64,000 bases of DNA from an uncultured Planctomycetota bacterium (lineage in GTDB: Bacteria > Planctomycetota > Planctomycetia > Isosphaerales > Isosphaeraceae). Below, piece after piece: positions 1 to 64,000 of this stretch (position 1 is the stretch's first letter; the number at the start of each line of letters is the position of its first letter). Where the stretch lies: contig CAVTTN010000002.1 of NCBI GenBank assembly GCA_963737655.1, positions 7,296,001 through 7,360,000 on the forward strand. Direction: 5' to 3'. Below the pieces are notes generated by a model. The model did no database searches, was not told where the DNA came from, and saw only the letters and a program-made list of their open reading frames with translations. The position numbers and the translations under genes are program-made.

Positions 1-2
1 TC

Positions 3-1085
3 GACTTCGATTCCACCGTCGTGGTGAAGCTCCGGGAGGCCGGCGCCATCCTTTGCGCGAAGCTGGCGATGGTCGAGATCGCCGGGGGGATGGGCTACCG
101 CCAGCCCAACGCGAGCCTGACCGGCCCGGGCCTGAATCCCTGGGACCTCTCGAAGTGGAGCGGGGGGAGCTCGTCGGGATCGGGATCGGCCGTGGGGGCG
201 GGGCTCGTCCCGTTCGCCATCGGCACCGAGACCTGGGGATCGATCACCACGCCGAGCAGCTATTGCGGCGTGACCGGGCTGAGGCCGACCTATGGCCGGG
301 TCTCCCGTCACGGCGCGATGGCCCTGGCCTGGACCCACGACAAGATCGGCCCGATGGCCCGTTCGGCGAACGATTGCGGGCTGATCCTCAACGCGATCGC
401 CGGGGCCGATCCCGACGACCCCTCGGCCAGCGAACGGCCCTATCATTATCCGCCGGCCGATTCTCCCGGGCAGCCGTTCCGGCTCGCGATCCTCAAGGAC
501 GGCGTGGCCAATGCCCAGCCCGAGGTGAAGCGGAACTTCGAGAAGGCCCTGGAGACGTTCCGCAAGCTCGGGACCGTGGACGAGGTCGAGCTCCCCGAGG
601 GGCCGTTCGCGGCCGTGGCCTCGACGATCATCTCCGTCGAGTGCGCCTCGGCGTTCGAGGAGATGGTCGCCTCCAACGAGGTCGCGAAGCTCACCGCGCC
701 GGAGGACCGCGTCGGAGGGTTCGCCGACCAGGCGATCCTCGCCACCGAGTACCTCCGCGCCCAGCGAATCCGCGCGAAGCTGGCCAGGACGCTCGACCAA
801 TGGTTCGCCCCGTACGACGCCGTGATCACCGTCCCGACCGGAGGGACCGCCACCCCGGCCGACGGCTCGTTCGGCGGTCGGTTCGGCGCGAAGTCCCTGG
901 GAGGCCCGGGGAACGTCTGCGGGACCCCCGCGATCTGCCTCCCGTCGGGGAAGGACGACAACGGCCTGCCCACGGCGATCCAGATCGACGGCCGGGCCTA
1001 CTCCGAGAATCGCCTGCTCGCCCTGGCGATCGCGTTCCAGGACTCCACCGCCTGGCACCTCGACCGGCCGAAGCTCGATCCCTGA
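3..1085 (+). CDS. Amidase signature family protein (GatA/AtzE-like), 5' truncated by window edge
   Basis: GGSSSGSG, GTETWGSI, GLRPTYGRVSRHG and IGPMARS amidase motifs; frame open to window start. Confidence 0.9.
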   Translation, partial: DFDSTVVVKLREAGAILCAKLAMVEIAGGMGYRQPNASLTGPGLNPWDLSKWSGGSSSGSGSAVGAGLVPFAIGTETWGSITTPSSYCGVTGLRPTYGRVSRHGAMALAWTHDKIGPMARSANDCGLILNAIAGADPDDPSASERPYHYPPADSPGQPFRLAILKDGVANAQPEVKRNFEKALETFRKLGTVDEVELPEGPFAAVASTIISVECASAFEEMVASNEVAKLTAPEDRVGGFADQAILATEYLRAQRIRAKLARTLDQWFAPYDAVITVPTGGTATPADGSFGGRFGAKSLGGPGNVCGTPAICLPSGKDDNGLPTAIQIDGRAYSENRLLALAIAFQDSTAWHLDRPKLDP

Positions 1086-1114
1086 ATCCCTCGTCTCGCG
1101 AAGGGTTTCCGCCC

Positions 1115-2275
1115 ATGACCACCCTCGTCCTGCTCGCCGTCGCCCTGGCCGACCCGATCTCGACGGCCGACCTTCGAGACGCCCTGAAGACCCCCCCCTC
1201 GGCCGAGGCCGCGGCGTCCCTGGCCGCCCGGGTTCGCGAGACCGAATGGGCCCGAGGCGACCTGAAACGGGGGGTTCATCACGTCGAAAATGACCTCGTC
1301 GCGTTCGTGATCGACGCCCCGGGCGCGAAGACGGCCAGAGTCGGCGGCGACTTCGTGATGATCAACCGGGGCCGGGGTCGCGACATGGTCCCCCTGGGCG
1401 ATTCCGGCCTCTTCGCCCTGGTCGAAACGGTCCCTCAGGAGGCCAAATTCGCCTTCCGGTTCGAGGTAGACGGCAAGAAGCTCGGCGGGGCGGCCGTCGA
1501 GATGCCGAAGTGGGCCTATCCGCCCGAGTCGAAGGAAGTTCCGGGTCGAAAGTACGGCGAGTATCGCCCCCTGAAGTTTCGGAGCGAGGTTTTCGGCAAC
1601 AATCGGACCGGCTGGGTCTACGTCCCTGCGGCTTATGATGGCAAGACGCCCGCCGCCGTGATGTTTTTTCAGGACGGCGACGCGTACAAGGGGGAACACG
1701 TCGGCACCGTGGTGGAGAACCTGATCGCCGAAGGAGCGATGCCGATCACGATCGTCGTCGGCCTGAATCCGGGCGTGAACGACGACGGCCGGAGCAACCG
1801 GAGCGTGGAATATGACACCCTGAGCGACAAGTACGTCACGTTCCTCGACCGGGAGGTCTTCCCGAAGCTCAAGGCGGACTTCAAGATCCGCGACGACGCG
1901 GCGGGTCATGCGATCGGCGGTGCGTCCTCGGGCGGGATCTGCGCCTTCACGGCGGCGTGGGAACGGCCGGACCTGTTCGGCCGGGTCCTGTCGCAGATCG
2001 GCAGCTTCACGAACATCCGGGGCGGGAACGTCTATCCCGATCTCGTCCGCAAGGCCGAGAAGAAGCCGATCCGCGTCGTCCTCCAGGACGGCTCGAACGA
2101 CCTGATCAACCGTTTCGGCGACTGGTGGGAGGCGAACCAGAAGATGAACGCGGCGCTTCGGGAGAAGGGCTATTCGGTCGAATTCTTCCAGGACGGCGGG
2201 TTCCACGCCTACTGGTCGGGCGGGCGAGTGCTGCCCGAATGCCTGAAGGCGACGTGGTCGGGCGAGGTGAAGTAG
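1115..2275 (+). CDS. Secreted alpha/beta hydrolase, enterochelin esterase (Fes)-like
   Basis: C-terminal half of ORF 53..2275; ATG 1115 followed by hydrophobic signal; FQDG, NRSVEYD and GGASSGG (GxSxG) nucleophile. Confidence 0.85.
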   Translation: MTTLVLLAVALADPISTADLRDALKTPPSAEAAASLAARVRETEWARGDLKRGVHHVENDLVAFVIDAPGAKTARVGGDFVMINRGRGRDMVPLGDSGLFALVETVPQEAKFAFRFEVDGKKLGGAAVEMPKWAYPPESKEVPGRKYGEYRPLKFRSEVFGNNRTGWVYVPAAYDGKTPAAVMFFQDGDAYKGEHVGTVVENLIAEGAMPITIVVGLNPGVNDDGRSNRSVEYDTLSDKYVTFLDREVFPKLKADFKIRDDAAGHAIGGASSGGICAFTAAWERPDLFGRVLSQIGSFTNIRGGNVYPDLVRKAEKKPIRVVLQDGSNDLINRFGDWWEANQKMNAALREKGYSVEFFQDGGFHAYWSGGRVLPECLKATWSGEVK

Positions 2276-2293
2276 GAAGGCCCGAGGCCGTGA

Positions 2294-2563
2294 TCAGGAA
2301 AGGACGTTCCTGTACCTCCAGCGGACCCAGGCGAGCCGGGCGCGAAGGCGGATCGCCACGAGCCGGCATCGCAACGCCCGGGAGCAGGCCAGGCGGTATT
2401 CGGCCCGGACGATCGCCAGGCGGACCCGGCCCGCCAGGCTCGATCCGAGGCCCGGAGACATCGGCGGCGAGGAGAGGTCGCCGACGACATCCGGGCAAAT
2501 CCTCGCCAGGACGTCGTTCGAGATGATTACCGTGCGCGGGGGGGCCGGAGCGACCTCGATCAT
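2294..2563 (-). CDS. Hypothetical small basic protein (89 aa)
   Basis: ATG 2563 overlaps stop of upstream ORF (ATGA coupling); no recognisable motif. Confidence 0.4.
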   Translation of the reverse strand: MIEVAPAPPRTVIISNDVLARICPDVVGDLSSPPMSPGLGSSLAGRVRLAIVRAEYRLACSRALRCRLVAIRLRARLAWVRWRYRNVLS

Positions 2564-2889
2564 CCGGTCATCGCCTCCGATCGTCGGGCTTCCTGGACCA
2601 GCGCCAGCCCGTAGGCACCCCGGCGCACGTCGCCGATCAGGTACTTCGTCGGGATGATCATCCTCTGGCCGAAGAGGCGGTCCCAGAGCGAACGGCCCAG
2701 GGGCACGACCAACTGGTCGGCCCCGTGCTCGTCGCGCCGGCGACGGACCCGCGACCCCGGAGGGGCCTCCACGACCGCGATCACGGGATCCTGAGGACTC
2801 TCGGGGACGAGCCGGCGCTCCCGGACCGTCACCACGTTGCCCCTCGGATCGCAATACGAGTTGCGAGCGAGATAGACTGGGAACGTCAT
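2560..2889 (-). CDS. Hypothetical protein (109 aa)
   Basis: Natural-looking composition, ATG start, less GC-rich promoter-like region upstream (about 2940-3005). Confidence 0.55.
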   Translation of the reverse strand: MTFPVYLARNSYCDPRGNVVTVRERRLVPESPQDPVIAVVEAPPGSRVRRRRDEHGADQLVVPLGRSLWDRLFGQRMIIPTKYLIGDVRRGAYGLALVQEARRSEAMTG

Positions 2890-3070
2890 GCGAACGCATC
2901 CACTGGAAGGCGGCGATCCGCTCCGCGTGATCGCTCGGAGGTGAATTTAAGCGATCCTGGTGCGCGTTTCAAGCACCTAGGTTATCTTTTGTCCAAAGTG
3001 AATCGAGGCACCCGGGAGATGCGCTCGGATCGCTCCTGGGCAGCACTGGCAAGTCTTGGGCCGTCGGGGC

Positions 3071-4348
3071 TCAGTCATCCTCGGATGTGACCGTCTCCGT
3101 GGATGATCCACTTGGTCGAGGTGAGTTCCCGGAGCCCGCAGGCCCCCGGGCGTGGACCTTGTCGGTGGAGATGCCGATCTCGGCCCCGAGGCCGAGCTCT
3201 CCTCCGTCGTTGAATCGGGTCGAGGCGTTGACGACGACCGCCGAGCTATCGACCTCGGCGACGAACCGGCGGGACGCGACGAGGTCGGAGGTCACGATGG
3301 CCTCGGTGTGCCCCGATCCGTGACGGGCGATGTGGGCGATCGCCGAATCGAGCGAGTCCACCACGCCGACGGCCAGGATCAGGTCGAGATACTCGGTGTC
3401 CCAGTCCTCGGGCGAGGCGGGGACCATGTCCGGGACGATCTCCCGGGCCCGGGGGTCGCCGCGGAGCTCGACGTTCGCGGCTCGCAATGCCTCGGCCAGT
3501 CGGGGCAGGAGCCTCGGCGCGATCTCGCGATGGATCAGGAGCGTTTCGGCCGCGTTGCAGACCCCGGGGCGCTGGGCCTTGGCGTTCAGGATGATCTGGA
3601 TGGCCATCGCCTCGTCGGCCCGGCGATCGATGTAGACGTGGCAATTGCCCGAATAGTGCTTCAGGACCGGCATTTTCGCCTCGCTGGCGACCCGTCGGAT
3701 CAGGCTTTCGCCGCCTCGGGGAATCGCCAGGTCGATCCGGTCGGGCATGGCGAGCAGATGGCCCACGGCGTCGCGATCGGTCGTGGCGACGAGGCCGAGG
3801 GCATGGGCCGGCAGGCCGGCGCGGGGCAGGGCGTCGGCCAGGACCCGGTGGAGCGCCCGGTTGGTTTCGATCGCCTCCTTGCCGCCCCGGAGGATCGCGG
3901 CGTTGCCGCTCTTGACGCACAGGGCGGCGGCATCGACGGTCACGTTCGGCCGGCTCTCGTAGATCATGAACACCACGCCCAGGGGGACGCGGACCTGAAG
4001 GACGTCCAGCCCGTTGGGCCTCCGCCCCGATCGCACGACCTCGCCGATCGGGTCGGGCAGGGCGGCGACCTCCAGGAGGCTCGCGGCGATCGTCTCCAGG
4101 CGAGCCCGATCGAGCCGGAGGCGGTCGATGGCCGCCGGGTTCAGGCCGAGACCCGGGCCGGCGGCCACGTCCCGGGCGTTGGCGGCGAGGATCTCGGCGG
4201 ACCGCTCGATCAGGGACCCGGCCGAGTCCCTCAGCCACGCATCCTTGGCCGCCCCGGTGGCGATCGCCAGGGCCCGGCTCGCCGCCTTGGCCCGGTCGGC
4301 CAGCGCCTGGCATTCGTCGCGAAGGGGATCGGCCCCGGGTTCGCTCAT
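3071..4348 (-). CDS. proA: Gamma-glutamyl phosphate reductase; apparent 1-nt deletion near 3143 alters the C-terminus
   Basis: IYESRPNVT, CNAAETLL, HGSGHTEAI, NASTRF, EIGIST; restoring one base gives [24 protein letters not shown]. Confidence 0.95.
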   Translation of the reverse strand: MSEPGADPLRDECQALADRAKAASRALAIATGAAKDAWLRDSAGSLIERSAEILAANARDVAAGPGLGLNPAAIDRLRLDRARLETIAASLLEVAALPDPIGEVVRSGRRPNGLDVLQVRVPLGVVFMIYESRPNVTVDAAALCVKSGNAAILRGGKEAIETNRALHRVLADALPRAGLPAHALGLVATTDRDAVGHLLAMPDRIDLAIPRGGESLIRRVASEAKMPVLKHYSGNCHVYIDRRADEAMAIQIILNAKAQRPGVCNAAETLLIHREIAPRLLPRLAEALRAANVELRGDPRAREIVPDMVPASPEDWDTEYLDLILAVGVVDSLDSAIAHIARHGSGHTEAIVTSDLVASRRFVAEVDSSAVVVNASTRFNDGGELGLGAEIGISTDKVHARGPAGSGNSPRPSGSSTETVTSEDD

Positions 4349-5208
4349 GGGTGACTCTCCCATCCGTGGACGGCTTCCCAGACCTTCAAGGTATCGGCCA
4401 TCGCGGCGACGTCATGGACCCTCGCGACCGCCGCCCCGCCCACGATCGCGGCGAGCGAGGCGGAGGCGGTGGCCACGGCCCGATCGTTCCTCGGCCTCCC
4501 GGTGATCTCGCCGAGGAAGCCCTTCCTCGACACGCCCACCAGCACGACGCATCCCAACGTCGCAAATCGTCCCACGTGCCGCAAGAGCAACAGGTTGTGC
4601 TCGGACGTCTTGCCGAAGCCGATCCCGGGATCCAGCGCGATCCTCTCGCGGGGGATTCCCGCCTTCTCGGCCTCGTCCAGCCTCCGGGCGAGGAAGGAGC
4701 GGACGGCCTCGATCACGTCATCGTACCGAGGATCGTCCTGCATCGTCCTCGGATCGCCGAGCATGTGCATCACGACCACGCCGACGCCGGTCTCGGCCGC
4801 GAGGCGGACCATCGCCGGGTCGGAAAGGCCCGAGATGTCGTTGAGGATCGAGGCGCCCCGGGCGATCGCCTGGCGGGCGACCTCCGGCTTGACCGTGTCG
4901 ATCGAAAGGGGGACGTCCAGCTCCCCGGCGATGGCCTCGACCGCCGGGATGACCCGCCGGAGCTCCTCGGCCAGGGGGACGACCTCGGCGCCGGGGCGGC
5001 TGGACTCGCCCCCGAGGTCCAGGATGTCGGCCCCTTCGGCCGCGAGCTTCCGGGCTCGATCCAGGGCGGAGCCTGGGTCGAGGGCGAGCCCGCCGTCGGA
5101 GAAGCTGTCGGGCGTGACGTTGACGATGCCCATGATCCGGGGCCGCGAACCCGAGACCAGGACGCGGCCCCGGGCCGTCCAGAGGCGGTGGGCGGGAGGA
5201 CGGGTCAT
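4345..5208 (-). CDS. folP: Dihydropteroate synthase
   Basis: MGIVNVTPDSFSDGG, GGESSRPG, DPGIGFGK, SRK, RVHDV. Confidence 0.95.
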   Translation of the reverse strand: MTRPPAHRLWTARGRVLVSGSRPRIMGIVNVTPDSFSDGGLALDPGSALDRARKLAAEGADILDLGGESSRPGAEVVPLAEELRRVIPAVEAIAGELDVPLSIDTVKPEVARQAIARGASILNDISGLSDPAMVRLAAETGVGVVVMHMLGDPRTMQDDPRYDDVIEAVRSFLARRLDEAEKAGIPRERIALDPGIGFGKTSEHNLLLLRHVGRFATLGCVVLVGVSRKGFLGEITGRPRNDRAVATASASLAAIVGGAAVARVHDVAAMADTLKVWEAVHGWESHP

Positions 5209-6833
5209 CGCGAGGACTCCGGCGAGGGGCGGCGCCCGAGCGAGGCGAGCGAGGGGAGGCCCAGGGCCAGGAGCGCGACCACCGGGGCGACTCGAAGTCC
5301 CTCGGGCCGGGCGGCCAGGGCGATCAATCCCGGGCCGATCGGCCGGGCGGCGTCGGTTGGGGTCAGGGGCAGGCTCGCCGCCGAATGCAGGGCGGCCGAC
5401 GCCCCCACGGTCATCCCCACGCCCCGGGCCAGGGCCCACCACCTCGGCCGGGAGACGGTGAACCAGGCCGTCCAGGCCGACGCGCCCAGAGTCCTCGCCG
5501 CCTCGATCTCCTCCCGACGCGGCCCCGACCGCCCCGCCGCCGCCGATCTCGCGAGGTCCGGCACCATCACGATCGTGACCGCCCAGAGCAGGGGGGGCCA
5601 GGGCGAGGCATAGGGATCGAGAAATCTCGCGAGCTCCCGGAGGCCGGACGCCGCCAGCGATCCGCTCCGACCGCTCGCCAGGGATTCCAGCAGGCCCGGG
5701 ACCGCCAGGACGCCCAGGCCGATCCCCAGGGGAGGAATCGCCCGGGGCCAACCGGACAGCCCTCGGAGCCTCGACGGCTCGCCGTCCCTCGCCACGGTCC
5801 AGGCAAGCAGGAGCCCGGCCGCCGCGACCGCCAGCCCGAGAATCACGCCATGGAGCAGGACCGGGATCGAATCGGGATCGAGTAAAGCGGCCCGGACCGA
5901 CTCCCCGAGGGGTCCCGGCCCAACCCCAACCCGGAAGACCAGGCCCGCGACCGGAACGAGCCCGATGGCCGACCATCCCAGGAAGATCAGAGCAGCCCCG
6001 ACGGACGAAAACCCCGAGGACCGGGGGAGGCGTCGAGCGACCCGATCGGGAAGAGGCCAGGAGGGACCGCCCCAGGCCCGGATCAGCCATCGGCCGACCA
6101 CGGCCAGGCCCGCGCCGAGAAGACCCAGGGCCGAGGCGATCGCCAGCGAGTCGCCGTCGGCGACGGCCTGAACCACGCGAAATGCCAGGGTCCGCCGGAC
6201 CCCGAGGATCAGAGGGGCGCCGGGTTCCATCAGGGTCATCACGAAGACCTCGGCCGCCGCTCGGGCCGCCCGGGGCCGGATCAGGGGCCAGGTCCCCTCG
6301 CGAAAGGCCCGCCTCCGAGATGCACCGGCCAGCCTCGCCGCGTCATCCCACGACGGATCGACCCGTTCCAGGGCCCGAGACGCCGCCCTCATCACCCGGG
6401 GGACGCCCCAGGCCAGCTCGGCCCACGCCAGGGCGATCCACGGGACGGCCGGAACGTCGAACACCGGCCGACCGGCGATCCAGCAAAGCAGGCCGAGGGC
6501 CGCGATCACCGGAGGAATCCCCCCCGGGATCGCCGCCAGGCCGCGGAGCGGTCGAAGCCCTGGGAATCGCCCCCGAGAGCCGATCCTCGCCAGGATCGTG
6601 CCCAGGAGCAGCGACCCGGCCGACACTCCGCCCGCCAGGATCAGGCTATTGCGGATCGCTTCCCGGGCCGTGGGGTCGGAGATCGTCAACGCGAGAGGAA
6701 ACGCGGTCAGTCGAGGGGAACCGTCCGGCCCGCGATCGACCATCGCCGAGATCGCCAGGGCCGCGACCGGCCCGACGATCAAGACCGTCACGCACCCGGT
6801 CCAAACTGTCCGCGCAAGTCGACCGAGATCCAT
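5205..6833 (-). CDS. ABC transporter permease, FbpB/ThiP-like with duplicated TM domain, divergent
   Basis: Multiple TM segments; two EAA-like loops (DDAARLAGAS, EAARTLGAS). Confidence 0.75.
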   Translation of the reverse strand: MDLGRLARTVWTGCVTVLIVGPVAALAISAMVDRGPDGSPRLTAFPLALTISDPTAREAIRNSLILAGGVSAGSLLLGTILARIGSRGRFPGLRPLRGLAAIPGGIPPVIAALGLLCWIAGRPVFDVPAVPWIALAWAELAWGVPRVMRAASRALERVDPSWDDAARLAGASRRRAFREGTWPLIRPRAARAAAEVFVMTLMEPGAPLILGVRRTLAFRVVQAVADGDSLAIASALGLLGAGLAVVGRWLIRAWGGPSWPLPDRVARRLPRSSGFSSVGAALIFLGWSAIGLVPVAGLVFRVGVGPGPLGESVRAALLDPDSIPVLLHGVILGLAVAAAGLLLAWTVARDGEPSRLRGLSGWPRAIPPLGIGLGVLAVPGLLESLASGRSGSLAASGLRELARFLDPYASPWPPLLWAVTIVMVPDLARSAAAGRSGPRREEIEAARTLGASAWTAWFTVSRPRWWALARGVGMTVGASAALHSAASLPLTPTDAARPIGPGLIALAARPEGLRVAPVVALLALGLPSLASLGRRPSPESSR

Positions 6834-6954
6834 CGTCCCTCCCCTTCGGGACGATCTTACGCGACTGCGGCCGACTTGGGGACTTCGGTCGTGGCGATCC
6901 CGGCCGTTTTCGGCGACAATTCGGGATGTCCTCCGCACCCTCGGAGACGGCCCG

Positions 6955-7274
6955 ATGCCCTTGCTCGGCCATTTCCGCCCCCTCTGAGACGGACCCACCC
7001 GTGGCGAGCATTCCACGGGGCCTGGGCCGCGGCGATCGCCCGCCTGTTGAATGGGGGCATCTTGCCGGAGGGGTATTACGCCGTGCCGTTCCTCGACCGC
7101 GACGGACCGATCGAGATCGACGTGGCCGCCCTCCGCGATTTCGAGCTGTCAAGGTCCGCCAGGCGGGCGGATCGATGGCCGACTTGGCAAAGATCGCGGC
7201 CCGAGGATGCTTCGAGATTTCAACAAAACCCGGTCCGCGGTTCGGTTCTTGGAGGGGGCATCGGTTCGGGGTAG
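6955..7274 (+). pseudogene. N-terminal remnant of a DUF4058-like planctomycete protein (frameshift at C-run about 6980, truncated)
   Basis: MPLLGHFRP[P]LRRTHPWRAFHGAWAAAIARLLN..LPEGYYA resembles the DUF4058 N-terminus; only about 65 aa look conserved. Confidence 0.6.
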
Positions 7275-7317
7275 ACTTGATTCAGACCACAAGCGGGAAC
7301 CTGATCGGGGACGACGA

Positions 7318-7616
7318 ATGGTGCGGTACAAGGCGGGATTCAAGTATGTCGAGGGCGGCGTTCATGCTCAGGTCCTTGACTTCCCGGCTGCGATTACCTG
7401 CGCCTCCAGCCTGGCGGAGGCCCGCCACCTGCTCGGCATCGCCTTGATCGACGTGGCCGAGGCGGCGATGGAGTCGGGCCTGGCATCCCCATCCCCGATC
7501 CCCAGGCCTTCGACCCCGAGATGGATATCGAAGAGCCGATCTATCTGCATTTGATCGCGAGCGCGGGCGTGGAGGAGGTGCCGACCGAGGCGGCCTCATG
7601 GAGCGCCGGGACCTGA
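7318..7616 (+). CDS. hicB: HicB-family antitoxin (apparent frameshift about 7484)
   Basis: AQVLDFPAAITCASSLAEAR HicB N-domain; one added base continues IPIPDPQAFDPEMDIEEPIYLHL to TGA 7616; overlaps hicA. Confidence 0.75.
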
Positions 7617-7783
7617 TCCGGCACTTGCGCGCCTGCGGATGTCGGCTCCTGAGAGAGGGCCGAGGCCATGCCGTCTGGATCAACCCCGCGAGCGGCAGGC
7701 AGAGCGCGGTCCCTCGTCATCGCGAGATCAACGAGTGCACCGCGAAGGCCATCTGCCGCCAACTCGAGGTCCCGGCAGTCTGA
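7598..7783 (+). CDS. hicA: HicA-family mRNA interferase toxin
   Basis: 61 aa; LIRHL..GC.LLREGRGH and VPRHREI hallmark. Confidence 0.85.
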   Translation: MERRDLIRHLRACGCRLLREGRGHAVWINPASGRQSAVPRHREINECTAKAICRQLEVPAV

Positions 7784-7962
7784 GCGCGGCCCGGGTGGAT
7801 CGCTCGGAGCCTCTGGGCCACGTTTTTTCGAGCTCCGTTGGGCGGGCCTCGGCCGGGCGTCTCGGGCCCGGCTGGGCGGGTTGATGCCTCGCCGACGGAT
7901 CGAGCCTTTGCGAATTCTCCACCCGGATCCCACGTTCGGCACCTCAAAGGGGCGGTTCGCCC

Positions 7963-8844
7963 GTGCGATTCCTCAACATCTCGGTCCTGGCGCTCATGGG
8001 TCTGGTGCTCGGGGCTTCTCTCGGCCTGGCGGCCCTGCGGTTCTCGACGCCGAACGTCGCGAGGGGCTTGCTCCTGCTGGTGTTCGGCCTCTTCGGCCTG
8101 TCGATCCTCGCCGCGGTGAATCGTCGGGGAGCGTCACGCGCCTCCTGGATCGGGTTCGTCGTGATGGGCGGCGGATACCTGGCGCTTTCGTCCGGCTCCT
8201 GGACGCTGGACGAGGCCGAGAGGGAATTCGTCTCCCAAAATGGCGGGACGTCGGGCGGGGCCCGAAGTCCCCTCCGTCGCGAGCCGCCGGGCCTCGGAGG
8301 CTGGCTGGCGACGACCTCGATCCTCGACGCCGTCCGCCGGTCGTTCCAGGCCGAAAACGGCTCGGGATCGCCGATGGATTGGGTCGATCTCTCCTCGTTC
8401 ACCGACCCGGCGAGCTACGCCACCTCGGCCGCCCTGAAACGGCCCCTGGACATGCCGTTCCCGGATTCCACGAGGCTGGATGACGTCCTGAACTACATCC
8501 GGGCCTCGACCCGCGGCGAGAACCTCCCCGAAGGGCTGCCGATCTACGTCGATCCGGCCGGCCTCCGGGAGGCGGGCCAGACGATGTACTCGACGGTCTT
8601 CCTGGAGGCCAAGGGGATGCCCGCCCGCAAGGCCCTCCAACTGATCCTGGCCCAAGTCGGCCTGACCTGCACGGTCGAGGACGGTCTCCTGACGATCACC
8701 AGTCCCTCGCGGGCCTCGGTCGTCGATCGCGTCGAGGCGTTCCGCCGTGTCGGCCACGCCCTGTTCGCAATCGTCTTCGGGATCGTGGGCGGCCTCTCGG
8801 CGAGGTTCATAAGGGGGACGCGCTCGCCGATCGGGGACGACTGA
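7963..8844 (+). CDS. Membrane protein with STN-like module
   Basis: 3 N-terminal TMs and 1 C-terminal TM; internal domain similar to that in ORF 53311..55029. Confidence 0.7.
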   Translation: MRFLNISVLALMGLVLGASLGLAALRFSTPNVARGLLLLVFGLFGLSILAAVNRRGASRASWIGFVVMGGGYLALSSGSWTLDEAEREFVSQNGGTSGGARSPLRREPPGLGGWLATTSILDAVRRSFQAENGSGSPMDWVDLSSFTDPASYATSAALKRPLDMPFPDSTRLDDVLNYIRASTRGENLPEGLPIYVDPAGLREAGQTMYSTVFLEAKGMPARKALQLILAQVGLTCTVEDGLLTITSPSRASVVDRVEAFRRVGHALFAIVFGIVGGLSARFIRGTRSPIGDD

Positions 8845-8861
8845 CCGGGCCGACGCAGTCC

Positions 8862-10205
8862 TTATCGCCCCGCTCCCAGACCGATCGGCCGGGTCCGGCC
8901 TTCGGGCGGCTTGCCCCCGAGGTGCTCGGCGTCTCGGGTCATCTGGAGGAATCCCAGGGCCATCTCGTCCTCGGTCTGCTCGCCCCAGCGGACGTCCCTG
9001 GGCGGGTGGCTGGGGTTGTTCGGGTTCTTGTCCGAGTTGTCGAAGTGCGCGAGCATGTCAATCTTCGTGCCCTTCGGCAGCGCGATCGGCTCGGCGAAAT
9101 CGTAGGTGTCCTGCCAGTTGAAGTCCCACCGATCGACCTGGATCAGCGTGCGTTTGGCGCCGTCGGGCAACGTGGCGACGAGGCGGAAGTCCTTGCCGAG
9201 CCAGTGCATGTGCGGGACCACGGCGGTCATGTGGACGTCGTCGGGCAGCGTGAGCGTGCCCTTGACCTCGTAATTCGCGTCGCCGGCGGGGATGTGGAGC
9301 TCGGGCCGGGCGAGGATTCGGGGCCTCGGCGGGCTGACCAGGCCGCCCCGGAGCTGCTTGTCGATCGGCCCCTTGGCGAAATACAGGGCGATGCTGGTGG
9401 AGTCGGTCTCGACCTTGCCGCTCCGGTGGTAGTGGACCTGCAAGAGGAGGTCCGAGCCGGCCGGGAGCCAGCGGCCCACGCCGTCGGGCAGGGCCTTGGG
9501 CGCCTTGCCCGGGGCCCATCCGCCGATGCCTCCCGACGGGAAGAACGGCAGGCCCGACTTGCTCGACCCGAACCCGCCGAAGCTCTGATAGCCGGGCCCG
9601 GGGTCGGCCTCGTCGAACGCCTTGGCGCGTCCGCCGGTGTCGAAGGCGGCGATCACGTGATGGACGACCTTCGGGTTCCCCGGCCGGAAATCGACCGCGC
9701 GAATCCATCGGCCCTCGGTCAATCCCGTCGGGATCACGAAGATGCGGAGCTCATCGCGGCCGGTGGCGGCCAGGGTGTAGGGCTCGGGCATCTTGATGAC
9801 CAGGTCGGGCTCGCCCAGGGCCCAGTCGGAGCCGAAGTCCCGGGGCGGGGGCGCGTCCTTCGCGTCCCCTTCCGGGCAACCGGCCTCGACCCATCCGGCG
9901 ATCGTGGCGATTTCCTTCTCGGAGAGGATGCGAGGGTCCTTGAACGGGCCGCCCTCGACGGTCGAGGCGTGCCACGGCGGCATCTGGCGAGAGTTGGTGA
10001 CCGTGGCGAGGTCGCCCGCTCGTTTCCTGGCCTGGTCGAACGTCAGGAGCGAGAACGGCGCGACCTGGCCCGGCCGATGGCATTCCTGGCAATGCGTCTG
10101 GAGGATCGGCGCCACCTCCCGATAGAAGGACAACGGCTCGGAGCCGGGCGACGCCGCCACCGCCCCGAACAGGACCGCACCCACCGCCGCGAATCGACCG
10201 ATCAT
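8862..10205 (-). CDS. Secreted cytochrome c / copper type II ascorbate-dependent monooxygenase-like protein
   Basis: Signal peptide, CQECH heme motif, VVHH, LQVHYH, PHMHWLG and DEM copper-ligand-like motifs. Confidence 0.8.
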   Translation of the reverse strand: MIGRFAAVGAVLFGAVAASPGSEPLSFYREVAPILQTHCQECHRPGQVAPFSLLTFDQARKRAGDLATVTNSRQMPPWHASTVEGGPFKDPRILSEKEIATIAGWVEAGCPEGDAKDAPPPRDFGSDWALGEPDLVIKMPEPYTLAATGRDELRIFVIPTGLTEGRWIRAVDFRPGNPKVVHHVIAAFDTGGRAKAFDEADPGPGYQSFGGFGSSKSGLPFFPSGGIGGWAPGKAPKALPDGVGRWLPAGSDLLLQVHYHRSGKVETDSTSIALYFAKGPIDKQLRGGLVSPPRPRILARPELHIPAGDANYEVKGTLTLPDDVHMTAVVPHMHWLGKDFRLVATLPDGAKRTLIQVDRWDFNWQDTYDFAEPIALPKGTKIDMLAHFDNSDKNPNNPSHPPRDVRWGEQTEDEMALGFLQMTRDAEHLGGKPPEGRTRPIGLGAGR

Positions 10206-10286
10206 CGCCCAACCCTCCTCGCCCCGTCGTCTCTGCGGACATCCTAGGATACCCGGAGGGGCGAGGACGGGTTTCGGGCGACGAAC

Positions 10287-10568
10287 TCACGCGGTGAACG
10301 TGTCGGTCGGGCCTTTCGGGGCGGTCCCGAGGCTCGTCCGTTCATGATGCCGGCGCTCGTGATGGTACGCCAGGCCGACGAACGTGATCGCCAGGCCGAC
10401 GATCGCCGCGAGCACGAGGACGACGACGATCAGCTCCATCGGCCGGTCGAGCTGGTTGAAGAGGAACGAGCCCACGCGGCCCTCGTAGCGATTGCCCAGC
10501 CCGATGGAGGCCAGGCCGAGGCCGATCAGGGCCCCGGCGGTGATGATGCCCCCGGTCAACGCTCTCAT
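10287..10568 (-). CDS. Small two-TM membrane protein
   Basis: Two hydrophobic helices, His-rich tail YHHERRHHE, ATG with upstream GGAG. Confidence 0.7.
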   Translation of the reverse strand: MRALTGGIITAGALIGLGLASIGLGNRYEGRVGSFLFNQLDRPMELIVVVLVLAAIVGLAITFVGLAYHHERRHHERTSLGTAPKGPTDTFTA

Positions 10569-10635
10569 GAGGAATCTCCCTCGGGAAAAGGCCGAGACGT
10601 TGGCGGGACGAGGCCCGCGCGTCGGTCGATGTCGA

Positions 10636-10809
10636 TCACATGTTGCATCCGCGGAGCAGGCCGGCCATCACGATGAAGATCCCGCCGATGATCAGCAGGA
10701 AGCTGCTGCATCCGCAGCCGGGATAGGCCCCGTAGGGCCCTTGATAGCCGTAGCCGGGCCCCGGGCCCCGGCCTCCGCCGAAGCCTCCGAACAGCGAACC
10801 CAAACCCAT
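10636..10809 (-). CDS. Small Gly/Tyr/Cys-rich membrane peptide (57 aa)
   Basis: End of ORF 10636..11628; GAGG upstream of ATG 10809; GYGYQGPYGAYPGCGC followed by TM helix. Confidence 0.6.
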   Translation of the reverse strand: MGLGSLFGGFGGGRGPGPGYGYQGPYGAYPGCGCSSFLLIIGGIFIVMAGLLRGCNM

Positions 10810-10907
10810 CGCGCACCTCGAATCCAGTGGAATGACCCCCGCGCCGGGCGGGCAACGTCCCGGCCGCTGAGGCCCTCCGCCTCGCAACCCCCATGCCGTC
10901 TCTGGAC

Positions 10908-11783
10908 TTATCGCGAGGCCATCGCCACGATCGCCGCCTCGATCGTCGGCCGGGGCAGGCCGGGGAGGAGGCCCCGGAGCCGGGACGTGTCGAGCGAGAC
11001 GTCGGCCGGTCGGGGCTCGGGGGACGGGGCGTCGCTCTGGCGGTTCTTCCTGACGAGGGACGGGTCGAAGCCGAGAGCCGAGGCGATCCGGGCCATCAGG
11101 CCGAACCGGCTCACGCGCTCGGACCCGGCGAGGTGGACGATCCCGGCCACGTCCGATTCCAGGAGCCGGACCAGCCCTTCGGCGGCCGTCGGATAATCCA
11201 GGGGGGTCCGGAATTCGTCCTCGAAGAAGGTTTGCGGCTCGCCTCGACCAAGGGCCGCGATCGCGCGATCGAAGAACGCGGGACGGCCGCACCGGCTCGG
11301 GCCGAACATCAGGGGGAGGCGGACCACCAGGCCGCCCGAGACCTCCCGAATGGCCGCCTCGCCGGTCTTCTTGGTCCGGCCGTATTCGAGGACGGGCTCG
11401 GCCGGGTCGTCCTCGCGGTTCCAGGGCTTCGAGCCGTCGAAGACCAGGTCGGTGGAGGTGAAGACGAGCCGTCGGCCGCGGTCCGAGGCCCATCGGGCGA
11501 TCGCCTGGGTGGCCGAGACGTTGATGGCTCGGGCCCTCGGGGGATCGCGGCGGACCGACTCGGCCGAGGCGATCGCGGCGGCGTGGAGGATGGCCTCGGG
11601 ATCGGCCTCGTCGAGCCTCCCGGCCCAATCGGGCGCCTCGAAATCGACCGGGACGAGCCGGACGCCCGACCTCTCTCCGCCGACGGACCCGCTCCAGGCG
11701 ACGACCCCATGCCCGGCGAGCCGGAGGGCGTCGATCAGGTAGGCCCCCAGGTTGCCGCTCGCCCCCGTCACCAGAACCGTCAT
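10908..11783 (-). CDS. RmlD-like (dTDP-4-dehydrorhamnose reductase family) extended SDR
   Basis: TGASGNLG, STDLVFDG, YGRTK, DEFRTP; AGGAGG RBS. Confidence 0.85.
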   Translation of the reverse strand: MTVLVTGASGNLGAYLIDALRLAGHGVVAWSGSVGGERSGVRLVPVDFEAPDWAGRLDEADPEAILHAAAIASAESVRRDPPRARAINVSATQAIARWASDRGRRLVFTSTDLVFDGSKPWNREDDPAEPVLEYGRTKKTGEAAIREVSGGLVVRLPLMFGPSRCGRPAFFDRAIAALGRGEPQTFFEDEFRTPLDYPTAAEGLVRLLESDVAGIVHLAGSERVSRFGLMARIASALGFDPSLVRKNRQSDAPSPEPRPADVSLDTSRLRGLLPGLPRPTIEAAIVAMASR

Positions 11784-11952
11784 GGCCGGACCTCCTTCGC
11801 GTTCCTGGGATAACGATCCGAAGCGATGCGCGGGGCCTTCCTCGGAAACCCTTCCGGTCGGGCCGAATTTCGGGGGGGCCGTGGCCGATGGAAACTCCCG
11901 GCGAGGTCCACGATAGGGCCGCCGCGACGAGGCGACGTCAAGGGGGCCGGCG

Positions 11953-12834
11953 ATGGAAATCCACGATCTGACGCTCGATGACCTGGTCCTGGACCCCTCG
12001 CTGAACCTCCGAGACCGGCTCGACGACGACACCGTCCATCGCTACATGGACGCCTGGGGCCGGATGCCGCCGATCACCGTCTTCGACGTCGAGGGGCGGC
12101 TCCTGGTCGCCGACGGCTTCCACCGCCACGCCGCGGCCGTCTCTCTCGGCAAGAGGACGATCCTGGCCGAGGTGCGAGCCGGGACGTTCCCCGAGGCGCT
12201 CGACTTCGTGGCCGGCGCCAACCTCTTCCACGGCCTCCCCCTGACCCGCGCCGAGAGGCGACGGGCCATCGAGGTCAGGCTCCGGCTCCATCACGAGCGG
12301 TCCGACCGCCACCTGGCCGAGGAGCTCAGCGTGGGGCGGGAGCTGGTGGCCAAGATCCGCCGGCAACTGGTGGAAGCGGGCCAGATTCCCCTCGGCTCGA
12401 CCCGCCTGGGGGCCGACGGCAAGACCTATCCCGCCAGCCTCCCGAAAGACCCGAACGAGCACACGCCGAGAGACCTCGGCTCGACCCAGGACGACCCCAG
12501 GTCACGAGGCGGAAAAGAGGCCGATCCCGCGCCCTGGGACGACACCAGCGACCCTCTCCCGGTCGTCCAGGAAGCGCCCCGAACCGCCGCCCCCTGGGAA
12601 GAGGAGACCGCCGACGCCAAGGTCATCGCCCAGGGGCCGCCGATCCCCTCCGCCGCCCCGACCATCGACGAGATGCTCGGCCTGATGACGAAGCAGGTCA
12701 TGGAAGTCGTTTCCTGGACCCAGGCCGAAGGCTTCTTCGAGTCCTACCGGACCGCCGGGGCCAACGCGCGAGGCCTGTTCCAATCCGCCACCATCAAGCT
12801 CGCCGCCCGAGCCGACCAGTTGCGGAGGGCGTGA
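11953..12834 (+). CDS. ParB/Srx N-terminal domain protein with HTH-like segment (StrR-like)
   Basis: PPITV, LVADGFHRHAAA, N..HGLPLT, SDRHLAEELSVGRELVAKIR. Confidence 0.75.
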   Translation: MEIHDLTLDDLVLDPSLNLRDRLDDDTVHRYMDAWGRMPPITVFDVEGRLLVADGFHRHAAAVSLGKRTILAEVRAGTFPEALDFVAGANLFHGLPLTRAERRRAIEVRLRLHHERSDRHLAEELSVGRELVAKIRRQLVEAGQIPLGSTRLGADGKTYPASLPKDPNEHTPRDLGSTQDDPRSRGGKEADPAPWDDTSDPLPVVQEAPRTAAPWEEETADAKVIAQGPPIPSAAPTIDEMLGLMTKQVMEVVSWTQAEGFFESYRTAGANARGLFQSATIKLAARADQLRRA

Positions 12835-12969
12835 ACCCTCCACGATTTCGTTGGCGAGCGAGGCCCCGACGCGATAGCCTGACTCCCTGGGAACGTCCGA
12901 AGCCGCGCGCCCCACAAAGGGGAAGGCGCCTTCGGAGGGCGTCCGCTCGGTTCGGGAGTCGCCACGTCG

Positions 12970-14163
12970 ATGATCGGCCACCTTCGCCTCGTGACCGGGC
13001 CCGAGTCGGGCCGGACCATCGACCTCTACGATGGGCAGACCCTGGTGATCGGCCGGGGGGAGAAGTCCGACACCAAATTCAAGGACCTTCAGGTCTCGCG
13101 AATCCATTGCGAGCTGCGAGTTCTCGACGGGTCCTGTACCCTGGTGGATGACGAGAGCGTCGGCGGGACGTTCGTCAACGGGCAGAAGGTCCGCGAGCAA
13201 CCGGTTCGTCACGGCGACGTCATCCGCGTCGGCTCGACCGAGATGAAGCTCCACCTGATGGGGATCGCCGACGCGGCGGAACTCGTCGCCGCCCAGCGGC
13301 CGAAGCCGAAATCGACCGGGGCGGCGGACGTCTCGGGCCAGACGATCTCGCATTACGAGGTCGGGGAGCTCGTCGCCCGGGGGCGGACCGGCTCGATTTA
13401 CCGGGCCGAGGACACCCGGGACGGCCGGACCGTGGCCTTGAAGGTCCTGAACCCCGAATATGCCGACGACGAGGAAGAGCTCCAGCGATTCATCCGCGCG
13501 ATGAAGACCGTCGTCGGGCTGAAGCACCCGAACCTCGTCGCGGTCCTCGGCGCCGGCAAGCAGGGATCGATCTGCTTCACGGCGATGGAGTTCGTCGAGG
13601 GGGAACCGCTGACGAGGATTATCGAGAGGGTGGGGACCGAGGGGATGCTCGACTGGCGGAAGGCCCGATCGGTGGGCCTGGACGTGGCCCGGGGGCTGGA
13701 GGCCGCCCACGCCCAGCACATCATCCATCGCAACGTGATGCCGGCCAATATTATGATCCGAAAGCCCGATTACACCGCCAAGCTCGGCGACCTGATGCTC
13801 GCCAAGGCGATGGAGGGGCTGATGGCCCGGCAGATCACCCGGCCCGGCGAGCTCGTCGGCGAGATCGTCTACATGTCGCCCGAGAGGACCCGGGAAGACG
13901 TCTCGGTGGACACCCGGAGCGACCTCTACAGCCTCGGCGCGACGCTGTACACCCTGCTCGCCGGGCGTCCTCCGTTCGAAGGGCGGACGCTGGTCGAGCG
14001 GGTCTCGCAGATCCGCCAGGCCGACCCGCTCCCCCCCAAGAAGTTCCAGCCCGAATTGCCCGACGCCCTCCAGGACGTCGTCTTGAAGGCGATGGCCAAG
14101 AGGCCCGAGATGCGCTATCAGACCGCCTCGGAGATGAGGAAGGATCTCGAGAAGCCGCTGTAG
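12970..14163 (+). CDS. FHA-domain Hanks-type Ser/Thr kinase (pseudokinase-like)
   Basis: FHA (IGRG, VSRIH, GTFVNG); VALKVL, HRNVMPAN, KLGDLM, YMSPE, SDLYSLG. Confidence 0.9.
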   Translation: MIGHLRLVTGPESGRTIDLYDGQTLVIGRGEKSDTKFKDLQVSRIHCELRVLDGSCTLVDDESVGGTFVNGQKVREQPVRHGDVIRVGSTEMKLHLMGIADAAELVAAQRPKPKSTGAADVSGQTISHYEVGELVARGRTGSIYRAEDTRDGRTVALKVLNPEYADDEEELQRFIRAMKTVVGLKHPNLVAVLGAGKQGSICFTAMEFVEGEPLTRIIERVGTEGMLDWRKARSVGLDVARGLEAAHAQHIIHRNVMPANIMIRKPDYTAKLGDLMLAKAMEGLMARQITRPGELVGEIVYMSPERTREDVSVDTRSDLYSLGATLYTLLAGRPPFEGRTLVERVSQIRQADPLPPKKFQPELPDALQDVVLKAMAKRPEMRYQTASEMRKDLEKPL

Positions 14164-14181
14164 GGAGCGAAAAACGCAGGA

Positions 14182-15339
14182 TTACAGGAAATCGCTCATC
14201 ACGGAGTCGGCCAGGAAGATGCCTTCTTTCGTGAGGCGGAGTGTTCGGCCGTCGTCGTCGAGGAGGCCGCCGGACCTGTGCTTCTTCAGGGCCGTTCCGG
14301 CCAGGGTGTCGAGATCGAACCCGGTCCGTTCCCGGAAATCCTGGCGGTCGAGGCCGAGTTGCGTCCTTCGGAGCATCAGGACGGCCGTTTCCCGGGCGCG
14401 GCCCTCGGGGTCGAGCGTCTCGGTCGGCCCGGTGGGGTCGTCGCCGGCCTCGATCCTCTTGAGATAGGCCATCAGGTCGCGGGTGTTGACCGATCTTCGC
14501 CCCTGTTCATATCGGGCCGCGCCCACGCCGACGCCGAAATAGGCGTCGTTGGCCCAGTAGACGAGGTTGTGGCGGGACTCTTGGCCGGGCCGGGCGTAGT
14601 TGGAGATCTCGTACTGGGGGAGGCCCTCCGATTCGAGCCTCTCCATCGTCCGGCCGAACATCGCGCGTTCGTCCTCCTCGCCGACCTCCACGACCTGCCC
14701 CGCGTTCCATTGCTTCCACAACGGCGTGCCCTTCTCATAGACCAGGCCGTAGCAGGAGAGGTGCGAGGGGCCGAGCGAAAGGGCGCGGTCGAGGTCGTCC
14801 TCCCACATCTCGGGAGTCGAGCCCGGGACCCCGAAAATCAGGTCGAGGGACCAGGATTCGAACCGGGGGGCGACCAGGTCCACGGCCCTTGGGACGTCCT
14901 CGGGGTCGTGGTTGCGTTCGAGGGCCTTGAGCAGCTCGGGGCGGAACGACTGGGCCCCGAGGCTGATCCGATTCGCCCCGCCGTCGGCCAGGATGCGGAC
15001 CTTCTCGGCCGAGAGCGTCCCCGGGTTGGCCTCGACGGTCCACTCCCCTCCGGGTTCGAGCGGATACCATCGGGCGATTTGCGCCATCAGGCGGGCGAGC
15101 TGATCGGGCGAGAGTCGGGTCGGCGTTCCTCCGCCGACGAAGATCGTCTCGACGGGATGAGGCTCGCCCATCCGGGCCATTTCGCGGCCGAGGGCCTCCA
15201 GATAGCGGTCGGCCAGGTCGTCCATCCCGGCGACCGAGGCGAAATCGCAATACCCGCACTTGTGGGCGCAGAACGGGATGTGGACGTAGGCGGCCCGGGG
15301 CTCGATCCACGGAGGGGCGGCCAGCCCGGATTGGGTCAA
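14182..15339 (-). CDS. hemW: Radical SAM heme chaperone HemW (HemN-like)
   Basis: YVHIPFCAHKCGYCDF, GGGTP, YEISNY, HNLVYW; probable TTG start overlapping upstream stop. Confidence 0.9.
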   Translation of the reverse strand: MTQSGLAAPPWIEPRAAYVHIPFCAHKCGYCDFASVAGMDDLADRYLEALGREMARMGEPHPVETIFVGGGTPTRLSPDQLARLMAQIARWYPLEPGGEWTVEANPGTLSAEKVRILADGGANRISLGAQSFRPELLKALERNHDPEDVPRAVDLVAPRFESWSLDLIFGVPGSTPEMWEDDLDRALSLGPSHLSCYGLVYEKGTPLWKQWNAGQVVEVGEEDERAMFGRTMERLESEGLPQYEISNYARPGQESRHNLVYWANDAYFGVGVGAARYEQGRRSVNTRDLMAYLKRIEAGDDPTGPTETLDPEGRARETAVLMLRRTQLGLDRQDFRERTGFDLDTLAGTALKKHRSGGLLDDDGRTLRLTKEGIFLADSVMSDFL

Positions 15340-15593
15340 GGAACCGCCTCCAGGAACCGGACCTCCGGCACCCGGGCCTTCAGGACTTTTTCGATCCCCA
15401 TCGTCAGGGTGTAGACCGAGGAGGAGCAACCCTGGCAGGCCCCGAGCAGGCGGACCTGGACGATCCGATCGTCATCGACGCCCACGACCTCGACCCCTCC
15501 GCCGTCGGCGTGGAGGCCGTCGCGGACCTCGGCATTGAGCACCTCCTCGATCCGAGAGAGGAGGGCCTGGCGGTCGTCATCCGGCATGGGCAT
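15336..15593 (-). CDS. NifU C-terminal (Nfu) domain Fe-S carrier
   Basis: LHADGGGVE, RLLGACQGCSSS..TL..GIE. Confidence 0.9.
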   Translation of the reverse strand: MPMPDDDRQALLSRIEEVLNAEVRDGLHADGGGVEVVGVDDDRIVQVRLLGACQGCSSSVYTLTMGIEKVLKARVPEVRFLEAVP

Positions 15594-15724
15594 CGGCGAT
15601 GAGATCCTGGAGGGGAGAGCGTCGGCGTGCCGGGACGACCCCGGCCGCCCGGGGAGAGCCGGTCCGGGGTCCGTGTTCCGCATTCTAGGACGGGCGAGAG
15701 GATGAGTCGAGGGGCCGGGCCGCG

Positions 15725-16150
15725 TCAGTAGTCCCGGCCGCCTCCGCCGCCGCCATAGCCACCGCGGCCGCCACCTCCGTAGCCTCCGCCGCTGCCGCCG
15801 CCATAGCCGCCTCCGCCCCCGCCGCTGTATCCACCCCCGCCGCTGCCCCCGCCGTAGCCCCGGCCTCCGCCGTAGCCGCCGCCTCCGCCGCGGCCGCCCT
15901 CGGTCCGGGGCTTGGCTTCGTTGACCGTCAGCCGACGACCTTCGTGGTCCTGGCCGTCGAGGGCCTCGATGGCCGCTTCGGCCTCGTTGTCGTTGTCCAT
16001 CTCGACGAAGCCGAATCCGCGGCTCCGGCCCGTCTCGCGGTCGCTCAGCACCTGCGCCGAGCGGACCGGGCCGTACTGCTCGAACAACGCTTGCAGGTCT
16101 TCGGAGGAGACCTGATAGGAGAGATTCCCGACGTAAAGCCGTTTCGCCAT
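15725..16150 (-). CDS. RRM RNA-binding protein with Gly-rich tail
   Basis: RNP2 LYVGNL, RNP1 RGFGFVEM, GGGY/RGG tail. Confidence 0.95.
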   Translation of the reverse strand: MAKRLYVGNLSYQVSSEDLQALFEQYGPVRSAQVLSDRETGRSRGFGFVEMDNDNEAEAAIEALDGQDHEGRRLTVNEAKPRTEGGRGGGGGYGGGRGYGGGSGGGGYSGGGGGGYGGGSGGGYGGGGRGGYGGGGGGRDY

Positions 16151-16372
16151 CGCAGTCGCCTGTTTCTGTCCAGGCTCTCCACCGTCCGAGGCCAGTCCCG
16201 GAGGCGTCGTGCGCCGACGCTTCCGATGCACCTCGGGCCGTCCCGCCGACGCCCCGGCTCCGGGTGCGGCTCTCCGTTCTAGGCGATCCGAGGCGCCTTG
16301 TCAATCGGGCGCAATCCCGGCCTCAGGGCCGAGGAGTCCCGTGGGTGTAGCTCCCGAATCCGGAGTTTTTTC

Positions 16373-16404
16373 GGGTGCCCCCGGTTCGAGAACCGGGGGC
16401 ACCC
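16373..16404. repeat. Perfect GGTG-type palindrome (REP-like)
   Basis: GGGTGCCCCCGGTT-CGAG-AACCGGGGGCACCC between divergent genes; imperfect extension to about 16356-16420. Confidence 0.7.
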
Positions 16405-16570
16405 CAGAAGTTCCAGATTCCAGAGCGATACCCAGTCCCGTCTCCTCCTTGACCCGCGCCCGAGGCCGGACTTAAGATGAGTCGTGAGGCCCCCGGGTCG
16501 AGCGCCCATCCTTTCTTCCCATCCTTTAGTTCGCGAGACCGCCGCCGGGCCGTTTCCAGGAGTCTCCGTG

Positions 16571-17710
16571 ATGACGCGCTGGCTGGTGCTGGGCGTGGTC
16601 GTGGTCGCCTTGTCGGTCGCCGCGGTCGTGGTCGTCCCGATGCTCCCCCGGGAGGTCTCCTCCGAAGGGGAGCGGATCGACGTGTTCCCCGGGTCGAGCG
16701 TGAAGAAAGGGCCGCCGGGCCGGCTCGTCCTGGACCAGGCCACCTCCTTCGACTTCGGCCTGATGGCCCAGAAGACCAAGGGGGAGCATGTCTGGATCCT
16801 CAAGAACGAAGGGGAAGGGGAGGTCGAGCTGATCAAGGGGCCGTCAAGCTGCTCCTGCACGATCGCCAACTTCTCCGACTCTCAGGATTCGTTCATCCTC
16901 AAGCCCAAGGCGGACACCAAGATCCGCCTGGAGTGGAACACCCGCGAATTCGACGGCTCGTATACCAAGGACGCCACGATCTACGTCCGCAACGACCCGG
17001 AGCGCAAGGAGCTCAAGCTGGCGATCGCCGGCAAGGTCCAGCCGGCGATGAAGGTCATGCCCGACAATCGCCTGATCGACTTCGGCCAGGTCCCCAACGA
17101 CCAGTCCAAGAAGGAACGGGCCGCGCTAGGCTCGGCCGACCGGCCGGACTTCAAGATCAAGTCCCTGAGGACCAGCCGGCCGGAACTCCTGAAGGCGACC
17201 TTCCGCCCGATGCCCGACGAGGACCGATCGTCGTTCGAGGCGATCAAGGGCGGCTACCGGATCGACGTCGAGCTCCTGCCGACGAGCGACCTGGGCGTCT
17301 TCAGCGAGGAGGTCATCGTCGAGACCGACCACCCGCTGGTCCCGGAGGTCCGCCTGGTGGCCGCGGGCAAGAGGACCGGGGCCGTCAGCGTGTTCCCCGA
17401 GGTCGTGACGATGAGGAACGTCCAGGGGATCAAGGGCGGCGAGTCGGCCGTGATGATCCTGGTCCGCAACGCCTCGGAATCGACCAAGTTCGAGGTCGCC
17501 GAGAAGCCGGAGAACCTGAAGGTCACCCTCGTCTCGGCCGATGATAAAGCCGGAACGTCCGTCAAGGTCCGCCAGTTGAAGATGACCGTCACGGTCCCGC
17601 CGGGAACGCCCCCGGGGATCACCGACGGCAAGATCGTCCTCAAGTCGGACCATCCCCAGGCGTCCCGGATCACGATCCCCGTGGATGTGACGGTCGTCGG
17701 GGCGGACTGA
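16571..17710 (+). CDS. DUF1573 (Ig-like) domain protein, membrane anchored
   Basis: N-terminal TM; FDFG..KN.G...SSCSCT motif; repeated beta-rich domains. Confidence 0.8.
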   Translation: MTRWLVLGVVVVALSVAAVVVVPMLPREVSSEGERIDVFPGSSVKKGPPGRLVLDQATSFDFGLMAQKTKGEHVWILKNEGEGEVELIKGPSSCSCTIANFSDSQDSFILKPKADTKIRLEWNTREFDGSYTKDATIYVRNDPERKELKLAIAGKVQPAMKVMPDNRLIDFGQVPNDQSKKERAALGSADRPDFKIKSLRTSRPELLKATFRPMPDEDRSSFEAIKGGYRIDVELLPTSDLGVFSEEVIVETDHPLVPEVRLVAAGKRTGAVSVFPEVVTMRNVQGIKGGESAVMILVRNASESTKFEVAEKPENLKVTLVSADDKAGTSVKVRQLKMTVTVPPGTPPGITDGKIVLKSDHPQASRITIPVDVTVVGAD

Positions 17711-17829
17711 TCGGCCAAATCGGCGCCGGATCGAGCGAAGACGAACACGGAGACGGAGGCGGTGCCCGAAGGCGGGGCCGCCGGCCGGGGGAGCGTCCCC
17801 GGCGCTCACGGACTCAGGAGAGGGAAAGG

Positions 17830-19445
17830 ATGACCATGAGCCGAACCCCCCCGTGGGCCGCCGTCCTCGCGGTCGGCCTGTCGATCGGCGCCGTCGTCGT
17901 CGTCGGCTGCAACAACGGCAAGCCCGCACCCCCGGCCGGCGCGGTCGCCTCGAAGGGGCCGGAGGAGGCGCCGAAGGCCCCGGCCGGGCCGAAATCCGCC
18001 CCGAAATGGTTCCTGGGCGACTGGCCCGCGGACCTCGCCGCCGTCCTGATGATCTCCGGCGAGATGGACGGCTACATGGAGCCCTGCGGCTGCACCGAGG
18101 GCCAGAAGGGCGGCCTGATCCGCCGGATGGCGTTCGCCGACCAGGTCCGCACCGAGGGGAAATGGCCCCTGGGCCTGATCGACCTGGGCGGACTCCTCAA
18201 TGACCCCGGCACTCACGGCGGCCTCGAAGAGACCAAGATCCGCTTCGTCACCGCGCTGAAGGCGCTCACGATGCTCAAGTACTCGGCCGTGGGCTCTCGG
18301 CCGACGACCTGAGGCTGGGCTCGACCGATGCGCTGATGACCCTCGTGAACGTCCCGGCCGACTACCCCGACCCCCCGAAGTTCGTCGCCGCCAACGTGAC
18401 GCCGATCGCCGGGTTCGGCTTCGAGAACCGGATTCGGCCGTCGGTGACGATCCCGCTCGGGCCGAGGAAGGTCGGCGTGACCGGAGTCCTCGCCCCCGAG
18501 GCGTTCGCGGCCCTTCGCGACGACGCCAAGGACCAGATGCTCACCGTGAAGCCCCCGGCCGAGTCCCTCCCTCCCGTCCTGGCCGACCTGGAGAAGGGGA
18601 CCGACTTCCAGGTGTTGCTCGTCCAGGGCCCTCCGGCGATGGCGAAGGCCCTGGCGACGCAATTCCCCGGGTTTGACGTCGTGGTCTCCACGTCCGAGTT
18701 CGTCGATCCCGAGTCCCAGCCCGAATCGCTCAACGGCGGCAAGACGTGGCTGGTCACCGTGGGCAAGAAGGGCCAGTACGTCGGGATGATCGGCCTGCCG
18801 AAGGACCCGAAGGCGCCGAAGCTCTACAAGAGGATCATGCTCGGGCCGGAGCTCGACAAGTTCAAGGGTCGCGGCAAGGAGATGAAGAAGCTGATCGACG
18901 AGGACTTCGTGACGGACCTGAGGTCGGCCGAGATCGTCTCGAGGTATCCCAAGAGGAAGTACTCGTCGGGCGTCTCCGGGGTGGAAGCCACCTATGTCGG
19001 CGCGAAGACCTGCGCCCAGTGCCATCCCAACACCTATCAACGCTGGTTGACGACCAAGCACGCCCACGCCTACGAGCCCCTGACCGACCCGAAACGGAAC
19101 CGCGAGGCCGACGCCGATTGCGTCCGCTGCCACACCACGGGATTCGAGTTCGCGGGAGGGTTCACCGACCCGAAATCGGTGCCGGACCTCCGGGGCAACC
19201 AGTGCGAGAACTGCCACGGCCCCGGCTCGGCCCACGCCGCCGCCCCCGACGACGTGGACATCCGCAAGAGCATCGCCCGGTCGGCCGAGCGGTTCCAGAA
19301 GGGGGACGGCTGCACCGGCTGCCACGACATGGACAACTCCCCGCACTTCGACTTCCCCACCATGTGGGGCAAGGTCATGCACAAGGCGATGGACACGTAC
19401 AAAGATCCCAGGGTCCACCAGGGGATCACCAAGCCGGCGGGCTGA
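17830..19445 (+). CDS. Lipoprotein: 5'-nucleotidase/UshA-like N-domain fused to tetraheme c554-like cytochrome (apparent frameshift about 18293)
   Basis: Lipobox VVGC; GYMEPCGC..QKGGL.RR; CAQCH, CVRCH, CENCH, CTGCH; one added base joins ORFs 17830 and 18336. Confidence 0.85.
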
Positions 19446-19537
19446 GACGACCGGAACTCGTCTGGCCGCTCGGGCCGGTCGCGGATAATCTCTCGCGCCG
19501 ATCCTGTTCGGAAACGGTACGGAACGGAGTCCCGCCG

Positions 19538-19855
19538 ATGACCAGCGTCCCGACCTCGCGGTTCGATCGCCTCGTCTCGAAATATCGCCAGGACCATACC
19601 CACCCGGTCAACCACGTCCTCCACGTCGGCGTGGGCTGGCCGATGGTGGGGGCGGCCCTCCTCCTCCTGCCGTTCCGGCCCCTATGGTCGTTGGGGTTGT
19701 TCCTGGGCGGATATGCGTTCATGTTCTCGGGCCATTTCCTGTTCGAGAAGAACATCCCGACGATCTTGAAGCACCCGAGCACGCCGTTCGTGATGGCCTG
19801 GGCGGTCCTCCGCGGCCTCTTCCAAGGCGTGGCCAGACTGGTTCGCGTCCGATAA
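19538..19855 (+). CDS. DUF962/Mpo1-like membrane protein
   Basis: Y..DHTHPVN..LH and FSGHFLFEKN.P. Confidence 0.85.
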   Translation: MTSVPTSRFDRLVSKYRQDHTHPVNHVLHVGVGWPMVGAALLLLPFRPLWSLGLFLGGYAFMFSGHFLFEKNIPTILKHPSTPFVMAWAVLRGLFQGVARLVRVR

Positions 19856-19898
19856 AATCGGGGTCGTGGATCGAACCGCCCCGGAGGAGGGACCGCCG

Positions 19899-20555
19899 AT
19901 GGCCACCGTCGCCGCCGAGCCGATCGCCACGCCCGTCCCGCTCGCCGACCTCCCCGCGATCGAAGGCCCCCGGACGCTCCGCCCCTCCGACCACGGCCGC
20001 CGGATGGCGTTCCAGGACTTCATCCTCTGCAATTTCGAGGATGGGCTGTACGAGCTGGCCCGGGGAGTGATCGTCGTGACCGAAGTTCCCGGGATTCATC
20101 ACGGGCGGATCGTGACCCTTACATCGGATATGTTTACCTTCTACAATCGCGATCATCCCGGTTGGATCAACTATAGGGCCACCGGAAGCGGTTGCCGGAT
20201 TCGGCTCCCCGGGATGCGATCCGATCGCCATCCGGATTTCGCCATCTATTTGCAACCTCCGCCCGACGACGGCCCGAAGATCTGGACGCGATGGGTGCCC
20301 GACCTGGTGGTCGAGATCGTGAGCGAGGGGGGCGAGGAGCGGGATTACGTCGAGAAGCGCGAGGAATATTTGCGGGCCGGGGTCCGCGAGTACTGGATCT
20401 TGAACCCGGTCACGCGCATCCTGCACGCTCTGCGGCGCGCCGGGGACGTCTGGGAAGAGGCGACCGTGGCGAGCGACGCCTCGTATCGCTGCCCGATCCT
20501 CCCGGGTCTGGAATTCCGCCCGGTGGACCTGTTTGGCGCCGCCGATCTGGGCTGA
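19899..20555 (+). CDS. Uma2 family (DUF820) endonuclease
   Basis: PDLVVEIVS, DYVEKREEY..AGVREYWI; GGAGG RBS. Confidence 0.9.
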   Translation: MATVAAEPIATPVPLADLPAIEGPRTLRPSDHGRRMAFQDFILCNFEDGLYELARGVIVVTEVPGIHHGRIVTLTSDMFTFYNRDHPGWINYRATGSGCRIRLPGMRSDRHPDFAIYLQPPPDDGPKIWTRWVPDLVVEIVSEGGEERDYVEKREEYLRAGVREYWILNPVTRILHALRRAGDVWEEATVASDASYRCPILPGLEFRPVDLFGAADLG

Positions 20556-20666
20556 GCCGGGAGTTCGACCGCCCGAAGTCGGCCCCGGCGACGCTTCTTC
20601 TCCGTGGGCGACGATCTCCGCGCGCCCCCCTCACCTCCGTCCTCGCACCTTGATGGGAGAGCGATC

Positions 20667-21407
20667 ATGAAGCGCCTGGCTCTCGGGGCCGCCGTCGGCC
20701 TCGGACTCGCGGCCTGCCTGCCTTCGGCCCGCGCCGACGACCCCCAGCAGGAGAAGAGCTTCGAGAAGGAGATCGTCACCAAGATCAAGTACAACTATCT
20801 CCTCTACCTGCCGACCGATTACGAGAAGACGGACAAGCCGTACCCGCTGATGCTCTTCCTCCACGGCGCCGGGGAGTCGGGGTCCCCCCTGGCGAAGGTG
20901 AAGAAGCACGGCCCTCCGAAATTGATCGCCCAGGGCAAGGAGTTCCCCTTCATCGTCGTCTCCCCGCAGAGCCCCGGGATGGGCTGGAACCCGGAGGCCC
21001 TGGCCGGTCTGCTCGACGACGTGATGGCCCACTATCGGGTGGACAAGGACCGCGTGTACATCACGGGGATGAGCATGGGAGGCGGAGGGACGATCGCCCT
21101 GGCCTCGGCCTATCCCGACCGCTTCGCGGCGATCGCGCCGATCTGCGGGGCCACCCGGGGCGGGGCGGATGCGGCCCGGTCCACGGCGGCGAAGATCAAG
21201 GGGATTCCCTCCTGGTTCTTCCACGGGGCGAAAGACCCCACCGTGCCGATCGCCCGCTCGGAAGAGCTGGTCAAGGCCCTGAAATCCGACGGTGCGGACG
21301 TGAAGTTCACCATCTATCCCGAGGCCAACCACGACTCCTGGACCGAGACGTACAACAATCCCGAGCTCTATTCCTGGCTCCTCTCCCACAAGAGAGGGGA
21401 GAAGTAA
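20667..21407 (+). CDS. Secreted phospholipase/carboxylesterase-type alpha/beta hydrolase
   Basis: Signal peptide, LFLHGAGE, GMSMGG, FHGAKD, HDSW. Confidence 0.9.
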   Translation: MKRLALGAAVGLGLAACLPSARADDPQQEKSFEKEIVTKIKYNYLLYLPTDYEKTDKPYPLMLFLHGAGESGSPLAKVKKHGPPKLIAQGKEFPFIVVSPQSPGMGWNPEALAGLLDDVMAHYRVDKDRVYITGMSMGGGGTIALASAYPDRFAAIAPICGATRGGADAARSTAAKIKGIPSWFFHGAKDPTVPIARSEELVKALKSDGADVKFTIYPEANHDSWTETYNNPELYSWLLSHKRGEK

Positions 21408-21446
21408 GTCTCGCTGTCCCGCGCCGTCGAAAACCTTGATGGGAGA

Positions 21447-21534
21447 GAGGAATCGAGTCGGTCCGACTTCTGTCGGGCCGACCCGAGTCTCGAGTTTCGT
21501 AGGCCCGACTGAAGTCGGACCTGCTCGATTCCTC
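21447..21534. repeat. GTAG-type REPIN (inverted REP doublet)
   Basis: GAGGAATCGAG..GGTCCGACTTCTGTCGGGCCGAC is inverted against GTAGGCCCGACTGAAGTCGGACC..CTCGATTCCTC; each half internally palindromic. Confidence 0.75.
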
Positions 21535-21749
21535 AACATCCGCTGGGTTTTCTGCAGAGCATGCCCGTCCCCATCGGGTCAGGGATACCAGGGCTGAGAA
21601 GTTCGGCCGTTCGAACGCTCTCGACCGGCGTTGCGTTTTCGGACGGCTTCGCCGATAATCGAGCCGATGCGTTCGTCCTGGGAGATCCGTTGGGCCGGGG
21701 TGACCGTGCCCTCCGGAGGCGCAGTCCCGGGTTCGGCGAAGGGCCATCG

Positions 21750-22769
21750 ATGCCGGAAGTCACGATCAGTCTGGACAATCACGACGAAGAGCTCGCGGTC
21801 TTCGGCAGCCGCGACCAGCTCCTCCGCCAGGTCCGCGACGCCCTCCGCGTGAAGGTCCTGGCCCGTCACGGCGAGGTCCGGGTCGAGGGGGACGCCGAGC
21901 GGGTCGATCAGGCCCGCCGGGTGTTCGAGGAGATGCGCCGGCTCTACCGCCGCCAGAGGGCCCTGTCGCCGGGCGACGTGGCCGAGCTGATCGATTCGGT
22001 CGTCGGCCGGGAGCCCGAGTCGGACTCGACCGACGCGGACGTGGGCGATGGCAAGCGGTCGGTCCGCCCTCGGACCGACGGCCAGGCCCGCTACCTTCGG
22101 TCGCTGCGGGAGAACGAGCTGGTCTTCTGCATCGGCCCGGCCGGGACGGGCAAGACGTACCTGGCCGTGGCCGTGGCCGTGGCGATGCTCCGTCGCGGCC
22201 AGATCAAGAAGATCATCCTGGTCCGCCCGGCCGTCGAGGCCGGCGAGCACCTCGGCTTCCTCCCCGGGGACCTGGAGGCGAAGATCAACCCGTATCTGCG
22301 GCCGTTGCTGGACGCCCTGCACGACCTGATGCAGTACGACCAGATCCGCCGGTACATGGGCAATGACCTGATCGAGATCGCCCCCCTGGCGTACATGAGG
22401 GGCCGGACCCTCAACGACGCCTTCATCATCCTGGACGAGGGCCAGAACGCCACGGTCCCTCAGATGAAGATGTTCCTGACCCGGATGGGCCAGAATGCGC
22501 GGATCGTCGTCACGGGCGACACGACGCAGGTGGACCTCCCCTCGGGTGTCACCAGCGGCCTGGCCGACGCGGTGGAGCGCCTCCGGGCGGTCCCGGGCGT
22601 CGGGATCGTGGAGCTGAGCAAGTCGGACATCGTCCGGCACCCCCTGGTGCAGGCGATCGTCAACGCCTACGAAGCGACCGAGACGGCCGCCGTGGGGACG
22701 ATCGCGCCGAACCCGTTCGGCGCGGACCTCGCCCCCACCGGCCTGCCCGGCGTGCCCGCCCCGGAGTGA
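21750..22769 (+). CDS. phoH: PhoH family ATPase
   Basis: GPAGTGKT, RPAVEAGE.LGFLPG, YMRGRTL, DEGQN. Confidence 0.95.
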   Translation: MPEVTISLDNHDEELAVFGSRDQLLRQVRDALRVKVLARHGEVRVEGDAERVDQARRVFEEMRRLYRRQRALSPGDVAELIDSVVGREPESDSTDADVGDGKRSVRPRTDGQARYLRSLRENELVFCIGPAGTGKTYLAVAVAVAMLRRGQIKKIILVRPAVEAGEHLGFLPGDLEAKINPYLRPLLDALHDLMQYDQIRRYMGNDLIEIAPLAYMRGRTLNDAFIILDEGQNATVPQMKMFLTRMGQNARIVVTGDTTQVDLPSGVTSGLADAVERLRAVPGVGIVELSKSDIVRHPLVQAIVNAYEATETAAVGTIAPNPFGADLAPTGLPGVPAPE

Positions 22770-22886
22770 GGCGGAGGCGCGAGGGGGACGACCCCTCGGG
22801 CCCGATCCTCGCCGACGTCGGCGAGGACCACTCCGACGCCCCCGGCCCCGGCCGGCGACGTCCCCGGCCGAGAATCCCACCCAGCC

Positions 22887-25127
22887 ATGAGCATCGGTAA
22901 ACGTCGGCCTCGACCCTCCCGGGCCCAGTTACGTCCGGCCCGCCCGATCGATATCCGCCAGGGGCGCCTGGCCCAGAAGCGGGCCCGCCTGATCGGCCTG
23001 GGCCTCGTCGTCGCCTCCACGCTCGCCGCCGCGGCCATCGTCCACGGCTCGGGGCCGCCGTTCACCTACCGGGTCGGCCTCCGCGCCGACCGCCAGCTCC
23101 GCGTGAACGTCCCGGAGTTCCGCCGCAAGGACCCGCTCAAGACCAACGCCGACCGCCAGGCCGCCGAGGCCAAGGTCGCCCCGAGGATGACCCACGACCC
23201 GGCCCCGATCCGCGAGCTCGCCGAGCAGTTCGAGGACCTGGTGGACGCCGTGGCCAAGGCGCCGACCCGCGAGGATCTCCCCCCCGAGATCGCCGGTTCG
23301 TGGGACCTCGACGCCCCCGGGTTCGCCGAGCTGAAGTCGGCCGCCGACACCCCGGCGCGTCGCGAGGCCCTCCATCGCCGGATCGCCGCCGCCTTCGCCC
23401 CGTTGCTCCGGGACGGCGTCCTCGGCCCCCAGGCCCTGCCGGCCGGCGAGGATGCCCAGTTGACGCTCATGGTCCGGCCCGTCGGCGCCCCGGGCGCCGC
23501 CCACGAGGTCCCCAAGGACCGCCTCGTCCCCGAGCGGATCAAGAAGCTCGACGGCCTGGTCGCCAGGGAATTCATCGCCGCCTTCGAGACCAATCCCCGG
23601 CTCGGGGCCCAGGTCTTCGCGCTGGTCTCCGAGCGGCTGAAGGGCACGCCCACGCTCAAGTACGAGGAAGCGGCGACGGTCCGCGACCGCGAGGCGGCCC
23701 GGTCGTTGGTCCAGGACGCCTACAAGACCTACCACGCCGGCGACGTCCTCGTCGCCCAGGACGAGAAGATCACCGACGACCACCTCGCCCTGCTCCGGCT
23801 CGAACACGACACCGCCGTGGCCTCGCTCCGCCCGACCGACCGCCTCCGCCGGGCCGGTTCGGTGGTCGTGGTCGTCGCGGCCCTCTTCGCCCTGATCGGC
23901 TACTACGTCGTCCGCAACGAGCCGAAGGTGGCCGAGAGCCCGAGGAAGGTCGCCGAGCTTTGCGGGCTGGTCGTCGCCGCCCTCGGGGTCGCCCGGATGC
24001 TGGCCGCCCAGCCCTGGGACGCCGAGCTGATCCCCGTGGCGCTCACGGCGATGATCCTCGCCATCGCTTACAACCCTCATTTCGCCCTGATGGTCAGCTT
24101 CGCCCTCTGCCTGATGACCAGCCTGGCCCTCGACGCCGGGCTCGCCCATTTCCTGGTCCTGATGGGCGGGACCGCGGCCGGGGTGCTCCTGCTCGGCGAG
24201 GTCCGCACCCGGACCAAGCCGATCCAGGTCGGCTTCGTGGCGGGCCTGGGCTACTTCGTCCTGACCTGGGCCACCGGGTTGTTCCAGGACCAGCCGATCG
24301 GCCTGGTCGCCTCCGAGGCATTCTGGCGAGGCTGCTGGGGCGTGATCGCCGGCTTCTTCCTCGGAGGGAGCCTGCCGTTCATCGAGAAGGCGTTCGGGAT
24401 CGTCACCGGCATCAGCCTGCTGGAGCTCGGGGACATCACCCACCCCTTGCTCCAGGAACTCGTCCGCCGGGCCCCGGGCACCCACAACCATTCGGTGACC
24501 GTGGGCACGATCGCCGAGGCCGCCGCCGAGCGGATCGGCGCCAATGCGCTGCTCGTCCGCATCGGGGCCTATTTCCACGACATCGGCAAGATGCTCAAGC
24601 CGCATTATTTCGTCGAGAACCTCGCCGGGGCGGCCAATCGTCACGCGAACCTCGCCCCGGCGATGAGCACCCTGATCATCGTCGGCCACGTCAAGGATGG
24701 CGTGGACCTGGGGCGTCAGCACCACCTGCCCGAACCCATCCTCGACCTGATCGAGCAGCATCACGGGACGACTCTCGTCGAATACTTCTATCGCGAGGCC
24801 ACCCGGCGATCGACGTGCGACCCGGACGCCGGGGCGGTCCAGGAGAGCGCCTTCCGCTACCCCGGCCCCAAGCCCCAGAGCCGCGAGGCGGGCATCCTGA
24901 TGATCTCCGACTGCGTCGAGAGCGCCAGCCGGACCCTCTCCGAACCCACTCCCGCGAGGATCGACGGCCTGGTGGCCGAGATGATCCAGAAACGGCTCGA
25001 CGACGGCCAGTTCGACGAGTGCGGGCTGACCCTCCGCGAGATCGCCGAGATCCGCGAGAGCCTGATCAAGTCGCTGATCGGCATCTATCATGGCCGGGTC
25101 AAGTACCCCGAGCAACGCACCGCCTAG
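22887..25127 (+). CDS. 7TM-HD phosphohydrolase (PgpH-like)
   Basis: Extracellular domain, 7 TMs, PGT.NHS, YFHDIGK, HHGT, YPGPKP. Confidence 0.92.
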   Translation: MSIGKRRPRPSRAQLRPARPIDIRQGRLAQKRARLIGLGLVVASTLAAAAIVHGSGPPFTYRVGLRADRQLRVNVPEFRRKDPLKTNADRQAAEAKVAPRMTHDPAPIRELAEQFEDLVDAVAKAPTREDLPPEIAGSWDLDAPGFAELKSAADTPARREALHRRIAAAFAPLLRDGVLGPQALPAGEDAQLTLMVRPVGAPGAAHEVPKDRLVPERIKKLDGLVAREFIAAFETNPRLGAQVFALVSERLKGTPTLKYEEAATVRDREAARSLVQDAYKTYHAGDVLVAQDEKITDDHLALLRLEHDTAVASLRPTDRLRRAGSVVVVVAALFALIGYYVVRNEPKVAESPRKVAELCGLVVAALGVARMLAAQPWDAELIPVALTAMILAIAYNPHFALMVSFALCLMTSLALDAGLAHFLVLMGGTAAGVLLLGEVRTRTKPIQVGFVAGLGYFVLTWATGLFQDQPIGLVASEAFWRGCWGVIAGFFLGGSLPFIEKAFGIVTGISLLELGDITHPLLQELVRRAPGTHNHSVTVGTIAEAAAERIGANALLVRIGAYFHDIGKMLKPHYFVENLAGAANRHANLAPAMSTLIIVGHVKDGVDLGRQHHLPEPILDLIEQHHGTTLVEYFYREATRRSTCDPDAGAVQESAFRYPGPKPQSREAGILMISDCVESASRTLSEPTPARIDGLVAEMIQKRLDDGQFDECGLTLREIAEIRESLIKSLIGIYHGRVKYPEQRTA

Positions 25128-25190
25128 GGTGCTCTTGTAGCATCGCCCCATCGCCTCGAACGTCGCTTCCCCCCCGCCAACGGCCCCATC

Positions 25191-25655
25191 GTGGATATCG
25201 AGATTACCGACGCGCAAGGACATCTTCCGATCGACGCCCCCGCGCTGGAGGCCCTGGCGGCCCGCGTCTTGCGGGGCGAGGGCGTGGACTCGGCCGCGAT
25301 CTCCATCGCGCTGGTGGACGATCCGGCGATCCGGGCCCTCAACGGCCGCCACCTCGATCATGACTGGCCCACCGACGTGATCACGTTCCGTCTCTCCGAA
25401 CCGGGCGACCCCGAGCTCCACGCCGAGCTCGTCATCTCGGCCGAGATGGCGGCGACGACGGCGAGGGAATCGGGCGTCGACCCTCGCGACGAGCTGGCGT
25501 TGTATCTCGTCCACGGCCTGCTGCACCTGTGCGGGTTCGACGACCGGGACGAGGAGTCGTCGCGGGCCATGAGGCGGAGGGAGGCGGAAGTCCTCGCCCG
25601 GGAAGGGATCGCCAACACGTTCGGCGCGGCCCCGTCGTCGGGGTCGGGACGGTGA
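25191..25655 (+). CDS. ybeY: rRNA maturation endoribonuclease YbeY
   Basis: PTDVITF and HGLLHLCGFDD. Confidence 0.93.
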   Translation: MDIEITDAQGHLPIDAPALEALAARVLRGEGVDSAAISIALVDDPAIRALNGRHLDHDWPTDVITFRLSEPGDPELHAELVISAEMAATTARESGVDPRDELALYLVHGLLHLCGFDDRDEESSRAMRRREAEVLAREGIANTFGAAPSSGSGR

Positions 25656-26938
25656 GCGGCCTATCGACGGCACTCGCCCTGGTGGCGGGATTGGTCGCTC
25701 TGGCGGCCCACCTGATCTCGGTCTCCCTGACCCGGGCGTTGCGGACGTATTCACGGAGCCGCCTGGAAGAAGTCTGCGCGGCCCGGGGCCACCCCGAGCG
25801 CGCCGCCGAGGTCGCCCACTTCGACGAGAAGGCCGAGCGAGGGGCCGAGGCGCTGGCCGTCCTCAGCGGGCTGGCCCTGGCGGCCCTCCTGGGAGCGAGC
25901 GTGGCCAGGGCCGCGCCGAAGCTCGCGGGCGAGGCCGTCGTGGCGATCGCCTTGACCCTGGGCGGGATCGGCCACGTGATCGCCGGGGTCTTCGGCCGGG
26001 TCCACGCCGAGGCCGTCCTCGATCGCCTCTGGCCCCTGGCCGACCTGATCCGCCGGGCCATGACCCCCTTGACCGCCCCCGCCCGATGGGCCGAGGCCCA
26101 GGCGTATCGGCGATTCCGCCGGGGGACCGCGCTGCGGCCCCAGAGCGTCGAGGTCGAGCTCCACACCGCCTCGGACCTCCCCGAACAGGACCTGGAGGCC
26201 GACCTCCCCGAGGCCACCCGGGCCCTCGTGGAGCGAGCCGTCGAGCTCGCCCATCGCGACGTCTCCGAGCTGATGACGCCCCGATCCTCCATGGTCTGCC
26301 TCCCCGCGACGACCTCCGCCCTCGAGGCCGCCCGCGTCTTCACCGACACCGGCCGGAGCCGCGTCCCCCTGTTCGGCGAGCATCGCGACGACATCGTGGG
26401 CGTCCTCTACGCCAAGGACCTGTTCCCTCGCCTGATCGACGGCGATCCGGCCTCGGCCTCCCCGAAGAAACTCGCCCGGCCGCCGATGTTCGTCCCCGAG
26501 ACTAAGAACGCGGCCGAGCTCCTGGAGGAGTTCCGCACCCGCCGCGTCCAGATCGCCATCGTCCTGGACGAATACGGGGGCGTCGCCGGCCTCGTCACCC
26601 TCGAAGACCTCCTGGAAGAGCTCGTCGGGCCGATCGACGACGAGCACGACGAGCCCACGCCCGCCGATCCGGTCGTCCCCCTGGGCGGGTCGGTCTACGA
26701 GGTGGACGCCTCGATGTCGATCGAGGACCTGAACGAGCGATTGAACCTGCATCTGCCGACGGATGCCGATTTCCAGACCGTCGGCGGCCTCGCCTTCGAC
26801 GCCCTCGGCCGCCTGCCCGAGCCCGGCGCCTCGTTCCGCCGCGACGGCATCGAGTTCACGGTCCTGGAAGTCGCCGACCACTCGATCAAGAAGCTCCGGC
26901 TGGACCTCCAACCGGCGGAGGCCGTCGGCGGGGGGTGA
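25652..26938 (+). CDS. HlyC/CorC family CBS-domain membrane protein
   Basis: TMs, [28 protein letters not shown], CorC C-domain; GTGA coupling to ybeY. Confidence 0.92.
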
Positions 26939-27020
26939 TCTCGCCGGCCGACGGCACCGCCCGGCTGGACCGCTCCGCCTCGATCGGTCAGAATGGATGG
27001 GGTGAGCGGGAGGGCCGATC

Positions 27021-27770
27021 ATGGCGAGCGCCGGTGTCGGGATTTCGGGGATCGACCACGCCGGGCTTCGCCCGGAATCGGTCGAATTGCCCCTCCTGGA
27101 GAACGGCGATCGCCTGGATCGCCGCGAGTTCGAGCGGCGGTTCGACGCCATGCCTTCGCTGAAGAAGGCGGAACTGATCGAGGGGACCGTCTTCATGGCC
27201 TCGCCCGTGGGGCATCAGAAGCATGGCAAGCCCCATGCTCAGGTGATTTCCTGGCTCTCGTATTACCTCCTCCATACCCCCGGGGTGGACGGTGGCGCCG
27301 ACTCTTCGATCCGCCTCGACCGGCAGAATATGCCCCAGCCCGATGCGTTCCTGGACGTCCTCCCGGATAGGGGCGGACGGGTCCGCATCGACGGGGACGA
27401 CTACCTCGTGACGACGCCCGAGCTGGTCGTCGAGGTGGCATCCAGCAGTGCGAGCTACGACCTCCACGGGAAGCTCCGGGTCTATCTCGCCCACGGGACG
27501 CCCGAATATGTCGTCTGGAGGACCCGCGACCGGGCGATCGACTGGTTCCTCCTCCGCGGCGGCGTTTATGAAAAGCTTGCGATCGGGGCGGACGGACTCT
27601 ATCGGGGCGAGGTCTTCCCCGGCCTGTGGCTCGACCCCGCGGCCCTGATGGACGACGACCGCGCCGCGAGCCTCCGGGCCTGGGAGGCGGGCCTCGCCTC
27701 GCCCGAGCATGCGGAGTTCGTCGCTCGCCTCGCGATCGATCGGCATGAGGAAACGCCCCCGACGATCTGA
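27021..27770 (+). CDS. Uma2 family endonuclease
   Basis: LENGDRL..EFERR, PQPDA, PELVVEVASSS..YDL..K. Confidence 0.9.
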   Translation: MASAGVGISGIDHAGLRPESVELPLLENGDRLDRREFERRFDAMPSLKKAELIEGTVFMASPVGHQKHGKPHAQVISWLSYYLLHTPGVDGGADSSIRLDRQNMPQPDAFLDVLPDRGGRVRIDGDDYLVTTPELVVEVASSSASYDLHGKLRVYLAHGTPEYVVWRTRDRAIDWFLLRGGVYEKLAIGADGLYRGEVFPGLWLDPAALMDDDRAASLRAWEAGLASPEHAEFVARLAIDRHEETPPTI

Positions 27771-27802
27771 CCGCCGGAACCGCTTCAAGGAGTCGATCGA
27801 TC

Positions 27803-28521
27803 ATGGCGAGCGTCATCGCAGAACCGTCGAAACCGTGCCAGCCCGACGTTGCAGCCGTCCCTCCCCTGGAGAACGGCGATCGGCTGACTCGCGACGAGTT
27901 CGAGCGTCGCTACGCCGCGATGCCGTACCTCAAGAAGGCCGAGCTGATCGAAGGGGTTGTCTATATGATGACGATCGTGTCCTACGGGGGGCACGCGGCC
28001 CCTCATTTCGACCTCATCACATGGCTTGGCCTTTATCAGATGGGGACGCCCGGGGTCGAGGGCGGGGACAATGGCTCGATCCGGCTGGACCTGGACAACA
28101 TGCCGCAGCCCGACGCCTTCCTGATCGTCCGGCCCGATCTTGGCGGCCAGACGAGGGTCGGCGAGGACGATCGCCTGGAAGGGGCCCCGGAGTTCGTGGC
28201 GGAGGTGGCTTCGAGTTCGGCGAGCTACGATCTCCACGCCAAGAAGAATGCCTATCGCCGCAACGGGGTCCGCGAATACCTCGTCTGGAAGACCCGCGAG
28301 AAGGCCTTCGAGTGGTTCGCGCTCCACGAGGGGGAGTATCGCCGGATCGAGCCCGGCCCGACGGCCTCCTCCGGAGCGACGTCTTCCCCGGCCTGTGGCT
28401 CGACGCCTCCGCGATCCTCCGGCGAGACATGCCCGCCGTGGCCCGGGCGCTCCAACTGGGCCTCGCCTCGCCCGAGCTTGCGGCGTTCGTCGATCGGTTG
28501 AATCCCCGGGTTCCGGGCTGA
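27803..28521 (+). CDS. Uma2 family endonuclease, tandem paralogue (apparent frameshift about 28358)
   Basis: Highly similar to upstream Uma2; one added C gives GPDGLLRSDVFPGLWLD to TGA 28521. Confidence 0.88.
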
Positions 28522-28525
28522 CCCG

Positions 28526-29258
28526 ATGCCGGCCATCCGCACCCCGGCCCTGGTGATCCGCTCGGTGGACGTCTTCGAGACGAGCCGGGTGCTCACGCTG
28601 TTCACCCGTGAGGCTCGGCAAGGTCTCGGCGCTGGCCAAGGGGGCGAGGCGGCTGAAGTCGCCTTTCGGTTCCGGGCTTGACCTCCTCAGCGTTTGCGAT
28701 ATCGTGCTGCTCCACAAAGCGAGCGATGCGCTCGACCTCCTGACCGAGGCCGTGCTGATCGAGCGTTTCGAGTCCTTTCGTCGCGACGTGTCGTCGCTCT
28801 ACGCCGGCTTCTACATCGCCGAGCTCCTCCACGACCTGACCGACCCCCACGACCCGCATCCCCGCCTGTTCGACGCCGCCCAGGTGACCCTCCGCCACCT
28901 GGGCGAGCCGAGCATGCGACCCCGGAGGGTCCTGCGGTTCGAGCTGGCGTTCCTGAGGGAAATGGGCCTGATGCCGGCCCTGGAGGCGTGCGTGCATTGC
29001 GGGGAGCCCGTGGAGACGACCGGAGACGCGGTGGCGTTCGGCCTGGCCACCGGAGGGGTGCTCTGCCCCGGGTGCCGGCCGGGTCAGCCCCACGTGGCCA
29101 CCGTCTCCGGCCGGACGATCGCGGCGCTGAAGGCCCTGGCCGAGCCGGGCGACTCGTGGAGGGCCCCGGGCCTGCCGATCGCCTCGGCGAGGGCGACGCT
29201 CGGGGCCGTGATGAGCCACCTGATGGGAAGGCGACCGAAGATGCTGTCCTATCTCTGA
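28526..29258 (+). CDS. recO: DNA repair protein RecO (apparent +1 base about 28612)
   Basis: ETSRVLTLFTRE/LGKVSALAKGARR; zinc finger CVHC..GGVLCPGC. Confidence 0.9.
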
Positions 29259-29361
29259 CGGACCGACCAGGCCCGACGACCGGGGCCCCGCGATCGGGCC
29301 CGATTGGCCGATCGCGAGGGATCGCAGGATGCGAGCCTCGGCCCCCACGGAACGGATTCCG

Positions 29362-30792
29362 ATGAAATCGACGCCCCCCCACAACGACCCGAGGCCCCCG
29401 ACCGCGCCCGAACCCCGGGCCCGTCGCCTCCCCATCGCCGGGCTGGTCGTCGCCGTGGCGGCGGCCTCGGCGGGGTGCCAGGGCGGCACCGGCGTCCTCC
29501 GTCGATGGTCGACCACCCGAGACGAGACCCTGGCCAAGCCCCTGACCGACGCCGAATACGGCGACGCCAAGGGCCTGGTCGGCCGATGGCTCAACCCCAA
29601 GGCGCCGATGTCCGCCGCCGGGACCGAGCGAGTCGATCCCCTCCTCGCCTTCCAGAAGCGCGAGCACACCGCCGAGGACAAGAAGGCCGAGGACGACTTC
29701 AAGGCCGCCTTCGCCCTCTATCAACAGGGCAAGCTCAGCGAGGCCGAGAAACAGTTCGACGCCATCGACCGCGCCCAGATCGAGAAGAAGGGCACGGTGG
29801 TCGATCGGCTGTTCGCCGACACCAAGGCCAAGAAGGGGGACGGTGCCGACGGGATCGACGTGAAGTCCGGCCGCCGCCAGTCCTCGGTCGGCGAGAAGGC
29901 GCTGTTCTACCTGGCCGAGTGCCAGTACCAGCAGGGCCAGTTCGTCCGGGCCGACGCCTCGTATCAGAAGTTGATGAACACCTATCCCGGCAGCCCTCAC
30001 CTGGATATCGCCGTGAAGCGGCAGTTCGCCATCGCCTGCGCCTGGCTCGACGCCGGCGACCCGAAGGCCAAGCCCGAGCACCCGCCCTCGTGGTTCGACC
30101 ACTTCAACGGCCGGATGCCGCTGATCGACGTGGACGGCTACGCCATCAAGGCCCTGGAGCACGTCCGGGTCCAGGACCCGACCGGCCCCCTGGCCGACGT
30201 CGCCACCATGAAGATCGCCGAACACCACATGAAGGTCGAGGCCTGGGAAGACGCCTCCAGCACCTACGACCTCCTGATCTCCGACTACCCCAAGAGCAAG
30301 CTCCTCCGCCAGGCCCAGCTCGGCAGCATCGACGCCAAGATGAAGAACTACCTCGGCCCCGCCTACGACTCCGAGGGCCTGGAGCAGGCGAGGAAGCTCA
30401 TCAAGCAGGTCCTCAACGACTCCCCCGAGCGCCAGGCCTCCACCAACGACAAGCTCTATCACGACCTCGACCTGATCGCCGACCAGCAGGCCGAGATCGC
30501 CTTCCGCAACGGCCAGTTCTACAAGCAAACCGGCTACGTCTCGGGCGCCGAGTTCTACTTCGGAGAGGTCCGCTCCCGCTGGCCCAAGAGCCCCTGGGCC
30601 GAGAAGTCCAAGGTGGAGATGGCCGGACTCGCGAAGATGAAGCGCAAGCAGGCCCTGCCCAGCAAGATCCTCCTCCTCCCCGGGGCGCCCGACCCCTCGT
30701 CGGTCGGCAACAGCTCCGGCAGCATGGCCACCAACCCCGGCGGCATGATGGGCGGAGGTGGCGGCATGCCCACCGGCGGCGGGCCGAACTGA
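29362..30792 (+). CDS. TPR lipoprotein, BamD/YfiO-like
   Basis: Lipobox ASAGC, TPR repeats, YPGS/YPKS/WPKS motifs, upstream of lptE-like gene. Confidence 0.75.
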   Translation: MKSTPPHNDPRPPTAPEPRARRLPIAGLVVAVAAASAGCQGGTGVLRRWSTTRDETLAKPLTDAEYGDAKGLVGRWLNPKAPMSAAGTERVDPLLAFQKREHTAEDKKAEDDFKAAFALYQQGKLSEAEKQFDAIDRAQIEKKGTVVDRLFADTKAKKGDGADGIDVKSGRRQSSVGEKALFYLAECQYQQGQFVRADASYQKLMNTYPGSPHLDIAVKRQFAIACAWLDAGDPKAKPEHPPSWFDHFNGRMPLIDVDGYAIKALEHVRVQDPTGPLADVATMKIAEHHMKVEAWEDASSTYDLLISDYPKSKLLRQAQLGSIDAKMKNYLGPAYDSEGLEQARKLIKQVLNDSPERQASTNDKLYHDLDLIADQQAEIAFRNGQFYKQTGYVSGAEFYFGEVRSRWPKSPWAEKSKVEMAGLAKMKRKQALPSKILLLPGAPDPSSVGNSSGSMATNPGGMMGGGGGMPTGGGPN

Positions 30793-30921
30793 CCCGAACC
30801 AGGCGTGATCGCGGATCGTTGGGCGATCGAGGAGTCTTCGGCGATGGAACCAGCCGGCGAGAACCGGGATCAGCGGTCGCCTCGATCCCTCGGACCAATC
30901 CCGAACCCGGGGCGACCGCTC

Positions 30922-31515
30922 ATGAAGACCCTCCGCCGTCTCCTGCTGGTCGCCGTGAGCCTGACCGCCTCGGGCGGCTGCGGCTACACCCTCCGAACGC
31001 CGTATAATCGCGAGCTGAAAACGATCTACGTGCCGATGTTCAAGTCGCAACGGTTCCGCCGCGATTTGAACCTCCAGCTCACCCAGCTCGTCCAGCAGGA
31101 GATCCAGACGAGGACGCCCTACCGGATCGTCAACACGCCCGAGCAGGCCGATTGCCGGCTCGACGGCGTGATCACCTACGACGACAAGAATATCATCGTC
31201 GAGAACCCGAACAACCTGCCCCGGCACCTCCAGGCCAGCATGTACGTGACGGTTAGCTTCACCGACAACCGCACCGGGGTCACCACCACGAAGGTCTCGC
31301 CCCCGGCGTTCGTGGCCGAGGCCGCCCCGTTCTACCCCGAAATCGGCGACACGGCCGAGCTCGGCTTCCAGAAGGTCATGCAGAAGCTCGCCCGGGACAT
31401 CGCCAGCATGATGGAAGACCCCTGGGGCGACGAATACCGAGAAGACCCCGACGTCCCGCCCATCGACCCCGACGACCGACCCGACCCCAGGCCCGGGATG
31501 CGCCGGCCCCAGTAG
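30922..31515 (+). CDS. LPS assembly lipoprotein LptE family
   Basis: Lipobox GGCGY, TIYVPMFK...RR.L..QLT. Confidence 0.75.
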   Translation: MKTLRRLLLVAVSLTASGGCGYTLRTPYNRELKTIYVPMFKSQRFRRDLNLQLTQLVQQEIQTRTPYRIVNTPEQADCRLDGVITYDDKNIIVENPNNLPRHLQASMYVTVSFTDNRTGVTTTKVSPPAFVAEAAPFYPEIGDTAELGFQKVMQKLARDIASMMEDPWGDEYREDPDVPPIDPDDRPDPRPGMRRPQ

Positions 31516-31676
31516 ACGAAGACAACGGGCGGAAGAGGGCCTGACCAGCCGCTCGCCGGATTCGGAGGAGGACTGAGCGAGAGAGCGACCCTCGCCCTCC
31601 TTCCCCGATCGCCCGAGCCGCGGTATCCTGGTCGGGATGCGCGTCGCGGACCCGACCGGGAGATGAATCGATCGCC

Positions 31677-32831
31677 ATGAGAGTCGCCAAGCTTGCTCTG
31701 GAGGATGGGACGGTCTACACGGGCCGGGGGTTCGGGGCCGTCGGGGAAGTGGATGGCGAGGTCGTGTTCAATACGAGCATGACCGGGTATCAAGAAATCC
31801 TCACCGATCCCTCGTACCACGGCCAGATTGTGGCCATGACCTATCCCCTGATCGGCAATTACGGGGTGAACGCCGAGGACGTGGAGAGCGGCCGGCCGTG
31901 GGTCCGCGGGTTCGTGGTCCGCGAGCTCAGCCGGGTCACGAGCAACCACCGGGCGGCCGGATCGCTCGACGATTACCTCGCCCGCAACGGGATTCCGGGC
32001 CTCGAGGGGATCGACACCCGGTCCCTGGTCCGCCGGACCCGCGAGCTCGGGGCGATGAAGGGCATCCTGTCCTCGACCGACCTGGACGACGCCTCCCTGG
32101 TGGGCAAGGCCAGGTCCAGCCCGGGGCTGATCGGCCGCGACCTGGCCTCGGAAGTCATGCCCGAAGGCCCTTCGACCTGGGAGCCGGGGTTCGAGAGCGC
32201 CTTCGGCGAGAAGACTCATGAACACGTGGCGGGCGTTCGGAGGCCGCACGTCGTCGCCCTGGATTTCGGGATGAAGTGGAACATCCCCCGGCACCTCGTC
32301 GAGAGCGGCTGCCGCGTCACGGTCGTCCCGGGGAACTCGCCGACCTCGGCGATCCTGGAGCACTCGCCCGACGGCGTGTTCCTTTCCAACGGCCCCGGCG
32401 ATCCCTCGGCGTTGGGCGGGGCGGTGCGGACCCTCCGCGAGTTGATCGGCGTGAGCGAGTCCCGCGGATTGCCCATCTTCGGCATCTGCCTCGGTCATCA
32501 ACTGCTCGGCCAGGCCCTGGGCGGCAAGACGTTCAAGCTGAAATTCGGCCATCGGGGGGCGAACCACCCGGTCCGCGACGAGAGGACCGGCAAGGTCGAG
32601 ATCACCACCCAGAACCACGGGTTCGCGGTCGATCCGTCCAGTCTCCCGGCGGAGGTCCAGGCCAGCCACGTGAACCTGAACGACGGCACGCTCGAAGGCT
32701 TGAGGCACCAACGACTTCCGGTGATGGCCGTGCAGTACCACCCGGAGGCGTCGGCGGGCCCCCACGACAGCGCCTACCTCTTCGCCGAGTTTTACTCGCT
32801 CCTGGGCGAGGGCGGAGGCGTCAAGGCATGA
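31677..32831 (+). CDS. carA: Carbamoyl-phosphate synthase small subunit
   Basis: GEVVFNTSMTGYQE, SNGPGDP, GICLGHQ, QYHPE. Confidence 0.97.
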   Translation: MRVAKLALEDGTVYTGRGFGAVGEVDGEVVFNTSMTGYQEILTDPSYHGQIVAMTYPLIGNYGVNAEDVESGRPWVRGFVVRELSRVTSNHRAAGSLDDYLARNGIPGLEGIDTRSLVRRTRELGAMKGILSSTDLDDASLVGKARSSPGLIGRDLASEVMPEGPSTWEPGFESAFGEKTHEHVAGVRRPHVVALDFGMKWNIPRHLVESGCRVTVVPGNSPTSAILEHSPDGVFLSNGPGDPSALGGAVRTLRELIGVSESRGLPIFGICLGHQLLGQALGGKTFKLKFGHRGANHPVRDERTGKVEITTQNHGFAVDPSSLPAEVQASHVNLNDGTLEGLRHQRLPVMAVQYHPEASAGPHDSAYLFAEFYSLLGEGGGVKA

Positions 32832-34482
32832 CCCGGCAGCCCACCGCCGTGTTGATTTTGAGAGTATTGCGGCGGTGCCGGGTCAGGGTGTCTCGATAAT
32901 AGCGGACGAGCGTGGTCGTGTCCCGAAGGACCGCGAAGTAGTCGGACACGGAGATCTCGTCGGCCTGGAGCCTCTGGGCCGCGCGGTCTCGCTTGCGGCG
33001 GACCGCCGGGATCGTCTGCGATTCCAGCCTCAATGCGTCCTCGCGGGTGTTGCGGAAGTCGCGGACGGCCTGCTCGACCTCGGCGATCACCTCGCGCTCG
33101 ACGGCCGTGGCCTCGTTCCGGGCCTGGGCGATGTTGATCTCGGCCCGTTTGAGGTTGCCCTGGTTGCGGTTGAACAGGGGGACCGAGACAAACAGCCCCG
33201 CCCCCCAGCCCGTGACGCTTCTCTGGCCCTGGTACGAGTTATCCCGGAATTCGTAGGGCGTGTAGAGGAAATAGGGGTCGGAAAACCGCTCGGCCTTCTC
33301 CTGGTCGAGCTGCCGGGCCGCCCGCCCCACCCCGAGCTTGTTGGCCAGGAGATCGGGGCGTCGGCAGAGGGCCAGAGCGATCAGGGTCTCGACCGGAGGC
33401 GCGTCCGGCTCCAGGATCCGGAGCGAGCCGGTCAGTTCCAGGGTCTCGACCTCCGCCGGGGGCAGGTCCAAAAGGATCGCCAGCCTCTCCCGGGTCTTGT
33501 GGAACCGTTCCCGGGCGTCGCCCAGGGAGAGGGCGGCGAGGTCTCGTTCGATGATGAGGTCATCCACCGCGTCGCGGCCCTCGGCCGTCCTGTCATTCTC
33601 GGCCTGGGTGTCGTTCAACAAGCGTTGGATCGACTCCAACCCCCTCTCGGCCGAGCGGACCGCCTGCCGGGCCGCCAGGGCATCCACATAGGCCGTGGCG
33701 AGGTTGTCGATCGCCAGGCGGACGGCGTCCTGATACTGGGCCCCGAGCACCAGCCTCTCTTGCCTGGCCACGGCCACCCTCGCCCGCCTCTTGCCGGTCA
33801 GGTCGAGCGGGTAAACCAGGCTGATCCCGTGGGAGATGTCGCCTGGGCGAGACGCGGAATAGGTCTTGCCGTAGGGAACGCTGTCCGACGAGTAGAACAG
33901 CAACGGGTTTTCCAGCAAGCCGGCGCTCAGGACGTCGGCCTCGGCCTGGGGCAGTTCGAGGAACTTGGTCCGAAGCTCGCGATTGCTCGTGACCAGCCGG
34001 TTGATGGCCTCGTCCAGGGTCAATCCGCCGGGAGGCCCGGGGTCGTCCCCCAGGTCCGATCGCACATCGGGCGACGTCCGAGGGGTTGCGGTCGGCGAAT
34101 CGGCCGGGCCCAGGGGGGCGGTTCGGTCGAGTCTCAGGACCGTCGGCGCCAGCCCTTGCTCGGCGCCGGCCGAGGCCCGTCCCGGGGCCTGCCGCTCGGT
34201 CGGGTCGCCGGGGCGGCGAGTCAACTGGGGCAGGGGGGCCGTCTTCCGCTGGGAGTCCACGCCCAGGAGCAACTCGGTCGATCCCGGGCTCTTGCGGTAC
34301 GGACTCGCCGTCGATCCGGGGCTGATCCCCAGCGCCGATCGCTTCGCCTTTTGCTCATTCGCCTTGGCCTGGGCCGCGACGATGATATCGTCGGCCAGGG
34401 TCACCTGGGCCCTGGCGCGGCTCATCGGGACCGCCAGCGCGAGGCCCCATCCCGCCAGGAATCCGAGCGTCCGTCTCGTCAT
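32821..34482 (-). CDS. TolC/CzcC family outer membrane efflux protein
   Basis: Signal peptide, LTLDEAI, SVPLFNRNQG, helical repeats; 3' end overlaps carA by 11 nt. Confidence 0.85.
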   Translation of the reverse strand: MTRRTLGFLAGWGLALAVPMSRARAQVTLADDIIVAAQAKANEQKAKRSALGISPGSTASPYRKSPGSTELLLGVDSQRKTAPLPQLTRRPGDPTERQAPGRASAGAEQGLAPTVLRLDRTAPLGPADSPTATPRTSPDVRSDLGDDPGPPGGLTLDEAINRLVTSNRELRTKFLELPQAEADVLSAGLLENPLLFYSSDSVPYGKTYSASRPGDISHGISLVYPLDLTGKRRARVAVARQERLVLGAQYQDAVRLAIDNLATAYVDALAARQAVRSAERGLESIQRLLNDTQAENDRTAEGRDAVDDLIIERDLAALSLGDARERFHKTRERLAILLDLPPAEVETLELTGSLRILEPDAPPVETLIALALCRRPDLLANKLGVGRAARQLDQEKAERFSDPYFLYTPYEFRDNSYQGQRSVTGWGAGLFVSVPLFNRNQGNLKRAEINIAQARNEATAVEREVIAEVEQAVRDFRNTREDALRLESQTIPAVRRKRDRAAQRLQADEISVSDYFAVLRDTTTLVRYYRDTLTRHRRNTLKINTAVGCRVMP

Positions 34483-34720
34483 GAACTCGCGGGCCTCCGG
34501 GACTCCGTCCAGGGGGGAAAGAACGGTCCGCCCGATCCTGCCAGCAAGATCGGCAGGCGTCCGCCTCGCAGCCATCCCAGGTCGCCGAGACGGCCCGGCC
34601 CCGGCGCCCTCCTCGGCGCGACCCGCGCAACCCCCCCGAGCGGATCGACCCTCGGCGAACCCGTCGGATCGGCCTAGAATGAGGAAACCGCCACGGCCGA
34701 CTCCCCATCGAGACCGCGAG

Positions 34721-35014
34721 ATGCCCCCGACCGATCCCCCGGCCGACGCATGCGACCTCTGCGAGAGGGTCGCCCCCCTGACGTTCCACCACCTGATCCC
34801 CCGGGCCGTCCACAAGAAGCCGAGGTTCCAGAAGACCTTCACCAAGGCCGAGATGCGCCAGACCGGATTATCGCTCTGCCAGCTCTGCCACGACGGGATT
34901 CATGACCTGATCCCCGACGAGAAGCAACTCGCCCGGGAATACCACACCCGGGAGTTGCTCCTGGCCCATCCCGGGATCGCCCGCCATGTGGCGTGGGTGC
35001 GGAAGCAGAAGTGA
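34721..35014 (+). CDS. Small HNH-like (YisB-type) zinc-binding protein
   Basis: CDLCER..LTFHHLIP and LCQLCHDGIH. Confidence 0.75.
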   Translation: MPPTDPPADACDLCERVAPLTFHHLIPRAVHKKPRFQKTFTKAEMRQTGLSLCQLCHDGIHDLIPDEKQLAREYHTRELLLAHPGIARHVAWVRKQK

Positions 35015-35021
35015 CCGTCGA

Positions 35022-35720
35022 TCAGTTCTCGCGCGATCCCCCGAGCGACTCGCTGAGGAACCGGCGGAGGCGGATGCCCTCGTCCAGGAGGGCCACGAAA
35101 TCCTCGGCCGGGCGGATCCCGAAGAAACTCGGCCCCCAGTTCGGCCTCCAGAGGACGAGACGGCCGTTGCGGGCCTCGGCCCACCAGCCCGGCCTCTCGG
35201 CCAGGAATTCCAGGGCCGGGCCGCCGAACGCCCGGCGGATCGTCGTCTCGTCGTCGCCCCGGAGGTCGTAGGACTTCGAGAATTTCACCCCGGAGTCGGA
35301 ATCCTCGAAATTGATGTCCCGGCCGACGAACACGGCGACGAGCTTCCGTCCCAGGTTCTCCGGCTGGAGCAGGAAGTCGGGCAATCCGGGCCGGGGATCG
35401 CGGAAGGCGATGACCTGCTGGGACCGGGCCGCCTTGCCGGCCTGAAGACTGAAATTCATGAAGAGGATCTGGAGGCCGTCGCGGGCCCCTTCCATCGGGT
35501 TGTCCGCCCACTTCCTGTCGTTCGTCCGAAACAGGGAGAATTCGGCCAGGGGCTTGAGCTGATCGCCGGTCCATTTCTCCTCGCGGGAGAACCCCAGGAT
35601 CGAGGCGACCTCGATCGAGACCCGGCGAGCGGCCCGGACCTGGACGATCCCCGCCCAGATCAATGCCACGAAGGTCAGGAGGAACAGCGAGCAGAAGACC
35701 CACAGAAACGTGGGGGACAT
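35022..35720 (-). CDS. Hypothetical membrane-anchored protein
   Basis: N-terminal TM, LPDF.L.PE, DINF...FS..Y; start could be 35747. Confidence 0.7.
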   Translation of the reverse strand: MSPTFLWVFCSLFLLTFVALIWAGIVQVRAARRVSIEVASILGFSREEKWTGDQLKPLAEFSLFRTNDRKWADNPMEGARDGLQILFMNFSLQAGKAARSQQVIAFRDPRPGLPDFLLQPENLGRKLVAVFVGRDINFEDSDSGVKFSKSYDLRGDDETTIRRAFGGPALEFLAERPGWWAEARNGRLVLWRPNWGPSFFGIRPAEDFVALLDEGIRLRRFLSESLGGSREN

Positions 35721-36051
35721 CTCGCCCCCTCGGACAGCCCACAGCATCGCGAATCCCCCAATGGCCTCGACCCCCTCGTCGCCCAGGCCCCGAAGCTAAT
35801 CCGGGCGAGCGTGCCGATCAACGGGCCTCCCACCGGGGAAGCCAACTCCCCATCCTGGAATCCGGAAGGCCGGCGGGCCGGGAACGGCCCTCGTCGCCAG
35901 ACCCCTTTCCCGGATCATCGCGACTCCCGCCCTCGCCGATCACCCAATCCGTCACCCCGGGCGGAATTTTCACAAACGGATTGACGCAATTTGAAAAAAT
36001 GATAAAAACATTTTAAACTCATGACAATGAACGGATGGCGGCCTTCGACGA

Positions 36052-36146
36052 CCGCGGATGACGCAGACGACTCAGATCGGAGATTTGACGACTCCGCTCC
36101 GAATTTGCCCAATCGGAATAATCTGCGTCATCCGCCAAATCCGCGG
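36052..36146. repeat. Imperfect triple-heptamer inverted repeat (CGCRGAT type)
   Basis: CGCGGAT-GA-CGCAGAC-GA-CTCAGAT versus ATCTGCG-TC-ATCCGCC-AA-ATCCGCG. Confidence 0.6.
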
Positions 36147-36404
36147 CTGCCTCAGGCCATCTCCGATGTCCGCTGCTTTTGACGACACTCGTCACTCTTA
36201 TCGGAGATCACCGATGAATTGCGGCCGCCGAGATGTTGGTGGAATACTGCCCGATTCGGGCCAATTCGCCTTAGATTTTGTTCGCCGTAAATATTGAATC
36301 AGAAACACATTGGGAAAAACTAAATAAAATTCGAAAATATGAGGAGTCTTGCTCGCGCACGAGTGACTGCGCACGCGAAACCAGCCTGATTTCCGCCCTT
36401 TTTG

Positions 36405-36424
36405 CACATTTGGGACGAAATGTG
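36405..36424. promoter_or_regulatory. Palindromic operator-like site in AT-rich region upstream of purA
   Basis: CACATTT-N6-AAATGTG. Confidence 0.3.
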
Positions 36425-36712
36425 TAGTCAACTTGTTCGTCACAAATAATTTAACATATTTGATAAAATTGAGATTGGAAAAATCTAGAAAATGTCAATT
36501 TGTGGACTCGCAAGCTCAAACTCGACGCAGATCGCCCATGCCTCCGGGTCTTCGCAGATCGACGGCCGGGCCGCGCCGGCGAGGTCGGGGCCCGATTCCG
36601 TCCGAGGGAGCCGGGCCCCCCGATTGACGCGGCCCTCCTCGCCTCGTTAATTTGTCTCTTTGCACCGCAAAGGTTTCGTCGGATGGGTTCGGATCGGGAA
36701 AGCGAGACCGCC

Positions 36713-38001
36713 GTGGCATCGACGTGCGTCGTGGGGCTTCAGTGGGGCGATGAGGCCAAGGGGAAGATCGTCGACCTCCTCTGCGACCGACATGACGTGG
36801 TCGTCCGCTATCAGGGCGGGGCGAACGCCGGTCATACGGTCGTGGCCGACGGGGTGACGTACAAGCTCTCCCTGATCCCCACGGGCATCCTCCGGCCGGG
36901 GATCGCGGCGGTGATCGGCAACGGCGTGGTGGTCCACCCCCCGGCGTTGCTCAAGGAGATCGCCACGCTCTCGGCCCAGGGCGTCGATTTCGACGGCCGA
37001 CTGATCGTCAGCGACCGCGCCCACGTGATCCTCCCGCATCACCTGGCCGAGGAGCGGCTGACCGAGGAGTCGTCGTCGGCCGCCGACCATCTGGGGACGA
37101 CCCGCCGCGGGATCGGCCCGTGCTATCGCGACAAGGTCGGCCGGGTTCATGGCGTCCGCATGGGCGACCTGTACCATCCCGGGCGGTTCCGCGAGCATCT
37201 GGGACGGATCGTCGCCTACAAGAACCGCCTCCTCTCCGCGATGCTCCCGGACTTCGAGCCGATCGACGCGGGATCGGTGGCGGAGGAGTACCTCGACCAC
37301 GCGACGAGCCTCCGCCCGTTCGTCCGCGACGCCACCGCCTGGCTCCACGAGGCGATCGGCCGGGGGAAACGGCTGATGTTCGAGGGGCGCAGGGCTCCTT
37401 GCTCGACGTGGACCACGGCAGTTATCCTTATGTGACGAGCTCCAACAGCAGCGCCGCCGGGATCGCCGCCGGCTCGGGCGTGCCGACCCGGCTGATCGAT
37501 CGCTGGATCGGGATCGTCAAGGCGTACACGACCCGGGTCGGCGGAGGCCCGTTCCCGACCGAGCAGGACAACGCCATCGGCGAGCGAATCCGCCGGATCG
37601 GCCGCGAGTACGGCACCGTGACCGGCCGCCCCCGCCGCTGCGGCTGGTTCGACGCCGTGGCCGTCCGCTACTCGGCCAGGGTGAGCGGGGCGACCGAGAT
37701 TGCGGTGATGCTCCTGGACGTCCTCTCGGGCCTGGAGACGCTCCAGGTCGCCGTGGCGTATGAAGATGAGGACGGGAAACGCATCGAGCACTTCCCGGCG
37801 CATCTCGCGGACCTCGAACGCTGCCGGCCGGTGTACGAGACCCTGCCCGGATGGTCCCAGGACGTGACCGGCTGCCGGTCCTGGTCCGACCTGCCCGCCG
37901 AGGCGAGGGACTACGTGCGGTTCCTCAGCCAGCAAGTGGGCGTCCCGGTGAGGATCGTCTCCGTCGGCCCGGACCGGACGGCGACCCTGTCGGTCGATTG
38001 A
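36713..38001 (+). CDS. purA: Adenylosuccinate synthetase (apparent 1-nt deletion in G-run 37384-37387)
   Basis: [21 protein letters not shown][A][26 protein letters not shown]. Confidence 0.95.
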
Positions 38002-38051
38002 TCCATCCCGAGTCGATTCCGCCCGAGATCCCGGCCAGAGAGGCCCGAAGC

Positions 38052-38816
38052 GTGTCGATCTCCCCCGAAGGACTGCGGACGCTCGACCGGCTGGGCCTCT
38101 CGCCCGAGCAGGTGCCCGGCCACGTCGCGATCATCATGGACGGCAACGGCCGGTGGGCCCAGTCGCGAGGATTGCCCCGCGTCCTGGGCCATCGCCGGGG
38201 GATTCAGAGCGTCCGGGCCGTGGTCGAGGAGGGCTGCCGCCTCGGCCTGGACCAGTTGACGCTCTATTGCCTGTCGGTCGAGAACTGGAAGAGGCCGCCT
38301 CGCGAGCTGAAGTTCCTGATGCGATTGCTCCGGCATTTCCTCGTGGTCGAGCGGGCGGAATTGATGGATCAGAACGTCCGGCTGGCGATGATCGGCCGCC
38401 GCGAGGGGCTGCCGGAAGACGTCCTGGCCGAGTTCGACCGCACGGCCGAGCAGACCGCCGGCAACACCGGGATGACGCTCTGCCTGGCCGTCAATTACGG
38501 GGGCCGGACCGAGATCGCCGACGCCGCGAAGAGGATCGCCAAGGAGGCCCGCGAAGGCCGGCTCGACCCGGATTCGATCGATGAATCCACGTTCGCGAAT
38601 TATTTGAACACGGCCGGGATGGCCGACCCGGACCTCCTGATCCGCACGGCCGGGGAGATGCGCGTGAGCAACTATCTCCTCTGGCAGATCTCTTACGCCG
38701 AGCTCTGGGTCACCGACGTCCTCTGGCCCGACTTCCGCGCCGGCGACCTCCAATCGGCGATCGCCGATTTCGCGAGGCGGGACCGGAAGTTCGGCGGGTT
38801 GGTGACGAGCCGGTAG
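38052..38816 (+). CDS. uppS: Isoprenyl transferase (undecaprenyl diphosphate synthase)
   Basis: HVAIIMDGNGRWA, SVENWKRP, NYGGR, RTAGE.R.SNYLLWQ. Confidence 0.95.
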   Translation: MSISPEGLRTLDRLGLSPEQVPGHVAIIMDGNGRWAQSRGLPRVLGHRRGIQSVRAVVEEGCRLGLDQLTLYCLSVENWKRPPRELKFLMRLLRHFLVVERAELMDQNVRLAMIGRREGLPEDVLAEFDRTAEQTAGNTGMTLCLAVNYGGRTEIADAAKRIAKEAREGRLDPDSIDESTFANYLNTAGMADPDLLIRTAGEMRVSNYLLWQISYAELWVTDVLWPDFRAGDLQSAIADFARRDRKFGGLVTSR

Positions 38817-38874
38817 CGATGGTGTAAGCTTTCCCGGTCGTCCTCGCGCACCTCGCCACGGAACCGCCCTCGCG

Positions 38875-39798
38875 ATGCTCGCATCTCGCCTCGCCACCAG
38901 CGCCCTGCTGATCCCCGGGGTGGTCGCGGTCCTGATCTTCGACCAGCGGTTCGCCCCGTGGTTCCCCCTGTGGCTGGTGGCCTCGACGGTCATCATGGCG
39001 TTGTGCGCGATGGAGGTCGTCTCGCTGCTGAGCGAGACCGGGGCGAGGCCGTCGGGCAACACGGTGATGGGCGGGGTGCTCGCGCTGATCGCGGCGAACT
39101 GGGCGCCCCACATCGCCCGAGAGCTCGGGACGACCGCCTCGGGCTACGTCCCGGCCCACGACGCGGCGACGGCGGCCGAGGTCTTCGCCTGGCCGTTGTG
39201 GGCGTTCGTGGCGATCGTGATGTTCGCCTTCCTCGTCCAGAGCTTCCAGTTCCGCGCCCCGGGCGGGACGATGGCCTCGATCGCCGCGACGGTCCTCGCC
39301 ACGGCGTATGTCGGCCTCCTGGGCAGCTTCATCATCCAGTTCCGCTGGCTGGAGAGCCCGGACCGCCCCAACGACGGCCTGATCCCCCTGGCCCTGCTGA
39401 TCGCCACGGCGAAGGGCTCGGACATCGGCGCCTACACGCTCGGGAGGCTCGCCGGCCGGCACAAGCTCTGGCCGAGATTGAGCCCGAAGAAGACCGTGGA
39501 GGGGGCGATCGGCGGCCTGATCTTCGGGGTCCTGGCCACCCTGATCGTGGTCGGCCTGGCGAAGCTCGGGAACGTCCCCACGTTCCGCCTCCCGGCGGCG
39601 ATCGGCTTCGGCGTGGCCGTCGGCGCCTCGGCCCAGCTCGGCGACCTCATGGAATCGATGATGAAACGCGATTGCGCCCGCAAGGACGCCTCCACCACCC
39701 TGCCCGGCTTCGGCGGGGTGCTCGACGTGATGGACTCGCTCCTCTTCGCCGGGCCCGTCGCCTATGGCTACTGGCTTTGCCTGGGACCCGGAGGTTGA
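38875..39798 (+). CDS. cdsA: Phosphatidate cytidylyltransferase
   Basis: SPKKTVEG, GDL.ES..KR...KD, GGVLDVMDS; follows uppS. Confidence 0.93.
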   Translation: MLASRLATSALLIPGVVAVLIFDQRFAPWFPLWLVASTVIMALCAMEVVSLLSETGARPSGNTVMGGVLALIAANWAPHIARELGTTASGYVPAHDAATAAEVFAWPLWAFVAIVMFAFLVQSFQFRAPGGTMASIAATVLATAYVGLLGSFIIQFRWLESPDRPNDGLIPLALLIATAKGSDIGAYTLGRLAGRHKLWPRLSPKKTVEGAIGGLIFGVLATLIVVGLAKLGNVPTFRLPAAIGFGVAVGASAQLGDLMESMMKRDCARKDASTTLPGFGGVLDVMDSLLFAGPVAYGYWLCLGPGG

Positions 39799-40107
39799 AC
39801 CGCCAAGGACCCGGAGGTTGAACCGCCAAGACGCCAAGATCGCCAAGGGAAGAGGAGGACAGAGGGAGAGAGGAAGACAGAGGGAGAGAGGAGACAAGAC
39901 AAAATAATTACATAAATTAATTTAAGATTCAATGAAATTGAATTTTCTCTTCACGCTTAGTCTTTCACTTTTTTTCTCCCACCTCTCTTTCACTCTCCTC
40001 TGCTCTCTCCTCCTCCCCTCTCTCCTCTCTCCTCCTCTCCTCTTGGCGATCTTGGCGTCTTGGCGGTTCAACTTCTCCCAGGCGTCTTGGCGGTTCAACT
40101 CCCCACC
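39784..40107. mobile_element. MITE-like inverted-repeat element (CGCCAAG triple heptamer), non-coding
   Basis: Perfect 31-bp IR (39817-39847 / 40042-40072), purine arm, AT core, pyrimidine arm, tandem duplications at both ends. Confidence 0.65.
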
Positions 40108-41186
40108 ATTTTCCGCCCAGCCAGGACGACGACCATCGACGGAAGCACGGAGACGGTGAGGTTCTGGCCTTCGCGGAGGCCCTGAGACTGGCTCTGCAGG
40201 GCGGTGGCGGTGATGGGCCAGTCGTTCGGGCCTCGGAGGAAGACCTGGCGGGTCGTTCCGAGGAAGACCTGGCGTTCGATCGTCGCGGGGAAGCGGTTGG
40301 CGTCGGCGGGGATGGGCGGGGCGAGGCCGAACGCCTCGGGACGGATCGCCAGGGTGATCGGCGAACCCGGAGTGGGCGGCTCGCCCGTGAGCGACGCGAT
40401 CAGCCGGCCGAGGGGCGTTCGGACGATCAGGCCGCCCCTGGCGTCTTCCCCCTCCGCCTGACCCTGGATCAGGTTGACCGGGCCGAGGAGCTGCGCGACC
40501 AGGGCATCGGCCGGGGCGTTGTAGACCTCGTGAGGGGCGGCGACCTGGACGATCCGGCCGAGGTCCAGGATCGCCAGCCGGTCCCCCAGCGCCAGGGCCT
40601 CGCGAGGGTCGCTCGTGAGGAAGAGGGTCGTGGTCTCGGCCTCGGCGTGGACCCTGCGGATCTCGTCGCGATACTCGGCGCGGCCCCGGGGGTCGAGGCG
40701 GGCGGTCGGGTCGTCGAGCAGGAGCAACGCGGGGTCGGAGACCAGGGCCCGGGCCAGGGCCGCCCGGGCCTTCTGCGAGGGCGAGAGCGAGGCGGGACGC
40801 GATTCGGCCAGGCTGTCAATCCGGGCCGAGCCGAGGGCCTCGACCACCCGGTCGCGACGCTCCTTGCGCGACGCGCCGCGGACCCTCGGCCCGTAGCCCA
40901 CGTTCTCGGCCACCGTCAGATGGGGCCAGAGGGCGTCGTCCGAGGCGATCAGCCCGACCTTTCGCTCGTGGGGGGGCAGCTTGAGGATCGACCGGCCGTC
41001 GAACAGGACGTCGCCGGAATCGGGCGAGTCGAGGCCGGCGATCAGGCGGGCCAGGGCCGTCTTGCCCGCGCCCGAGGGGCCGAGGACGGCGAGCAGCTCG
41101 CCCGGACGGACCTCCAGGGTCGCCCCATCGACGGCCGCCACGCCGTCGAACGCGCGAGAAAGGGCCTCGATCGCCACGCGGATCAC
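40095..41186 (-). CDS. ABC transporter ATP-binding protein (PotA/FbpC-like, TOBE C-terminus) with degenerate motifs
   Basis: GPSGAGKT, LWPHLTVAENV; signature LSPSQ, Walker B LLLLDDP, switch FLTSD; GTG start coupled to upstream gene. Confidence 0.85.
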   Translation of the reverse strand: MIRVAIEALSRAFDGVAAVDGATLEVRPGELLAVLGPSGAGKTALARLIAGLDSPDSGDVLFDGRSILKLPPHERKVGLIASDDALWPHLTVAENVGYGPRVRGASRKERRDRVVEALGSARIDSLAESRPASLSPSQKARAALARALVSDPALLLLDDPTARLDPRGRAEYRDEIRRVHAEAETTTLFLTSDPREALALGDRLAILDLGRIVQVAAPHEVYNAPADALVAQLLGPVNLIQGQAEGEDARGGLIVRTPLGRLIASLTGEPPTPGSPITLAIRPEAFGLAPPIPADANRFPATIERQVFLGTTRQVFLRGPNDWPITATALQSQSQGLREGQNLTVSVLPSMVVVLAGRKMVGS

Positions 41187-42207
41187 GGCGAGGTCTCCGC
41201 CAGGTCGAGCCGTCGGGCGACTCGCCGATCTCGCTGGCGGGCCCAGGCCCGCCATTCCGAGCCGAGCCAGGCCCGGAACCTCGGCTCGGCCACCAGGCGG
41301 CCCCCGGCGGCCGAGGCGATCGCGTCGAGCCGGGCGAGGTCGACGGGCCGGGGCGGCTCCTCGAACGCCGAGAGCAGCCAGGCCCGGCTCTCCGGCTCCG
41401 GCGCCACCTGCCGGGCCAGGATCGCCAGCAGCTCCTCGCCGTCGGCCTTCGCCTTCATCCTCGCGATCGAGGCCGGCGGCCACGGCGGAGGCTCGCCGAG
41501 CAGGGAGAGCGACGGCCCGGAAGACGGGACCGATTCCAGGGCGATCCGGGCCTGGCGAAGCTCCGGGCCGGCGTCCACGAGCGAGGTCTCGAGCAGGGTC
41601 GCCAGCAGGACCTCGGCCCGAGGCCGGACCTTCGCCGCGGGAGGAGCGCCGATCCGATAGGATTCGGCCACCGCCGAGACGAACGCCCGCGAAGCCTCCG
41701 AATCCGAGGCCAGTCCCACCCCTTCGATCGCCTTCGGGGTCGGGCCTCGGGCCCGCGATCGGACGAGCGAAACCGCGCGGCCTCCCGGACGAGCTCGGCA
41801 TACTCGGAGGCGAAGTCCGGGGCGTCCAGCAGCCTCCTCGCCGCCGAGTCGGTGGAGGGCTGCCCGATTGATGGGAATTCCTCGATCTCAACGGCCTTCC
41901 AGCCTCCGGGAAGCCGGCCCGCGTCGTCCGCCAGGCGATACGAGGCGAGCGGCCCGCCGAGGATGGCATCGATTCGCGTCGGATGATCCAGGACGCGGCA
42001 CGGATCGGCGCCCGGATCGACGCGAATCCATCGGATCGCGACGCCACGAGCCCGGGCCGCCGTTTCGATCGTCGAGCACTCCGGGCGGGGCCGGTTGGTC
42101 GCGACGATCAGGCGATCGCCGGCCGGTCGCGAGCAACCGACGAGAAGGATCACGATCCCCGAGAAAAGTGGGACTCGCCGACCGATCCGGGCGTCCCGGA
42201 TCGGCAT
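41183..42207 (-). CDS. Lipoprotein, probable divergent ABC substrate-binding protein (apparent frameshift about 41740)
   Basis: Lipobox LLVGC; ORFs 41455..42291 and 41183..41719 join into one about 340 aa protein directly upstream of the ATPase. Confidence 0.55.
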
Positions 42208-42271
42208 GCCCACGCCTTCGTGGGCCTGCCTTCGCCTTTTGCGGGCATGCCCACGAAGGCGAGGGCATGCC
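42203..42271. repeat. Inverted doublet of GGCATGCCCACG hairpins (REP-like)
   Basis: GGCATGCCCACG-CCTT-CGTGGGCCTGCC and GGCATGCCCACG-AAGG-CGAGGGCATGCC. Confidence 0.7.
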
Positions 42272-42287
42272 CCCCGGAGCCTCGCCA

Positions 42288-44186
42288 TCAATTCCTCGAC
42301 CCCGAGCTCGGCCGGGTGCCGAGGGTGACCTTGAGGGTCTCTTCCTTGCCGTCTCGCTTGACGACGACCTCGACCGTCTCGCCCGGCTTGTGGCTGGACA
42401 GGGCGTTCATGTACGTGTCGATGTCCTTCACGTCCTTGCCGCCGAACTTGACGATCACGTCGCCGCCCTTCAGGCCGCCCTTGGCCGCGGGGCTGTCGTC
42501 GTTCACGCCTTCGAGCTTCACGCCGCCGCCGTCGGGGCTGTCGGCGTAGTTCGGACGGGTGCCGAGGTAGGCCGACGACCCGCTCCGGCTCGCCCCTCCG
42601 CCGAGGATCGGTCCCCGGCCGAGCTTCTGGAACTTCGGCCGTTCCGGCCGGCGGATCAGGTCGAGCAGGAGCAGCTCGCCGAGGTCCGCCACCCTGGCCA
42701 TTCCCGGGAAGTTGATCTTGTCCGTGTCGTCGCTCGGGCGGTGATAGTCGGCGTGGGTGCCGGTGAAGAAGAAGAGGACCGGGATGTCCTTCATGTAGAA
42801 CGAGGCGTGGTCGCTGGCGAAGAATTCGCCCTGGGTCCCGACGATGTTCTTGGCGTTCAGGCCCTGGTCCTTCGCCAGGGACTCCACCAGGACATCCCAG
42901 CCGGGGCTGGTGCCGCTGCCGAAGACGGTCAGCTCGCTCTTGTCGTTCAGCCGGCCGACCATGTCGAAATTGATCATGGCCACCGTCTTATCCAGCGGGA
43001 ACAGCGGGTGATTGGCGTAGTATGCGGAGCCGATCAGCCCGCGCTCCTCGGCCGAGAAGGCCATGAAGACCACCCGGCGGGGCAGGGGGTCGCGGCGGGC
43101 GGCCAGGCGGCGGGCCATCTCCATGACGGTGGCGGTGCCCGAGGCGTTGTCGTCGGCGCCGTTGTGGATGCTGTGATTGCCCGGGGCGAGCGAGCCGAAC
43201 CCGCCGTTGCCGACGTGGTCGTAATGGCCCCCGATCACGATCGTCTCATCGGCCAGGGGGCCGGAGCCTTCGAGGACGCCGATCACGTTCTTGACCTTCA
43301 CCGGCGAGCGATCGACGACGACCTGGGCCGACAGCGTCTCGCCTTCCAGGGCGCGGCTCCTGGGCTTCAGGTCCGAATCGATCTGCTTTTCCAGCTCGGC
43401 GATTTCGGGCTGGCCGGCGGCCTTCAGGATCTTGTCGGCGAACTCGCGGGTGACCATGAAGAAGCCGAAATCGCCGCTGGCGCCGCCCCCGGCGTCGGAG
43501 AAGCCGATCAGCTCGTCCTTGGCGTCCTTCAGGCTGAAGCCGTCGTTGACGAGCAGGACGGCCTTGGCCCCGTGCCGCGAGGCGTTGCCGGCCTTGTGGC
43601 TGAAGGTGGCCCAGGTGGTGTTCTGCTTGCCCTGGAACGGGCCCTCGGGCTTGTCCTGCTGGGGCTTCCGGCGGATGATCAGGACGGCCTTGCCCTTGAC
43701 GTCGATCCCGTCATAATCGTCGTAATCGAGCTTGCGTTCCTCGTCCTTCGCGGTGATCCCGTAGCCGGCGAAGACCACGGGCAGGTCCTTGAACTCGCCG
43801 GGTCCGCCCAGGGCGAGCGGGGTGAAGTCCACCCCGGGTCGGGCGGTGAGCTTCTCCTCCTTGTCCTTCTTCGCGACGACCTCCAGGGTCTTCGGCTCGC
43901 CGAGCTTGCGGTCCCCGGGCAGCTCGAAGTGCTGGAAATAGCCGTCGGCGCCCGGGGCGGTCTTGAGGCCGACCTCCTTGAAGGTGGTGGCGATGTAGTC
44001 GGCGGCGGCGTCGAGGCCCTTGGTGCCGGGCCCTCGGCCTTCTCGGGCGTCGTCGGCGAGATAGGCGACGTCGGCCCGGAGCCGGGCCTGCGCGGGGCTC
44101 ACATAGTCGCCCGCGAACAGGCGGATCGAAACGCAAACCAGGGCCGTCGAGGCGATCCCGAGGCGAAGGGCGCGACGCGAGAGCAT
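42288..44186 (-). CDS. Secreted M28 family aminopeptidase with PA and PDZ domains
   Basis: GGHYDH, GADDNASG, SAEE.GL.GS, NFDMVG, SDH, YH.PSD, C-terminal PDZ. Confidence 0.93.
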   Translation of the reverse strand: MLSRRALRLGIASTALVCVSIRLFAGDYVSPAQARLRADVAYLADDAREGRGPGTKGLDAAADYIATTFKEVGLKTAPGADGYFQHFELPGDRKLGEPKTLEVVAKKDKEEKLTARPGVDFTPLALGGPGEFKDLPVVFAGYGITAKDEERKLDYDDYDGIDVKGKAVLIIRRKPQQDKPEGPFQGKQNTTWATFSHKAGNASRHGAKAVLLVNDGFSLKDAKDELIGFSDAGGGASGDFGFFMVTREFADKILKAAGQPEIAELEKQIDSDLKPRSRALEGETLSAQVVVDRSPVKVKNVIGVLEGSGPLADETIVIGGHYDHVGNGGFGSLAPGNHSIHNGADDNASGTATVMEMARRLAARRDPLPRRVVFMAFSAEERGLIGSAYYANHPLFPLDKTVAMINFDMVGRLNDKSELTVFGSGTSPGWDVLVESLAKDQGLNAKNIVGTQGEFFASDHASFYMKDIPVLFFFTGTHADYHRPSDDTDKINFPGMARVADLGELLLLDLIRRPERPKFQKLGRGPILGGGASRSGSSAYLGTRPNYADSPDGGGVKLEGVNDDSPAAKGGLKGGDVIVKFGGKDVKDIDTYMNALSSHKPGETVEVVVKRDGKEETLKVTLGTRPSSGSRN

Positions 44187-44323
44187 GCGGAGGGGTCCTT
44201 TGACAAGCAGGGCGCGGGGTGCGATCCTCACGATTCTCGACCGCTCGGGGCCCTTCGTCAAGACGCGGGAGTTGCGGCTCGGTGCCGACTTGGTGTAAAT
44301 TAATTCTTACGGAGAGGCGGGGG

Positions 44324-44749
44324 ATGCTGGAGAGTTCACCACGAAGCCACGAAGGGCACGAAGGAAGACACAAAGATGAGGCCAACGCCCTCTCTCGCGC
44401 CGTCGTCGGGGCGGCGATCGAGGTCCATCGGGCCCTTGGCCCCGGATTGCTGGAATCGGCGTATCAGAAATGTCTTTGCCGCGAGTTGACGTTGCGCGGC
44501 ATTCCCTTCGATAAAGAGGTCTCGCTGCCCGTCGATTACAAGGGAATATCTCTGGATTGCGCCTATCGGCTCGATGTCGTCGTGGGGGGATGCCTGATCG
44601 TGGAGATCAAGTCGGTCGAGCCGATCCATCCGATCCATGAGTCGCAGCTCCTGACTTACCTGAAACTTTCGGCGATCTGGCTCGGTCTACTCATCAACTT
44701 CAACGTGCCGCTCCTCAAAGACGGTCTCCGTCGGTTGGTTCATGGGTGA
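44324..44749 (+). CDS. GxxExxY protein (PD-(D/E)XK nuclease superfamily)
   Basis: GAAIEVHRALGPGLLESAY, YRLDVVV, IVEIKSV, QLLTYLK, GLLINFN. Confidence 0.93.
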   Translation: MLESSPRSHEGHEGRHKDEANALSRAVVGAAIEVHRALGPGLLESAYQKCLCRELTLRGIPFDKEVSLPVDYKGISLDCAYRLDVVVGGCLIVEIKSVEPIHPIHESQLLTYLKLSAIWLGLLINFNVPLLKDGLRRLVHG

Positions 44750-44854
44750 TCGCGGGCCGGATTCCCAAGAGGGCCTCGAGGACGTAACGAGACGCCGGAA
44801 TCTCTCCTCTGTGTCCGTCATCGTGCCCTTTGTGGCTTTGTGGTGAAATCTCCA
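44328..44854. mobile_element. Inverted-repeat-bounded element enclosing most of the GxxExxY gene
   Basis: 44328-44361 matches reverse complement of 44821-44854 at 31/34 nt; CACGAAG x3. Confidence 0.6.
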
Positions 44855-44884
44855 TTCGTTCGCTCACGCAAGGGAGGTCCCGCC

Positions 44885-46204
44885 ATGCGAAGAATGCTCC
44901 TGGCCGTCGTCCTGCTCGCCCCGGCCTCGACGGCCCTGGGTCAGGGGGCGAGCTCGGCGTTGAAGGACCGCGTCGACCAGCTCGTGGAGAAGCTCGGCGC
45001 CAAGGACACCGACGCCCGGGACGCCGCCGAAAAGGCCCTCGTCGGCCTCGGCGTGAAGGTCATCCCGCTCCTGCCCGAGGGGGCGAAGGTTCCCACGGAG
45101 GACGTGGGCAAACGGCTCGAAAAGGTCAGGGCCGCCCTGGCCGAGGACGCCGAGAAGGCCAGCCTGGTGGCCTCCCGCGTGACGATCCAGGCCAAGGGCA
45201 TCCGGCTGACCGAGGCGATCAAGCAGCTCCAGTCGCAGACCGGCAACGCCATCAGCGACCTGCGCGAGGCCAACGGCGAGGAGGTCACCAATCCCGCCTT
45301 CGACCTGGAGGTGCTCGACAAGCCGTTCTTCGAGGCCCTGGACCTCGTGGCCAAGCAGGCCGGGATCACCCTGAACTTCTACACCGGCGACGGCTCCATC
45401 GGCATCATGACCGGCGGGATGATGATGGAGGGCCAGGCCGCCGACGCGGCGAAGGAGACGAAGCCGCCGGCCGAGCCCATGGTCCTCTATCCCGGCCCGT
45501 TCCGCGTGCAGCTCAAGCAATACGCCTCGGCCCGCGATTACTCGACCGGCGCGGCCACCGCGAATGCCCAGTTCGAGATCGCCTGGGAGCCCCGCTTGCG
45601 CCCGATGCTCCTGGGGATGAAGGCCGCCGACCTGAAGATCGTGGATGACCTGGGCAACGAGGTCAAGCCGACGGTGACCGACGAATCGGGCAACGTCGTC
45701 CTCCGCCCCGAGAACCCGGTGGCCGAGGTGAACGTGAACATGATGGCGCCCGACCGCAAGGCCCAGGCGATCAAGTCCCTCAAATTCAAGGCCGACGTGA
45801 CCATCCCGGCCGGCCTCCGCACGTTCAAGTTCCCCTCGCTCTCGGCGAAGAACGCGACGGTCACGCAAGGCGACGTCGCGGTGACCCTCGAATCGGCCGA
45901 GGTCGATGAGCAGGTCTGGAAGGTCAACGTCCTGCTCGCCATGCCCGGCGAGGGCCCGGCGTTCGAGTCGTACCGCCAGGGCCTGTTCAACAACCGGATC
46001 TGGCTCCAGAAGGCCGACGGCACCCGGTTCGAGCACAACGGCGGCTTCTCCAACACCGCCAGCGACGGCGGCAAGCTCGGCTTCGAGTACCTCTTCGTGG
46101 ACGTCCCCGGCAAGCTCGCCGGCTACGGGTTCGTGTACGAGACGCCCAGCAAGGTGCTGACCATCCCCCTGGAATTCGAGCTCAAGGACGTGCCGTTGCC
46201 CTGA
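44885..46204 (+). CDS. Secreted hypothetical protein (HEAT-like N-terminus, STN-like modules)
   Basis: GGAGG RBS, signal peptide, RDAAEKAL helix pair, VTIQAKGIRLTEAIKQL and KPFFEALDLV segments. Confidence 0.75.
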   Translation: MRRMLLAVVLLAPASTALGQGASSALKDRVDQLVEKLGAKDTDARDAAEKALVGLGVKVIPLLPEGAKVPTEDVGKRLEKVRAALAEDAEKASLVASRVTIQAKGIRLTEAIKQLQSQTGNAISDLREANGEEVTNPAFDLEVLDKPFFEALDLVAKQAGITLNFYTGDGSIGIMTGGMMMEGQAADAAKETKPPAEPMVLYPGPFRVQLKQYASARDYSTGAATANAQFEIAWEPRLRPMLLGMKAADLKIVDDLGNEVKPTVTDESGNVVLRPENPVAEVNVNMMAPDRKAQAIKSLKFKADVTIPAGLRTFKFPSLSAKNATVTQGDVAVTLESAEVDEQVWKVNVLLAMPGEGPAFESYRQGLFNNRIWLQKADGTRFEHNGGFSNTASDGGKLGFEYLFVDVPGKLAGYGFVYETPSKVLTIPLEFELKDVPLP

Positions 46205-46370
46205 TCGCCGACCCGCCACCCGGAGATTCAGGACCGATTCCTTCACGGCTCGCCCCGGGAAGGGGACGGGCTCCGGGTGGACTCGCCCGCAGCCCGTCCC
46301 CGTTGCCCCGACCGACATGGCGGGGAACCCACCCCCTTGACCCGGCGGCCCGCCCGGACTATATTCGGTC

Positions 46371-46721
46371 ATGCGAATTCAGGCGGCGGAGACGATCGAC
46401 GGCTCGGCGCGTCTGATGAAGGCCCTGTCGGACCCCGTCCGCCTTCGTTTGCTGAACCTCCTGGCCGGTCGCGAGGTCTGCGTCTGCCACTTGCACGAGG
46501 CCCTGGGCCTCCCTCAGCCGACGGTCTCTCGCCACCTGGCATCCCTCAGGAAATCGGGCCTGGTCGCCTTCCGCAAGGACGGCCTCTGGGTCCACTACCG
46601 GCTCGCCCCGCCGAGGAACGACCTTCATCGGGCGATCCTCGACGCCGTCCTGGCCTGCGTCGGCGTCGGCCCGATCCCCGACGCCGACCGGGCCCGTCTC
46701 GATCGCCTGACCTGCTGCTGA
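46371..46721 (+). CDS. arsR: ArsR family transcriptional repressor
   Basis: KALSDPVRL, EVCVCHL, QPTVSRHL, C-terminal CC. Confidence 0.92.
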   Translation: MRIQAAETIDGSARLMKALSDPVRLRLLNLLAGREVCVCHLHEALGLPQPTVSRHLASLRKSGLVAFRKDGLWVHYRLAPPRNDLHRAILDAVLACVGVGPIPDADRARLDRLTCC

Positions 46722-46796
46722 GCCGGAGGGGACGTCCCCCCCGGCGCTTGTCTCGTCCCTTATATTCGCCTGGACCCATATAGAAAGAGGACGACG

Positions 46797-47570
46797 ATGG
46801 ACGGAGATGGCCTGAAGCTGGCGGTGGTCTCGCGATATGCCGAGGTCGCCGAGGGTTCGGCGACGTGCGGGTCGCTCTGCGGATGCACCGAGAACGCCGA
46901 GGGGCTGGCCCTGGCGTTCGGCTACTCGGCCGAGGAGCTGGCGACGTTGCCCGAGGGGGCGAACCTCGGCCTCTCGTGCGGGAACCCGCAGATCCTGGCC
47001 GAGCTGAAGCCGGGCGAGATCGTGCTGGACCTCGGCAGCGGGGCGGGGTTCGACGTCCTGCTCGCCGCGAAGAAGGTCGGGCCCTCGGGCCGGGCCCTGG
47101 GCGTGGACATGACCGACGCCATGCTCGCCAAGGCCAGGGCCAACGCCGAGACCCTGGGCGCCGACAACGTCGAGTTCCGCAAGGGGGACATCGAGGCCCT
47201 GCCGATCGACGACGGATCGGTGGATGTGGTCATGTCCAACTGCGTCCTGAACCTCGTCCCGGACAAGGACCGCGCCTTCCGGGAGGTCGTCCGCGTCCTG
47301 AAGCCCGGAGGCCGGATGGCGATCTCCGACATGGCCTGGGCCGTCGAGCCCGAGCCGTCGGTCCGGGCGGACCTGGAGGCGATCGTCGGATGCATCGGCG
47401 GGGCCCTGGTGCTCGACGACTTCCTCGCCCGCTTGAAGGCGGCGGGCTTCGGGTCGATCGAGGTCGAAATGCACCCGGAGGCAGCCCGAGCCATGATCGA
47501 GGTCTCGGGGACGACCCCACCTCCGGGCGCGGAGCATCTCATGAGCGTGAACATCAAGGCCATCAAGTAA
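46797..47570 (+). CDS. arsM: Arsenite S-adenosylmethionine methyltransferase
   Basis: LGLSCGNP, LDLGSGAGFD, SNCVLNL, GCIGGA conserved Cys; downstream of arsR. Confidence 0.88.
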   Translation: MDGDGLKLAVVSRYAEVAEGSATCGSLCGCTENAEGLALAFGYSAEELATLPEGANLGLSCGNPQILAELKPGEIVLDLGSGAGFDVLLAAKKVGPSGRALGVDMTDAMLAKARANAETLGADNVEFRKGDIEALPIDDGSVDVVMSNCVLNLVPDKDRAFREVVRVLKPGGRMAISDMAWAVEPEPSVRADLEAIVGCIGGALVLDDFLARLKAAGFGSIEVEMHPEAARAMIEVSGTTPPPGAEHLMSVNIKAIK

Positions 47571-47585
47571 CCGAGGACTCCACCG

Positions 47586-48549
47586 ATGCAAGGCATTTTA
47601 CTCGCGGCGGCCCTGTTCGCCGCCCCCGAGGCGCCCGACCCCGGCCCTCTCGTCCGTGCTTTGTGGCTCGTCCAGGCCCGGGGGACGCCCTGGGCGATCG
47701 ACCCGTCTCACGATTCTTCGGTCAAGGGCCGGCTCGCGAAGGGGCTGGACAAGGACCGAACGCTCACCCTGGCCGAGATGGAGGGCCTGATGACGCCGGA
47801 TGCCTTCGGCAAGCTCGCCGGGCCCGACGGCCGGATCGACGCGGCCGAGGCTCGCGAAACTCGATGCGGCGCTCGTGCCCGAGTCCCGATCACGGCTCCT
47901 CCCGGCGGTCCGCAATCATGCCGACGTGCTGACCACGGCGTTCGACCTGATCGACGAGCCGCATCGCGAGGCCGGGGCGACGCTGGCCGACTGGATCGTC
48001 AAGAACTATCGGCCCGGGTCGAAGCTGGACGTGATCGTGGTCTGCACCGGCAATTCGCGACGGAGCATCCTCGGCGCGACGATGGGGAACATCGCGGCCG
48101 ATTATTACGGGTTGCCCGAGGTCCGGTTTCACAGCGGAGGGACCGCCCCGAGCGCTTTTAATTCGCGGACGATCGCGGCCCTCCGCGAGATCGGCGTCGA
48201 GGTGGATCCGACCGGCGAGGAGGCCCCTCGCGGCGAGCCGAAGACGGCGAATCCGAAATCGCGGATTCGCTGGGGGACGTCCGGCGCCGAGGCGATCGAG
48301 TTCTCGAAGCGGTACGACGACCCGAGCAACCCAAAAGCCGGGTTCGCGGCGCTGATGGTCTGCTCCGAGGCCGATTCGGCCTGCCCGAACGTCAAGGGGG
48401 CGTCGTTGAGGATCTCGATGCCGTACCTCGACCCCAAGATCTATGACGGAGGGGCCTACGAATCGGCCAAGTACGCCGAAAGGCGCGACGACATCGGCCG
48501 GTTGATGCTCTCGGTGATGATGCAGGCGAAGAACCGGATCGCCCTGTAG
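47586..48549 (+). CDS. LMW-PTP/ArsC-like protein with N-terminal signal and EF-hand-like extension (apparent +1 base about 47850)
   Basis: VCTGNSRRS P-loop, SGGT, MVCSEADSACP, YLDPK; ORFs 47586 and 47800 join. Confidence 0.8.
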
Positions 48550-48730
48550 GGTGCATGAAATGCACCATCTTCGATTCATAAAATGGTCGAAGCTGGTGCA
48601 TTTCATGCATCCTACTCGTGTCGGCGATGATGCAGGCGAGGGACCGGATCGCCCTGTAGGGTGCATGAAATGCACCATCTTCGATTCATAGAATGATCGA
48701 AGATGGTGCATTTCATGCACCCTACTCGTG
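48511..48730. repeat. Two 110-bp tandem units each carrying a 70-bp GTAG REPIN
   Basis: GTAGGGTGCATGAAATGCACC...GGTGCATTTCATGCAYCCTAC at 48546-48615 and 48656-48725. Confidence 0.9.
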
Positions 48731-50134
48731 GTCGTCGGCGGTGAGCTTGAACAGGGAACGGTCGAGCGCGTATTTCTGCAATTTTTGTGTGACGCTTCGC
48801 CGGGAGAGGCCGGAGTGCTTCGCGCACCTCGCGACGTTCCCTCGATAACGCACCAGGAGCTGGGCGAAGTATTCGCGTTCGACCTGGCCGATGAGGTCGT
48901 CGGTCAGCTCGGGCAAAGGGCGTTCGATGTCGATCGGCGAGCCGGCCCCTCTCCGGGCATGGGGCGGCGCGACCGTCGCCGGGAGGGCGTCTCGCATGAG
49001 GATGGTGCCGTCGGCCATCGCCACGGCGGCCTTGATGGCGTTCTCCAGCTCGCGGACGTTGCCCGGCCAGGCGTGGTCGAGCAGCGCCTGCATGGCCTCG
49101 TGGTGGATGTCCGTCACGGGAGGCGTGCTCTTGGTCGTCAGCCGTTCGAGGAAGTGGGCCGCGAGCAACGGGACGTCCTCGGGCCGGTCGCGCAACGGCG
49201 GCAGGTCGATCCGCACGACGCTCAGGCGATAGAACAGGTCGGAGCGGAACCGCCCGGCCTTCACCTCGTCTTCGAGCCTCTTGTTCGTCGCGGCGATCAC
49301 CCGGCAATCGACGCGGGTCGTCTCCTCGCCGCCGACCCGCTCGAAGCCGCCGGTCTGGAGGACGCGGAGCATCCTCACCTGCATGGCCGGGGAGATGTCG
49401 CCGATCTCGTCCAGGAACAGCGTCCCGCCGTCGGCCAGCTCGAACTTGCCTTTCTTCTTGCGGTCGGCGCCGGTGAAGGCGCCCCGCTCGTGGCCGAACA
49501 GCTCGGACTCGACCAGGGATTCGGTCAGCGCCGCGCAGTTGAAGGCGACCCAGGGGCCGTTGCGACGGGGGCCGGCGGCGTGGATGGCCCGGGCGACGAG
49601 CTCCTTGCCCGTCCCGGTCTCTCCGTGGATCAGGACCGTCGAATCGTGGGGGCCGACCTGCTCGATCAGGTCGAACACCCTCCGCATCTTCGGGCTCTTG
49701 GAGACCATCTCGTGGACCCGGTAATCCTCGCGGAGCCGCTTGCGGAGCGATTCCAGCTCGTCGACGAGCCGGCGCCTCTCCAGGATCCGGCGGACGAGGA
49801 ACCGGAGGTGGTCGGGTTCGATCGGCTTGGAGACGAAGTCGTCGGCGCCGGCCTTCATGGCGTCCAGGGCGATCGAGGTATCGCCGAACGCGGTGAGGAC
49901 GATGATCCCGAACGGCAGGCGCTCGGCGCGGGCCGTGACCAGGAGCTCCAGGCCGCTGAGGTCCGGCAGCTTCAAGTCGGTGATCATAAGGTTGAAGGGG
50001 CGCGACCGGGCGGCGTCGAGGGCCGATCGCCCGTCCTCGGCCGTCTCGACCTCGAAGCCGTCCAGGCCCAGGAGGACGCGGAGGTGCTCTCGGGTCAGGG
50101 GTTCGTCGTCCACCACCAGGATTCGCGGGTTCAT
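48722..50134 (-). CDS. Sigma-54 dependent response regulator (NtrC/AtoC family)
   Basis: Receiver ILVVDDE; GETGTGKE, ESELFGHERGAFTGA, WPGNVREL, Fis-type HTH. Confidence 0.95.
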   Translation of the reverse strand: MNPRILVVDDEPLTREHLRVLLGLDGFEVETAEDGRSALDAARSRPFNLMITDLKLPDLSGLELLVTARAERLPFGIIVLTAFGDTSIALDAMKAGADDFVSKPIEPDHLRFLVRRILERRRLVDELESLRKRLREDYRVHEMVSKSPKMRRVFDLIEQVGPHDSTVLIHGETGTGKELVARAIHAAGPRRNGPWVAFNCAALTESLVESELFGHERGAFTGADRKKKGKFELADGGTLFLDEIGDISPAMQVRMLRVLQTGGFERVGGEETTRVDCRVIAATNKRLEDEVKAGRFRSDLFYRLSVVRIDLPPLRDRPEDVPLLAAHFLERLTTKSTPPVTDIHHEAMQALLDHAWPGNVRELENAIKAAVAMADGTILMRDALPATVAPPHARRGAGSPIDIERPLPELTDDLIGQVEREYFAQLLVRYRGNVARCAKHSGLSRRSVTQKLQKYALDRSLFKLTADDHE

Positions 50135-50225
50135 CGCGGCGGGCCTCCATGTCCCTGGGATCATTCGCTTCGGTGAGGGTCCATCCGGGCCGGCGGGGGG
50201 GATCGGGCGTCGATCCCGGTTCGGA

Positions 50226-51272
50226 TCAGGGCTCGGACAGGGGGGCGAGCTTCGCCGAACGTTCCTCGGCCTGGCCGTCGCGCAGGAGCTTCACGCGGAC
50301 TTCCCGGCCGGCTTCCAGGAGCTCGACGGCCGATCGCACCGAGGCCGGCCCGGTCACGTCGCGGTCGTCGATCTTGAGGATCACGTCTCCCGGTCGCAGG
50401 CCCGCGGCCTCGGCCGGGCTGCCGGGCGAGACCGAGGTGATCCGGGCGCCCCCGAGGAGGTTCTTCTCGGCGGCGAGGTCCGGGTCGATCGGCTCGCAAC
50501 CGACCCCGAGGAACGATCGCCGGACCCGGCCGAATTCCGCCAGGTCGGCCGCCACCCGCTTCGCCCGGGACGACGGCACCGCGAAACCCACGCCTTCATA
50601 ACCGCCGCCCAGGGTCTTGATGGCGACGTTGATCCCGACGATCCGACCCTTCAAATCGATCAACGGGCCGCCCGAGGAGCCGGGGTTGATGGCCGCGCCG
50701 GTCTGGATCAGGTCGTCGTAGCCGGCCGCCGGGAACTCCCTTCGGTTCGTGCTGACGATCCCGGCGCTGACCGTACCGGCCAGGCCGAACGGCTGGCCGA
50801 TGGCGAGGACCCAGTCGCCGAGGTCGAGCGCGTCGGAATCGCCCCACTCGGCCGAGGCGAGTCCCTTGGGGTCGATCACGACCAGGGCCAGGTCGCTCCG
50901 GGGGTCGCGGCGGACCTCCCGGGCGGTGCGTTCCCGGCCGTCGGGCAGGGTGACGACGATCCGGGGGACGTCGGGGATCACGTGATCGTTCGTGAGGACG
51001 TAGCCCTTCGCGGCATCGACCACCACGCCCGAACCGCCCCATTCGGGGGGGCCGTCTCGTCCCGGGAAGGCGCCGGGCCGGCGGAAGCCGGGGACCGGGG
51101 TCAGCGGCGGGACGCCTCCGATCCCCCGGACGGTCACCACGGCGGGCAGGACCCGACGGGCGGCCTTGCGGATGGCCGCGGAGATCGCCTCGGCCTCTCC
51201 GTCGGCCCGGACCGACGCCGGGGCAAGGATCGAGGCGGCCAGGGCGAGGGGGAAGATCGCGAGGAGCCTCAT
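50226..51272 (-). CDS. HtrA/DegP-like serine protease with one PDZ
   Basis: Signal peptide, LTNDHV, SDLA, INPGSSGG, PDZ. Confidence 0.92.
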   Translation of the reverse strand: MRLLAIFPLALAASILAPASVRADGEAEAISAAIRKAARRVLPAVVTVRGIGGVPPLTPVPGFRRPGAFPGRDGPPEWGGSGVVVDAAKGYVLTNDHVIPDVPRIVVTLPDGRERTAREVRRDPRSDLALVVIDPKGLASAEWGDSDALDLGDWVLAIGQPFGLAGTVSAGIVSTNRREFPAAGYDDLIQTGAAINPGSSGGPLIDLKGRIVGINVAIKTLGGGYEGVGFAVPSSRAKRVAADLAEFGRVRRSFLGVGCEPIDPDLAAEKNLLGGARITSVSPGSPAEAAGLRPGDVILKIDDRDVTGPASVRSAVELLEAGREVRVKLLRDGQAEERSAKLAPLSEP

Positions 51273-51345
51273 GGCCGTCCCTCCTGGAACGTCGAGGGCG
51301 AATCCTCGCCCCTCCTCTCGAATTTACCCAGCCTCGCCGGCCACT

Positions 51346-52008
51346 TCAAGGGTTCAACTCGGCCCGGGCCCATTCCATCAAGGAACGGAGGCGGCTGGTG
51401 TCGTCCATCCCTTCGCTCCTCGCCAACCAGGACGCGACCACATCGGCGGTGAGCAGGGGGAGCGCGAGGCTCCGTTCGATCTTCTCGTAGGCCCCGTCCG
51501 GGCCGAGGCGCCCGAACCAGAGCGCGCCGCCGTCGAATCGCCAGACCTCCGGGACTCCGAGGCCGGCATCGATCGGGAGCTTGGACCGCGAGTCCCGGGT
51601 GTTGTCCACCTCGATGGCCAGATCCGGAGGTGGGTCGCCCGCGTCGAGGTCGAGATCCTTCCGCCCTCGGACCGCCGGCTCGTTCGCGAGATAGAAGCAG
51701 TCGTCGGCTTCCTTCCCCTTGCCGCGATTTCGACCCATCCCCTTGCGTCGGAAGGTCGTCGATCCGGCGCTCGTGCAGGGGATGTTCAGGACGAGAGTCA
51801 CGGCGTGAACCACGAGGCCCAGGCCCCGAGTCTCTCGTTCGTGGCTGTAGGTCGGCGACATGAGCTCCAGCCTCCCGTCGTCGTAGGCCATGCGGAGGCC
51901 GTCGTTGCCCGGGTTGCGCCGGAGGGCCTCGTAGACCTTCCACGGGACGCCTTCCAGGACGATCCGGGGGCGGTCGAGCGTCGCGTCGGTCCGGGTGGTG
52001 GTCGCCAT
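51346..52008 (-). CDS. Uma2 family endonuclease
   Basis: LELMSP, EADDCFY, PPDLAIEVD, GVPEVWR. Confidence 0.9.
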   Translation of the reverse strand: MATTTRTDATLDRPRIVLEGVPWKVYEALRRNPGNDGLRMAYDDGRLELMSPTYSHERETRGLGLVVHAVTLVLNIPCTSAGSTTFRRKGMGRNRGKGKEADDCFYLANEPAVRGRKDLDLDAGDPPPDLAIEVDNTRDSRSKLPIDAGLGVPEVWRFDGGALWFGRLGPDGAYEKIERSLALPLLTADVVASWLARSEGMDDTSRLRSLMEWARAELNP

Positions 52009-52035
52009 GATCGGGCCTCCGGTCCATCCTTCGGT

Positions 52036-53310
52036 TCAGTTCTTGCGCTTCGGGGCCGGGGTGCTCGCCTTCTTCTCGGGGGTGGCCTTGGCTTTCGGGT
52101 CGGCCGGGAGGTCGTCCTCCGGGGGCTTGCCGGTGAGGGTCAGGCGGACGGTGGGGAGGGAGTCGTAGGGCAGGACCTTGATCCGCCGACCTCCGGTCAG
52201 GGGGAAGACGACCGGGGCGAGCTTGCCGACCGGGACCGTCTTGACGACCTTCGTTTCCTGGGGCGTGCCCTCGTGGGTGATGATTTCCACGTCGGCGGTG
52301 GCCACCGGGGTTTTCGGGTCGTTGTAGAGGACTTCGACCCTCGCCGTGAAGTTGCCGTTGAGGCTGCGAGGGCAGGTGTAAACGGTCTCGCGATCCTTGC
52401 CGCGGCCCTCCTTGACCAGGGTGCCTCCTCCGGCGGACCGGGGATGGAAATGGTCGGCGGTGGAGGCGGCGGGGTCCTCGACGACCAGGTCGAACCCGGC
52501 GTTTCCCGACCAGGTCAGGCGGAGGACCACGTCTCGGGCCTCGATCTCGGGCAGGCGGGCCAGGAGGGCGTCGGCCTCCGAGGTCTTGTCGTCCTCGCGG
52601 AGTCCCCGGGCGAGCTCGACGGCTCGCTGATGGGCGCCGACCCTCCAGATCTCATCGACGCCCGGCCAGCCGAGGCTCAGGAGGCGGTCCATCGCGTCGC
52701 CGAACCTCTTGCCGTCGCGGAGCCGTTCGGCCTGGGCCATGCTCATCAGGATCGGCTCGGGTCGGTTCGGCGCGGCGTCCATCGCCAGGTCGAGGATCTC
52801 GGCCAGGCGGAGCCTGGGGCGGCCGGGGAGGTCGAACTCGTCGTACTTCCTCAGCGCGAGCTGGTCGGCCGCGGCGATCAGGAGGATCGGGTCTTTCCGC
52901 CTCCGGGCGAGGTCCGCACCCCACCCGAAGGCCGCCTTGATCTGGGCCGGGTCGCGCCTGGATTTCTCCATGGACGTGCCGAGCGTCTCGTACATCCACG
53001 GCTCGGCGTGCTTGCCGTGGTACTTCAGGTACGCCGTGAGCGCCCGCTCCACGTCGTCGAACTTCGAGAGCTGGAGGAGGAAGCGGACGTCGGCGAGGAT
53101 CTGGATCTCGGGGACGTCGGCCTGCCTCTTGTAATAGGCGTCGTAGTCGCTCACGGGGCTGGGCGCGGAGGCGAGGGCGGAGGCCGGCGCGGCTTTCGGG
53201 GTGCCCGGAACGGCCGAGGGGCCGGAGGCGCCTGGATTGCGCGCCCCGGCCCCGGGGAGGATTGGTCGGCGATCCGGGCGAGGAGCCCGGTCGAGGCGCG
53301 AGCGCCTCAC
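52036..53310 (-). CDS. Hypothetical helical-repeat protein with C-terminal YfaP-like beta segment; start uncertain
   Basis: EPWMYETL, LLSLGWP, LTWSGNAGFDLVVEDP, ETVYTCPR; begins immediately after upstream TGA in the same frame. Confidence 0.75.
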   Translation of the reverse strand: MRRSRLDRAPRPDRRPILPGAGARNPGASGPSAVPGTPKAAPASALASAPSPVSDYDAYYKRQADVPEIQILADVRFLLQLSKFDDVERALTAYLKYHGKHAEPWMYETLGTSMEKSRRDPAQIKAAFGWGADLARRRKDPILLIAAADQLALRKYDEFDLPGRPRLRLAEILDLAMDAAPNRPEPILMSMAQAERLRDGKRFGDAMDRLLSLGWPGVDEIWRVGAHQRAVELARGLREDDKTSEADALLARLPEIEARDVVLRLTWSGNAGFDLVVEDPAASTADHFHPRSAGGGTLVKEGRGKDRETVYTCPRSLNGNFTARVEVLYNDPKTPVATADVEIITHEGTPQETKVVKTVPVGKLAPVVFPLTGGRRIKVLPYDSLPTVRLTLTGKPPEDDLPADPKAKATPEKKASTPAPKRKN

Positions 53311-55029
53311 TCACCTGCTTTTTTTTTGCCCGAGGGGAGGCACCGGATCCTGGGCCGGCGGGGCCAGGGGCATGGACCTCATGCCGCCCATTCCGCCGCC
53401 CATGCCGCCCATACCGCCGCCCATACCGCCGCCCATTCCGCCGCCCATGCCGCCCATACCGCCGCCCATGCCGCCCATACCGCCGCCCATGCCGCCGCCG
53501 CCGCCCATCAGGGAGAACGGGATGATGGCGAGGTCGGCCACGGGGTAGACGCGGATCTCGGTCGGCTGGTCCTTGGAGGCCGTGGAGGTGATGGTCAGCA
53601 GCCCGTCCTTGACGGTATACGTCAGGTCGAGTTGCTTCAGCAGGAGCTTGAGCGACTTCTTCAGCGCCACGCCGTCGAGGTTCAGGGTGATCGGCGAGGC
53701 CATCGTCTTCTCGGCCTCCTGGAGGCCGACCGGATCGACGTAGATCGGGATGCCCTGGGGCATGTCCTGACCGGAGGTCGCCGTCTTGATGTACTTGATC
53801 ACGTCCTCAAGGGGCGTCTCGTTGCCGAACGGCATCGACACGGGCTGGTCGAGCTTGTTGAGGATCGCCTGGCTCTTGGGGTCCCGCGAGTCGAGCGACA
53901 CGCTCTCGTACCGCTTGATCCGCTTCTCGGAGATCTCCCGCCAGTGCTCGGCGTCGGGGTACTCGATGGTGATCGTGTCGGGGAACGGGACGGAGGCCCG
54001 GGTCACGTCGTTCATCGTCAGGAGGAAGCGGTACTCCTTCAGCTCCTCGAACGACAGCTCGTTGGCGAGCGAGCCGATGAACTGGCTGTAGTCGAGGCCG
54101 ACGGCCGGGGTGGGATCGTTGGGGTCGAGGGCGCGGGCCTGCTGGGCGTAGAGGTGGGCCTCGGCGAACGGGGCGATCGCCTTGGCGATGTTGCCGGTGC
54201 CGCCGTTGAACAGGACGTTGTACTGACCCTGGGCCATCAGGGTGTCGAACCGGGTCATCAGGGCGTTGACCGTCTCCTGGTTGGTCTCGAGCTGCTCCAG
54301 GACGCGGGCCCGTTGCTGGGCGACCAGCTGGAGGCGGTTCATCTCGGCCTGGTTGAGCTGGATGTCCTCCTCGCGCTTGACGGTGGCGGCGTACTCGGCC
54401 TGGAGGCGGCCGATCAGGGCGTCTCGGACCGAGGGGGGCACCATGCTGTCGCCGGACACCGCGGTCATCCCGAGGCGGAGGAGGTTCAGCGCGCCGTCGG
54501 GGTTGGCACGGTTGACCTCGTCGCGGGCCTGGGCGATCCGCTCATTCGTGGCGGCGGTCAACTGCTGGACCAGGACGCGCTGGAGCTGCTCGGCCCGTTC
54601 GATGGTCGAGCTGGACCCGGGAGCCGGGAGGACGGCCTCTCCCTCGGCAGCTCCCCCGGGAGCGGGGAGGACCGGGATGTCCTCGGCGCCGGCCGGCGAG
54701 TCGCCCCCGGTGGCCGGGGCGGGCGGGGCGGGCGGCTGGGCCGGGCTGTCGATCGGCTTGTTCGGGTCCTGGCGGGTCAGGCGGATGGTGCGGACGCTGT
54801 CCAGGCCCTTCCGGGCCGCCTGGTTCTTCGGATCGCGCTTGAGGGCCTCGGCGAAGAACTTGGCGGCGTCGGACTTGCGGCCGGCGGCCTTGGCCTGCTC
54901 GCCCAAGCCGACGAGCTGATCGGCCAGAGGCGGCACGTCGGCCGCCCCGGCCAGGGCGGCGGACATCAGCAGCAGCACGCCGGCGGCTAGGAGGCCGGCC
55001 CCCTTCCTCGGTCGCGCGGTTCGGGTCAT
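53311..55029 (-). CDS. Secreted protein with TPR-like region, STN-like module and GGM-repeat tail
   Basis: Signal peptide; VPFPD..TIEYPD..HW; ETPLEDVI..IPIYVDP; YPVADL then (GGM)n. Confidence 0.85.
   Translation of the reverse strand: MTRTARPRKGAGLLAAGVLLLMSAALAGAADVPPLADQLVGLGEQAKAAGRKSDAAKFFAEALKRDPKNQAARKGLDSVRTIRLTRQDPNKPIDSPAQPPAPPAPATGGDSPAGAEDIPVLPAPGGAAEGEAVLPAPGSSSTIERAEQLQRVLVQQLTAATNERIAQARDEVNRANPDGALNLLRLGMTAVSGDSMVPPSVRDALIGRLQAEYAATVKREEDIQLNQAEMNRLQLVAQQRARVLEQLETNQETVNALMTRFDTLMAQGQYNVLFNGGTGNIAKAIAPFAEAHLYAQQARALDPNDPTPAVGLDYSQFIGSLANELSFEELKEYRFLLTMNDVTRASVPFPDTITIEYPDAEHWREISEKRIKRYESVSLDSRDPKSQAILNKLDQPVSMPFGNETPLEDVIKYIKTATSGQDMPQGIPIYVDPVGLQEAEKTMASPITLNLDGVALKKSLKLLLKQLDLTYTVKDGLLTITSTASKDQPTEIRVYPVADLAIIPFSLMGGGGGMGGGMGGMGGGMGGMGGGMGGGMGGGMGGMGGGMGGMRSMPLAPPAQDPVPPLGQKKSR
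53380..53508 (-). repeat. Coding (GGM)n repeat
   Basis: 9/12-nt units ATGGGCGGC(GGN) encoding GGMGGGM. Confidence 0.9.
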
Positions 55030-55302
55030 GATCGGGACCTCCAGGAGATGGACGACCGGCTCGGGTCGCGATGGGTCGGCTCGGGGCGCGAGGGGTTGGA
55101 TTCGACTCTAACGGACCGCGACGCGGCGGACAAGCCGGGACGTCCCCGGGCTTCTCCGTCGGATTCGCGCGATGTCCGCTCTTCGTCTTCCATTATGGCA
55201 CACGAGCCCGCCCCGAGGGTTTGACACCGCCGACCGGGCGTCCTAGGTCTCTGGCGGGGACGCTCGATCGCCAGCACCGACAGGACCGGAGGGCCGGGAC
55301 TC

Positions 55303-55710
55303 ATGGCCGCCAATGAGGAGACGCCTCGCGACGCCGCGAAATTCGATTTCTCCGCGTATCCTCCGGATACTCTGTTCCACGAGCGTCGGGAGAACCGCGA
55401 TCGGAGGGCCGTCGAAGCCCCCCCGCCGGTCCTCGTCCCGGCGGTCGTCCCCGAGAAGCGGGCTCGCAAGGAACGCCGGAGACGCATCGACCCAACCACG
55501 TTCGAGAAGCAATACACCGACGACGAAATCGAGTTCATGAACGCCATGCAACGGTTCAAGGTCCAGTCGGGGAAGTCCTTCCCCACCTATGGGGAAGTGC
55601 TCCGCGTGGCCTTCGGCCTCGGCTATCGCCGGGTGATCCGCGACGACCTGCCCTTCGACGACGACGAGCCGGCCGAAGTCCCGGAACTCGACGCCCTGGG
55701 CGTCCTCTAA
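55303..55710 (+). CDS. Conserved-looking hypothetical protein (ERRRRIDPTT motif)
   Basis: GGAGG RBS; ERR..DRR repeats then IDPTTFEKQY..DEIEFM.AM..FK...G..FPT..EVL. Confidence 0.8.
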   Translation: MAANEETPRDAAKFDFSAYPPDTLFHERRENRDRRAVEAPPPVLVPAVVPEKRARKERRRRIDPTTFEKQYTDDEIEFMNAMQRFKVQSGKSFPTYGEVLRVAFGLGYRRVIRDDLPFDDDEPAEVPELDALGVL

Positions 55711-55739
55711 AGCATGCCACCCGGCCAAACGACACGACC

Positions 55740-55780
55740 GACGCGAAGACGAAGGGCCCGGAAGCCCTTCGTCTCGCGTC
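55740..55780. terminator. GC-rich hairpin between convergent genes
   Basis: GACGAAGGGC-CCGGAA-GCCCTTCGTC with GACGCG/CGCGTC extension; no strong U-tract. Confidence 0.45.
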
Positions 55781-55822
55781 GGCCGTTGTGTTCCTTGGCT
55801 TGGGAGGCCGCCTCGACGGACC

Positions 55823-56758
55823 TCAGCGCTGGATGACCTCCGCTCCGGTCCCGTCGCGGAGCAGGCTGGCCCAGGCATGGACGGCCTGGCTGGTCAGGCG
55901 GACGGCCTGGGTCAGCCGTTCGGACTTCGAGGGGCCGGTCGGCTCGATCGCCACGGGGGCGAGTTCGGCCTTCATCGCGAAATCCAGGCCCGGGTAGAGG
56001 CTGGCGATCATTTCATCGAGGGTCGCCGGGACTTCGGCCACGAGGACCTTCTCCTCGGCGATCGGGGCGAGGTCGGCCACGAAGGTGGTGACCGTCTGGT
56101 CCACGACGGCCGAGAAGGCGGCGTCGGGGTCGGCGGTCCCGGGCGAGACGGCGATCAGCTCGGCCGCCGGAGCGGCGGGCGGGGCCTCGGCCGGCGGCGA
56201 GGCCACGGGCGTCTCGGCGACCCGGATGTCGGCCGGAGCGGCCACCGGCAGGTAATCCGGCAACGGGGGGAGCGTCGGCTCGACCGGCTCGAACCGGCCG
56301 ACCAGCCCCGGAACGTCGCCCAGGGCCGGCGGGATCGGCGCAGGAGCGGCCATCGGAGGAGCCTCGGGAGCCGGGGCCGTCGCGACCTTCGGCGCCTCGG
56401 CGGCCTCGGGGGCCGGCGAGGGCATCGGCATCGGCTCGGAGACGACCGGGGTCGTTTCGTCGGAGGGCATGGGCATGGGCATCGGCATGGGCATGGGCAT
56501 GGGCGAGAGGGCAGGGGCCGGCGGGGCCGTCACGATCGGGGCGGCCGGCTTCTCCGGCGCGACCGGGGCGATCGCCACGGGCGACCGGGCCAGGTCGTCG
56601 GCCCTGGGTTCGGCCACCACGATGAAGGCATCCGCCCCCTTCGGCATGGGCGACACCGTCGCCTCATTCCTCGCGATCAGCCCCACTTTCCGGGCCGTGC
56701 TCGGCAGATCCAGGGCCAGACCCGCCACCAAACCCACCAGGATCAAGCGAAGAGCCAT
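55823..56758 (-). CDS. Pro/Ala-rich secreted or membrane-anchored protein with (MP)n tract
   Basis: N-terminal hydrophobic segment, low-complexity body, terminal helix RLTQAVRLTSQAVHAWASLL. Confidence 0.7.
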   Translation of the reverse strand: MALRLILVGLVAGLALDLPSTARKVGLIARNEATVSPMPKGADAFIVVAEPRADDLARSPVAIAPVAPEKPAAPIVTAPPAPALSPMPMPMPMPMPMPSDETTPVVSEPMPMPSPAPEAAEAPKVATAPAPEAPPMAAPAPIPPALGDVPGLVGRFEPVEPTLPPLPDYLPVAAPADIRVAETPVASPPAEAPPAAPAAELIAVSPGTADPDAAFSAVVDQTVTTFVADLAPIAEEKVLVAEVPATLDEMIASLYPGLDFAMKAELAPVAIEPTGPSKSERLTQAVRLTSQAVHAWASLLRDGTGAEVIQR

Positions 56759-57037
56759 CGGAGGAACTCCAGGAAACGTACGGAAAGATCGCATGGCAAG
56801 AGGATTCCGTCCCAAAGGTCGGATCGGGGCCCCTCGGCGAACGCGGGGTTTGTATTGGAGTCTATCGACCACGGGTTCCGGGGCCTTTAAGACATCAGGG
56901 CAAGCCGGATCAATGGGGTAAGGAAGTCTGACCGGCGAAGCGGCTCTCATCGGCGAAGGGATTCGCGTTGTCGGGGTGGGGAAAAACCGTAGGATGGCGG
57001 TGCCGGGCGGGGTCCGTCTGGTGGGGAGGCCGCGACG

Positions 57038-58021
57038 ATGGGCCGAAGCGTGCTGGTGACCGGGGCAGGGGGGTTCATCGGGAGCCACCTGACCGAACGA
57101 CTCGTCCGCGACGGCCACGCCGTCCGGGCCTTCGTCCGCTACAACGGCCGGGACGATCGCGGCCACCTCGACCGGCTTCCCAGGGCCGTCCGCGAGGCGA
57201 TCGAGGTGCATCGGGGCGACCTGAAAGACCCGGAGGCCGTCCGAAAGGCCGTCGCGGGCCGCGAATGGGTGTTCCACCTCGGCGCCCTGATCGCGATCCC
57301 GTATTCGTACCAGAACCCGCTGGACGTGGTCCAAACCAACGCGGTCGGAACGGCGCATGTCCTGGACGCCGCGAGAGATAGCGACGCCCTGGACCGCCTG
57401 ATCCTCACGTCCACGTCCGAGGTCTACGGCACGGCCCGCCATGTCCCGATCGACGAAAGCCACCCGCTCCAGGGTCAATCGCCCTATGCGGCGTCCAAGA
57501 TCGCCAGCGACGCCCTGGGCCTGAGCTATCATCGTTCGTTCGGCCTGCCGGTGGCGGTGCTGAGGCCGTTCAACACGTTCGGCCCCAGGCAATCGGCCCG
57601 GGCGATCATCCCGACGATCATCAGCCAGGCCCTGGCCCGGTCGAAGGTCAAGCTCGGCAGCCTCGATCCTCGCCGGGACCTGACTTACGTCGAGGACACG
57701 GCCGCCGGGTTCGCCGAGATCGGCGCCTGCGACGCCGCGATCGGCCGGGTGGTGAACATCGGACGAGGCTCGGACCTCACCATCGGCGAGCTCGTCCAGA
57801 CGATCGCCCAGAGGCTCGGCCAACCGATCGCGGTCGAGACCGACGCGCAACGAGTCCGGCCGGCGGCCAGCGAGGTCGGCCGCCTCCTGGCCGGGACGGC
57901 CCTGGCCAAGGAACTCTGGGGCTGGGAGCCGAAGTTCTCTCTGGAAGACGGGTTAGATCGAACGATCGCCTGGGTCCGGGAGAACCTCGACGCCTTCCGG
58001 GTGGACGAATACACCACCTGA
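57038..58021 (+). CDS. NAD-dependent sugar-nucleotide 4,6-dehydratase (LegB-like)
   Basis: TGAGGFIG, LIAIPYSY, STSEVYG, YAASK, RPFNTFGPRQS. Confidence 0.9.
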   Translation: MGRSVLVTGAGGFIGSHLTERLVRDGHAVRAFVRYNGRDDRGHLDRLPRAVREAIEVHRGDLKDPEAVRKAVAGREWVFHLGALIAIPYSYQNPLDVVQTNAVGTAHVLDAARDSDALDRLILTSTSEVYGTARHVPIDESHPLQGQSPYAASKIASDALGLSYHRSFGLPVAVLRPFNTFGPRQSARAIIPTIISQALARSKVKLGSLDPRRDLTYVEDTAAGFAEIGACDAAIGRVVNIGRGSDLTIGELVQTIAQRLGQPIAVETDAQRVRPAASEVGRLLAGTALAKELWGWEPKFSLEDGLDRTIAWVRENLDAFRVDEYTT

Positions 58022-58111
58022 GCGGAGGGTCCGCCGGTCGGTTGCGAGGGGGATCGGCGGTCCCTATAATGGCGGCTCCCACCGAGGAACCGCCCGCCGC
58101 CAGGATCCGCC

Positions 58112-59095
58112 ATGACCATCGACTGGACGCCGCTGTCCGACCTGATCGCCTCCCACGACCGCTTCCTCGTGACCAGCCACGTCCGCCCCGACGGCGACGC
58201 GCTGGGCTCGGAAGTGGGCATGGCGGGGATCTTGCGGCATTTTGGCAAGGACGTCCGCATCGTCAACACGAGCCTGACGCCCCCTCGCTACGACTTCCTC
58301 GACCCCGACGGCTCGGCCTTCGAACATTTCGGAACGACCGTCCAGCCCGAGGCCCTCGCCGATCGCCAGGCCCTGGTGATCCTCGACCTTTCCAGTTGGG
58401 GCCAACTGGGCGAGATGGCGGAGTTCGTCCGGGCCTTCCCCGGGCCCCGCGTGGTCGTCGATCATCACGTCAGCCAGGATGACCTCGGCGCGATCTACTT
58501 GAAGGACACGACGGCCGAGGCGACCGGGACGCTGGTCCTCCGCGCCGCCCATGCGTTGAAGGCGCCGGTCACCGCGACGATGGCCGCCGGTCTCCTGACC
58601 GCGATCGCGATGGATACCGGCTGGTTCCATCATCCCTCGACCCGTCCCGAGACGCTGCGGGGGGCCGCCGAACTGGTCGAGGCCGGGGCGGAGATCGATA
58701 CGATCTATCGCCTCCTGTTCGAGAGGAATACGCTCGGCCGGCTGAAGATGATGGGCGAGACGCTCGCCTCCCTGAAGACGGAGCTCGACGGCCGGGTCGC
58801 CCACGCCGCGGTGACCCGCGAGGACTTCGAGAGGACCGGGGCGATCCCGCCGGACACCGAGGACCTCGTCGATTTCACCGTGACGTTGCGAGGCGTCGAG
58901 GTCGGCCTCCTGTTCATCGAGCAGAAACGAGGCGGGATCAAGCTGAGCGTCCGCTCCCGGGCGGGTTTCGATTGCTCGAAGCTCGCGGCCCAGTTCGGCG
59001 GAGGCGGTCACAAGGCCGCCGCCGGGGCCACGCTGCCCGACCCCTTGCCCGAGGCCCTGGCCCGCGTCCTGGAGGCCGTCCGCGTCTCGCTCTGA
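58112..59095 (+). CDS. DHH/DHHA1 phosphoesterase (NrnA-like)
   Basis: H.RPDGDALGS, DHH, DTG.F, SVRS, GGGH..AAG. Confidence 0.92.
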   Translation: MTIDWTPLSDLIASHDRFLVTSHVRPDGDALGSEVGMAGILRHFGKDVRIVNTSLTPPRYDFLDPDGSAFEHFGTTVQPEALADRQALVILDLSSWGQLGEMAEFVRAFPGPRVVVDHHVSQDDLGAIYLKDTTAEATGTLVLRAAHALKAPVTATMAAGLLTAIAMDTGWFHHPSTRPETLRGAAELVEAGAEIDTIYRLLFERNTLGRLKMMGETLASLKTELDGRVAHAAVTREDFERTGAIPPDTEDLVDFTVTLRGVEVGLLFIEQKRGGIKLSVRSRAGFDCSKLAAQFGGGGHKAAAGATLPDPLPEALARVLEAVRVSL

Positions 59096-59170
59096 ACGAC
59101 ATCCCCGAGGACCGACCGCCCGGGCCCCCGGATCGCCGGGGCGGCCGACTCTTCCCTCCCCGAGCCCGCC

Positions 59171-59698
59171 ATGCCCACCCGACGTGACCTCTACCGATTC
59201 GGAACGATCGCCCTCGGCGGCCTCCTGACCCTGGCTTTGGCCGTCCCGGGCGTGGCGTATGTGCTCGACCCTCTGATGAGGAAGCGGTCGGCCGCGAAGG
59301 TCTTCCGGCTGGCCAAGCTCAGCGAGCTGGAGGTCGAGGTCCCCCAGTCCTTCCCGATCGTGGACGAGCGGCAGGATGCCTGGGTGAAGTATCCCAAGGA
59401 GCCGATCGGCCTGGTCTGGCTCGTCCGCCAGAAGGACGGGGCGCCCGAGAAGGTCATCGCGTTCCAGGCCGAGTGCCCCCACCTCGGCTGCGCCGTGAAC
59501 GTCACGGCCGACAAGAAGAGCTTCCGCTGCCCGTGCCACGACAGCGCCTTCACCCTCCAGGGGACGCCCGAGAACCGGGTCCCGCCCCGCCCGATGGACC
59601 GCCTGCCCGTCGAGCTTTCCGAGGACGCCGACCCCCTGATCCGCGTGACCTTCGAGCGGTTCCGGTCCCAGACCGAGGAGAAGATCCCCCTTGCTTAA
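59171..59698 (+). CDS. Rieske 2Fe-2S subunit of Rieske/cytochrome b complex
   Basis: Tat-like TRRD plus TM; CPHLGC and CPCH. Confidence 0.93.
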   Translation: MPTRRDLYRFGTIALGGLLTLALAVPGVAYVLDPLMRKRSAAKVFRLAKLSELEVEVPQSFPIVDERQDAWVKYPKEPIGLVWLVRQKDGAPEKVIAFQAECPHLGCAVNVTADKKSFRCPCHDSAFTLQGTPENRVPPRPMDRLPVELSEDADPLIRVTFERFRSQTEEKIPLA

Positions 59699-61530
59699 GA
59701 ACCTCTCCGCCTGGTTCGACGCGCGGACCGGGTACAAGGCCCTCCTCCACGAAGCCCTCGACGAGCCGATCCCCGGCGGGGCCCGCTGGCGATACGTGTT
59801 CGGCTCGGCGCTGACGATCACGTTCTTCATCCAGCTCGCCACCGGCATCCTGCTGATGACGGCGTACAGCCCCTCCAGCTCCACGGCCTGGGGCAGCGTC
59901 TACTACATCAGCCACGTGATGACGTTCGGCTGGTTCCTCCGGGGCATCCACCACTTCGGCTCCCAGGCGATGGTCGTCCTGCTGATCCTCCACATGATCC
60001 AGGTCGTCATGGCCGGGGCGTATCGGGCGCCGAGGGAAGTGAACTGGTGGTTCGGGATGCTCCTGATGGCCGTGACCCTGGGGTTCAGCCTCACGGGCTA
60101 CCTCCTGCCCTGGGACCAAAAAGGCTTCTGGGCCACGAAGGTGGCGACCAAGATCGCCAGCGGGACGCCCGGGATCGGCCCGGCGATCGAGCGCGTGGTG
60201 GTCGGCGGCGACGACTACGGCAACCAGACGCTCACCCGGTTCTACGGCCTCCACGTCGGCGTGCTCCCCCTGCTGTTGATCGCGATCCTCGCCGGCCACG
60301 TCGCCCTGTTCCGCAAGCACGGCATCACCCATCCGAAGAACCCCGTCGGAGAGGACAAATTCTGGCCCAAGCAGGTGTTTTTGGACACCGTGGCCGGCGC
60401 GATCGTGATGGCGATCCTCTCGTTCCTGGTCCTCCGCGAGCACGGCGCCCCCCTGGACGCCCCGGCGGACCCGTCGAGCCTGGAATATCCGGCGCGGCCG
60501 GAGTGGTATTTCCTCTCGCTCTTCCAGATGCTCAAGAAGTTCCCCGGAAAGTATGAATTCGTGGGGACGATGGTGGTCCCCGGGGCGATCGCCGCGGTCT
60601 TGCTGATCCTCCCCTTGCTCGACAAGCTCCTGCCCCGGGGGTTCGCCCATTTCCTGGCGTGCGGGTTCGTCTTCGGACTGGTCGGCGGGGCCGGCTACCT
60701 GACGTATGAGGCGATGGAGTCGGACCGCCGCGACACGAAGTTCCAGGAGAGCCGCGCTGGCCGATCGGGACGCGAAGAGGGCGCTGGCCCTGGCCGAGAG
60801 CCCGCGAGCGGGCATCCCGCCATCGGGGGCGTCGGACTTGCTCAAGACCGATCCGAAGACCCGGGGCCACGAGCTCCTGGCGCAGAAGTGCCTCGGCTGC
60901 CACCGTTACGGCGACGAGACCCAGGCCGGCAAGGATGCCGCGTTCCGGGCTCCGAACCTCGCCCATTTCGGCTCGCGCGCCTGGCTCCGCGGCCTCCTGG
61001 ACAACCCGAGCGACCCGAGTTACGCCGCCCGGGTGCCGAAGGCGCCGGGGTCGAAGGAAGGGACCGAGAAGCCCCTGAGCGGCATGAAGAAGTGGAAGGA
61101 ACTCTACGACCTCGAGCCCGACGAGCGGCAGAAGGTCGTCGAGTTCGTCGGCACCTTCGCCCGGATTCCGGCCGACGTCGAGGTGGACGACTGGGCGGCC
61201 GACCCGAAGGTCAAGGCCCACCCGGGGTATGAGATCTTCGTCGAGAACTGCTGCCGGTGCCACGCCGTCGGCAAGCTCGGGACCGACGACAAGGAGCTGC
61301 GGGCGCCGGGCCTGTTCGCCTGGGGATCGCCCCAGTGGACGGCCCGGATGATCGCCCACCCCGGCTCGAAGTCGCTCTACGGCTTCCTCAAGCCCCACGA
61401 GCAGATGCCGGCGTTCGGTTCGGACCAGCTCACGAAGAATGACCTGGAGATGATCGTCCGATTCCTGGAGGACGACTTCGTGGGGGCCGTCCATCCGACG
61501 GACAAGGGTCAGGTGCAATCCCTGGATTGA
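59691..61530 (+). CDS. Cytochrome b fused to diheme cytochrome c (apparent frameshift about 60753)
   Basis: Four heme-b His, GYLLPWDQ, PEWY; second frame carries CLGCH and CCRCH. Confidence 0.88.
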
Positions 61531-61918
61531 TCGCGGGGTCGGACGGTCGTTCCCCGGCTCGTCTTGCATCGACCGATACCCCCGCTTCCCATCGGATCGG
61601 AAGCGGGAATCCCTTGTTTTTCCGCCATTTTCTCGGATTTTGCTTGAGTCGGGGCGATCGGGTCGCTATCTTCGACCTCGCAATTCGGAGCCGACTTCAA
61701 CGAGTCGCAAACCGCCTTCGAACCGCGACACACCCTCCGTTCGTAGAAGACGACTTCGGGATCTTGCGACCGCGGCGGGCCCCACGGATTGGGCCTCGTC
61801 GCCCCTGGCGGCCGTCCCCTCGCGCCTCGGCCTCTCCTCGAGCGGCCGGGGTCCCCCCTTTCGGGAGGGCGGTCTTGAGGAACGGATTTCGCTCTCGCCA
61901 CCGCAAGGAAGGGATGCC

Positions 61919-62688
61919 ATGACGAAGGATCGCCCGCTGATCGGCCTGAACGCCGACGTGTTCACGCCCGCCAAGGGTCGTTCTCCCCACACCATCCTCC
62001 ACTCGGGCTACTACGATTGCCTGGTGACCGCCGGAGCGGTCCCGGTGATCCTGCCGCCCCTGACCAAGGAGCAGGACCTCGCCCCGATCCTCGACACGCT
62101 CGACGGCGTGATCCTGACCGAGGGAGACGACCTCGACCCCAAGAAGATGGGCCTCGCCCCCCACCCCTCCATCAAGGTCATGCCCGAGAGGCGCGAGACC
62201 AGCGATCGGCTGCTCTGCAAGCTGGTCCAGCAGAGGAAGATGCCCGTGCTCGGAGTCGGCCTGGGGATGCAGGAGCTCAACGTCGTCTACGGCGGCGGGA
62301 TCTTCATCCACCTGCCCGAGGACCTGCCCAAGAGCATCCCTCACCGAGACCCGCAGGGCGGCGCCCATCGCCACATCGTCATCATGGAGAAGGGGACGAT
62401 GATGGAAGACATCTACGGGGACGGCGAGATCTGCGTGAACAGCTACCACCACCAGGGCATCCGCAAGGTCGCCCCGGGTTTCCGCGCCGGGCGCTCGCCC
62501 CCGATGGCCTGGTCGAGGCGATCGAGTGGAAGGGGGAGGACTGGTTCTGCGTGGGCGTCCAGTGGCACCCGCAGAACGAGGGGAACATCTCGCTCGACAT
62601 GCAATTGATCGAGGCGTTCGTCAACGCCGCGGCGAAGGCCAGCCCGGTCAAGCTCAAGACCGGCCTGAGCCTGGCCAAGGCCGGCTGA
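61919..62688 (+). CDS. Peptidase C26 / PuuD-like glutamine amidotransferase homologue (apparent 1-nt deletion about 62490)
   Basis: AGAVPVILPP, LGVGLGMQELN, VNSYHHQ, APDGLVEAIE, GVQWHP. Confidence 0.88.
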
Positions 62689-62813
62689 TCGAACCGGCGG
62701 ACGACCTCCGCACCGAGACGTCACGAGGCGGCGTGTCCACACGGAGGTGGGCATGCCGCCCTCTTTCGAATCCCGGAACGGCGTCTCGCCCGCGAGGGGC
62801 CCAGGCCCATGTC

Positions 62814-62899
62814 GGGTGACATGCTTACGAAGACGTAAGCATGCCTTCGGTGGATGGTTGGACCGAAGACATGCTTACGAAGACGTAAGCATGCCACCC
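62814..62899. repeat. GGTG-type REP doublet
   Basis: ACATGCTTACG-AAGA-CGTAAGCATGCC at 62819-62845 and 62869-62895, bounded by GGGTG/CACCC; degenerate hairpin at 62727-62760. Confidence 0.8.
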
Positions 62900-62928
62900 G
62901 AAACCCGGGATCCTCTCGCGAGCCGGGC

Positions 62929-64000
62929 TCACTTGGGCGGGTCGCCCCCTTCGGCGGGCGGTTGGTCCTCGGCCGGCGGGGGCGTGACGGGCGGCTCACC
63001 CTGGGGCGGGAGGTAGCCGAACGGCTTGGCCTTGGGGTCGCGGAACGACCTCGGCGTGGCGAATCCCGCCTCGCGGAGGCTCAGGAGGAAGCCGCCCTTG
63101 GTGGCGAAGTACATCCGGTCGTTGTCGAAATTGGTGTAGATCAGGTCATAGTCGCGGAGGCTCACGCCGGCGCGGTCGCGAGTCTCGCGAGGCCCGGCCA
63201 CGAGTCGGCCGCTGACCCGGTCCACGATCATGAGGTCCTTGTCGAACGTGGAGATGTAGATGCGCGACCCGCCCAGGGCCATGAGCGTCCCGCCCTGGGT
63301 CGCCAACGACCAGTTCGGCAGCCCGGTCAGGACGTTGATGGCCGTGAGCGACCCGACCGTGTTCATGGAATAGGCCACGTCGCCGGCGACCAGAGGCCGC
63401 TGCTTCAGGGCGGCCCCGGTCGGGAGCGACCATTTCGTCTCGCCGTTGTAGAGGTCCACGGCGTAGACCGTGCCGTCCTCGGACGAGACGAGCAAGGTCC
63501 GCGTCCCGTGGGTGGCCAGCCCGGCGGAGATCGGCCCGGCGGTCAGGTAGCGGAACAGGACCGTCGGCGGGTTGTCCTGCGCGACGTAGAGCCGGCCGTC
63601 CTGGCTGGCGAAGGCCGTGACCTTGTCGGTGGGGACCGGCCGGGACGTCAGCGGGCCGAAGGTTCGGAACGCCCAGGCGAACGTCCCGGCGGATCGGCCC
63701 GGGGGGTTGTCCCTGGTGTGGTCGCGGGCGTTGTACGCCTCGAGGGAGCCGCTGGCCATGCCGAGCATGACCCGCTCCTCCGTGGCCACCGGGGTGCCCA
63801 CGGCCGTGCCGTCCATCGTCTTGGTCCAGACGACCCGGCCCGTCCTCCGGTGGATCGCATGGAGCTCCCGGCCGTTGGCGGCGAACGCCAGGTCGGAGTT
63901 GACCGCGACCGGCCGGTTGTCGAGGCTCCGGTTGCCCAGGTCCACGCTCCAGAGGAACCGGCCGCTCTCGGCGTCGTAGGCATAGAGGTTGCCCGCGTCG
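62929..64000 (-). CDS. PQQ-like beta-propeller repeat protein (BamB-like), 5' end beyond window
   Basis: Repeated AxD/xxTGxxxW tryptophan-docking motifs. Confidence 0.85.
   Translation of the reverse strand, partial: DAGNLYAYDAESGRFLWSVDLGNRSLDNRPVAVNSDLAFAANGRELHAIHRRTGRVVWTKTMDGTAVGTPVATEERVMLGMASGSLEAYNARDHTRDNPPGRSAGTFAWAFRTFGPLTSRPVPTDKVTAFASQDGRLYVAQDNPPTVLFRYLTAGPISAGLATHGTRTLLVSSEDGTVYAVDLYNGETKWSLPTGAALKQRPLVAGDVAYSMNTVGSLTAINVLTGLPNWSLATQGGTLMALGGSRIYISTFDKDLMIVDRVSGRLVAGPRETRDRAGVSLRDYDLIYTNFDNDRMYFATKGGFLLSLREAGFATPRSFRDPKAKPFGYLPPQGEPPVTPPPAEDQPPAEGGDPPK

Follow-up and report, generated by a model that had tools for sequence, protein, structure and literature searches.

The closest described parallels to the locus presented here are systems in which a small gene stands beside, or between, repeats. 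In ORF-bearing intervening sequences of the 23S rRNA, with their four-helix-bundle genes, a long stem surrounds a small ORF, while insertion sequences (IS) with MITEs combine a gene between inverted ends with gene-free derivatives. Two enzyme-and-repeat systems come nearer. RAYT genes accompany REPIN repeats, in systems for which the names REPtrons and TIRtrons have been given (Bertels and Rainey, 10.1101/2021.07.10.451892; Di Nocera 2013, PMC3733652), and the Ssn nucleases, of the GIY-YIG type (cd10448), accompany NTS/SRM repeats and have been shown to cleave single-stranded DNA (ssDNA) (Chenal et al. 2025, PMC11893778); both systems are described here from parts of these accounts. The GxxExxY family (PF13366) was entered as a family of unknown function in a review, likewise cited here in part (PMC3424549). 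No published description of arms around GxxExxY genes was found in the literature searched, which held few subscription journals and no supplements; those of PMC11893778 may matter.

The window, that is, the whole 64,000-nucleotide stretch of DNA that was analysed, contains one GxxExxY gene, set with its two arms between host genes:

42288..44186, - strand: M28 peptidase with PA and PDZ domains, the left neighbour, divergent (domain search)
44302..44313, + strand: host motif AATTCTTACGGA, conserved in front of the downstream gene in G001, G016, G020 and G065
44324..44749, + strand: GxxExxY gene (PF13366 / TIGR04256), 141 aa (ORF and profile matches)
44328..44380, + strand: left arm, class B, overlapped by the 5' end of the GxxExxY ORF
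44802..44854, - strand: right arm, an inverted copy with its core at 44807-44847 (inverted-repeat search)
44885..46204, + strand: conserved hypothetical protein, the right neighbour, without Pfam or NCBIfam match and present in 59/60 family genomes

The cassette lies between the AATTCTTACGGA motif, which is probably a host promoter element, and the start codon of the downstream gene. Its left arm has the leader TTCAC (44335), followed by CACGAAG heptamers at 1- and 2-nt spacing and by a fourth heptamer, CACAAAG, which stands 5 nt behind the third and ends at 44375. The arm pair (44328-44380 with 44802-44854; 53 nt, 81%) is the second-longest of the 176 inverted repeats in the window, and the right arm differs from the left at 7 positions across 41 nt. 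A preliminary description of this DNA had reported a 31/34-nt match between 44328-44361 and the reverse complement of 44821-44854; re-measurement gave the same value, with the differences G/T, G/A and G/A, two of which would indeed be G-T pairs on the + strand, and the weaker pairing described further on amounts to 12 of the following 20 nt. Translation of the left arm as the protein's N-terminus (SPRSHEGHEG) holds for this gene and was rejected as a family feature, an in-frame ATG standing behind the arm in 66/87 loci. Folded as RNA, the whole cassette (571 nt) forms one long stem (z = -3.67; 0/100 shuffles equally good). The promoter and terminator scan of the region returned a single site, directed at the M28 gene, and no terminator at the locus; an Rfam search returned no family at gathering score and no rRNA match, only sub-threshold miRNA-like hairpin matches.

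The product of 44324-44749 matches PF13366 (E 1.8e-40, 138 bits against a cut-off of 22) and TIGR04256 (E 1.3e-42, 145 bits against a cut-off of 35); PF13366 is its sole Pfam match, and there is no second domain. In an alignment of 86 rows, E44, D84, E94 and Y112 are invariant, and K96 and Q108 are present in at least 90%. The motif Q-x-x-x-Y characterises RecB/Cas4-type nucleases, and single-stranded DNA is the substrate of several of them. The predicted structure (pLDDT 92.6) is a bare, minimal PD-(D/E)XK core. Its structural matches are weak and generic (best Z 7.8, rmsd 3.3, 98 aligned) and lie nearly all in the PD-(D/E)XK superfamily, with Cas4, lambda-exonuclease and Hjc-like entries at the top; Foldseek gave no match to the model at E 0.001, and no solved structure was related to the protein by sequence at E 10. 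The invariant catalytic residues and these matches agree with the superfamily assignment made in the preliminary description. The protein is unlike the GIY-YIG enzymes of the Ssn systems, for which ssDNA cleavage is reported in the account cited above; the GxxExxY protein is a predicted nuclease. It is also unlike RAYT, having no HUH/Y1 transposase; the seven Y1-transposase matches of this genome (G000) are located elsewhere, and inverted heptamer arms of the GxxExxY classes were found neither at them nor at its two four-helix-bundle genes. A PF13366 gene is present in 80/150 sampled genomes of the phylum and occurs patchily in many phyla and in archaea.

A PF13366 profile search retrieved three GxxExxY genes in this genome, 44-50% identical to one another, each enclosed by inward-pointing triple-heptamer arms whose class differs from gene to gene:

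Class B: CACGAAG, gaps of 1 and 2 nt; gene at window 44324-44749
Class A: CGCCAAG, gaps of 1 and 2 nt; gene at G000:C2:1304607 (pgi-tkt junction)
Class C: CGCAGAT/CGCCGAT, gaps of 2 and 3 nt; gene at G000:C2:379449 (gltB-gltD junction)

In a blind triple-heptamer scan, classes A, B and C were the commonest of the genome. Class B comprises 30 paired elements and 2 solo arms (a row at 394761 was dropped as noise), with 29 pairs gene-free and 96-111 nt long, and class A comprises 42 pairs, 41 of them gene-free; a Markov-5 control gave 0 pairs for both classes at ≤2 mismatches. Class C has 7 pairs, 6 gene-free, at a threshold where chance matches begin. Each class encloses exactly one gene in the genome, always GxxExxY. 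As in RAYT/REPIN systems, in the parts of the accounts cited, the repeats are ~100-bp extragenic doublets of inverted arms, many per genome (10.1101/2021.07.10.451892; PMC3733652), and a single-copy, rarely moving enzyme gene stands beside its cognate repeats, with several such pairs per genome (10.1101/2021.07.10.451892). By a crude in-house gene caller, 23 of the 25 gene-free class B copies examined lie wholly outside predicted genes, and many gene-free copies begin <25 nt past a stop codon. No remnant of a GxxExxY gene was found inside the gene-free elements of this genome, and the possibility that the class B spacers derive from the inner ends of a gene-bearing element found no support (scores of 3.4 and 1.0, where the background reached 5.2).

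Two gene-free elements lie in the window:

39814..40075, no strand assigned: class A gene-free element with CGCCAAG arms, 92%, between convergent genes; its arms match those of the GxxExxY gene at G000:C2:1304607
36054..36145, no strand assigned: decayed gene-free element of the CGCAGAT type (class C/D; CGCGGAT/CGCAGAT); the nearest armed gene is that at G000:C2:379449

The preliminary description had noted both repeats, at 39.8 and 36.05 kb, as gene-free recurrences of the heptamer arrangement, and had proposed empty copies mobilised or diversified by the nuclease. They are real and carry no gene; since one is of class A and the other of a decayed C/D type, neither is an empty copy of the class B gene, and both are assigned to the other two GxxExxY genes. 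The nearest empty copies of the class B gene lie outside the window, ~5 kb ahead of its start and ~40 kb beyond its end. A further family, D (CGCAGAT, 9-nt period), numbers ~30 hairpins, without a gene that belongs to it in this assembly, which is 88% complete. Elements also nest: class D hairpins stand at the centre of 10/46 class A elements, and some class A and C elements hold REP-type doublets (examples of nesting are G000:C2:458338-458558, 1019414-1019617, 5014910-5015177 and 2355750-2356155).

Arms of this kind recur throughout the family. Among 130 loci, of which 50 came from this genome and its close relatives and the remainder were the best 80 of 494 from a genome collection (near-duplicates from G024 and G014 included), inward arms stood on both sides in 92, across many phyla, and any arm was present in 115; a few loci had outward arms or none. 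The enrichment expected by the preliminary description is clear with a motif-independent inverted-repeat score, which reached at least 15 in 68/86 loci and in 1/86 control positions 700-1100 nt away. For Ssn/NTS, the cited part of PMC11893778 likewise describes a small nuclease gene of a single domain with a genome-dispersed repeat on either side. The repeat itself is built differently: according to the same source NTS is a self-contained hairpin of ~30 nt, whereas the arm here is a non-palindromic run of phased heptamers, and only the pair folds. The arms are also unlike those of RAYT/REPIN, the consensus being TTCAC plus tandem heptamers (C-R-C-V-R-A-D across the family, as derived from the same loci), which contains neither an internal palindrome nor a GTAG or CGTC tag. 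The suggestion that G-T pairs would keep the + strand foldable fits the two such pairs at this locus; across the family, G-T wobble has no strand bias (69 sense versus 58 antisense in 71 cassettes, p = 0.37; 14 versus 17 in class A, 9 versus 12 in class B), and such wobble was discarded as a mark of RNA-level selection.

Arm class co-varies with protein clade, as had been anticipated: it changes 46 times on the protein tree, compared with 70 times in shuffles (0/1000 as low; 102 labelled rows), on a quick tree in which 71/127 forks are open. Because gene and arms are physically linked, this is expected from co-inheritance alone, and the match with dispersed copies is more telling. Across 150 genomes of the phylum, at least 20 arms were counted in 58/80 gene-positive and 5/70 gene-negative genomes, with medians of 42 and 5 arms; in 40 close relatives the medians were 47.5 and 5. 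In these counts related genomes are not independent, arms beside genes are included (median excess 33.5), and a reversed-pattern control was high in a few of the 150 genomes. Nine of the 80 gene-positive genomes have <5 arms. The dispersed copies follow the class of the gene as well as its presence, again in line with the preliminary description. In 41 close genomes, for which 72/73 gene matches were retrieved, class B arms number at least 10 in five: four carry a B-armed gene (one frameshifted) and the fifth a decayed arm. This last is G008, with 38 B arms and yet only the decayed arm at one gene. Class A arms number 93 in this genome and ≤6 in any other of the 41, while the five genomes with at least 10 arms of class E (spacing 1,1) all carry an E-clade gene. 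Private arm variants, such as CGGGGAG in G003, are the same at the gene and in the dispersed copies. In RAYT/REPIN systems, too, repeat number goes with the gene, and for Ssn/NTS the cited part of PMC11893778 reports that each homolog has its own repeat variant and that repeat abundance follows gene presence.

Exceptions to class matching are G001, with 15 C-type arms and no C gene, G015, G036 and G094, the last with 230 arms and no GxxExxY gene detected. No gene hidden in the orphan families was found in 11 stretches, nor in those of G094 and G172. The arms of G094 (L214-L219, L222) have multiplied as tandem arrays, arranged head to tail, with units of 70-130 nt; a CRISPR-like nature of these same-direction arrays was ruled out, the units being tandem duplicates.

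The individual copies carry a record of their maintenance. In 26 class B elements, the difference between arms is 1.8 nt inside one element and 5.6 nt from one element to another, and 67 deviations from the consensus are common to both arms of the same element while 47 are private. Symmetry reaches into the unique flanks in 5/26 class B and 12/42 class A elements, compared with 7/650 and 52/1722 cross pairs. Together, the concordant arms and the flank symmetry indicate that the arms of one element are copied or corrected from each other, presumably through a fold-back structure. No consistent direct repeat that could be a target-site duplication was found at the 26 B and 42 A elements, whose true ends are known only roughly. 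One gene-free class B hairpin lies in frame in an O-antigen-ligase-like ORF (L139:1998-2100, that is, G000:C2:2191997-2192099); the orthologs in G002 and G003 are ~40 aa shorter there and have no hairpin, the region being too diverged to fix its ends. Gene-free copies do, therefore, arrive at new sites.

The gene itself has a different history. GxxExxY adjoins the downstream gene in 3/30 loci, namely in this genome, in G016 and, decayed, in G044. The G016 gene, at the same site, is 71% identical and has CACAGAG arms; the two genes group together with weak support, and 30/46 fourfold sites differ. The M28 site is empty of GxxExxY in all three congeners and also in G004 and G065, a pattern that would fit either an old insertion with many losses or an old re-entry. 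At the gltB-gltD junction, the class C gene occupies a gap of 483 nt, compared with ~7-105 nt in 4/4 relatives, so that empty sites exist in relatives at both places, as predicted. At the class A site (pgi-tkt), G001 carries a DUF559 gene with CCCTCTCCCC-type hairpins instead (L211:1895-2392). The GC3 of the class B GxxExxY gene is 0.74, the host median 0.89. The gene site is often empty in congeners, which may set these genes apart from RAYT: with regard to the fixed-site inheritance of RAYT, this site is filled in G016 and G044 and vacant in three congeners, and the family tree mixes phyla. In almost every relative, another insert occupies the stretch that separates the M28 peptidase from the downstream gene (window 44750-44885 and the orthologous sites), including a class E hairpin in G001, a small ORF with REPs in G002 and an aminopeptidase-like gene in G003.

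Near-identical cassettes in multiple copies occur in G024 (L010, L031, L038, L046, L146, L152) and G014 (L049, L051, L052). They continue past the arms and reach a separate set of terminal inverted repeats; two of five G024 copies have 8-bp duplications, and we take the ends of these cassettes to resemble IS1595- and IS66-type elements. Because they are enclosed by IS-like ends, these cassettes are passengers and were set aside as proof of autonomy. For RAYT, multi-copy genes have similarly been attributed to IS ends acting in trans, as reported in Neisseria in the part cited (10.1101/2021.07.10.451892). Several of the multi-copy cassettes have stops, and one has a 2.3-kb insert. In collections biased to other taxa, the family was found on 8/72,556 plasmids and in 0/50,697 phages.

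An explanation has to account for a family that sits in phased triple-heptamer inverted arms, whose classes each have dispersed gene-free hairpins, whose copies reach new sites and whose arms are kept alike. The most economical reading, and one that we hold to be rather probable, is a repeat-specific nuclease whose cuts, followed by fold-back repair, would keep the arms symmetric and seed new hairpins while the gene moves rarely. The arms would be the recognition sequence of the encoded predicted nuclease, which would bind the phased heptamers and nick next to them once the element has formed an extruded hairpin or has become single-stranded. Fold-back or template switching during host repair could then copy the arms and keep the pair concordant, and the same repair might occasionally seed a new hairpin elsewhere. 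The gene would move rarely, persist for long at one site and often be lost or decay, as RAYT genes do. The pairing of a nuclease with cognate repeats had been proposed in the preliminary description and passed all the computational checks put forward there; the word 'autonomous' found no support. In that reading, gene and arms would be a mini-transposon, transposing as a unit and mobilising MITE-like empty copies. The empty orthologous sites (gltB-gltD, and the M28 site in G001, G004 and G065), the low GC3 of the gene and the patchy distribution across phyla would suit it. We nevertheless regard it as quite unlikely, given a single gene per class, the lack of target-site duplications at 26 B or 42 A elements, the near absence from plasmids and phages and the multi-copy cases that are IS passengers within separate ends; moreover, the M28 site is also occupied in two other, distant genera, G016 and (decayed) G044, synonymous sites being saturated and 30/46 fourfold sites different from the G016 gene. 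The locus also departs from IS/MITE pairs in having no transposase family match and no identical bursts.

Alternatively, the gene could be passive cargo: some other enzyme, or host repair alone, would spread the hairpins, with GxxExxY travelling inside one and co-occurrence reflecting joint arrival. The G024 and G014 cassettes within separate terminal repeats, where 8-bp duplications accompany two of the five copies in G024, are compatible with this, as are the orphan arm families, the seven Y1-transposase matches, the similar packaging of the DUF559 gene with its own hairpins in G001 and the four-helix-bundle genes inside inverted heptamer tandem arrays. We hold this reading to be unlikely: each class encloses a single gene in this genome, always GxxExxY, the catalytic residues are invariant, private arm variants match those of the dispersed copies, and the Y1 genes are without arms. 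Also quite unlikely, in our judgement, is an element acting at the RNA level, in which the transcribed arms pair and the insert is excised or tolerated in operons, like a 23S rRNA intervening sequence, the protein being RNA-acting or incidental. The single long stem of the cassette, the location of the other two genes at the gltB-gltD and pgi-tkt junctions and the many gene-free copies that begin close behind a stop codon would fit such a role. But because the wobble pairs have no strand bias, this reading has lost its one sequence argument; no Rfam family was matched at gathering score, and the class-matched dispersed families are left unexplained. The cassette, unlike 23S rRNA intervening sequences, also lies between protein genes and encodes a different protein. 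Any role that the hairpins have in RNA may be a side effect.

Compared as a whole, the GxxExxY cassettes seem to work like RAYT/REPIN and Ssn/NTS through a third, unrelated enzyme, a parallel that we consider a fairly probable one, and differ from both in enzyme and arm structure. This genome contributes three gene/class pairs that exist side by side, a correspondence of class that extends to relatives, the concordance of the two arms and the recognition that cassettes in several copies are passengers of IS. It also offers a candidate substrate for PF13366 and, with three paralogs and three arm classes, a built-in specificity contrast. If the reading as a repeat-specific nuclease is true, it would account for a kind of dispersed bacterial repeat that has gone undescribed, and the family could, like Ssn before it, become a source of very small, orthogonal, sequence-specific nucleases. 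More tentatively, with the odds somewhat against it, GxxExxY might be a large family of ~130-residue sequence-specific nucleases, with a readable heptamer and spacing code per clade, cutting at and propagating their own hairpins without transposase chemistry, and with several orthogonal pairs coexisting in one chromosome. If true, this would mean, with RAYT, Ssn, DUF559 and the four-helix-bundle genes as further cases, that enzyme-plus-repeat populations have arisen repeatedly and convergently in prokaryotes.

Several further arrangements were recorded. In the window, a Uma2 (PF05685) nuclease-fold gene lies at 51346-52008 on the - strand, and gene-free palindromic doublets of other families, some GTAG-ended (REP-like), lie at 48546-48725, 21447-21534, 62812-62901 and 42203-42271. 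In G107, arms enclose an unrelated 263-aa ORF without Pfam match (L223:125-1176), and another arm pair surrounds only the two ends of a decayed GxxExxY gene, with a REP-like insert between them (L224:941-1299). At G012:C8:137897-139210 (L162), a hairpin of class B type contains an IS1595-family transposase. The four-helix-bundle (TIGR02436) genes at G000:C2:5657569-5657892 and 1242288-1242608 (L225, L226) lie inside long inverted arrays of tandem heptamers (GTCAGTT; GCAGTGG, period 7), a packaging like that of GxxExxY with another repeat.
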